Source of the DNA: Chloroflexota bacterium
GTDB taxonomy: Bacteria; Chloroflexota; Dehalococcoidia; GIF9; UBA5629
DNA: 40,384 nucleotides
Assembly (NCBI GenBank): GCA_020354105.1
Contig: CP070642.1
Span: 1,670,691-1,711,074 of the forward strand
Direction of reading: 5' to 3'
Shown here: one piece after another, positions 1 through 40,384 of the stretch
Position numbering within the stretch: position 1 is the first letter of the stretch
How the letters are laid out: the number at the start of each line of letters is the position of its first letter
Made by a program: the position numbers and the translations under genes
Notes under the pieces: generated by a model
Databases searched by the model: none
Told to the model about the DNA's origin: nothing
What the model saw: only the letters and a program-made list of their open reading frames with translations

Positions 1-227
1 CGCATATCGGGATATCAAGTGTCTTAGCTATCTCCACTCCATACTCAATGAGCAATTTCCCGCCCAGAGTCGTGGTAAGAGCCCAAGAACCAAGCACCAG
101 CAGCGGCCTATTAGCACGTTTAATCAGGTGAGCATACTCACTGGCGTCCTCAATAATTCTGGCTGATTTAGTGCCGGTTAATACGTTAACTCGATGATAC
201 GGTAAAGTCGTGGTCATAACAAAACCT
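1..227 (-). CDS. cdhB: CO dehydrogenase/acetyl-CoA synthase epsilon subunit (CdhB-like), 3' end runs off the window
   Basis: My own translation from ATG 227..225 gives MTTTLPYHRVNVLTGTKSARIIEDASEYAHLIKRANRPLLVLGSWALTTTLGGKLLIEYGVEIAKTLDIPIC. The A..LIK.A.RPLL.LG segment resembles archaeal CdhB. AGGAGG Shine-Dalgarno at 232-237. It lies directly downstream of cdhA, as in cdhAB operons. It is not in the ORF track because it is open at the window edge. Confidence 0.65.
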
Positions 228-301
228 CCTTACTCATGCTACTTTCGTCGTCTCAATAGCCTTCTCTACCACCAGTTTGGTCATAAGCCCGCCACGATGC
301 A

Positions 302-2611
302 TCAGTGTATAACTGCATCCAAAGGCACCTCAGAAGTATAAGTTCCCATCAAAGTGGGCAAAGTCAAGACTGGCTTCTCTTTCCAGCCGACCTTCTCAAG
401 ATATGCCATTACTTCCTTCTTAAAGAAGATAGGTATATCCGAAGCTTTTCTAACGAACAGGTGAAGGTCGTCCGGCAGGCTACCCAGATACTGCTTATGC
501 AGGGCAATATAATGGGTAAGCTTCAATTGGCGCCCCTGAGCAGTATCATTCTTCCTGATGCACAATTTTGCCATGGTGACCATCGCCCTCTCTTTGGACT
601 CTACAACTGTAATCAGATGTTCAGGCGACGGCTCCTCAGTGTTCACCAGCTTTCTCTCCCTGCCATCCATCACTGTCCAGTCATCCTCCTCCTTCCGGCT
701 CATATAGAGCCTTCTATATTTGGAGGAATGAGGGCCAACAACTACGGGTATTCCCAGCCTGTTACAGCCGGTGGCGATTGATGCCGCCTTCTGAGAATAA
801 GCTCCCCAGGCAAGGCCGCAGGCACCGACGCGGTTTAAGATATAGTCGGCTATAACCTCATAGTTACCTCTCAGAGGTAGTGTGGCAAATATATTGGCCA
901 CCTTCATAGCAGCCCCGGTGATATGTGAGTTTGCTACGCAGGAACCGACGTTAAGAACTCCGCCGGCATCGAAATTGGGCGGATATTTCTCATAAATAGT
1001 TTTGCCGTCTTTATCCTTCTTCATCCCAGCTGCCATGGCTGAGCAACCACTCAGCACAACGATGTATTTCCTCTTGGCGAATTCCTCAGCGATGTCAGCT
1101 ATCTCAGTGATTTCTTCGGGGAAGTTGGAGCAGCCGACAATTGCAATGATGCCAGGGATGGTGCCGAGAACGATAGGCGCACCGACCTTTCTTATCTCTA
1201 CGTCCATAATTGGACCTCGCCCCACCCTCATCTTCCAAGTTTCCCAGCTGGCTGCTGCCTGCATCATCTTGATTATGGGCACATGGCGAGGGCATTCCTG
1301 GTCGCACTTGCCGCAGCCGATGCATTTGTTGAACACTTCCACCAACGGTTGTATATTGCCATTTTTGGCTGCCTCGATGGCATCGCCAACCGGCAGCAAG
1401 TTGGGGCAAACCTGGCTGCACATATTGCACAGCCGATGGTCTTTAGCCATGTCCGGCACCTCTTCGGGCTTAACCAAGACTTTATTCCTCTTCGGCGCCA
1501 GTTCCAGAGCCACCTTCACCGCTACCTCGGCAGCCTTATCTGGGTCAAATATCAAGGTCTGCTTTCCACCTACCATTTCTTTCACTACCTCGTCTGTTTC
1601 CCTCTTGGTCACATCTTCAAGTCCGTAGCAGATTTTGTCATTGGTGGCAATTAGTGCCGTGCCCACCTTGGCAGCCTCGCCGGGTACATCACACCTGACA
1701 CATTGCTCATCGGTGACTATAACATCAGCAATGCCCGTCCTGATAAAGAAAAGCTGGCGGGACAGCGGGCCGATCACCTTGGCCCTATCGCTGTATCGCA
1801 CCACCTCTTGCGCGGTACAACAAATGCCGGCGACTTCGACCTTATCCTGCAAACCATGCTCGTTTATATAATCAACGATGGGAATAGCCGTAACCGGTTT
1901 ATGCCCAATCAGGCAAATCACTGGCTTCGTCCTGTCCACCGCTCCCCAACCCAGATCAACCAAGGGAGTTTCAGCCACAGAGGTTGGATAGCCGAAACCA
2001 ACTATCTCGGCAATATCAGCGGCTTCCAAGGCGACGTGGTCCAGCATGGAGATATGAAGGGCTTTGGACTCATAGTCCAGAGCCGACCCTTCCTGCCCGG
2101 TATGAAGTGCCGAAATACAATGGATAAGCTGGTTCTCCACATACTCAACAGCCTTTTCCAGGTCACCCAAAGTTTCAGGCTTCAGCCCCATGACCGTTCT
2201 TATATGCGGTGCCTCCACAAGTACCTGGTCGCCCAGGTTAATTTTATAATCTCTGCCATGCTTCTCAATCAAATAGTGAAGCACATGCCTTGCATGGCCA
2301 CCATGGGCTGCCGTACCCATGCAGCAAGCTAAGAGGACAACCCTTGCCTGCTGTGCGGAAATATCGATTCCACAAGCCCCCCTCTTATCTCCGGTGAGAT
2401 CGCATTTGCCGTAGGTGCAGAAGCAGCACAAATCGCACATGGGAGCATAAAAAGGCTTGTAGGTCTTGAGCAGTCTCATGTCCCAGTTTCTTAAATCTGG
2501 AAGCTCAGGCATAGGTGTATGACCTACAGGCTCCCAGTTATCTTCAGCCCGGATAATCTCGTCAACCGTCTCTTTTCGTAAATTCTTCTTCTTTTTGCTA
2601 ACTACAGCCAT
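302..2611 (-). CDS. cdhA: Archaeal-type carbon monoxide dehydrogenase catalytic (alpha) subunit of the CODH/ACS complex
   Basis: 769 aa. N-terminal Cys cluster PMCDLCCFCTYGKCDLTGDKRGACGID; VIGHKP, GICCTA and DEQCVR motifs; internal 2x[4Fe-4S] insert (CNMCSQVCP, CIGCGKCDQECP); C-terminal GSCVANSHI and RVGACGLAWGAYSQKAASI. Colinear with Methanosarcina CdhA as I recall it. GGAGG SD upstream of ATG 2611. Confidence 0.9.
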   Translation of the reverse strand: MAVVSKKKKNLRKETVDEIIRAEDNWEPVGHTPMPELPDLRNWDMRLLKTYKPFYAPMCDLCCFCTYGKCDLTGDKRGACGIDISAQQARVVLLACCMGTAAHGGHARHVLHYLIEKHGRDYKINLGDQVLVEAPHIRTVMGLKPETLGDLEKAVEYVENQLIHCISALHTGQEGSALDYESKALHISMLDHVALEAADIAEIVGFGYPTSVAETPLVDLGWGAVDRTKPVICLIGHKPVTAIPIVDYINEHGLQDKVEVAGICCTAQEVVRYSDRAKVIGPLSRQLFFIRTGIADVIVTDEQCVRCDVPGEAAKVGTALIATNDKICYGLEDVTKRETDEVVKEMVGGKQTLIFDPDKAAEVAVKVALELAPKRNKVLVKPEEVPDMAKDHRLCNMCSQVCPNLLPVGDAIEAAKNGNIQPLVEVFNKCIGCGKCDQECPRHVPIIKMMQAAASWETWKMRVGRGPIMDVEIRKVGAPIVLGTIPGIIAIVGCSNFPEEITEIADIAEEFAKRKYIVVLSGCSAMAAGMKKDKDGKTIYEKYPPNFDAGGVLNVGSCVANSHITGAAMKVANIFATLPLRGNYEVIADYILNRVGACGLAWGAYSQKAASIATGCNRLGIPVVVGPHSSKYRRLYMSRKEEDDWTVMDGRERKLVNTEEPSPEHLITVVESKERAMVTMAKLCIRKNDTAQGRQLKLTHYIALHKQYLGSLPDDLHLFVRKASDIPIFFKKEVMAYLEKVGWKEKPVLTLPTLMGTYTSEVPLDAVIH

Positions 2612-2679
2612 TATGGATACCTCCTTATATAAAGATGGTTACTATTTAATTATACTATTAATGAGAATAGTTATCAATA

Positions 2680-3585
2680 TTATATCTTGCCTTCGATAAC
2701 CTCTCTCATGAGTTTACAGTTTTCGGGCTGTCTCAATACCAGGACATTGGCTCCAGCCAAAAGAAGGCTGATAGCCGTAATGCCCTCCCATAAAAGCCCC
2801 TGCTTCTCATTTTCTTTAGCCTGCTTAGTCCTGGCACACTCGCTGCCCAGGTCGGCGATAATCGGCATCTGCATGGTGTTATCGCCGAACATGACGCCGA
2901 TGTGCTTGGTTCTCTCCATTATGGTGAAGCTATATTCCATGCCATAACCCAGGGCTGAGCTTAATGGGTCAATAACTATCCGCTCACTGGGGAATGTTTT
3001 CAGCAGCTTTACGTTCAATTCTTTCTCCAGGTTTATGTCCAACGGAGATTGAGCGATTATGCAATGCCCGTGGTCCAGAGCCGCTTTGCTTATAGGCTCA
3101 TAGTTTTCCTTGGCCACCGGTCCCATGAGGAGGTTTTCACCAGCGCAAACTTCCGCCACTTTGGTCAGAACCTCGATATCCTTAGTTTCATCTCCCGAGC
3201 CATAGACGATAAGCGGCCTGTTTATGGCCGATGCCACCTGTTTGACCACCGCGGCAGCCTTGTCTGCAGGAGCATTCGCCCCTGCCGGGTCAGTGCTCAC
3301 CAAGCGCAGACAAACCAGGTCAGCGCCAAAGTCCAGGCATTTCTTCGCCCATGCCACCGGGTCAGAGAGCACATCTTTGTACGGCCGGCATTCCCATTCG
3401 GTCCAGTTCGTAGGCGCAGCATCAAGTACTTCTAAAGCCAGCCGAGGCCCATTTTCTATCTTGCCTTCAAAAAAATGAAAAGGGAGAACACTCTCTCCCC
3501 CAATTTTTAAAGCTTTTTCCCCCTTCCCGATAACCACCTCGGCCACTTTTCCTGAATAGGTCTCCAAAGGTGCTTTGTAGTCCAT
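2680..3585 (-). CDS. acsD: Corrinoid iron-sulfur protein small subunit (AcsD / CdhD-like)
   Basis: 301 aa. LPFHFFEG, GENLLMG, IIAQSPLDINLEKELN, IDPLSSALGYGMEYSFTIMER and LLWEGITAISLLLAGANVLVLRQPE match Moorella AcsD segment by segment (from memory). GGAG SD. Confidence 0.88.
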   Translation of the reverse strand: MDYKAPLETYSGKVAEVVIGKGEKALKIGGESVLPFHFFEGKIENGPRLALEVLDAAPTNWTEWECRPYKDVLSDPVAWAKKCLDFGADLVCLRLVSTDPAGANAPADKAAAVVKQVASAINRPLIVYGSGDETKDIEVLTKVAEVCAGENLLMGPVAKENYEPISKAALDHGHCIIAQSPLDINLEKELNVKLLKTFPSERIVIDPLSSALGYGMEYSFTIMERTKHIGVMFGDNTMQMPIIADLGSECARTKQAKENEKQGLLWEGITAISLLLAGANVLVLRQPENCKLMREVIEGKI

Positions 3586-3608
3586 CTTTCACTCCTTCTT
3601 AAAGAATT

Positions 3609-4487
3609 CTAACTCTCGAGCCAGGCGTGAGAGTAAAGCGTCTCTCCCATAAGCACTTTCGTGGTTTTGACGTAATCCCGCTCCTTTTGCGACAGCGAAC
3701 CCAAGTCTACAGCCTCCCCGTCCATCGTCTTATATATGAGGTCAACGATATTAGGTAGCTCGCCCCTATTTAGCTTGACCAGTTCCTCATCCAGTACGTC
3801 GGCAATCGCCGAGTACAGTCCCCTTCTTCCCAGCATCGTCATGTAGGTACGGTTGAGAATACCTCTGAACTCATCAGGTGTGCCGTTGGACACATTTGAC
3901 AATCCCACCGTCGACTTGACACCAGGCATAAGGTCCTGCAGCATGCCGATGAATTCCACTGCATCAGCAACTTGTTTCTGATCGGCGCTCACCGGCAGTA
4001 TTATGGGGTCAACCCAGATATCTTCGTTTGGGATACCCAGTTCGTTGGCTAAGGCGATTGTCTCCATAATGCTCTCTATCCGGGAATCGATGTCAGGAGG
4101 ACAGCCTTTGTCGGTCAGCACCGAAATGACGACATCGGTATTGTATTTCTTCGCTAGGGGCAGCACCAGTTCCTTACTGTCAGTCCTTCCCGAGGCTGAG
4201 TTGAGCAGAGGCCTCTTCTTACAGGCTTTGAGGCCGGCTTCCATGGCTACGGGATTCAAAGTGTCCACGGATATGGGTAAATCACTAACCCCTTGAATTG
4301 CATCGACCAGCCACTGGGTTACCTCTTCCGGGTCTCTTTTCGCCGGTCCTAGGTTTAGGTCTATGTAGTCTGCGCCAGCGGCAGTCTGTGCTTTTGCCAG
4401 GTCCTGTATTACCTTGGGATTGCGTTCCTTGACAGCGTCATTGACATCCTTGGAAATAATATGAATGCTTTCGCCAATTAAAACCAT
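3609..4487 (-). CDS. acsE: Methyltetrahydrofolate:corrinoid/iron-sulfur protein methyltransferase (pterin-binding domain)
   Basis: 292 aa. The MVLIGESIH start, YIDLNLGPA, SVDTLNPVAMEAGLKACKKRPLLNS, VDPIILP and GLSNVS are the MeTr/AcsE pterin-binding barrel motifs. AAGGGGG SD. Ends in TAG. Confidence 0.88.
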   Translation of the reverse strand: MVLIGESIHIISKDVNDAVKERNPKVIQDLAKAQTAAGADYIDLNLGPAKRDPEEVTQWLVDAIQGVSDLPISVDTLNPVAMEAGLKACKKRPLLNSASGRTDSKELVLPLAKKYNTDVVISVLTDKGCPPDIDSRIESIMETIALANELGIPNEDIWVDPIILPVSADQKQVADAVEFIGMLQDLMPGVKSTVGLSNVSNGTPDEFRGILNRTYMTMLGRRGLYSAIADVLDEELVKLNRGELPNIVDLIYKTMDGEAVDLGSLSQKERDYVKTTKVLMGETLYSHAWLES

Positions 4488-4566
4488 GTGAGCCCCCTTC
4501 TATTTAATACCCTTGAAAATAAAGCTTTACAGGGATGATTGCATGAGTAGGCCAAACCAAAGAGAT

Positions 4567-4595
4567 ATTGTACCACCTCATAGTACAAGCGTCAA
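4567..4595 (-). promoter_or_regulatory. Sigma70-type promoter for the acsE-acsD-cdhAB operon
   Basis: On the minus strand: TTGACG (4595..4590), 17-nt spacer, TACAAT (4572..4567). Predicted leader of about 70 nt to ATG 4487. Confidence 0.6.
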
Positions 4596-4696
4596 CAGTA
4601 TTTGTATCTATTAAGGTATTTGGGTAGGTCTACGGGCATGAGAACCGGTCCACCAAAAAATAGCTTCGGGCGGAGCTAAAGCACGCAGCTATATAA

Positions 4697-4726
4697 TTGA
4701 AAGCTTCAGCTGCTGAAAGCTATAAT
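4697..4726 (+). promoter_or_regulatory. Sigma70-type promoter for the radical SAM / acs operon
   Basis: TTGAAA (4697-4702), 18-nt spacer, TATAAT (4721-4726), about 22 nt upstream of ATG 4749. The spacer is itself an imperfect palindrome. Confidence 0.55.
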
Positions 4727-4748
4727 TGACTTTTGTGAGCTAAAGAAT

Positions 4749-6584
4749 ATGAATATTCTCGATGATATACTGCATGAGGTCTCCAGGCCAGCCCGCTACA
4801 GTGGTGGCGAGTGGAACAGTATAATCAAAGACTGGCAAGCAACTCCAATTCGAATCGCCCTGGCCTTCCCTGACGTATATGAAGTCGGCATGTCCAACCT
4901 GGCGCTGCCCATACTATACAAAATACTGAATGACCAGCCCGATATCCTCGCCGAGCGGGTCTATGCCCCCTGGCTGGACATGGAGACACAGCTCAAACAG
5001 CACAACATTCCGCTGTTCAGCCTGGAGACCAAGCACTCCCTGAAGGACTTCGACATTATCGGCTTCTCTCTGGGCTACGAACTTACCTACACAAATGTGC
5101 TGAATATGCTCGACCTGGCAGAAATTCCATTGCTCAGCCATCAGCGTAAAGATTCGCACCCCCTGATAATAGCCGGTGGTAGCTGCGCCTTTAACCCGGA
5201 GCCAATGGCCGATTTTATAGACTTATTTGTTATAGGCGACGCCGAAGAAGCGATACTTAAAATACTGGAAGTCTTCCGAGCCTGTAAAAGTAACAAAGAA
5301 CGAATGCTGAGACAGGCAGCAAAACTCCCCGGCATATATGTGCCCAGCCTATATGAGGTGGCTCATCACAAAGATGGCACCTTCGATAGCATAACACCAA
5401 AGGTACCGGAGGCCAAGCTACCAGTCGAGAGACAGATAATAGATAAATTACCACAGCCTGTTACCAGTCCAGTGGTACCTCATATCAAAGTAGTACATGA
5501 CCGCGGGGCTGTGGAAATCCAGAGGGGATGCAGTCGAGGATGCCGCTTCTGTCAAGCAGGTATGATTTATCGGCCGGTTCGTGAACTTCCCGAGCAACAG
5601 GTAATCGAAAGTGTGGCACAGCTTATAAGTAACTGTGGATACAATGAAGTATCGCTGGTCTCTCTGAGCACCGGAGATTACCATAACATAAGCGAGTTAA
5701 TCGGTCAGCTGTCCCGCAAATACTATCACGACAACCTTACCCTGTCCCTACCCAGCCTCCGCCTTGATACGTCGTCTATAGAGTTGATAGAGTCACTGCC
5801 TCACCGGCGCAAGACCACTCTTACCTTCGCCCCTGAGGCTGGGACCGAGAGGCTGCGGCAAGTCATAAATAAACACATACCCGAAGAGGCGATGCTTGAC
5901 ACCTTCACCGCTGCCTTCGAAAAGGGCTGGCTGAATCTCAAGCTATATTTCATGGTCGGGCTGCCCACTGAGACCATCGAAGACGTAAAGGGCATAGTAG
6001 ACCTGGTGACCAAAACCTGCCAGCTAGGCAAGAAAATCAGAAATAAACCCCCAAGGCTCAGAATCAGCGTAGCCACCTTTGTTCCCAAGCCCCACACCCC
6101 CTGCCAATGGTTAGGGCAGGATACTGAAGAGCAGCTAACCCCCAAACATGAACTGCTCAAACAAGGTTTTCACCGGACTGGAGTTCACCTTTCTTGGCAG
6201 GACACCAAAACCAGCCAGCTTGAAGCAGCCTTGTCCCGAGGTGACCGCAGGCTGGGCAAAGTTATACACAAGGCATGGGAACTGGGCAGTAGGTTTGATG
6301 CCTGGCAAGAATGCTTCAACTACGACAACTGGCTGCATGCCTTTAAGGAATGCAAACTCGACCCCGCCTTCTATGCTAATCGGGAAAGACCCAAGGATGA
6401 GGTGTTACCCTGGCAGCATATCGATATCGGAGTAAAATCAGCCTTCCTCAAGAAAGAATATCAGCATATGCAGCAAGGTAAGGAGACACCCGATTGTCGC
6501 CACGGACATTGCAATGCCTGCGGACTTCAGCAACAGCATCCAGATTGCCAGCAAAAATTCAAGCCAAACGTCAAACTGGTATAA
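4749..6584 (+). CDS. B12-binding-domain radical SAM protein (TIGR03960-like)
   Basis: 611 aa. N-terminal B12-binding-like domain followed by the radical SAM core with CSRGCRFCQAG (CxxxCxxC). The length and the C-terminal Cys/His-rich tail are typical of the large uncharacterised radical SAM family. Confidence 0.8.
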   Translation: MNILDDILHEVSRPARYSGGEWNSIIKDWQATPIRIALAFPDVYEVGMSNLALPILYKILNDQPDILAERVYAPWLDMETQLKQHNIPLFSLETKHSLKDFDIIGFSLGYELTYTNVLNMLDLAEIPLLSHQRKDSHPLIIAGGSCAFNPEPMADFIDLFVIGDAEEAILKILEVFRACKSNKERMLRQAAKLPGIYVPSLYEVAHHKDGTFDSITPKVPEAKLPVERQIIDKLPQPVTSPVVPHIKVVHDRGAVEIQRGCSRGCRFCQAGMIYRPVRELPEQQVIESVAQLISNCGYNEVSLVSLSTGDYHNISELIGQLSRKYYHDNLTLSLPSLRLDTSSIELIESLPHRRKTTLTFAPEAGTERLRQVINKHIPEEAMLDTFTAAFEKGWLNLKLYFMVGLPTETIEDVKGIVDLVTKTCQLGKKIRNKPPRLRISVATFVPKPHTPCQWLGQDTEEQLTPKHELLKQGFHRTGVHLSWQDTKTSQLEAALSRGDRRLGKVIHKAWELGSRFDAWQECFNYDNWLHAFKECKLDPAFYANRERPKDEVLPWQHIDIGVKSAFLKKEYQHMQQGKETPDCRHGHCNACGLQQQHPDCQQKFKPNVKLV

Positions 6585-6614
6585 TGATAATACGCCAAGG
6601 CAAGGAGCTGAGCT

Positions 6615-8537
6615 ATGGTAAAAACATCTTTACCTTCTGAAGCGGTGTACTGGCCATTCAAGAAATACATGGATATGTATAATCGCTCAATACAAGATCC
6701 GGAACGTTTTTGGGCTGAAGAAGCTCGCAAGTTGGATTGGTTTAAGACGTGGGACAAAGTCCTTGACTGGCAACCACCTTTTGCCCGCTGGTTTGAAGGA
6801 GGCAGAATCAACGCCAGCTATCAATGCGTGGATCGACATGTTAAGACCTGGCGGAGAAGCAAGGTTGCTATATACTGGGAGGGGGAGCTGGGCGATAGCC
6901 AGGTCTTAAGCTACTCCACGCTATACAGATGGGTCAATAAATTCGCTTCAGTACTTAAAAATTTGGGTGTCAACAAGGGAGATACGGTCGCCCTATATCT
7001 GCCGATGATTCCCGAACTGCCTATATTCATGCTCGCCTGTGCTAGAATCGGAGCCCCGCATACCGTTGTCTTCTCCGGTTTCAGCGCTCAGGCTCTGGCC
7101 GACCGAATCAACGATATCAAAGCCAAAGTTCTAGTAACGGCAGACGCCGGCTTCAGAAGAGGTAAGCATCTGGAACTCAAAAAAATCAGCGATGAAGCCG
7201 TAAGTCTATCACCATCAATTGAAAAGGTGGTGGTTGCTAGAAGGGCAGGTACAGCTACGGATATGAAACAAGGACGAGACTTCTGGCTGCACGAGTTACT
7301 CGATGATGCCAGCTCCTTCGTGCCTGCTGAACCTGTTGAGGCCACCCATCCTCTTTATATTCTTTATACATCAGGTACCACCGGAAAGCCCAAGGGCATT
7401 GTCCACGGCACCGGCGGCTACCTCGTTTTCACCAATTCTGGCTACGAATGGGTATTCAATGTGAAGGAGGAGTCTGTTTACTGGTGCACGGCCGATGTTG
7501 GTTGGGTCACCGGACACAGCTCCATAGTCTACGGCCCCTTATGTCATGGCGCTGCCATCGTCCTTTACGAAGGAGCGCCTGACTACCCATCGGTAGATAG
7601 ATGGTGGGACATCGTAGAAAAATATGGTGTTTCGATATTCTACACATCACCCACCGGCATCAGGATGCTGATGAAATATGGCGAAGACGTGGTCAAAAAA
7701 CACGACCTGAGCAGTCTTGAGCTACTGGGCAGCGTTGGAGAAGCTATAAACCCCGAAGCCTGGCAATGGTATTACAAGGTCATCGGCGGTGAAAGATGTC
7801 CCATAGTAGACACCTGGTGGCAGACTGAAACCGGCGGCACAATGATATCGCCGACACCAGGCATAGAACTGGTGCCTCTTAAGCCAGGCTCAGCAACCTT
7901 CCCCCTGCCCGGGGTCAATGCTGATATCTTTGATGAAAGCGGTAAATCGGTGCCAGCCGGAGAGAAAGGCTATCTGGTCATGAAGTCACCCTGGCCGGGT
8001 ATGCTCATCGGCATACACGGGGACCCTGAAAGGTATCAGCAGACCTACTGGTCTAAATTCCCAGGCATGTTCTACACCGGTGACTATGCCATCAGGGACA
8101 AAGATGGTTATTTCTGGCTGCTAGGCAGGGCCGATGAGGTCCTCAAAATAGCCGGGCATAGAATCGGCACAATAGAGATAGAAGATGCTGCTGTTTCTCA
8201 CGAAGCTGTAGTTGAGGCTGCTGTAACCAGCAGGCCAGACGAAGTTAAAGGTGAAAGCGTAGTCATCTTCGCCACGCTCAAGCAAGGGGTAGAGCCCTCT
8301 CAGGAGCTTAAGAACAACATAAAGCAGCATATACGCAAGACGCTGGGGCCTGTAGCCACTCCTGACGAAATCTATTTCGTGGCTAAACTGCCAAAGACGA
8401 GAAGTGGTAAAATCATGAGACGAGTTCTCAAAGCCGTAGCCAGCGGCACAAAAATCGGTGACCTGACCACGCTGGAAGACGAAGCATCTGTGGAAGAAGT
8501 GAAGAAAGCCTTTAAGGAGCTTAAAAAAGAGGTGTGA
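6615..8537 (+). CDS. acs: Acetyl-CoA synthetase (AMP-forming)
   Basis: 640 aa. YTSGTTGKPKG AMP-binding signature, WWQTETGG, YFTGDYA..DKDGYFWLLGRADEVLK..GHRIGT.EIE, and PKTRSGKIMRR at the C-terminus. GGAG SD. Confidence 0.93.
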   Translation: MVKTSLPSEAVYWPFKKYMDMYNRSIQDPERFWAEEARKLDWFKTWDKVLDWQPPFARWFEGGRINASYQCVDRHVKTWRRSKVAIYWEGELGDSQVLSYSTLYRWVNKFASVLKNLGVNKGDTVALYLPMIPELPIFMLACARIGAPHTVVFSGFSAQALADRINDIKAKVLVTADAGFRRGKHLELKKISDEAVSLSPSIEKVVVARRAGTATDMKQGRDFWLHELLDDASSFVPAEPVEATHPLYILYTSGTTGKPKGIVHGTGGYLVFTNSGYEWVFNVKEESVYWCTADVGWVTGHSSIVYGPLCHGAAIVLYEGAPDYPSVDRWWDIVEKYGVSIFYTSPTGIRMLMKYGEDVVKKHDLSSLELLGSVGEAINPEAWQWYYKVIGGERCPIVDTWWQTETGGTMISPTPGIELVPLKPGSATFPLPGVNADIFDESGKSVPAGEKGYLVMKSPWPGMLIGIHGDPERYQQTYWSKFPGMFYTGDYAIRDKDGYFWLLGRADEVLKIAGHRIGTIEIEDAAVSHEAVVEAAVTSRPDEVKGESVVIFATLKQGVEPSQELKNNIKQHIRKTLGPVATPDEIYFVAKLPKTRSGKIMRRVLKAVASGTKIGDLTTLEDEASVEEVKKAFKELKKEV

Positions 8538-8601
8538 AGCACAACATATAATGCTTACTCCATGACGGGAGGTGGCCAGGCATGGGAGGAGAGGAAAGAA
8601 T

Positions 8602-8630
8602 TTGACTTCTTAACCGAAAACCACTAAACT
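8602..8630 (+). promoter_or_regulatory. Sigma70-type promoter for rplY/ctc
   Basis: TTGACT (8602-8607), 17-nt spacer, TAAACT (8625-8630). Confidence 0.5.
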
Positions 8631-8660
8631 TTGACCTTTGTAACTGAAAGGGTTAACAAG

Positions 8661-9335
8661 ATGAAACGACTTGAACTCGAAGCTTCCAAAAGAGATGTGA
8701 CCGGCAAGAAAGTGAGATTTCTACGCCGTCAAGGTATCATTCCGGCAAATATCTATGGACACGGAATCGACTCTACCCCCATAAATGTCGATGCCAGAAG
8801 CCTGATGCATTTGCTGGCTCAAGCAGGCAAGACCGACCTTATATCGCTCAAGGTTGATGATTCAAAAGGCCCGGTAAAGGTGCTAATGCGTGAAGTTCAA
8901 AAGAATCCTCTAACCGATGAGCCTCTACATGTGGATTTCTATCAGGTCAGGATGACCGAGAAGATAAAAGCAGACGTTCCTTTGGTATTCATCGGCGAGG
9001 CGCCAGTGCTGAAGAATGTCAAGAACAGCTCCTTGTTCCATCTTATTGATTCCCTGCATATTGAAGCTTTGCCTGACGACCTGCCTCACAGCTTCGAGGT
9101 CGACGTGTCAAATATTGAAGAGCTCGACCAGACGATCCATATAAAGGACATACCCATTGGCCACGGAATCACGCTGCTCAGTGACCCAGAACAGATGGTA
9201 GTCAAAGTGGCCGAGGCCCGCAAGGAAGAGGTCATAGAGGTACCGGTAGAAGCCGAGGTTGCAGAAGAGGCTGAGGTTACTGAAGAAGCTGAAGAGGCTG
9301 CAGAAGCCAAAGCCGAGTCCGGCGAAGAGGAATAA
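8661..9335 (+). CDS. rplY: Ribosomal protein L25 / general stress protein Ctc, with an acidic C-terminal tail
   Basis: MKRLELEASKRDVTGKKVRFLRRQGIIPANIYG is the canonical L25/Ctc N-terminus. I prefer ATG 8661 over the track's TTG 8631, which lies directly after the predicted -10 box. GAAAGGG SD at 8647-8653. Confidence 0.88.
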   Translation: MKRLELEASKRDVTGKKVRFLRRQGIIPANIYGHGIDSTPINVDARSLMHLLAQAGKTDLISLKVDDSKGPVKVLMREVQKNPLTDEPLHVDFYQVRMTEKIKADVPLVFIGEAPVLKNVKNSSLFHLIDSLHIEALPDDLPHSFEVDVSNIEELDQTIHIKDIPIGHGITLLSDPEQMVVKVAEARKEEVIEVPVEAEVAEEAEVTEEAEEAAEAKAESGEEE

Positions 9336-9349
9336 CTACCACAACAGCC

Positions 9350-10147
9350 CTAGCTATGGCCTTCAACAAAGTCTTTCAGGGCCTGAAGGTATTGATCCAT
9401 GCCCCCCATAAAAATGGTGTTGTGGTCAACTCCGGGGATTATTAGCAAGCGCTTGTCTTTTGCAGCAATAGCTTCGTAAAGCTCCCTGCCTTCCTCTACA
9501 GGCACAATCTGGTCATGCTCACCGTGCATAACTAATGTGGGAAGAGAAATCTTCCGAATAAGTCCAAGGTTGGAAGGTGTCTCCGGCACAGAGACTCCAA
9601 GCGCTTTGAGTGGAAAGCCTAAATAGCCAAATAAGTTAAATACATTAGCAAAGCCGCTTTCTATAATAAGTCCGCTGAGCTGCCCCTGATAATGCGAGGC
9701 AAGCTCAACGGCGGAGGCACTGCCCAGTGAGCGACCCATCAGAAAAAGCTTGCCTGAAAAACCTTTCTCTTTCAATACTCGCTTAAAGCCTTCGAATACA
9801 GGATGGGCATCCTTTATCATGTTGGTGAGCGTAGGCTTGCCTCCACTCCTGCCATAGCCTCTGTAATCAGCCACAAATAAATTCGCTCCGATTTGATTAT
9901 AGATGGAGCCAATGGACCCATAATCGCTGGCTACTTCACCGTTGCCGTGAAAGAACAGTATATTGGGGTGCTTCTTGTCACTGAAATAAAAGCAATAAGA
10001 AATGGAAACAGCCTCGCCAACGGGGATGGTGCCAGCAATGACATTAGCTGCTGCTGATATCTCAAAAAGGTCTTCCCGAGGATAAAAGATGAACTGCAAA
10101 ATCTCCGGCTTATCCAGCGCCTCAAGCTCATGCCACGGCTTAGCCAT
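9350..10147 (-). CDS. Alpha/beta-fold hydrolase
   Basis: 265 aa. HGNG oxyanion-type motif, GRSLGS nucleophile elbow (GxSxG), late HGEHDQIV (Asp) and VDHNT (His) consistent with a Ser-Asp-His triad. GGAG SD. Substrate unknown. Confidence 0.75.
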   Translation of the reverse strand: MAKPWHELEALDKPEILQFIFYPREDLFEISAAANVIAGTIPVGEAVSISYCFYFSDKKHPNILFFHGNGEVASDYGSIGSIYNQIGANLFVADYRGYGRSGGKPTLTNMIKDAHPVFEGFKRVLKEKGFSGKLFLMGRSLGSASAVELASHYQGQLSGLIIESGFANVFNLFGYLGFPLKALGVSVPETPSNLGLIRKISLPTLVMHGEHDQIVPVEEGRELYEAIAAKDKRLLIIPGVDHNTIFMGGMDQYLQALKDFVEGHS

Positions 10148-10171
10148 ACTTACTCCTCTACCACTCTACCA

Positions 10172-10627
10172 CTAAAACTTTACTATTTCACCTTGAACAT
10201 CTTGATCAATTGTCAGAATGCCAAAGGACTGACGTCCCGGACCGGGATTAAAGAATAGAATATTTCCAATCTGTTCAATCTTTGCCCGGTGGCTATGCCC
10301 GTAAATGATGATATCCACATCATCAAACAGGCCCTCAACTCTTTGCTCTATGCCTTCCGGCCCACCCCAGCCGTGGGTAATCCCGATCTTCTTGCCTCCG
10401 ACCATCAGGAGCTCTTTTTCGGGCAGCAGGCCCCGCAGCTTCATCGAATCCACGTTACCATGTACAGCCCTAACCTCACCCAGCCTCTTCAGCCCGTCAA
10501 GAACATCTGAGCCAACGAAATCGCCAGCGTGCACTATCAAGTCCACCTCTGAAAACACCTTGAGTATCTCCGGAGGAATCTCTTCCGCCAAATGCATATG
10601 GGTATCAGAAAGGACACCTATTCTCAT
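10172..10627 (-). CDS. MJ0936/YfcE-family metallophosphoesterase
   Basis: About 151 aa. DTHMH, HAGDF, HGNVD and GHSH metal-ligand motifs in the canonical order. The track start is a TTG immediately before ATG 10627. I use the ATG. Confidence 0.8.
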   Translation of the reverse strand: MRIGVLSDTHMHLAEEIPPEILKVFSEVDLIVHAGDFVGSDVLDGLKRLGEVRAVHGNVDSMKLRGLLPEKELLMVGGKKIGITHGWGGPEGIEQRVEGLFDDVDIIIYGHSHRAKIEQIGNILFFNPGPGRQSFGILTIDQDVQGEIVKF

Positions 10628-10683
10628 CAAAAATCTCGAACAGGTTAAATCAGGATTTTAAATCCTGCAAATGAAGACGAGTT

Positions 10684-11289
10684 TCATCCTAATACCTGAA
10701 GAATTCCCTGGCGAATCATCTTTATAGCAATAGCCGCCAGAAATAGACTGATTATTTTGGATGTGGCTCTGACCCCTCCCTGCCCCAGAAAAGCCACCAC
10801 CCGATTAGCCTGCGCAAAAAGCAGCCAACCTATTGCCAGATTCAGGACGAAAGAAAATATCACGATTATAACCGAGTACTGGTCGACCAATATCAGCAGA
10901 GTGGTAAGTACCGCTGGCCCGACTACTAGCGGAGTACCTATCGGGACAACGCCCAGCATGTCAGCACCGACTGAAGCTTGAGCCTCAACCATCTTGCCCG
11001 TGATCAAATCCTTGGCAGCCAGAAGAAAGAGGATGAGACCACCGGCGACCAGAAAGTCGGACACCTCTATGCCCAAAAAGAGAAAAACGCCTTTGCCGAT
11101 AGCAACAAATCCTAAGCCTAATCCCAGAGCTGTAATCACCGCCTGGCGCACCGTTCGGCTGCGCTCCTTGGCCTTCATGTCCTGTGTCAAGGGGACCAAT
11201 ATGGGCAAGACACCGATGGCATCCATAGCCACAAAGAGAGGAACAAAGGTCAAGCCGAATTCTTGCAGAATTTGTAGCACTTTTTCCAT
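10684..11289 (-). CDS. MarC-family (UPF0056) integral membrane protein
   Basis: 201 aa, about 6 hydrophobic segments. The FVPLFVAMDAIGVLPI N-terminal motif is typical of the MarC family. Confidence 0.7.
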   Translation of the reverse strand: MEKVLQILQEFGLTFVPLFVAMDAIGVLPILVPLTQDMKAKERSRTVRQAVITALGLGLGFVAIGKGVFLFLGIEVSDFLVAGGLILFLLAAKDLITGKMVEAQASVGADMLGVVPIGTPLVVGPAVLTTLLILVDQYSVIIVIFSFVLNLAIGWLLFAQANRVVAFLGQGGVRATSKIISLFLAAIAIKMIRQGILQVLG

Positions 11290-11313
11290 GGTCTGCAGAT
11301 AGGAAAGACGCCT

Positions 11314-13776
11314 TTACTCAGTTTTAGCCTTGCCGCCTCCCTTGCCATTCCCCTGATCGACAAAGGCCATAGAGGCAACACTGTCATCCGGATCAATTCT
11401 ATTTACCCGAACCCCCTGTGTATCTCTGCCAAAGAGCGAGACCTCCTCGTCTACAGGAACACGGATGATGATTCCTTTAGACGAAATAATAATGACATGC
11501 TGATTGGGAGGAACGAGTTTAGCTGAAATAACACAACCTGTCTTATCATTAATTCGATGAGCAATTACCCCTTTGCCACCCCGGGACTGAAGAGGGAAAT
11601 TCCGCGCCCGGCTACGCTTACCAAAGCCTTTCTCCGTAATCGTAAGCAGGTTAGCATCAGGGAATATGGCATCCATTGCCACCAGGCGGTCACCAGGATC
11701 AAGTCTGATGCCACGCACGCCACCGCTAGCCCGAGATGCCGGTCGTAAGCCCTTCACAGCAAACCTGATACCTTGCCCTTTTTGAGTCACCAAAACGACT
11801 TCATCTTTCTGGCTAACCACATCAGCCGCCACCAACTCCTCATCTCCTCGAAGCTTCATGGCAATAAGTCCACTGCTTCTTACCGAAGCAAAATTATCGA
11901 AACTCGTCTTCTTCACTATACCTCTTGAAGTAGCTATAATCATAAACAAGCCAGGAGTGAAATCTTTTACAACCACCAAGGTAGTTACCTGCTCCTTCGG
12001 GTCAATAGACGATAGGTTAGCCAGAGCTGTTCCCTTCGTAGTTCGCGATACATCTTGGGGTATATCGTAACATTTGAGCCTGTAAACCTTACCCCTATTG
12101 GTAAAAAGCAGTAAATTATCATGAGTATCAGCTACCACGAGATGTTTCACCATATCGGTCTCTCTAGTCACCATCCCTATTTGACCCCGACCTCCTCGAT
12201 GCTGCTTTTGATACGTTATAGCCGGTATTCTTTTTATGTATCCCTGTTCACTCAGCGTAATCACCACATCCTGATGGGGAATAAGATCCTCGTCCTGAAA
12301 CTCCTCGGCCTCCTCCCGTTTAATAGCGGTGCGGCGCTGGTCGCCATACCCCTTCTTAAGCTCGGTGACGTCCTGCTGAATCAGGAAAAGTATTTTCTTC
12401 GGATTAGCCAGAAGGTCTTCAAGATAAGCGATGTTCTTGACCACTTCGCTGTACTCATCGACTATTTTCTTCTGCTCCAGCTGTGCCAAGCGACGTAATT
12501 GCATATCAAGGATAGCCTGAGCTTGAATCTGAGACAGCGCAAAGTTCTCCATCAAGCTGGCTCGAGCTGAATCCACCGTCTCCGCTTTCCGTATAGTCTG
12601 AATAACCGCATCCAGATGGTCAAGAGCAATTCTGAAGCCTTCCAGTACATGGGCTCGATCCTTCGCCTTCTGGAGGTCGAACTGGGAGCGACGGGTGATA
12701 ACCTCCCGACGAAAATCTATATAGTAATTCAAGGTTTCCTTAAGATTAAGTACTCGAGGCTGCTGCCCATCAACCAGAGCCAACATGTTGATGAAGAAGG
12801 ATGACCGCATAGGAGTATATTTATAGAGGTTGTTACAAATCTTGGTAGGCTGAGCATCCTTTCTCAAACCTATAACTATCCTCATACCATGGCGATCAGA
12901 TTCATCGCGTACCTCACTTACCCCCTCGATCCTTCTCTCTCTGACCAAGTTAGCTATTCTTTCCACCAGGGCAGCTTTATTCGTCTGATAAGGAAGCTCT
13001 GTTATGACTAATTGCTGACGTCCGCCCCTCAAAGTTTCATCAGTAACTTTAGCCTGAACTACAACCTTGCCTTGCCCGCTGGCGTAAGCGCTCTTAATGC
13101 CCTCCCTGCCTAATATAATGCCTCCGGTGGGGAAATCCGGCCCTTTCACAATCTTCATCAAGTCATCGACATCGGCCTCGGGGTTATCTATAAGATGATT
13201 GATAGCATCGCATACCTCGCTTAAGTTATGAGGCGGGATATTGGTAGCCATACCGACAGCAATGCCTGATGAACCATTCACCAGTAAATTGGGTAATCTG
13301 GCTGGTAAAACCCGTGGTTCCTTTAAGCTATCATCAAAATTAGGCGCAAAATCAACGGTTTCTTTATCAATATCAACCAGCATTTCCTCGGCGATTTTTG
13401 CCAGGCGAGCCTCGGTATATCGCATAGCCGCCGGTGGGTCATCATCCATGCTGCCGAAATTACCCTGCCCATCAACAAGCCTGTACCTCATAGAAAAATC
13501 TTGCGCCATTCTGACCATGGCTTCATATACCGGGGCATCTCCATGAGGATGATACTTACCAAGAACCTCACCGACTATGCGAGCGCTCTTTTTATAAGAA
13601 CTGGTATGTCGGAGACCCAGTCCATCCATGGCATATAGGATGCGCCGATGAACCGGTTTCTACCCATCGCGCACATCGGGCAGGGCTCGCTGGACTATGA
13701 CACTAATGGCATAGTCAAGGTAGGAGCTCTTCATCTCTTCTTCAATGATAACCGGTTTTATTACTCCAACTTCCAT
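11314..13776 (-). CDS. gyrA: DNA gyrase subunit A, full-length reading frame interrupted by one in-frame TAG (13662..13660)
   Basis: The track ORF (11314..13629) starts at [31 protein letters not shown], which is residue ~50 of a normal GyrA. Reading the same frame upstream from ATG 13776 (GGAG SD) gives [51 protein letters not shown]. The TAG replaces the Leu of the conserved RDGLKPVHRR motif. There are no other stops in 820 codons. Confidence 0.9.
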
Positions 13777-13819
13777 CTAAACATCTCCTGAAAATTTCGC
13801 TCGCTTCAGGGGCAATTAA

Positions 13820-14656
13820 CTAGTCTTCCATGAACTCCTCTTCTATCCCCGTTTCCTCATCAGAGGAAACCCCCTCAAATATAGAGAAGCCTTCGGGTAT
13901 AAGCTCACCCTCTTCTAATTCCATATCTTCTGCCTCTTCCAGCGCTTCCTCTTCCACAGCCTCATGTCTAAGCAGAGTATCTCTAACATGGGGTTGAAAG
14001 CCTTCAACTGCTTTAACTGGAAAGGAAAGACGCCCAACTTGGCTCGGGTGCTGAAAAACCTCTCTGATGATAACCCTGGCGCTGTCATTACTGATACTGA
14101 CAAGAGCCGCGGTGTATTTATTTCCACCTTCTATCATTCTAGCCAGGCGAAAACCGTGAGGCGGCTCAACTAGTCCCAAATACTCCCCTTGGTCATTTTC
14201 CACAATAAGCTGCTGTCCCTTAACCTTCAAGTGCACTTGATTACCAGCAGCCATCCTGGCCAACAACTCACTAGGTGCCAGGCTCTGTAGATTTACCACA
14301 CCAGCCTTTCCCATCTCGCCGATGAAAAGGTCCGGGGATACCTCGCGGCGTTCCTCTTGTACTTTAACCTGGGAATCGGGCAACAAAGACAGCCGCTGGA
14401 GATTTCTTTGAGCGATAGAATTATAAGGGTCAAGTCCCAGAGCTCGAGAATATGCCTCTTTGGCCCTGGCAAATTCGCCCAATTCCATAAATGCCCTACC
14501 AAGCCTGTTGTAGGCATCAATATCTGTAGGCAAAAGCTCTATTATGTTCTGATTTACAGTTATTGCTTCCTGCCAACGGCTCTGCATAGCCAAGGAAATA
14601 GCTTCTTGGCTCGCCTTTCGTCTCAGCCTAGCTTTATCTTCTTCACGGTCGGGCAT
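13820..14656 (-). CDS. TPR-repeat protein with an uncharacterised C-terminal domain and acidic tail
   Basis: 278 aa. The N-terminal ~90 aa show TPR-like A/Y/L periodicity (AYNRLGRAFMELGEFARAKEAYSRALGLDPYN). The C-terminal 45 aa are E/D-rich. It lies 43 nt upstream of gyrA on the same strand. Confidence 0.6.
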   Translation of the reverse strand: MPDREEDKARLRRKASQEAISLAMQSRWQEAITVNQNIIELLPTDIDAYNRLGRAFMELGEFARAKEAYSRALGLDPYNSIAQRNLQRLSLLPDSQVKVQEERREVSPDLFIGEMGKAGVVNLQSLAPSELLARMAAGNQVHLKVKGQQLIVENDQGEYLGLVEPPHGFRLARMIEGGNKYTAALVSISNDSARVIIREVFQHPSQVGRLSFPVKAVEGFQPHVRDTLLRHEAVEEEALEEAEDMELEEGELIPEGFSIFEGVSSDEETGIEEEFMED

Positions 14657-14767
14657 TGCTTGCTCCCTGTATTACCTCTCCAGAATAACCTTATCATTTT
14701 ACCGCAGTCACTTTTGCAGAAAAAGTGAACAATGTCAAGTACCCCCAGGTTAAGTAAACAAATAATT

Positions 14768-14796
14768 TTGACAAAAAAGACTGATTATGTTAGCTT
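14768..14796 (+). promoter_or_regulatory. Candidate extended -10 promoter for the nifU-like gene
   Basis: TTGACA (14768-14773), 17-nt spacer ending in TGT, then TAGCTT (14791-14796). Confidence 0.4.
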
Positions 14797-14836
14797 ACTA
14801 CAACAATAAATACAAGCGAAAGCAAGAGGGAGACCT

Positions 14837-15055
14837 GTGAAAGAAAAGGTACAAGAAATCCTGAACAATATTAGACCGAGCCTCCAAGCCGACGGGGGAG
14901 ATGTAGAACTAGTTGACGTTAAAGAAGGCATAGTCAGTCTAAGGCTCAAGGGGGCCTGTGCTGGTTGTCCTATGTCAACCATGACGCTCAAGAACGGCAT
15001 TGAGCGAGTACTGAAACAAGAGATATCCGATATAAAAGAAGTTGTCGCTGTGTAG
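14837..15055 (+). CDS. NifU C-terminal-domain (Nfu-type) Fe-S cluster carrier protein
   Basis: 72 aa, GTG start. [17 protein letters not shown]....[17 protein letters not shown] is the Nfu/NifU C-terminal CxxC signature. GAGGGAGA SD. Confidence 0.85.
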
Positions 15056-15057
15056 CG

Positions 15058-16281
15058 TTAAATTAAATCTTGTTCCAGATCAAAAGCCTTGTGCAACGCT
15101 TGAATAGCGTCCTTTACCTTACCTTCAGCAATAATACAGGTTATCCTGATTTCTGAAGTAGTAATCAATTGTATATTGATTCCCTGTTCAGAAAGAGCCC
15201 GAAACATATTAGCCGCATAGCCCGGCGTATTCAGCATGCCGGTGCCAACAACGCTAACTTTGGCTAGTGTCGAATCGCTGACACATTGCTTCGCCCCGAT
15301 AGATTTGGCTATCGGTTGCACCAGAGACATTGCCTTATCTGAATCACCTCTAGCCACAGTAAAGGTTAAGTCTGTAATATTGTCGATGCTGGCATTCTGA
15401 ACGATAGTGTCTACACTTATGTTTGCTTTAGCTAACGGTTCGAAGATTGCTGAAGCTATACCCGGACGGTCAGGAACACCGACCACAGTAATTTTAGCCA
15501 CATTAAGGTCATGAGCTATACCCCGCGCTTTGTTTCTCACTTCCATCGAAATCCCTCCGTGAATAATAGTACCAGGCTTATCACTAAAGCTGGAGGCCAC
15601 CATTATCGGCATTTTATAAACCTGGCCCAACTCCACCGCCCGAGAATGCATCACTTTGGCACCTAATGTCGCCATCTCCAGCATTTCCTCGTAGCCTATT
15701 TCCTTAAGCTTGCGGGCTTCAGGCACAAGGCGAGGGTCAGCAGTAAACACACCCTCAACATCCGTGTATATCTGGCACATCTGAGCCTTAAGAGCAGCCG
15801 CCAGAGCGACCGCCGTTGTATCCGAGCCGCCTCGACCCAGGGTAGCGATATCCATATCATCAGTCATCCCTTGGAATCCAGCTACAATAACTATATTGCC
15901 TTTCTCCAGCTCTTTAACAACTCGTTTGGGTTCAATGTGCAGGATGCGAGCCTTGCTGTAAGTGGTGTCAGTCCGGATGCCTGCCTGGGCACCGCTCAAG
16001 CTCACTGCCTCATAGCCCATCTCATGCAAAGCCATAGCCATAAGGGTGCTGGATACTACCTCGCCGGTGGACAATAAGACATCGAGTTCCCGCTCCTGAG
16101 GTTTTGGGTTAATCTGCCTGGCTAGCTGAATAAGGTCATCAGTGGTATCGCCCATGGCCGAGACAACCACAACCACCTCATTACCTTTCTCTTTGGTGGC
16201 AACTATGCGCCGAGCCACATTCTTTATCTTATCGGCATCAGCCACCGAGCTGCCGCCATATTTCTGAACTATTAGTGCCAT
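15058..16281 (-). CDS. lysC: Aspartate kinase
   Basis: 407 aa. [10 protein letters not shown]-terminus, [22 protein letters not shown], and two C-terminal ACT-like regions. Confidence 0.93.
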
Positions 16282-16330
16282 CTATCTTTCCTGCCTATTT
16301 TAAACTATCCGGAAAGCGGCTTCTAGTTTC

Positions 16331-17518
16331 CTATACACTTGTCAGCCTGCTCATAATATTATACCCGTCATCGATAAAAATTCCAGTGCTTTTAGCCTCG
16401 GCCTCGGTGAATCTGTGCGCCCCATTGGAAGCAAACCCTAAACCCCAAAGCACAAACGGTACCGGCTCATCAGTATGGGTCTGAATTTTTATCGGTGTTG
16501 GGTGGTCAGGCAATATTAGAACTCTAAGCGCATCCATATTCCAGGGGCGTATCCTGCTGACAACTTCTTTATCCACCATCTGTATTGCCTTTATTTTTTC
16601 ATCAATCGAGCCGACATGAGCCGCCTCGTCTGGCGCTTCAACATGTATAACAACCAAATCGTGCTTCTCCAGCGCCTTCAAAGCTCCAACCACCTGGGCA
16701 CCATAATCATTATCCAGCCCATCGGTCACACCAGGGATGTCCAGCACCGCCATATCTGCCATGCGGGCTAAGCCACGGAGAAGGTCAACCCCGGACGTCA
16801 TAGCCGCTCCAAGGCCATATGCCTGTTTGAAAGGCGGCATTTCAGGTATTCTGCCACTGCCCCAAAACAGCCATATCATAGTCGCCGGGATATCGCCTCT
16901 AGCCTGCCGCTCTAAATTCACCGGATGTTCCCTAAGCACGGCTTTCGACCTTTCCATGAGGTCTAATAGCAGGTCGCTGCCCGGGCCCTGGGGTAAAAAC
17001 TCAGCAACTGGCTTATCCGGAATATCATGTGGCGGTGTGCATATAGACTGCAGAGTATCATCATGCCCCTTTATCTTGCATATATGCCGATAGCGAACTC
17101 CGGGATAAAAATGCACCTCGTCGCCACCGAGCTTTTCATTTATAGTAGCCATAAGTGCCTGTGCCTCATCGGTATCGATGTGCCCTGAGCTATAGCTCCA
17201 CATCCTGCCATCACGAACGGCTACCAGATTGCATCGAAAAACAACCTCATCATCGGCAACAGAAATGCCCATGCTCTTAGCTTCAATACCACTCCTGCCC
17301 CTGTAATATACTTTCGGGTCATACCCCAGCACTGACATACAGGCACAGGCACTGCTCGGCTCCATCCCCTTCGGCACAGTGCGGACCAGCCCCACAATCC
17401 CTTCTTGCGCCATCGCGTCCAGACTCGGGACATGGGCAAGCTCCAGGCTGGTCTTGCCTTCACGCTCCGGCAGCGCCCAACCGGCAGCACCATCAATTAT
17501 TAGCACGCAATATTTCAT
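16331..17518 (-). CDS. Cofactor-independent phosphoglycerate mutase-like protein (ApgM family; proposed non-canonical homoserine kinase)
   Basis: 395 aa, alkaline-phosphatase-superfamily fold of the archaeal-type iPGM family (IIDGAAG start, HVEAPDEAAH, LPDHPTP). Sits directly upstream of lysC. Confidence 0.75.
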   Translation of the reverse strand: MKYCVLIIDGAAGWALPEREGKTSLELAHVPSLDAMAQEGIVGLVRTVPKGMEPSSACACMSVLGYDPKVYYRGRSGIEAKSMGISVADDEVVFRCNLVAVRDGRMWSYSSGHIDTDEAQALMATINEKLGGDEVHFYPGVRYRHICKIKGHDDTLQSICTPPHDIPDKPVAEFLPQGPGSDLLLDLMERSKAVLREHPVNLERQARGDIPATMIWLFWGSGRIPEMPPFKQAYGLGAAMTSGVDLLRGLARMADMAVLDIPGVTDGLDNDYGAQVVGALKALEKHDLVVIHVEAPDEAAHVGSIDEKIKAIQMVDKEVVSRIRPWNMDALRVLILPDHPTPIKIQTHTDEPVPFVLWGLGFASNGAHRFTEAEAKSTGIFIDDGYNIMSRLTSV

Positions 17519-17611
17519 CTTTTTTTAGTCGATTGTTATTACGAGCCTCGATGCAATTGGGGCGTGGCAATCTCTCCCCGTCGTCAAATTGACGCTGTTA
17601 GTTTACAATGC

Positions 17612-17640
17612 TTGCCCCAAAAGTTAAAGCCGCTTATAAT
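17612..17640 (+). promoter_or_regulatory. Candidate promoter for tRNA-Pro
   Basis: TTGCCC (17612-17617), 17-nt spacer, TATAAT (17635-17640). The tRNA 5' end is 10 nt downstream. Confidence 0.5.
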
Positions 17641-17649
17641 AAACGGCGG

Positions 17650-17726
17650 CGGGGCGTAGCGCAGCCTGGTAGCGCGCAGCGTTCGGGACGCTGAGGTCGG
17701 AGGTTCGAACCCTCTCGCCCCGACCA
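17650..17726 (+). tRNA. tRNA-Pro (anticodon CGG), CCA encoded
   Basis: Folded by hand. Acceptor CGGGGCG/CGCCCCG; D stem GCGC/GCGC with AGCCTGGTA loop; anticodon stem CAGCG/CGCTG with loop TT-CGG-GA; variable loop AGGTC; T arm GGAGG-TTCGAAC-CCTCT; discriminator A; CCA. 77 nt. Confidence 0.93.
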
Positions 17727-17728
17727 GT

Positions 17729-18508
17729 TCACTTCACCTTGCGTTTGGCTTCTTCCCACAAGGCGTTTTGCTCATCCAAAGACAGGCTGCCTAAATTGAT
17801 ACCGCGCTCACGGCAGATTTCTTCCATGCAGGCAAAGCGCCGGCAGAAGCGCTGGTTAGCCGATCGCAACGACATCTCCAAGTCTATATCCAGCCTGCGA
17901 GCTACGTTGGCAAGAGTGAAAAGCAAATCGCCGAACTCGTTGGCTCTCTCCTGCTGGTCGGGAGCCTGCTTAATCTCTGCCACCTCTTCAGCCAGCTTAT
18001 CTATGATTTGCTCCACCTTTTCCCAGTCAAAACCTACTCCGGCTACCCGCCGCTGAATAGACTGGCTGTACGCCAGGGCTGGCATTTGCTCAGGCACGCT
18101 GGCTAGAAGCGATTCTCCTTCATCCCGTTCTTCCTGCTTCAAAGCTTGCCAGTTTAGTTCCACCTCACCGGCATCCTGGACCTTCTGACCGCCAAAGACA
18201 TGAGGATGGCGATGTATCAGCTTGTCGCTAATACCCCGAGCAACATCGTCAATATCAAATTTCCCCGCTTCGTTGGCAATTTGGGCATGAAGCATAATCT
18301 GAAGCAGCAGGTCGCCTAATTCCTCGCACAGCTTTTGCGAAGTACCATCATCCAGAGCTTGTAGAACCTCATAGCATTCCTCAATCAAATACGGTTTTAA
18401 TGTGGTGTGCGTCTGTTTTTTATCCCACGGGCAGCCATCCGGGCCACGCAGCCTAGCAATAATTCCCTTGAGTTCAGCGAAGCTATCCAGTTTCTTTTTC
18501 GCAGGCAA
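17729..18508 (-). CDS. mazG: MazG nucleoside triphosphate pyrophosphohydrolase
   Basis: 259 aa, TTG start with [29 protein letters not shown] and [10 protein letters not shown] in the first MazG domain. A second domain carries EE..E...A and EFGDLLF. Confidence 0.88.
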
Positions 18509-18545
18509 GGTGTGTCTCCCACTGATAATTGATTGTCCCGGCGCA

Positions 18546-18575
18546 ATTATAATCGGGGGAGCTATAGATTGGCAA
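18546..18575 (-). promoter_or_regulatory. Candidate promoter for mazG
   Basis: On the minus strand: TTGCCA (18575..18570), 18-nt spacer, TATAAT (18551..18546), immediately downstream of the terminator hairpin. Confidence 0.5.
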
Positions 18576-18580
18576 TTACC

Positions 18581-18618
18581 AAATAATAAACCCCCTGAAA
18601 AGAAATCTTCCCAGGGGG
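18581..18618 (-). terminator. Rho-independent terminator after the Zn-peptidase gene
   Basis: Minus-strand RNA: CCCCCUGGGAAG-AUUU-CUUUUCAGGGGG (12-bp stem including 2 G-U pairs) followed by UUUAUUAUUU. It begins about 26 nt after the stop at 18645. Confidence 0.7.
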
Positions 18619-18644
18619 TTGGGACAAACAGACAGAAACAGAGC

Positions 18645-19361
18645 TTATCTTCTCATGCCCATGGCCATCATGACGAAAAAGAATAATTGAGCCACCGCCT
18701 GGAGAGTAGCTGCTACATAGGTCAAGGCGGCAGCCGATAGAACAGCGCTGGCTCCGTCATACTCCTGAGCAGAAACCATGCCGGTGCTGCGTAACATCTG
18801 CCGCGCCCGATTGCTGGCATTAAACTCGACGGGCAGTGTCACCAGGCTGAAAATCACTGCCAATGAAAAGAGAAAAACGCCCGCCCAGATAACAGTTATG
18901 CCGAACTCGGCGCCAAGCACCATCAGAATCAAACCCAAGAAAATGCAAATGGTGCCGAAACTGCTGCCCACGTTAGCCGCCGGCACCAGAGAAGAGCGAA
19001 ATCTCAGAAAGGCATAGCCGGCCTTATCCTGAACAGCATGCCCCACCTCGTGAGCCACTATTCCAAGCGCGGCGACAGATGGTGTATTAGCCACCGCTGG
19101 CGAGAGGCGCAACACTTTTTTACGCGGGTCGTAGTGGTCTCCCAGCCTGCTTTTCACACCTTCAACTCTGACATTATTCAAGTTGCTGGCACTAAGCAGC
19201 ATTCCGGCTGCCTCAGCACCGGTGATATGCTGAGAATTAGCCAGCTTGGAATATTTTTTAAAGGCTGAATTCACCTTTATCTGGGCATAAATCATGAAGA
19301 TAAGCGGCGGCAGCATTATAAGAAACCACATAAGAAACCAATTCGAGTCGAAGAAAAACAT
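18645..19361 (-). CDS. Membrane-anchored neutral zinc metallopeptidase (Zn_peptidase_2-like)
   Basis: 238 aa. N-terminal TM segment, HEVGH zinc motif, C-terminal hydrophobic segments. GGAGGG SD. Confidence 0.75.
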   Translation of the reverse strand: MFFFDSNWFLMWFLIMLPPLIFMIYAQIKVNSAFKKYSKLANSQHITGAEAAGMLLSASNLNNVRVEGVKSRLGDHYDPRKKVLRLSPAVANTPSVAALGIVAHEVGHAVQDKAGYAFLRFRSSLVPAANVGSSFGTICIFLGLILMVLGAEFGITVIWAGVFLFSLAVIFSLVTLPVEFNASNRARQMLRSTGMVSAQEYDGASAVLSAAALTYVAATLQAVAQLFFFVMMAMGMRR

Positions 19362-19414
19362 CTTCTAAATCCCTCCTGGATACCATTTAATTTTAATCAA
19401 AGGGTAAAATCCTG

Positions 19415-20359
19415 TCAAAGCAAACTGCTGCCAACGAAATCTCGTTGCCCTCGCACAAACTCTTCCGCTGACATTTCCCGCTTCCCTTCCAACTGGACCG
19501 TCAACAGCCCTAAAACTCCATCCCCGGTTCCAACTCCAACCGTCGCCAGTGCTGGTGGAGACAGAGCTATAACCTTACCAGGTTCGCCAGACTTCTCGCC
19601 ATACAGCGGCACCACTTTGCCAAGCTCTAAACGTTTACCTCGCCACCAGGTATAGCAACCCGGCCAGGGGTCAAAGGCGCGGACTCGTCGCCATAATTCC
19701 AGGGTCGAAAGCCGCCAGTCTATCTCTCCATCACTTTTATTGATGACTTTGCTGTAACTGGCCCGTCTTTCATCCTGAGGCTGTGGCTTAATTCGCCCAT
19801 CAACCCACAAGGGCAATGTCTCCGAGAGTAACTGAGCGCCTGTTTGGGCCAGCTTGCTGGTAAGCAAACCGGTTGTATCATCAGCAGATATCAGCACCTC
19901 CCTTTGATTCAAAATGGGGCCGGTATCCATACCGGCATCCATCAGCATAATAGTAGCCCCGCTGATTTCGTCTCCTTGCAAGATAGCTGTAGCCACAGGC
20001 GAAGCACCTCTGTATAGAGGCAGAAGGGAGGGGTGGACATTCAGGCAACCAAGTTTGGGCAAATCTAAAATTTCAGCCGGCAGAATCTGTCCAAAAGCCG
20101 CCACTACAATCAGGGCAGGAGCAAAGTCAGCCAGTCCCTCAACTGTGCCAGCAGCTTTCAAGCTCTCAGGCTGAACCACCTTCAGCCCCTGAGATAGAGC
20201 CAGTTGCTTTACGGGAGACGACTTGACTACCTGCCCTCTTCCAGCCTTTCTGTCTGGCTGCGTATACACGGCAACCACCTGGTAAGCACTAAGAATCAAT
20301 GCCTCCAAACTGGGGACAGCGAACTCCGGAGTGCCCATAAAAATTATGCGCTTTGCCAT
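19415..20359 (-). CDS. fmt: Methionyl-tRNA formyltransferase
   Basis: 314 aa. RIIFMGTPEFAVPSL, QPD...GRG, NVHPSLLPLYRGASPV (the HxSLLPxxRG formyltransferase signature), and a C-terminal tRNA-binding domain. Confidence 0.93.
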   Translation of the reverse strand: MAKRIIFMGTPEFAVPSLEALILSAYQVVAVYTQPDRKAGRGQVVKSSPVKQLALSQGLKVVQPESLKAAGTVEGLADFAPALIVVAAFGQILPAEILDLPKLGCLNVHPSLLPLYRGASPVATAILQGDEISGATIMLMDAGMDTGPILNQREVLISADDTTGLLTSKLAQTGAQLLSETLPLWVDGRIKPQPQDERRASYSKVINKSDGEIDWRLSTLELWRRVRAFDPWPGCYTWWRGKRLELGKVVPLYGEKSGEPGKVIALSPPALATVGVGTGDGVLGLLTVQLEGKREMSAEEFVRGQRDFVGSSLL

Positions 20360-20619
20360 GACAACAACAGTTTAACAAAATTTTTCATAACTTTCTCCAT
20401 TATGTCAAAAAACCCCTTGACACCCAAAGATACCACTGTGTTACTCTAATGGGGTCGTGGTGCGGGTCTCCCGGTCTATTTCTTAAAAAATTATCCATTA
20501 TTTTTTGCTTGCAGTCTTATACGTAGATTGTGGGGCTCAACAATCCAAAAACGCATTGGGGTTGGGGGATTTTTGTTTCATTTGCGGGATTTTTTAAACC
20601 AATTTTGGCAGGTAATGAG

Positions 20620-21978
20620 TTGAAGTCAGCACAAGAAATCTGGGAAGCCGCTCTAGGGGAACTTCAACTCCAAGTAAATAAGCCGAACTATGATACCTGG
20701 CTTAAGGACACCAGCGGCATAAGCTACAAGGAAGATGTCTTTGTTATCGGTGTCCCTAATGTCTTCATCGCCGAATGGCTAAGAAGTCGCCTCCACTCCC
20801 TGATTAAAAGGACCTTAACCAGCATTACCGGCAAGACCATTGACGTCCAATTTGCCATTCGAGCTCTCAGCCAGGATATCTGCCCAACACCTGCTCACCA
20901 AGCTGACGGCGGGATAAGCGCTAGGCTCAAGGAACCGATCACACCAGCGTTCAGACTAAATTCAAAATACAACTTTGACAGCTTTGTAGTCGGGGAATGC
21001 AACCGTCTGGCTTACGCAGCAGCTCTAGAGATTTCTGAGGACCCAGGAAACAAATACAACCCGCTCTATATCTACGGTGACACTGGCACAGGCAAGACTC
21101 ACCTGCTGCATGCCATAGGACACACAGCCAAAGCTAAGGGCTTTCGCATACTCCTGGCTAGCGCCGAGCAGTTTACTAACCAATTTGTAATCGCCCTCAA
21201 GAACAACAAGATCGATGACTTCCACCGCAAGTTCAGGAGTGCCGACTTCTTGCTGGTGGATGATATTCAATTCCTGAGTGGCAAAACACAAACCCAGGAA
21301 TGCTTACTATATATTTTCAACGACCTTTACGAAAATAACTGCCAGATGGTAATGACCAGTGACCGTCCGCCAAAAGCCATATCCTCGGTCACCAAGAAAT
21401 TAAAGTCCCGGCTCGAGTGGGGGCTTATCGCCGACTTGGAGATGCCGGATTTGGAAACGCGCCTGGCCATCCTGAGAGTTAAAGCGCGGCAATTGAACGC
21501 GTCTCTTCCACCGGATGTTCTACGGTTTCTAGCAACGCAGTTCCAGCACAATACCCGGGAATTAGAAGGTGCCCTTACTAGAGTAGTAACTTACTCTAGG
21601 CTGAGCGGCACAAAAGTAGATATGCACCTAACCACACAATCACTGGCGGACATAATACCGCAAGACAGCAGGTACGAAACCAAATTTACGCCAAAGCGCA
21701 TAATGACCACCATAGCTAACTACTACGACATCGACCTCGAAGGATTAACAGGCAAACGGAGAGACAAGAAATCCGTATTAGCCCGCCAGATCACCATGTA
21801 CCTGTTGCGCGAGCAAAACCACTGTAGCCTGGCAGAAATCGGCAAAATATTAGGAGGCCGAGACCACACGACCATAATTCACGGCTACGATAAAATCGTT
21901 GCAGAACTAGATGTTAATCCACAAATTCGCGACTCAATCAAAGAAATCCGCCAAAAATTGAACCCCAAAAGAACTTAA
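20620..21978 (+). CDS. dnaA: Chromosomal replication initiator DnaA
   Basis: Walker A GDTGTGKTHLL, Walker B LLVDDIQF, sensor/box VII MTSDRPP, C-terminal DNA-binding HTTI..G. I prefer the in-frame TTG at 20620 (MKSAQEIWEAAL...), which aligns with the Bacillus DnaA N-terminus. The track's GTG 20530 would add 30 non-conserved hydrophobic/Gly-Trp residues. Confidence 0.9.
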   Translation: MKSAQEIWEAALGELQLQVNKPNYDTWLKDTSGISYKEDVFVIGVPNVFIAEWLRSRLHSLIKRTLTSITGKTIDVQFAIRALSQDICPTPAHQADGGISARLKEPITPAFRLNSKYNFDSFVVGECNRLAYAAALEISEDPGNKYNPLYIYGDTGTGKTHLLHAIGHTAKAKGFRILLASAEQFTNQFVIALKNNKIDDFHRKFRSADFLLVDDIQFLSGKTQTQECLLYIFNDLYENNCQMVMTSDRPPKAISSVTKKLKSRLEWGLIADLEMPDLETRLAILRVKARQLNASLPPDVLRFLATQFQHNTRELEGALTRVVTYSRLSGTKVDMHLTTQSLADIIPQDSRYETKFTPKRIMTTIANYYDIDLEGLTGKRRDKKSVLARQITMYLLREQNHCSLAEIGKILGGRDHTTIIHGYDKIVAELDVNPQIRDSIKEIRQKLNPKRT

Positions 21979-22186
21979 TCCACATTTTGACACAGGCGCT
22001 TGTGGAAAAATGGCGCGAGGCAGTGGATAACTTCTCCAACTCTGTTGATAACCTTCCGTATTGCAGATTGAAATATCGGGACTTTCCGCCCATAATATAC
22101 TTCCATTCACATAATGACACTTCTTAATAGTATTATTATAGGAATTACATCTCTAATAGATATAAAGATATTATAAGGATACTAGT
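21976..22186. other. Predicted oriC: DnaA-box cluster plus AT-rich unwinding region
   Basis: Four 8/9 matches to TTATCCACA: TAATCCACA 21976-21984 (+), TTTTCCACA (rc of 22001-22009), TTATCCACT (rc of 22022-22030), TTATCAACA (rc of 22043-22051). A strongly AT-rich tract follows at about 22090-22185 and includes TAA-TAG-TAT-TAT-TAT at 22125-22139. Gene strand bias flips here. Confidence 0.6.
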
Positions 22187-23248
22187 TTGGTGGATAGAGT
22201 AAATATTATAGTACTTGGGGGTGGGGGAGGTGATGGGGTAGTTGGTTTCCGTCATGAGAAGTTTGTACCGCTTGGTGGTCCCGATGGTGGTGATGGAGGA
22301 TATGGTGGGAGCGTCTACATTGTTGCAGACAGGAGTGTAACTACTCTGAATTATTTTAGACGTAAGAGGCAGTTTAGGGCGATGTCCGGGAAGAGCGGAG
22401 GTAAGCAGAAGAAGCATGGCGCAAAGGGCGATGACCTTACAATTAAAGTGCCGCTGGGAACCATGGTATTTCTTGAGGAAGATGAGCAGGAAACGCTGTT
22501 GGCTGATTTGAGCCAGCAGGGTCAGAAGATTCTGGTGGCTAAAGGGGGTCGTGGTGGTTTAGGAAATGTTCATTTCGCTACGTCCAGAAATCAGGCTCCT
22601 AAAACTGCTACTAAGGGTGAACCTGGCGAAGAATATCACCTTGTCCTTGACCTTAAACTTATTGCCGATGTGGGCATTATCGGCTATCCTAATGCAGGTA
22701 AATCCACCCTTTTATCTGCTCTATCCAAAGCCAGGCCGAAAATTGCCGATTATCCATTCACCACTATTGAGCCAATTTTTGGTGTGGTTGAAGTAGGCAT
22801 GAAGGTGTTTATTTTGGCGGAGATACCCGGGCTGGTAGATGGTGCGCATTTGGGCAAGGGATTGGGGCATGAATTTCTGCGTCATGCTGAGAGAACTAAG
22901 GTCTTGCTCCATCTTATCGATGGTAGCTCCCCCGATATAATTGATAATATGAACAAGCTGAGCACGGAGCTGGCTTTATACAAGCCGGAAATGGAGCGAA
23001 AGCCTAGGTTTGTGGTAGTAAACAAGATAGATTTACCGGAGGTTCAAACTAGACTGACGGAGATTAGACAGCTTTTCGGTTCTGTGGGTGTAACGGTCTT
23101 CTTTGTTTCGGCGATGACCAAGGAAGGGTTACCTGAGCTTATGTCAGAAATAATCAAGGGGCTGGAGATGGTCCGAGAAGAATCTGCTGGTTCGGGGGAG
23201 CCAATAGCTGTTTTCCGACCTAAACCCAGGGTGAGGCGAGGTAAATAA
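22187..23248 (+). CDS. obg: GTPase Obg/CgtA
   Basis: 353 aa. Gly-rich Obg fold (GGGGGDGVVGFRHEKFVPLGGPDGGDGGYGGSV), G1 GYPNAGKST, G3 DIPG-like EIPGLV, G4 NKID. TTG start 7 nt after AGGA. Confidence 0.92.
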   Translation: MVDRVNIIVLGGGGGDGVVGFRHEKFVPLGGPDGGDGGYGGSVYIVADRSVTTLNYFRRKRQFRAMSGKSGGKQKKHGAKGDDLTIKVPLGTMVFLEEDEQETLLADLSQQGQKILVAKGGRGGLGNVHFATSRNQAPKTATKGEPGEEYHLVLDLKLIADVGIIGYPNAGKSTLLSALSKARPKIADYPFTTIEPIFGVVEVGMKVFILAEIPGLVDGAHLGKGLGHEFLRHAERTKVLLHLIDGSSPDIIDNMNKLSTELALYKPEMERKPRFVVVNKIDLPEVQTRLTEIRQLFGSVGVTVFFVSAMTKEGLPELMSEIIKGLEMVREESAGSGEPIAVFRPKPRVRRGK

Positions 23249-23856
23249 TGAAAATAGGTGTATTAGGCGGCACTTTCGACCCTATTCATTCAGGGCATCT
23301 TGTCATAGCTGAAGAAGCTAGGCTAAGGCTCAAGCTCGCCAGGGTACTCTTTGTTCCTGCGAGGCAGCAATGGCTCAAGACAGGTAGGGAAATTGCACCA
23401 GCAACTCACCGTATAGAGATGGTGAAGCTGGCGATTGCTAACAATCCTTATTTTGAGGTTTCAACTGTCGAAACCGACCGCCCCGGGCCTTCTTATAGTG
23501 TAGAGACCATGGCTATTTTGCAGCAGCGATTAGGTGCTGAGGTAAAGATTTTCTTCGTAGTCGGCTGGGATAGCTTGGCTGAGTTGCCTCAATGGAAGGA
23601 GCCGGACGGGCTAATTCAGCTCTGTAAGCTGGTGGCGGTTACCAGGCCGGGTTTCAACCGCCCGGATTTAAAGGCTTTGGAATCATTTGTTCCCGGAGTA
23701 ACTCGGAGTGTGGTCTGGCTTGATATAGCGCCAGTTGACATCAGTTCTTCGGACATACGATATAGAGTAGCTCAGGGGTTATCTATTAAAGGCCTGGTAC
23801 CTGATGAGGTGGAGAGTTATATAAAGGAAAGGAAACTGTACCGGGAGCAGAAGTAA
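23248..23856 (+). CDS. nadD: Nicotinate-nucleotide adenylyltransferase
   Basis: 202 aa. GGTFDPIHSGH (the (H/T)xGH nucleotidyltransferase motif) and ISSSDIR near the C-terminus. Its start overlaps the obg stop by 1 nt (TAATG). Confidence 0.9.
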   Translation: MKIGVLGGTFDPIHSGHLVIAEEARLRLKLARVLFVPARQQWLKTGREIAPATHRIEMVKLAIANNPYFEVSTVETDRPGPSYSVETMAILQQRLGAEVKIFFVVGWDSLAELPQWKEPDGLIQLCKLVAVTRPGFNRPDLKALESFVPGVTRSVVWLDIAPVDISSSDIRYRVAQGLSIKGLVPDEVESYIKERKLYREQK

Positions 23857-23867
23857 AGCCTGACAAG

Positions 23868-25799
23868 CTAGATGTCCAGGTTTCTGACACTTTTGGCGTG
23901 GGCCTGGATGAATGATTTTCTGGGTGGCACTTCGCTGCCCATGAGCATATGGAATACCCTGTCGGCCGCCATGGCATCTTCGATTTCCACCTTGAGCAAA
24001 GTTCGCGATGCCGGGTTCATGGTGGTGTCCCAGAGCTGCACGGCGCTCATTTCTCCCAATCCCTTATAGCGCTGTACTTCTAGTTTGTTGCTTTTAAGCT
24101 CCTGGAGCTTGGCCTCCTTTTCTTGCTCTGAGTAAATCCAGAATTGTTGCTTGCCCGCTTGGATGCGGTAGAGAGGTGGCTGTGCGATGAAAAGGTGGCC
24201 CTGGCTTATTAGCTCTGCCATGTTGCGGTAGAAGAAGGTGAGAAGCAGTGTCCGTATATGAGAACCGTCGACGTCGGCATCAGTCATGATTATTATGCGG
24301 TGGTAGCGTAGTCGGGAGAAGTCGACCTGGTCACCAATGCCGGCTCCTACCGCGGTTATAATGGCACGGATTTCTTCATGTTCCAGAATCTTGTCTTTAG
24401 GAGCCTTCTCCACATTAAGGATTTTACCTCGTAACGGTAAAATAGCTTGGAAACGGCGGTCTCGTCCCTGCTTGGCTGAACCTCCGGCTGAGTCACCCTC
24501 AACCAGGTAAAGCTCACACTCGCGAGGGTCGGTCTCTGAACAGCCAGCCAGCTTTCCGGGCAGAGTGCCGCCTTCTAATCCGCTTCTCTTAAAGATAAGG
24601 TCGCGAGCCTTTTTAGCTGCCTCTCTGGCTTTAGCTGAAACTAGGCACTTATCTATGATTGATTTTGCGTCATCGGGATGCTGCTCCAGATACAGCGAAA
24701 GTCCATCAGCCACTATGGCTTCGACCTGCGTCTTTATTTCAGGATTGCCTAATTTAGCTTTAGTTTGTCCCTCAAACTGTGGTTCAACAAGCTTAACACT
24801 GATGACCGATGTCAGCCCGTCGCGAACATCATCACCTATCAGATTGGGGTCGGAATCCTTCAGCAGCTTGTTTTTCCGGGCATAGTCGTTCAGTACGCGG
24901 GTTAGCGCTGAGCGAAATCCGGTGAGATGGCTGCCGCCATCTATCGTATTGACGCAGTTGGCAAAGCTAATCGTGGATTCAGAAAAGCCGTCATTGTATT
25001 GCAGTGCTACTTCTACAACGGTGCTGTTCATTGTGCCGGATATGTAGATGGGCTGGTTATTTAGTACTTGCCTGTCTTTATTGAACCGGGCGACAAGGCT
25101 GGCTATACCACCTTCAAATAGGAACGTTGCCTCCTGGTCGGTTCTCTCATCTTTGAAGCTTATTTCCAGGTTCTTGTTCAGAAAAGCCAGCTCTTTGAGA
25201 CGCTCGCGGATTGTGTCAAAGTGGTAGTTAATCTCACCGAAGATTTCAGTGTCGGCCATGAAAGTGATGATGGTCCCCGTTTTATCGGTATCGCCGATAG
25301 CTTCTAAATCGCAGGTAGGGTTACCCCGTTCATATTTCTGACAGTAGACTTTCCCCTCTCGATTAACCTGGGCATTGAGCCAGGCAGACAGGGCGTTTAC
25401 CACTGAAGCACCAACGCCATGCAAGCCGCTGGATACTGTATAAGTGCGGCCGCCAAATTTGGCTCCAGCGTGTAGCCGGGTCATCACTGCCTCTAGTGCC
25501 GAGGTATTAGTTGTCGGGTGAACGTCCACCGGTATACCCCGGCCATTGTCGATAACTGTTACCGAGCTGTCTTCATGAATTATTACCTCGGTTCTGTCAC
25601 AATAGCCGGCCATTGCCTCGTCTATGCTGTTGTAGACAATCTCATATACCAGATGGTGCAGACCGTGTTCATCTGTGCTGCCAATGTACATGCCCGGGCG
25701 GCGGCGCACCGCCTCCAGGCCGTCCAGAATACGGATATCCTCTGCGGTGTAATCTTCGGAAGTGTTATTGTTTGTATTTTTGTTAGCTTTTTTTGACAT
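23868..25799 (-). CDS. gyrB: DNA gyrase subunit B
   Basis: 643 aa. YTAEDIRILDGLEAVRRRPGMYIGS, EIVYNSIDE, GLHGVGASVVNALS, the Toprim LYLVEGDSAGGSAKQGRDR and IMTDADVDGSHI, and the C-terminal LQRYKGLGEM. Confidence 0.95.
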   Translation of the reverse strand: MSKKANKNTNNNTSEDYTAEDIRILDGLEAVRRRPGMYIGSTDEHGLHHLVYEIVYNSIDEAMAGYCDRTEVIIHEDSSVTVIDNGRGIPVDVHPTTNTSALEAVMTRLHAGAKFGGRTYTVSSGLHGVGASVVNALSAWLNAQVNREGKVYCQKYERGNPTCDLEAIGDTDKTGTIITFMADTEIFGEINYHFDTIRERLKELAFLNKNLEISFKDERTDQEATFLFEGGIASLVARFNKDRQVLNNQPIYISGTMNSTVVEVALQYNDGFSESTISFANCVNTIDGGSHLTGFRSALTRVLNDYARKNKLLKDSDPNLIGDDVRDGLTSVISVKLVEPQFEGQTKAKLGNPEIKTQVEAIVADGLSLYLEQHPDDAKSIIDKCLVSAKAREAAKKARDLIFKRSGLEGGTLPGKLAGCSETDPRECELYLVEGDSAGGSAKQGRDRRFQAILPLRGKILNVEKAPKDKILEHEEIRAIITAVGAGIGDQVDFSRLRYHRIIIMTDADVDGSHIRTLLLTFFYRNMAELISQGHLFIAQPPLYRIQAGKQQFWIYSEQEKEAKLQELKSNKLEVQRYKGLGEMSAVQLWDTTMNPASRTLLKVEIEDAMAADRVFHMLMGSEVPPRKSFIQAHAKSVRNLDI

Positions 25800-26006
25800 G
25801 CGCTATAGAAAAATCCTTCAAGAGCTTTGGTGATTCATCGGTAATTCTAGATTGGACATAATGGGGAAGCAGGCACCCTCCCAATCCCACATTTAGTGCC
25901 TGCTAGTCCAAAATGTACAAGGGATTGCATTGACTTAATTTTACCACATCTTCGCGGAAACTGAAAGTCCCTCTCACTCTAACTCTTCTTGGAGGAATAG
26001 AGAGGA

Positions 26007-26291
26007 CTAATGCAAGCTATCGTGCTTGTAGCTGTTTTGGAGAAGCTGCAGTATACTGGGCCCTTTAAGATCTGCGGAGCCACAGCCGTCGCTATCGAAG
26101 TGGCGGCATACGGTGCAGGTCACGCTGTACTTGTTTACCTCGCTTATATTTACGAAGAGGTCACAGTTCTCAGCACTACGGTCAAACCATTCCTCTAGGA
26201 CTTCGGTGGTCTGTGGGAAGTGGGCTCTGAAGCCTCTGGAGATTAAAAAGCCAGAGCTAGCGGAGTTGCTTGGCGGGAGGTAAATACGCAT
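26007..26291 (-). CDS. Hypothetical small Cys-containing protein (last gene of the Fe-S operon)
   Basis: 94 aa from ATG 26291 (AAGGG 7-11 nt upstream, 13 nt after the upstream stop). Four Cys spaced C-x16-C-x2-C-x7-C (ENCDLF...VTCTVCRHFDSDGC). I recognise no family. Its coding status rests on ORF length and operon position. Confidence 0.35.
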   Translation of the reverse strand: MRIYLPPSNSASSGFLISRGFRAHFPQTTEVLEEWFDRSAENCDLFVNISEVNKYSVTCTVCRHFDSDGCGSADLKGPSILQLLQNSYKHDSLH

Positions 26292-26304
26292 TTGCAGCCC
26301 TTGA

Positions 26305-26886
26305 CTATACTGAGATACAGAACTCACACATACCGTTCTGTGGCAGTGTCTTTGGCATCTCGATACTTATGCGGTCGCCGGTCTTCTCTGCAGCAGCCTC
26401 GAAACTGGCGCAGCAGAACCCTTTGCAAGGGAGGCCCTTTATGCCGGACTCCTCCAGCGCCTTGTTTATTGCACAGGCAGATACCTGAAGCACCAGCTCT
26501 TTGGTGGTTGCTCTGGATATATTCCAGCGGTCTGTAGGCCTCAGTCCAAAGATGGATAACTCAACATACCTGCCCAGGCGATGGGGGAATGATATGCCTG
26601 TCTGCTTGTACACATTCTCCACCATCTCCCCGGTGCGGTCCAGGTATTTGGTGTCAGCCAGCTCGATGGTGAGCTTCATCACCTTTTTGCCCAGTTCCTC
26701 GAGAGCTTTGTATGCCTCCTTCTCGTCCTTGCCTTGCAGGCTCTTAGCTGCAGCTCCTACATCGAACTTCTGAGTAACTTCCTCTACCAGACCTTTATCA
26801 GCGTCGAAGAGCAGAGCTTTCCCGGGCTCTTCCAGGGTCAGTAATTTTTCCTTTAATACCTTGCCGTATTTCCAGCCAGTGGTCAT
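26305..26886 (-). CDS. Hypothetical protein with a C-terminal Cys cluster (possibly ATC-hydrolase-like fold, unverified)
   Basis: 193 aa from ATG 26886, chosen over the track's 26964 because GGAGG lies 7 nt upstream and the ATG overlaps the upstream TGA (ATGA coupling). The C-terminus SACAINKALEESGIKGLPCKGFCCASFEAAAEKTGDRISIEMPKTLPQNGMCEFC loosely resembles the C...C..(D)...T...G..C.F end of PF14196 proteins as I recall them. Confidence 0.55.
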   Translation of the reverse strand: MTTGWKYGKVLKEKLLTLEEPGKALLFDADKGLVEEVTQKFDVGAAAKSLQGKDEKEAYKALEELGKKVMKLTIELADTKYLDRTGEMVENVYKQTGISFPHRLGRYVELSIFGLRPTDRWNISRATTKELVLQVSACAINKALEESGIKGLPCKGFCCASFEAAAEKTGDRISIEMPKTLPQNGMCEFCISV

Positions 26887-27137
26887 TTCTTTACCTCCGT
26901 TAAGAAGCTCACTTGAATGGCGCTCTTGGGACAGACTTTCACACAGTCCATGCAGACGGTGCATTTTTCATAGCGGACCCCCGCCACCATGAACTGGTCC
27001 GGGTCTATCTCCTTGAATTTTCGAGGACCCACCTTGGTGCCCAGTCCCAGGGCGTGGCTCGGACAGATTAGAAGGCACTTCCGGCAAGCGAGCGGGTCAT
27101 TGCATTTTTTATCGTCTACTGTGATAGTTGGCAGCAT
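26883..27137 (-). CDS. Small ferredoxin-like protein, two [4Fe-4S]-type motifs (first one atypical)
   Basis: 84 aa. CNDPLACRKCLLICP (C-x5-C-x2-C-x3-CP) and CTVCMDCVKVCP (C-x2-C-x2-C-x3-CP), separated by about 35 aa. GAGAGGGA SD. Confidence 0.75.
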   Translation of the reverse strand: MLPTITVDDKKCNDPLACRKCLLICPSHALGLGTKVGPRKFKEIDPDQFMVAGVRYEKCTVCMDCVKVCPKSAIQVSFLTEVKK

Positions 27138-27160
27138 TTCTCATCCCTCTCTATGAGTTT

Positions 27161-27991
27161 TTACCAAACGTTGGCCAGTGCAGGCATGCTGGCTCGTTCC
27201 ACCATGCTTATAGCTTCCTGAGAGCATTCTGTGGCGCAAAGCCCGCAGCCGAAGCACTGGAATGGATCAATATAAGCCTTGTTCTGTGTCGCGGAGAAGC
27301 TAAGTGCCTTGAACTGGCAGCGGTGAACGCATGAAGTGCAACCGTTACAAAGTTCATTATCGACCCGGGCGATATGATGTCCCTTCCACAAGAATTGTAT
27401 GCCGTGGTCGACCGTGGTCCTTATGGCGCTGCAGTCGGGGTAGTCGCAGTTGCAAATCCCGCCGATGTACGGGGTGCCGAAAGTAAACAGAGTTTGCACC
27501 AGGCCTCTCTTGTTCATCTTGGTGATAACATCCTTGGCTTCATCCGGCGCCAGGAACTGTATACCCCCTCGGTAAGTCTGAGGCCATCTCTCCCATTTAT
27601 ACATTCCCGTCCCCATCCCCATGCAGGTAAAGTTCTCTTCGTCGGGCAGACCCAGCATGGAACGCCGGCAGGCACAGGTCATAAGAGCGATTGGGTATAT
27701 AATATCTACAACCTTCAGCGTATCCTCCAGCGTAACAACCTGGCCAAAGTGTACCTTCCAGGCAAGCTGCTCCACATCGTGTCTCATCTTGGCAACGGCT
27801 TCATGGTCTTTCCTGTCCAGAGCCTCCAAAAAGCCCCGGTCGAGAAGTGACATTCCGCCGGCGACTACAGGATCGGGCTGTATCTCCGGACCCTCCTCCT
27901 TCCTGATTTTGTAGAGCTTTCTGGCATAGTTCGCCGGGTTGAAGTACCATCTCTCATGGCCTTCGGCATAGCGCTCGCACCATTCGCACAT
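27161..27991 (-). CDS. Cys-rich Fe-S protein: uncharacterised N-terminal domain plus C-terminal 2x[4Fe-4S] ferredoxin domain
   Basis: 276 aa. Begins MCEWC. Additional Cys at LMTCACRR, FTCMG and GGICNCDYPDCS. C-terminal CNGCTSCVHRC and CFGCGLCATEC dicluster motifs. AAGGAAGGA SD. Confidence 0.75.
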   Translation of the reverse strand: MCEWCERYAEGHERWYFNPANYARKLYKIRKEEGPEIQPDPVVAGGMSLLDRGFLEALDRKDHEAVAKMRHDVEQLAWKVHFGQVVTLEDTLKVVDIIYPIALMTCACRRSMLGLPDEENFTCMGMGTGMYKWERWPQTYRGGIQFLAPDEAKDVITKMNKRGLVQTLFTFGTPYIGGICNCDYPDCSAIRTTVDHGIQFLWKGHHIARVDNELCNGCTSCVHRCQFKALSFSATQNKAYIDPFQCFGCGLCATECSQEAISMVERASMPALANVW

Positions 27992-28082
27992 AGTTCTCGT
28001 CCTTCCTTATATATAGTTAATTGATAGGTAGGCTAACATATTTAGCTGTGGATCAGCCGGGCCATTGTTAAATCTCAATGAT

Positions 28083-28111
28083 AGTCTAGACTTGTCGGGT
28101 AGAATTGTCAA
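28083..28111 (-). promoter_or_regulatory. Sigma70-type promoter for the Fe-S operon
   Basis: On the minus strand: TTGACA (28111..28106), 17-nt spacer, TAGACT (28088..28083). Leader of about 85 nt to ATG 27991. Confidence 0.6.
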
Positions 28112-28115
28112 CGTG

Positions 28116-28144
28116 TTGACTTTGTTGTATACTTGTGTTATATT
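28116..28144 (+). promoter_or_regulatory. Strong extended -10 sigma70 promoter for the ribosomal super-operon (rpsL)
   Basis: TTGACT (28116-28121), 17-nt spacer ending TGT, TATATT (28139-28144). Confidence 0.7.
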
Positions 28145-28290
28145 GGTTTTTTGTGTCTACTAGCCATTAGTCTGGGTTTGGAAGACCTGATTAAGCCGGC
28201 TGGTTGAACCGGGACGCAAACCCGTTGGGGAAGTAGACCGGTGGACAACTAGGTGGCTTTTTAGTTGGGATAAATGGAAGGAATGGTGAA

Positions 28291-28788
28291 ATGCCCACGG
28301 TCAATCAGTTAGTTCGAAAAGGACGACGGAGGCTTGGCAAGCGAACCAAGGCTCCGGCGCTTGGCGTTACCTATAATACCCTGAAAAACAGAGTACGTAG
28401 GGATACAAACTCGCCGCAGAAGCGAGGAGTTTGTGTGCTGGTCAAGACAATGACTCCCAAAAAACCGAACTCTGCATTGCGCAAGATCGCTCGCGTGCGG
28501 TTGACCAACCAGATTGAAGTAACTGCTTATATACCTGGCGAAGGGCACAATTTGCAGGAGCACTCTGTGGTACTTATCCGTGGTGGCAGAGTCAAGGATT
28601 TGCCGGGGGTTCGCTACCATATTGTTCGAGGTGCTCTGGATACCGGTGGGGTGGAAAATCGGCAGCAGGGGCGAAGCAAGTACGGGGCTAAGCGCGGTAG
28701 AGCAGTGAGGATTGCGGGAGCAGGAGCGGGAGCGGAAACAGCAACGGAAGCAGCAACAGAAGCAGCAACGGGAGAGGGAGAGGAATAA
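28291..28788 (+). CDS. rpsL: Ribosomal protein S12 with a ~27-aa Ala/Gly/Thr/Glu C-terminal extension
   Basis: [66 protein letters not shown]. It then continues [30 protein letters not shown] up to a TAA that directly abuts the rpsG ATG. Confidence 0.95.
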
Positions 28789-29259
28789 ATGCCAAGGCGA
28801 GCTAGAGTACTAAAGAGACAACCTTCACCTGACCCAAAATACGGGAACGTTACTGTGGCTATACTCATCAATAAAATAATGTTCGACGGCAAGAAAGCTA
28901 CAGCTGAGCGGATTGTTTACGATGCTATGGATTTGGTTAATAAGCAATTGGGCACAGAACCTCTGGAGGTTCTGGAACAGGCACTTAAGAATGCCACCCC
29001 ATTACTGCAAGTAAAGTCTCGGCGTGTCGGCGGCGCTACTTATCAGGTACCTATTGAGATTGAAACCGAACGCGGGTTATCCCTGGCTATGCGCTGGATA
29101 ATTGGCTTTGCCAGAGCCCGTAGCGGTAAGTCTATGGCGGAAAAATTAGCCGCGGAGATTATAGATGCTTCTCAAGGACAGGGGGCAAGTATCAAGAAGC
29201 GTCAGGATACCCATAAGATGGCTGAGGCAAATAAAGCTTTTGCTCATTATCGATGGTAA
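28789..29259 (+). CDS. rpsG: Ribosomal protein S7
   Basis: 156 aa. [36 protein letters not shown]-terminus. Confidence 0.95.
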
Positions 29260-29318
29260 CTACAGCAGGAATTAAGACCCAACGGCCTAAAAAAGCGGTG
29301 GGCACAGGAAACAATATT

Positions 29319-31397
29319 ATGACCCGGACTTTTCCTTTAGATAAGTTGCGGAACATAGGCATCATTGCACATATTGATGCTGGCAAGACAACTGTTACTG
29401 AGAGAATTTTGTTTTATACGGGCCGCACTTACAAGGTTGGTGAGGTGGACGAAGGTACAGCGGTAATGGATTGGATGGCGCAGGAGCGGGAACGGGGGAT
29501 TACTATCACCGCAGCAGCTACTACCTGTCACTGGCAGGAGCATCGCATAAATATCATTGATACGCCCGGGCACGTCGATTTTACTGCTGAAGTTGAGCGC
29601 AGTCTTCGGGTACTGGATGGTGGAGTGGTTGTGCTGGATGCCGTGGCTGGAGTAGAGGCCCAATCTGAGACAGTATGGCGACAGGCTGATAGATATGGTG
29701 TACCGAGGATCTGCTTTATAAACAAGATGGACAGGGTTGGTGCCGATTTCCAACACACCGTTAGTATGATTGAGGAGCGACTTCGAGCCAAAGCTATACC
29801 GCTACAGATGCCCTGGGGTGAGGAAAGTCAGTTTAAGGGCGTGATAGATTTAGTTGGCAATAGAGCCTGGTTGTTCTCTGATGACGTGAATGCTCCGAGA
29901 GTAGAATCGCCTATTCCAGAAGAGAAGAGAGAAGAGGTAGATAGCCAGAGACAGTCATTGATCGAGCAACTGGCTGAGAATGATGACCAATTGATGTTGC
30001 TTTATGTTGAAGGTGGGGAAATTCAGAGCAGCCAGATTAAAGCTGCAATAAGAAGGTTGACCTCGGCTAATCGGATAGTGCCTGTACTTTGTGGCAGCGC
30101 TTTGAAAAATAAAGGAATTCAAACCCTGCTCGATGCCATTGTGGATTATCTTCCTTCTCCGCTGGACGTACCTCCGGTTAATGTTATTGACTTGCAGACT
30201 GGGGAGGCGAATGTTAGACAAACCAGCGATGAAGCTCCGTTTTCAGCTTTAGCCTTTAAGGTGGTAGCTGACCCGTTCATGGGCAGGCTAGTTTATTTTC
30301 GGGTTTATTCAGGCAAGATCAAAGCGGGAATGCAAGTCCTCAATTCCAGCAAAGGACGGAAGGAGCGTTTGGGCAGGCTGATTCTTATGCATGCAAATCG
30401 GCGTGAAGAAATTGAAGAGACCGATACCGGTAGCATTGCAGCTACGCTGGGTCTGAAGGATACCTTCACCGGGGACACGTTGTGTGACCCAGCTCACCCG
30501 GTGCTTCTCGAAGCTATACGCTTCCCTGAGCCGGTGCTTTCCATGGTTGTAGAACCTAAAAGCAAGGCAGACCAGGATAAGCTTGGTGAAGCCATGAACA
30601 AGCTTTCGGAAGAAGACCCCACTTTCAAGGTGCGCACTGACAAGGAAACCGGGCAAACCCTTATTTCTGGGATGGGCGAATTACATTTGGAGGTTTTGAT
30701 AGACCGCATGCTTCGCGAGTTTAATGTGAAGGTGAATGTTGGCAAGCCACAAGTAGCCTATAAAGAGACCATTACTGTGCCTGCAGAAATAGAAGGTAGG
30801 TTTATCCGTCAGTTTGGTGGTCGAGGACAATACGGGCATGTATGGCTCAGACTTGAACCGGTAGAGCGGGGTAGCGGCTTCAGGTTTGTTGATCGGATTC
30901 GAGGTGGAGATGTACCGAAGGAATATATTCCAGCGGTCGAAGCCGGGGTTAGGGAGGCTTTGGAAACCGGTGTGGTGGCAGGTTATCCGATAGTAGATAT
31001 CAAGGCAACTCTGTTTGATGGTAGCTTCCATGAAGTTGATTCCTCTGAGCTGGCGTTCAAAATGGCAGGCTCCATAGCTTTGAAAGATGGTGTCAGGAAG
31101 GCCAATCCCGTACTACTCGAGCCAATTATGAAATTAGAGGTGGTGATGCCAGCTGAGTTCTTGGGCGACGTCATCGGCGATTTGAATTCAAAGAGGGGTC
31201 ATGTTGAGGGAATTGAGACACATGGTGAGACGAGTGTTGTTCATGCTCTCGTTCCTCTAGCTGAAACTTTCGGTTATGCTACTATCCTGAGGTCGTTGAG
31301 CCAGGGTAGAGCAACCTATTCCTTGGAATTTAATTGTTATAGAGAGTTACCGGCTAGCCTGGCGGGGCAAATAGAGGTTAAGGTCAGAGGTAAATAA
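29319..31397 (+). CDS. fusA: Elongation factor G
   Basis: Start at ATG 29319 ([25 protein letters not shown]), preferred over the track's 29253, which overlaps rpsG. G motifs [17 protein letters not shown]. Confidence 0.95.
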
Positions 31398-31706
31398 ATG
31401 CCTAAGCAAAAGATTAGAATCAAAGTCAGAGGATATGACCATAGACTGGTTGACCAGTCCGTGGAGCAAATTGTGGAGACTGCCGAGCGTACTGGTGCTG
31501 TGATTGCTGGCCCCGTACCTCTACCAACACAGATCGAAAAGTTTTGTGTTATTCGCTCCCCGCATATCGACAAAGATTCAAGAGAACAATTTGAGATTCG
31601 CACACATAAGCGTCTTATTGATATCCTTGGGCCAACCTCTAAAACTATAGATGCGTTGACTCAGCTTCAACTCCCGTCTGGGGTGGAAATAGACATTAGA
31701 TTGTAG
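31398..31706 (+). CDS. rpsJ: Ribosomal protein S10
   Basis: 102 aa. [39 protein letters not shown]. The ATG directly follows the fusA TAA. Confidence 0.95.
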
Positions 31707-31714
31707 CCAGGGAA

Positions 31715-32332
31715 ATGATTAAGGGTACTATTGGTAGAAAAATAGGCATGATGCAGCTTTTCCGTGATGATGGGGAAGTGGTGGTGACAGCTATTGAAGC
31801 AGGCCCTTGCTTTGTTACTCAGGTAAAGACCGAGGCTAAGGATGGTTATAATGCTGTCCAGCTTGGATTTGGGGAAACCAAGCTGCTTAATTCTCCACAG
31901 AAAGGTCATCTTAAGGAGATAGGGCAGTTCAAGCATCTCCGCGAGTTTAGCGTTGATGATGTCGATTCTGTTCAAGTTGGCCAGAAAATTGATGTAGATA
32001 TGTTTAAATCCGGAGATTTACTTAATGTTACTGGCATATCAAAAGGCAAAGGTTTTGCGGGCGTAGTTAAGCGCCATCATTTTGCTGGTGGACCTAAGAC
32101 ACACGGGCAGTCCGACCGTCATCGAGCTCCTGGCTCGATTGGTGCCACTACATCTCCAGGGCGCGTATTTAAAGGAACCCGCATGGCCGGGCACATGGGT
32201 GATAGGCGAGTGACGACGCGTAATATTAAGGTACTCGAAGTTGATTTGGATCGCCACCTGTTGCTGGTGAAAGGAGCAGTGCCCGGTGCCAGGAAGGGAT
32301 TGTTGTTGATTAAGAAAGCTGGTGTGGGGTAA
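31715..32332 (+). CDS. rplC: Ribosomal protein L3
   Basis: 205 aa. GRKIGMMQLF, GKGFAGVVKRHHF.GGP.THGQSDRHRAPGSIG. Confidence 0.95.
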   Translation: MIKGTIGRKIGMMQLFRDDGEVVVTAIEAGPCFVTQVKTEAKDGYNAVQLGFGETKLLNSPQKGHLKEIGQFKHLREFSVDDVDSVQVGQKIDVDMFKSGDLLNVTGISKGKGFAGVVKRHHFAGGPKTHGQSDRHRAPGSIGATTSPGRVFKGTRMAGHMGDRRVTTRNIKVLEVDLDRHLLLVKGAVPGARKGLLLIKKAGVG

Positions 32333-32337
32333 GCAGA

Positions 32338-32994
32338 ATGCAAGTCCAGGTTTATAATTTGAAGGGTAAGACAACCAAGCAGCTCGAAATAAGTGATGAT
32401 GTTTTTGCTGTGCCCTTTAATGAGGCTGTTGTACATCAGGCGTTAGTCCGGCAGCTAGCTAATCGTCGCCTGGGGACTGTTGATACCAAGAAGAGAGGCG
32501 AGGTTAGGGGAAGCACCAGGAAACTTTTTGCTCAAAAGCATACCGGGAGGGCACGTCGTGGCGATATCAGGTCGCCCATGCTTGTAGGAGGAGGCGTTGC
32601 TTTTGGACCTCATCCTCGAAGCTACCGGCAGGCCTTGCCCCGGAAAATGCGGCTTTTGGCTTTGAGGTGCGTTCTTTCAGCTAAAGCAGGTAGCGGAGAA
32701 TTGAAAATTGTGGACAAGCTTGAACTTGATAGCCCAAAAACCAGGGCAGTGCTGGATATGTTGATAGCCCTTGGGATTAGTGATTCTGCAATTATCGCTA
32801 CCGCTGAAGTTGAGGCTAATCTGATTAAATCAGCGCGGAACCTAATGGGCGTTAAGACGATGCTGGCACCTTTGCTTAGCGTAGCTGAATTACTTTCATA
32901 TAAATATATAATAATGACTGTGGATGCGGTGCGGAAGGTGGAAGAGCTGTGGGGTGAAAAGTCAGTCCCGGAGGTAGTGGGTAATGTCAGCTAA
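32338..32994 (+). CDS. rplD: Ribosomal protein L4
   Basis: 218 aa. VHQALVRQLANRRLGT..TK.RGEVRGS.RK...QKHTGRAR.G motif. Confidence 0.93.
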   Translation: MQVQVYNLKGKTTKQLEISDDVFAVPFNEAVVHQALVRQLANRRLGTVDTKKRGEVRGSTRKLFAQKHTGRARRGDIRSPMLVGGGVAFGPHPRSYRQALPRKMRLLALRCVLSAKAGSGELKIVDKLELDSPKTRAVLDMLIALGISDSAIIATAEVEANLIKSARNLMGVKTMLAPLLSVAELLSYKYIIMTVDAVRKVEELWGEKSVPEVVGNVS

Positions 32995-33020
32995 GACAAG
33001 GGCTTGGAGTTTATTTAGAC

Positions 33021-33305
33021 ATGCATCTCTATGAAGTAGTAAGGCGGCCTTTAATCACTGAAAAGGCTACCATGATGAAAGAACAGAACAGGTATGCCTT
33101 TGAGGTGGCAAATGAGGCTAACAGACGCCAAATTAAGGAGGCTGTTGAGGAGGGATTTAAGGTTAATGTGGTTAGAGTTAGGGTGATGAATGTCCCGGGT
33201 AAGATGAGAAGAATAGGCAGACGGTATGTCATGACTCCAACATGGAAGAAAGCAATTGTTACCCTGGAAGCAGGTCAGAAAATAGAGTTCTTTGAAGGCG
33301 TTTAA
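33021..33305 (+). CDS. rplW: Ribosomal protein L23
   Basis: 94 aa. RPLITEKAT, FEV...ANRRQIKEAVEE.F.V.V..V, KKAIVTL. Confidence 0.93.
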   Translation: MHLYEVVRRPLITEKATMMKEQNRYAFEVANEANRRQIKEAVEEGFKVNVVRVRVMNVPGKMRRIGRRYVMTPTWKKAIVTLEAGQKIEFFEGV

Positions 33306-33324
33306 TAAGATAGGGGATGTAAAA

Positions 33325-33420
33325 TTGGGCTCAGTTATCAAGAAACGGAAAAAGAAGATGGCGAAGCATAAGCATCGCAAACTCCTGAAAAAGACTAGAT
33401 GGCAAAGGAGGCATCCCTAG
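33325..33420 (+). CDS. bS22-like small basic ribosomal protein (AURKAIP1/COX24-domain micro-protein), 31 aa
   Basis: Not in the ORF track. TTG 33325 preceded by AGGGGA (33312-33317). Translation (M)[30 protein letters not shown], then TAG. Near-identical in pattern to mycobacterial bS22 as I recall it ([33 protein letters not shown]). Confidence 0.75.
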   Translation: [31 protein letters not shown]

Positions 33421-33439
33421 AAGTAGGGTGAAATAAGCT

Positions 33440-34261
33440 GTGGCATTGAAAACCTATCGTCCAACATCACCGGGCAGGCGGGGCATGGTTAGCGCCTCTT
33501 TTGAGGAGATAACCAAGACGGTTCCCGAGAGGTCACTATTGTTGCCAATTAGGAAAAGGGCAGGGCGTAACAATAGGGGCGTAGTAACCGTGCGACATCG
33601 CGGTGGTGGTGCTAAACGCAGATTGCGAATAATTGATTTCAAGCGAGATAAGCAAGGTGTTCAGGGTAAGGTGGCGGCCATAGAGTATGACCCCAATCGC
33701 TCAGCTCGTATTGCTCTCATTCATTATGTGGATGGAGAGAAACGTTACATTCTAGCCCCTCTGGGACTCAAGGTGGGTGACGTTATAATGGCGGGGGAAG
33801 ATGCGGGTATAAAGCCGGGTAATGCCTTGCCGCTAGGTTCGATGCCAGATGGAACTTTGATTCATAATCTTGAATTTGAGCCTGGAAAAGGTGGTCAGAT
33901 AGTGCGTAGTGCCGGTACAGCGGCACAGCTTTTGGGCAAGGAGGGCAAATATTCGCTTGTTCGTTTGCCTTCTGGTGAGGTAAGGCGTTTTTTGAGTAAT
34001 TGTTTGGCTACTGTAGGGCAATTGGGCAATGTTGAGCATCAGGGCATAAGGTTGGGCAAGGCCGGACGTACAAGATTGCTAGGAAGACGTCCGCAGGTTC
34101 GTGGTTCAGCCATGACACCACGTGATCATCCCCATGGTGGAGGCGAAGGTAGAGCTCCTCGGGGAATGACACCTAGCACGCCGTGGGGTAAGCCGGCTTT
34201 AGGGCCGAAGACGCGTGTTAACAAAGCTTCAGATAGATTGATAGTCAAGCGTCGGAAATAG
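33440..34261 (+). CDS. rplB: Ribosomal protein L2
   Basis: 273 aa, GTG start. [36 protein letters not shown]. Confidence 0.95.
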
Positions 34262-34286
34262 AAAGGTATTTGAAAAGGCAGGAAAA

Positions 34287-34580
34287 ATGTCACGCTCATC
34301 TAAAAAAGGTCCTTACTGTGACGCTAAGTTACTTAAAAAAATAAAGGCGCTTAATAGCTCTGGGGAGAAGGTAGTTATAAAGACCTGGGCTCGTGCTTCT
34401 ACTGTTATGCCGGAGATGATAGGTCATACAATAGGGGTGCACGATGGTCGACGGCATGTACCCATCTTTATAACTGAGAATATGGTAGGGCACAAACTGG
34501 GAGAATTCGCTATGACCCGGACGTTTCGCGGTCATGTTAGTAAGGCGCAAATAGCTGTTCAGGCGAGAAAGCAGGCATAG
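34287..34580 (+). CDS. rpsS: Ribosomal protein S19
   Basis: 97 aa. [45 protein letters not shown]. Confidence 0.95.
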
Positions 34581-34588
34581 TTTAGAAG

Positions 34589-34939
34589 ATGAAAGTAGTA
34601 GCTATATCTAAAGATGTTCGTGTCTCGTCTCGTAAAGTTAAATTGGTTGTAGATACGGTACGGGGCAAAAAGGTAGATGAGGCGTTGACTATTCTTAAGT
34701 TCTTGCCGACGCCGGCAGCTCAGGCTGTAGCCAAGGCAGTTAAATCGGCGGCGGCAAATGCGGAGAACAATTTCCAAATGGAACCTACTGAACTTAAAAT
34801 AACCGATATTTTTGCTGATGAGGGACATACCTTCAAAAGATTCCGGCCACAAGCCAGAGGACGGGTTAATCCTATTTTGAAACGCTGCACTCATATCAGC
34901 GTTTTCGTCGCTGAGGAGGAAGAAAACAGTGGGACATAA
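34589..34939 (+). CDS. rplV: Ribosomal protein L22
   Basis: 116 aa. RVSSRKVKLVVDTVRGKKVDEAL.IL.F and GPT.KRFRPQARGR. Confidence 0.93.
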   Translation: MKVVAISKDVRVSSRKVKLVVDTVRGKKVDEALTILKFLPTPAAQAVAKAVKSAAANAENNFQMEPTELKITDIFADEGHTFKRFRPQARGRVNPILKRCTHISVFVAEEEENSGT

Positions 34940-35600
34940 AGTTCACCCTTACGGTTTCCGAATTGGTGTAATTCGGGGTTGGTATGCTAAATGGTATGAT
35001 CAGAAACATTATACCGAGTTTCTGCATGAAGATTTAAAGATGCGTAAGGCTATTCAGGAGAGGTGCACTGATGGTGGCGTTGCCAAGGTTGAAATAGACC
35101 ACCAGGGCAATGAGATTCTAGTGACTTTGTATTCCTCGCGTCCTGGTATTGTTATTGGTAGGGGAGGACAGCGTGCTGAAGAGCTGAGGTCGCATTTAGA
35201 AAGTATATGTGGCAAGAGAGTGCGACTATCTATTAAAGAAGTAGAGCAACCCGAGCTTGATGCTCGTTTGGTGGCTAGGAATGTGGCTGACCAGCTTGAA
35301 CGCCGGATGGCTTTCAGGAGAGCGATGAAACAAACAGCTTTTCGGACGATGCAGGCTGGTGCTAAAGGAGTGAAGATAAGCTGTGCTGGAAGGTTAGGTG
35401 GTGTTGAGATTGCTCGTCGTGAAACCACCCTCCAGGGGCAGTTACCGTTACATACACTTTGTGCTGATATCGATTATGGTTTTGCTGAAGCCCGCACTAC
35501 GCTGGGCAATATTGGAGTTAAAGTCTGGGTTTACAAAGGTCATGTTTATCCTGAAGTAAGGAGAGAAAGTGTTACAGCCGAAACGGGTGAAGTATCGTAA
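34929..35600 (+). CDS. rpsC: Ribosomal protein S3
   Basis: 223 aa, GTG start. [13 protein letters not shown] domain, GRLGG.EIAR.E. Overlaps rplV by 11 nt. Confidence 0.95.
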
Positions 35601-36000
35601 AACTCATCGAGGGCAGATGAAAGGTAAGGCGCATGCCGGAAGCGCTATTGTTTTCGGTGAGTTCGGACTGCAGGCTCAGGAAGCGGCGTGGATAACAGCC
35701 AGGCAGATTGAAGCTGCTCGCCGTGTAATCGTTCGTTATTTACGTCGGGGTGGTCAGATGTGGATCAGAATCTTTCCGGATAAGTCGGTGACCAAGAAGC
35801 CAGCAGAGACGAGAATGGGTAGCGGTAAGGGTGCTCCAGACCACTGGGTAGCTGTAGTCAGACCGGGGAGAATGCTATTCGAAATAGGTGGCATAAAAGA
35901 AAACATGGCTCGGGAAGCATTGCATCTAGCTTCTTATAAACTACCTATTGCGACCAGGTTTGTAGTAAAAGAGACAGTTAAAGAAGGAGCGAGAAGTTGA
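35569..36000 (+). CDS. rplP: Ribosomal protein L16
   Basis: 143 aa, GTG start. [35 protein letters not shown]. Overlaps the rpsC 3' end by 32 nt. Confidence 0.93.
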
Positions 36001-36194
36001 AAGTTGAAGAGATTCGTTCCTTCAGCGACGCGGAGCTAGTTAAGCGGTTAACAGAGGCTCGTCAGGAGCTTTTCAACTTACGACTTCGTATGGCTACTCG
36101 GCAGTTGGCTAATCACCGTGAGTTGCCCAGAGTCAAGAAGAGAATCGCCCGAATAGAGACCATAATGAGAGAGAGGGAGTTTGGCATAAGATAG
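35997..36194 (+). CDS. rpmC: Ribosomal protein L29
   Basis: 65 aa, TTG start overlapping the rplP TGA. EL...[10 protein letters not shown]...ATRQL.N pattern. Confidence 0.9.
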
Positions 36195-36197
36195 CTT

Positions 36198-36479
36198 ATG
36201 AAAGAGAAACGGAAAACCAGAACCGGAAGGGTAATAAGCGATAAGATGGATAAAACGGTGGTGGTATTGGTTGAAAGCCTAAGGCGTCATCCTCTTTACA
36301 AAAAGGTAGTCAGGCATACCTCTAAATTCAAAGTCCATGATGAGACTAATGCCTGCAAGATTGGTGATGTAGTGAAGATTATTGAGACTCGCCCTTTGTC
36401 TAAGGATAAACGCTGGCGAGTGGTAAATATAATAAGCAGGAAGGAAGTGGTTGAGGTCGAGTCTGCTGAGATAATATAA
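36198..36479 (+). CDS. rpsQ: Ribosomal protein S17
   Basis: 93 aa. [16 protein letters not shown]....HPLYKK......K...HDE.N....GD.V.I.E.RPLSK.KRW. Confidence 0.93.
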
Positions 36480-36493
36480 AGAGATAAGGGATA

Positions 36494-36862
36494 ATGATTC
36501 AGCCTTACACTAGACTTAAAGTGGCAGATAATACTGGAGCCAGACAGGTTATGTGCATAAACGTGCCTGGTGGCACGCGGAGAAGATATGCTACTGTTGG
36601 CGATATTTTTGTGGGTACAGTGAAGCGGGCCATACCTGGTGGTGTGGTGAAAAAGGGCGATGTTGTGAAGGCAGTGGTTGTGCGCATAGCTAAACAACAT
36701 CATCGACCAGATGGGTCTTATATTAGATTTGATGATAATGCTGCGGTTATCTTGGATGATAAAAATAATCCTAAAGGCACCCGCATTTTTGGTCCGGTGG
36801 CTAGAGAGCTTCGAGATAGGAATTTCATGAAGATAATATCGTTGGCTCCTGAGGTTCTGTGA
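36494..36862 (+). CDS. rplN: Ribosomal protein L14
   Basis: 122 aa. [17 protein letters not shown]...[26 protein letters not shown]. Confidence 0.95.
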
Positions 36863-36863
36863 G

Positions 36864-37175
36864 ATGAATATTAGAAAGAATGACACGGTTCTTGTTATTG
36901 CTGGCAAAGACAGAGGGAAGAAGGGTAAGGTACGAAAGGCTTTACCTAAAAAAGATAAGGTAATAGTTGAAGGCGTTAATATGATTAAGCGCCATTCTCG
37001 AGCTCGTCGTGAAGCTAGGCAGGCTGGCATAATTGAGCTAGAAGCACCACTGGATATTTCAAATGTGATGTTAATTTGTAACAAATGTAACAAACCGGCT
37101 CGGGTTGGTTTCCGTTTCCTTGCTGATGGTAGAAAGGCGCGATTTTGCCGCTCCTGCCATGAAGTTATTGATTAG
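36864..37175 (+). CDS. rplX: Ribosomal protein L24 (form with CxxC...CxxC zinc-ribbon-like motif)
   Basis: 103 aa. [22 protein letters not shown] motif. CNKCNK...RFCRSC near the C-terminus, as in Thermus-type L24. Confidence 0.93.
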
Positions 37176-37192
37176 TGGAAAGGCGTATTTTG

Positions 37193-37738
37193 ATGATGTC
37201 CCGGTTGAAGGAAAGATATGAAAAAGAAGTAGTGCCCGAGCTAATGCGTAAGTTTGGGTATAAGAATGTAATGCAGGTGCCACGGCTTAATAAAATCGTG
37301 TTGAATATCGGCTTAGGCGAAGCGATACAAAATCCTAAGGCCTTAGAAGGGGCTGAGAAGGATTTTGTGGCTATTGCGGGACAGCATCCAGTAATAACGC
37401 GAGCCAAGAAGTCTATTGCTGCCTTTAAACTCAGAGCGGGCATGCCTATAGGCATGATGGTGACATTGCGAGGCAGGCGAATGTATGACTTCTTTGATAA
37501 ACTGGTCAGCGTTGTTTTGGCGCGAATCAGGGATTTTCAGGGAATACCCCGCGATTCGTTTGATGGTGAGGGCAACTATACCTTGGGAATTAAAGAGCAG
37601 GTGGTTTTCCCTGAGATTGACTATGACAAAGTAGATAAGTTACGGGGGTTTGAAATTATTATCGTTACCACTGCAGCTAGCAATGAAGAAGGCAGGAGCT
37701 TACTTGAGTCTATGGGCATGCCTTTTAGAAGGAGTTAA
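37193..37738 (+). CDS. rplE: Ribosomal protein L5
   Basis: [40 protein letters not shown]. Start placed at ATG 37193 (GGAAAGG 9 nt upstream) rather than the track's GTG 37175. ATG 37196 is equally possible. Confidence 0.93.
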
Positions 37739-37750
37739 TTTCTCGGTAAA

Positions 37751-37936
37751 ATGGCAAAGCTATCTAAAGTTTTAAAATCTCAACGCCCTCCGAAGTACAG
37801 GGTGCAGCAGAGAAACAGATGCAAATTGTGTGGCAGGCCGCGTGCCTATATACGTAAATTCGGTTTGTGCCGTATTTGCTTTAGACAGCTGGCCCTAAGA
37901 GGTGAAATTCCTGGGGTTAGAAAATCAAGCTGGTGA
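37751..37936 (+). CDS. rpsN: Ribosomal protein S14, short zinc-binding type Z
   Basis: 61 aa. [20 protein letters not shown] (CxxC-x12-CxxC) and a C-terminal KSSW. Confidence 0.93.
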
Positions 37937-37961
37937 TTGAAAGTGCTGGAGGCATAAGTTA

Positions 37962-38354
37962 ATGGTTACTGACCCAATTGCTGATATGTTAACTCGAATT
38001 CGCAACGCAATCATGGCGCATCATGACAGCGTGCTTGTGCCGGCATCTAGGATTAAGCTTTCTATGGCTAAAATACTCAAAGATGAGGGGTTTATAACTG
38101 ATTACACTGTTCTTAGAGGTAAGCCGCAGCGGGTGATTAAAATATCATTAAAGTATATAAATGGACGCCCTGCTCTTGCAGGCTTAGAGAGGGTCAGCAA
38201 GCCAGGTCTTAGACTATATGTTGGCCGCAAGGAGATTCCCCGCGTCTATGGCGGGCTTGGCGTTGCTATTTTGTCTACATCCAAAGGTGTTATGACCGGC
38301 CAGGATGCATGGCGTAGAAATCTCGGTGGTGAATTATTATGTTATGTTTGGTAA
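37962..38354 (+). CDS. rpsH: Ribosomal protein S8
   Basis: 130 aa. [30 protein letters not shown]...A.R...GGE.LCYVW. Confidence 0.95.
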
Positions 38355-38376
38355 ATAGATTTTTGGAGGCGATTTT

Positions 38377-38928
38377 GTGTCCCGAATAGGATTGATGCCT
38401 GTACCTGTGCCACAAGGTGTCAAGGTTGATGTTAAGGGCAATGAAGTGACTGTGGAGGGGAGTAAAGGTAAGCTGATGCGCTCATTTCACCCCGATATGT
38501 CTGTTAAGTTTGAGGATGGTAACCTGATAGTGGCGCGGCCTACAGATAATAGAAATCATCGTGCTTTACATGGTTTGACTAGGAGCCTTTTGGCTAACAT
38601 GGTTGAGGGCGTTACTAAGGGTTTTGAAAAGGTTCTAGAATTGAGCGGTGTGGGCTACCGAGCACAGAAAGCCGGCGATAAACTATCGTTGCAGATTGGG
38701 TTCAGTCACCCGGTGGATTTTTCACCACCGGCTGGCATAGAAATTATTGTGGAGGGTACTAACCGGGTTCGGATCGTTGGTATCGATAAGGAGGTTGTGG
38801 GTGAGACAGCGGCTCAAATTAGAGCTATACGGCCTGCGGACTCTTACAAAGGTAAGGGTGTCAGGTATGCCGGAGAGAGGGTTCGTCTCAAACCTGGCAA
38901 AGCGGGCAAGGCGGCAGTGAAAGGATAA
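38377..38928 (+). CDS. rplF: Ribosomal protein L6
   Basis: 183 aa, GTG start 7 nt after GGAGG. SRIG..PV.VP.GV.V......V.V.G.KG, GVGYRA, PYKGKG.RY.GE. Confidence 0.95.
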   Translation: MSRIGLMPVPVPQGVKVDVKGNEVTVEGSKGKLMRSFHPDMSVKFEDGNLIVARPTDNRNHRALHGLTRSLLANMVEGVTKGFEKVLELSGVGYRAQKAGDKLSLQIGFSHPVDFSPPAGIEIIVEGTNRVRIVGIDKEVVGETAAQIRAIRPADSYKGKGVRYAGERVRLKPGKAGKAAVKG

Positions 38929-38934
38929 AAGACG

Positions 38935-39303
38935 TTGGCAGTTAAAACAGATACAAGGTTGGCACGAAAGCGACGTCATATTCGGGTTAGGGCAAAGTTA
39001 AGCGGTACGGCGACGAGGCCAAGGCTTTGCATTTTTCGCAGCCTGAACCATATTTATGCTCAGGTTGTAGACGATTCTGTGGGATATACCCTGGTCTCGG
39101 CGAGCAGTCTGGACGCAGAGATAAGGGACAAAATAGCAGGAAAGAGAAAAACGGAAAGCGCTGAAATGGTCGGCTCTCTTGTGGCTCAGCGCGCCTTGAA
39201 TAAAGGGATTAAGCAGATAGCTTTTGACAGGGGTGGCTATCAGTATCATGGACGAGTTAAAGCTTTGGCGGAAGCTGCTAGAAAAGCTGGCCTAGACTTT
39301 TGA
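38935..39303 (+). CDS. rplR: Ribosomal protein L18
   Basis: 122 aa, TTG start. [47 protein letters not shown]. Confidence 0.93.
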
Positions 39304-39312
39304 GGTTTATAG

Positions 39313-39885
39313 ATGAAAGCAATTAAGAAGCTAATTGAAGAGAGAACCCGAGTTGATGCTAGCGAACTTGACATTAGTGAGAAGCTAGTATCACTAAACC
39401 GGACAACTAAGGTTGTCAAAGGTGGTAAGCGGCTTCATTTTAGGGCACTGGTGGTTGTTGGGGATGGGAATGGGCATGTGGGTGCTGGTTTGGGTAAAGC
39501 TAAGGAGGTACCGGAGGCAATTCGTAAGGCCGGTGTTGTAGCACGGAAAGATCTTTACAAGATAACTATGTCGGGGACTACTATACCGCATGAAATTCTG
39601 GCTAAGTCAGGGGCAGCGAAAGTATTACTTAAACCGGCTGCGCCTGGAACCGGAGTCATTGCTGGTAGTAGAGTTCGCGCAGTGCTTGAAGCTGCAGGCG
39701 TAAAGGATGTTCTAAGCAAATCTCTGGGTAGCCCTAATCCTGTAAATGTGGTTAGAGCGACTGTATTGGCTCTGGCTAGCCTTAAAAATCCTGAAGACGC
39801 CGTAGCAAGGCGCAAAGCCGAGCTTGAGATTAAAGAGGCGGATACGGACACGGATACGGAGACGGAGACCGAGCCAAGTGAATAA
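39313..39885 (+). CDS. rpsE: Ribosomal protein S5 with a Thr/Asp/Glu-repeat C-terminal tail
   Basis: 190 aa. [48 protein letters not shown]. Ends [17 protein letters not shown]. Confidence 0.95.
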
Positions 39886-40072
39886 ACTACGCATTAAGTG
39901 GATAAAGAGTGATATTGGATATGCCAGGGGGCAAAGGCGAACCTTGAAGGCCCTGGGCTTTCATCGCCTTAACGAAACGGTGGAACATGAAGACTCCCCT
40001 ACCATTAGAGGAATGATAGCTAAAATCAAGCATTTAGTTAAAGTGGAAGTGGTCACTGATGCAGCAGCATAA
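39878..40072 (+). CDS. rpmD: Ribosomal protein L30
   Basis: 64 aa from GTG 39878 ((M)[56 protein letters not shown]). The track's upstream extension (39824) is Arg-rich out-of-frame read-through of the rpsE tail repeat. Confidence 0.88.
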
Positions 40073-40384
40073 CTTAAAGCCTCCAGCAGGTGCCAAACGC
40101 AACCGAAAACGTGTGGGGCGTGGTGATGGCAGCGGGCATGGCAGTTATTCAGGGCGTGGCTGTAAAGGGCAGAAGTCGCGTTCTGGAGGCGGCGTTCGCC
40201 TTGGTTTTGAGGGAGGCCAGCTCCCTCTAATTAAGCGTTTACCTAGGAAACGCGGCTTCGTTAATATTTTCAGAACTGAATATAGCATAGTTAATGTGGG
40301 CGAGCTAACAAAATTTTCGCCTAATACTGAGGTTACTACAAAAGAGTTATTTGAGGCTGCACTAATTAAGTCTTTTAATCATCC
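40059..40384 (+). CDS. rplO: Ribosomal protein L15, 3' end runs off the window
   Basis: My own translation from ATG 40059: [67 protein letters not shown]..., the canonical L15 signature. Overlaps rpmD by 14 nt. Absent from the ORF track because it is open-ended. Confidence 0.92.

Follow-up and report, generated by a model that had tools for sequence, protein, structure and literature searches.

DNA gyrase is essential, and in the genome fragment studied here the gyrA gene carries an in-frame TAG at codon 39. Does the organism tolerate this stop, does it translate through it, or is the stop confined to the assembled sequence? We addressed this question in a stretch of 40,384 nucleotides from a bacterium of the Dehalococcoidia (assembly GCA_020354105.1, contig CP070642.1), referred to as the window, by comparing the locus with homologous proteins, with related DNA loci and with an independent assembly of the same strain.

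Identity of the interrupted frame

The gyrA frame occupies 11314..13776 on the minus strand. It starts with the ATG at 13776..13774, which is preceded at 8 nt by an AGGAG Shine-Dalgarno sequence (13789..13785, minus strand), and ends with a TAA at 11314. Its 820 sense positions are interrupted once, by the TAG at codon 39 (13662..13660, minus strand), and no second stop or frameshift was found in the whole 820-codon frame. The mechanical ORF list gives only the 771-aa ORF from the ATG at 13629 for this gene.

Judged from its translation, the product of the interrupted frame would unmistakably be GyrA. It shares 97% identity with P0001, a full-length protein of 820 aa, and 85-94% with dozens of GyrAs of 819-820 aa from Dehalococcoidia/Chloroflexota MAGs, and a comparison with the PDB matched the solved structures of E. 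coli GyrA over residues 6-143 (E=7e-64). The translation contains the catalytic tyrosine motif AAMRYTE of the breakage-reunion domain, for which close homologues carry PF00521, as well as the GyrA box QHRGGRG, whose QxRGGxG type sets GyrA apart from ParC. Homologues at 97-67% identity also carry the beta-pinwheel repeats PF03989. The one GyrA hallmark that the window breaks is a continuous frame through the N-terminal arm (YAMSVIxxRALPDxRDGLKPVHRR), within which the stop is located.

The gene for the partner subunit, gyrB (23868..25799, minus strand), is intact. It encodes 643 aa with the Pfam domains HATPase_c, DNA_gyraseB, Toprim and DNA_gyraseB_C, ends in TAG and adjoins dnaA, 10 kb away from gyrA. 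At and just past the 3' end of dnaA, five DnaA-box-like 9-mers with at most one mismatch to TTATCCACA lie within about 140 nt (21915-22051), and the whole window holds 22 such matches where 8.6 are expected; this arrangement makes a replication origin between dnaA and obg likely. Elsewhere in the window, two adjacent minus-strand ORFs of 219 and 106 aa (26007-26964) overlap by 23 nt in different frames. Neither has a Pfam hit or an exact record, and they would be a pair of small unknown genes or a single gene with a frameshift. The region 302-4487 (minus strand) encodes a CO dehydrogenase/acetyl-CoA synthase set (Prismane/CODH family, CdhD and a pterin-binding methyltransferase) with a radical SAM gene and an acetyl-CoA synthetase as neighbours, a gene content that points to Wood-Ljungdahl-type metabolism in this Dehalococcoidia lineage.

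Conservation of codon 39 and use of TAG

In the alignment with the solved structures, codon 39 corresponds to Leu41 of E. coli GyrA. Leucine occupies this column in all 130 full-length homologues and in 251 of all 255 homologues that were retrieved. At the DNA level, codon 39 is TTG and never TAG in all of the roughly 20 related loci from three collections (among them L001, L002, L003, L007-L013 and L016-L020), so that a single T-to-A transversion is enough to explain the stop. Site-pattern scans of metagenome and genome contig collections likewise returned only TTG at this site. When looked up exactly, neither the 38-aa N-terminal peptide nor the 771-aa ORF had a record, and two further protein searches together with a cluster listing yielded no same-strain fragment crossing codon 39 at more than 97% identity. 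Two database proteins, P0077 starting at the Met that opens the 771-aa ORF and P0076 starting at the conserved Leu itself, were considered as repeats of the lesion and rejected, as both are truncations at contig edges; upstream of the point where the truncated GyrA starts, L003 encodes RDGLKPV.

Selection on the gene is strongly purifying. Compared with L001, the window gyrA differs at 112 codons synonymously and at 22 non-synonymously, that is, dS greatly exceeds dN. A decaying pseudogene would show several lesions and a dN approaching dS, and neither is seen here. The strong purifying selection, the presence of only one disabling lesion and the intact gyrB together exclude an old pseudogene or a long-standing loss of function.

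TAG is a regular terminator in this genome segment. Of 45 crude gene calls, 13 (29%) end with it, including those for S10 (102 aa), L2 (273 aa), S19, L29 and gyrB, and the ribosomal protein genes and gyrB that end in this way have canonical lengths. Reading TAG as sense joined or extended no further real gene of the window, which leaves gyrA as the only one with an internal TAG. Genome-wide reassignment of TAG is known, for example to Gln in some phages and eukaryotes, and the window shares with such systems an in-frame TAG in a conserved gene. It differs from them, however, in that TAG terminates its ribosomal protein genes and gyrB and interrupts no further gene. The only tRNA gene in the window is tRNA-Pro(CGG) (17650..17726, plus strand); within these 40 kb we found neither a suppressor tRNA with a CUA anticodon nor pyl genes. 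As a side observation on the ribosomal protein genes, the ORF for S12 (28291-28788, 165 aa) matches Pfam only from residue 37, and its mechanical start probably lies upstream of the true one.

These results bear out much of an earlier, sequence-only reading of the locus. It had placed the TAG at 13662..13660 within a gyrA frame that extends to the ATG at 13776 with its own Shine-Dalgarno sequence, had seen no further stop or frameshift, and had attributed the replacement of a universally conserved Leu to one TTG-to-TAG transversion. All of this holds, and the comparison with orthologues that it proposed as a check gave TTG at codon 39 in every related locus. Its arguments that gyrA is not an old pseudogene and that TAG, as a true terminator, has not been reassigned genome-wide agree with the codon differences (112 against 22) and with the 13 of 45 genes ending in TAG.

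Private changes close to the stop

In one respect the sequence-only reading needs correction: it described gyrA as otherwise intact and missed two amino acid changes, M24I and S29Q, which lie 15 and 10 codons upstream of the TAG and are private to the window even when compared with relatives of 97% identity. Codon 24 (13705..13707, minus strand) reads ATT (Ile) through a private base at 13705, whereas all homologues have ATG; Met is found at this position in 252 of 252 homologues, among them 130 of 130 full-length ones. Codon 29 is altered by four consecutive private bases (13690..13693, minus strand), which turn GTT TCT of the relatives into GTC CAG. Among the 209 columns that are invariant across 131 full-length homologues, the window breaks exactly two, Met24 and Leu39, and these lie 44 nt (15 residues) apart. 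The chance that two random hits on invariant columns fall so close together is about 5%.

The two changes differ in kind. The idea that S29Q is an obvious error was dropped, since Gln encoded by CAG occurs naturally at codon 29 in P0033/L020, and the change may be genuine. A similar triple-base change, G480Q (GGT to CAG), is present further downstream in the window gyrA and is common to P0103 and P0273. In both codons (13690-13692 and 12337-12339, minus strand) all three bases differ from the nearest relatives, and both CAGs are embedded in CCAGCG. With the Gln variants found in the more distant P0033 in one case and in P0103 and P0273 in the other, S29Q and G480Q may represent recombination imports.

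We also asked whether the mutation cluster could have arisen by template switching or at a quasi-palindrome. An inverted repeat (13690-13702 / 13707-13719) gains complementarity from four of the five private bases. This origin was rejected: position 13692 is untemplated, intervening mismatches are left uncorrected, and the hairpin stability of the window variant ranks only 148th among 243 possible variants.

An independent assembly of the same strain

Neighbouring proteins, looked up by exact match, led to short Logan contigs from three sequencing runs that belong to the same strain. One of them, L005 (SRR14739666), spans window positions 15521..13698 and differs from the window by a single mismatch in 1,824 nt. 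Relative to six related sequences, the window has 34 private alleles within this span, and L005 confirms 33 of them. The sole exception is 13705, where L005 carries the canonical G and codon 24 therefore reads ATG (Met). Thus, ordinary strain-specific variants are reproducible between the two assemblies, whereas the change of an invariant residue at 13705, at a distance of 44 nt from the TAG, is not. With its end at 13698, L005 provides this check for the anomaly at 13705, and the TAG base at 13661 lies beyond it. The runs also show microdiversity, with L006, L014 and L015 differing from the window at 3-6 sites. The end of L005 lies 5 nt before the CCAG run, but as a sign of a branch in the assembly graph this placement was not significant (about 0.1-0.2 by a rough estimate from contig spans).

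Broken gyrA calls in related assemblies

Public MAGs of this Dehalococcoidia clade often contain damaged gyrA calls. In the GTDB representative MAG MFD04408.bin.2.15 (contig_59185; L019:357-420), a T inserted at codon 9/10 of gyrA makes the protein read MEVGVVKPVSY before a stop, after which the normal sequence continues in the +1 frame; this insertion is probably a long-read indel error. A long-read contig of 187 kb (ENA ERZ25039461 contig_146669; L021:4001-6494) carries gyrA broken by multiple frameshifts into three gene calls of 197, 187 and 405 aa. Two sequences from different clusters, P0126 and P0128, are both broken directly after the residues CDAI, which suggests a recurrent error-prone site. 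P0273, a protein of 603 aa from a JGI contig of 3,790 nt, is a chimera: past residue ~555 it continues as the C-terminus of a TPR protein (...IPEGFSIFEGV.SDEET...), whose gene sits upstream of gyrA, and this indicates a misassembly around the gyrA locus. Finally, P0250 and P0253 are split gyrA calls; their contigs are both listed at 13,382 nt and are probably one and the same.

The window gyrA resembles such assembly and consensus errors of conserved genes in MAGs in that a single lesion, private to one assembly, disrupts a gene under purifying selection, and in that a neighbouring anomaly (13705) conflicts with a second, independent assembly of this strain. It differs in the type of lesion, as typical long-read assembly errors are indels and the changes here are base substitutions (G to T and T to A).

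Weighing the explanations

Taken together, we consider it probable that the TAG is not a property of the organism and goes back to a local error of consensus, assembly or base calling, or to an unrepresentative variant at the level of the reads. What favours this reading is that another invariant residue is violated 44 nt away and that the same-strain assembly contradicts this second violation. The TAG and the ATT at codon 24 would then belong to one local defect of this assembled sequence, affecting at least 13705 and 13661, with the step from 13705 to 13661 made by extension. Its source could be a consensus, assembly or base-calling error, or a defective read variant that was picked up at a thinly covered spot. 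Two observations count against a local defect. Elsewhere in the shared 11 kb no gene is broken, so assembly quality is not poor in general, and the errors in the relatives are indels or chimeras, whereas substitutions are found here.

A real nonsense allele of very recent origin, L39* with M24I nearby, might instead exist in the sub-population that was sampled, or in a small number of relic or non-viable genomes; if it were frequent, another, intact gyrA elsewhere in the genome could make up for it. The base is present in the given sequence, the window may derive from a sample other than that of L005, natural microdiversity exists between runs, as L006, L014 and L015 show, and a single lesion with dS far above dN would fit a brand-new mutation. 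We nevertheless regard such an allele as unlikely: gyrase is essential and gyrB is kept intact, two invariant residues are hit within 45 nt and none in the other ~780 codons, which is unlike relaxed selection, the same strain is wild-type at 13705 in SRR14739666, and the TAG allele is absent from the public collections that were scanned. Furthermore, a truncated or two-piece product would lack the equivalent of Arg32, and an Arg32Ala exchange leaves E. coli GyrA inactive in supercoiling (PMC4018983). The same residue weighs on the idea that ribosomes terminate at the TAG and reinitiate at the internal ATG of codon 50 (13627..13629, minus strand), so that a 38-aa peptide and a 771-aa GyrA would provide function together or alone. 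This ATG follows the TAG by 30 nt and opens an uninterrupted ORF, but it has no Shine-Dalgarno sequence upstream (CGGCGCATCCTATATGCC), as opposed to the AGGAG at the true start. Residues 39-49, including the equivalents of E. coli Lys42, His45 and Arg46/47, would be absent from both pieces, of which the large one would also be without residues 1-38 and the Arg32 equivalent they contain; Lys42 and His45 line the DNA-binding saddle (PMC4018983). Since, moreover, the database GyrAs that start at this Met or at the conserved Leu are contig-edge truncations, we give a functional two-piece GyrA almost no credence.

Alternatively, a tRNA that decodes amber, whether tRNA-Pyl or a mutant suppressor, may translate the UAG and yield full-length GyrA, a possibility that we consider very unlikely. 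Known Pyl codons occupy conserved positions of methylamine methyltransferases, whereas the UAG in gyrA is unique to one sequence, falls on an invariant Leu and has neither a pyl gene nor a tRNA-CUA beside it in the window. In E. coli genetics, amber nonsense mutations are rescued by suppressor tRNAs of the supE/supF type; the gyrA case is alike in that a single-base change from TTG to TAG in an essential gene would be viable only if suppressed, and differs in that no suppressor tRNA was observed in the window. On either side of the TAG the frame shows perfect conservation, and the host class fits bacterial Pyl decoding of an in-frame UAG, as Pyl systems have been reported in part of the Dehalococcoidia, with many Chloroflexi-type pylS genes and one Dehalococcoidia lineage with PylRS (Mukai et al. 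2017, PMC5424206). However, conserved or programmed recoding would place UAG in orthologues too, and TTG stands at this codon in every related locus. With 29% of genes, including ribosomal protein genes, ending in TAG, a suppressor that worked efficiently would come at a cost, and no other gene of the window has an internal TAG. Incorporation of Pyl, or of Gln, Tyr or Lys, at the invariant Leu would probably impair the enzyme. A structure 3' of the TAG that stimulates read-through was rejected as well: the RNA fold has a z-score of -2.1, but its energy of -19.3 kcal/mol lies within the range of -17 to -20 of the TTG-bearing relatives. That an amber-decoding tRNA such as tRNA-Pyl buffers a real TTG-to-TAG mutation and allows an essential gene to be expressed through UAG has, in our estimate, only a very slight chance of being true. 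Of the four options left by the sequence-only reading (error, very recent nonsense allele, local read-through or suppression, reinitiation at the ATG at 13629), an error has thus gained from the contradiction of 13705 by L005. Reinitiation is disfavoured by the missing Shine-Dalgarno sequence and the loss of the Arg32, Lys42, His45 and Arg46/47 equivalents. Local read-through finds no support, as the fold is no stronger than in the relatives and no other gene requires TAG to be read as sense.

Implications

If the TAG were both real and translated, an essential gene of an uncultured Dehalococcoidia bacterium would depend on stop-codon suppression, a notable case of flexibility of the genetic code. 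Under the preferred explanation of a local sequence defect, the practical value of our analysis is that of a quality flag: gyrA of this assembly should be treated as an intact gene with probable errors at 13661 and 13705. Annotators should record it neither as a pseudogene nor as a recoding event, and the same would generally apply to other broken gyrA calls in the public MAGs of this clade. Codons 24 and 39 of gyrA would most likely be ATG and TTG in the living population, with the gene encoding a normal GyrA of 820 aa.
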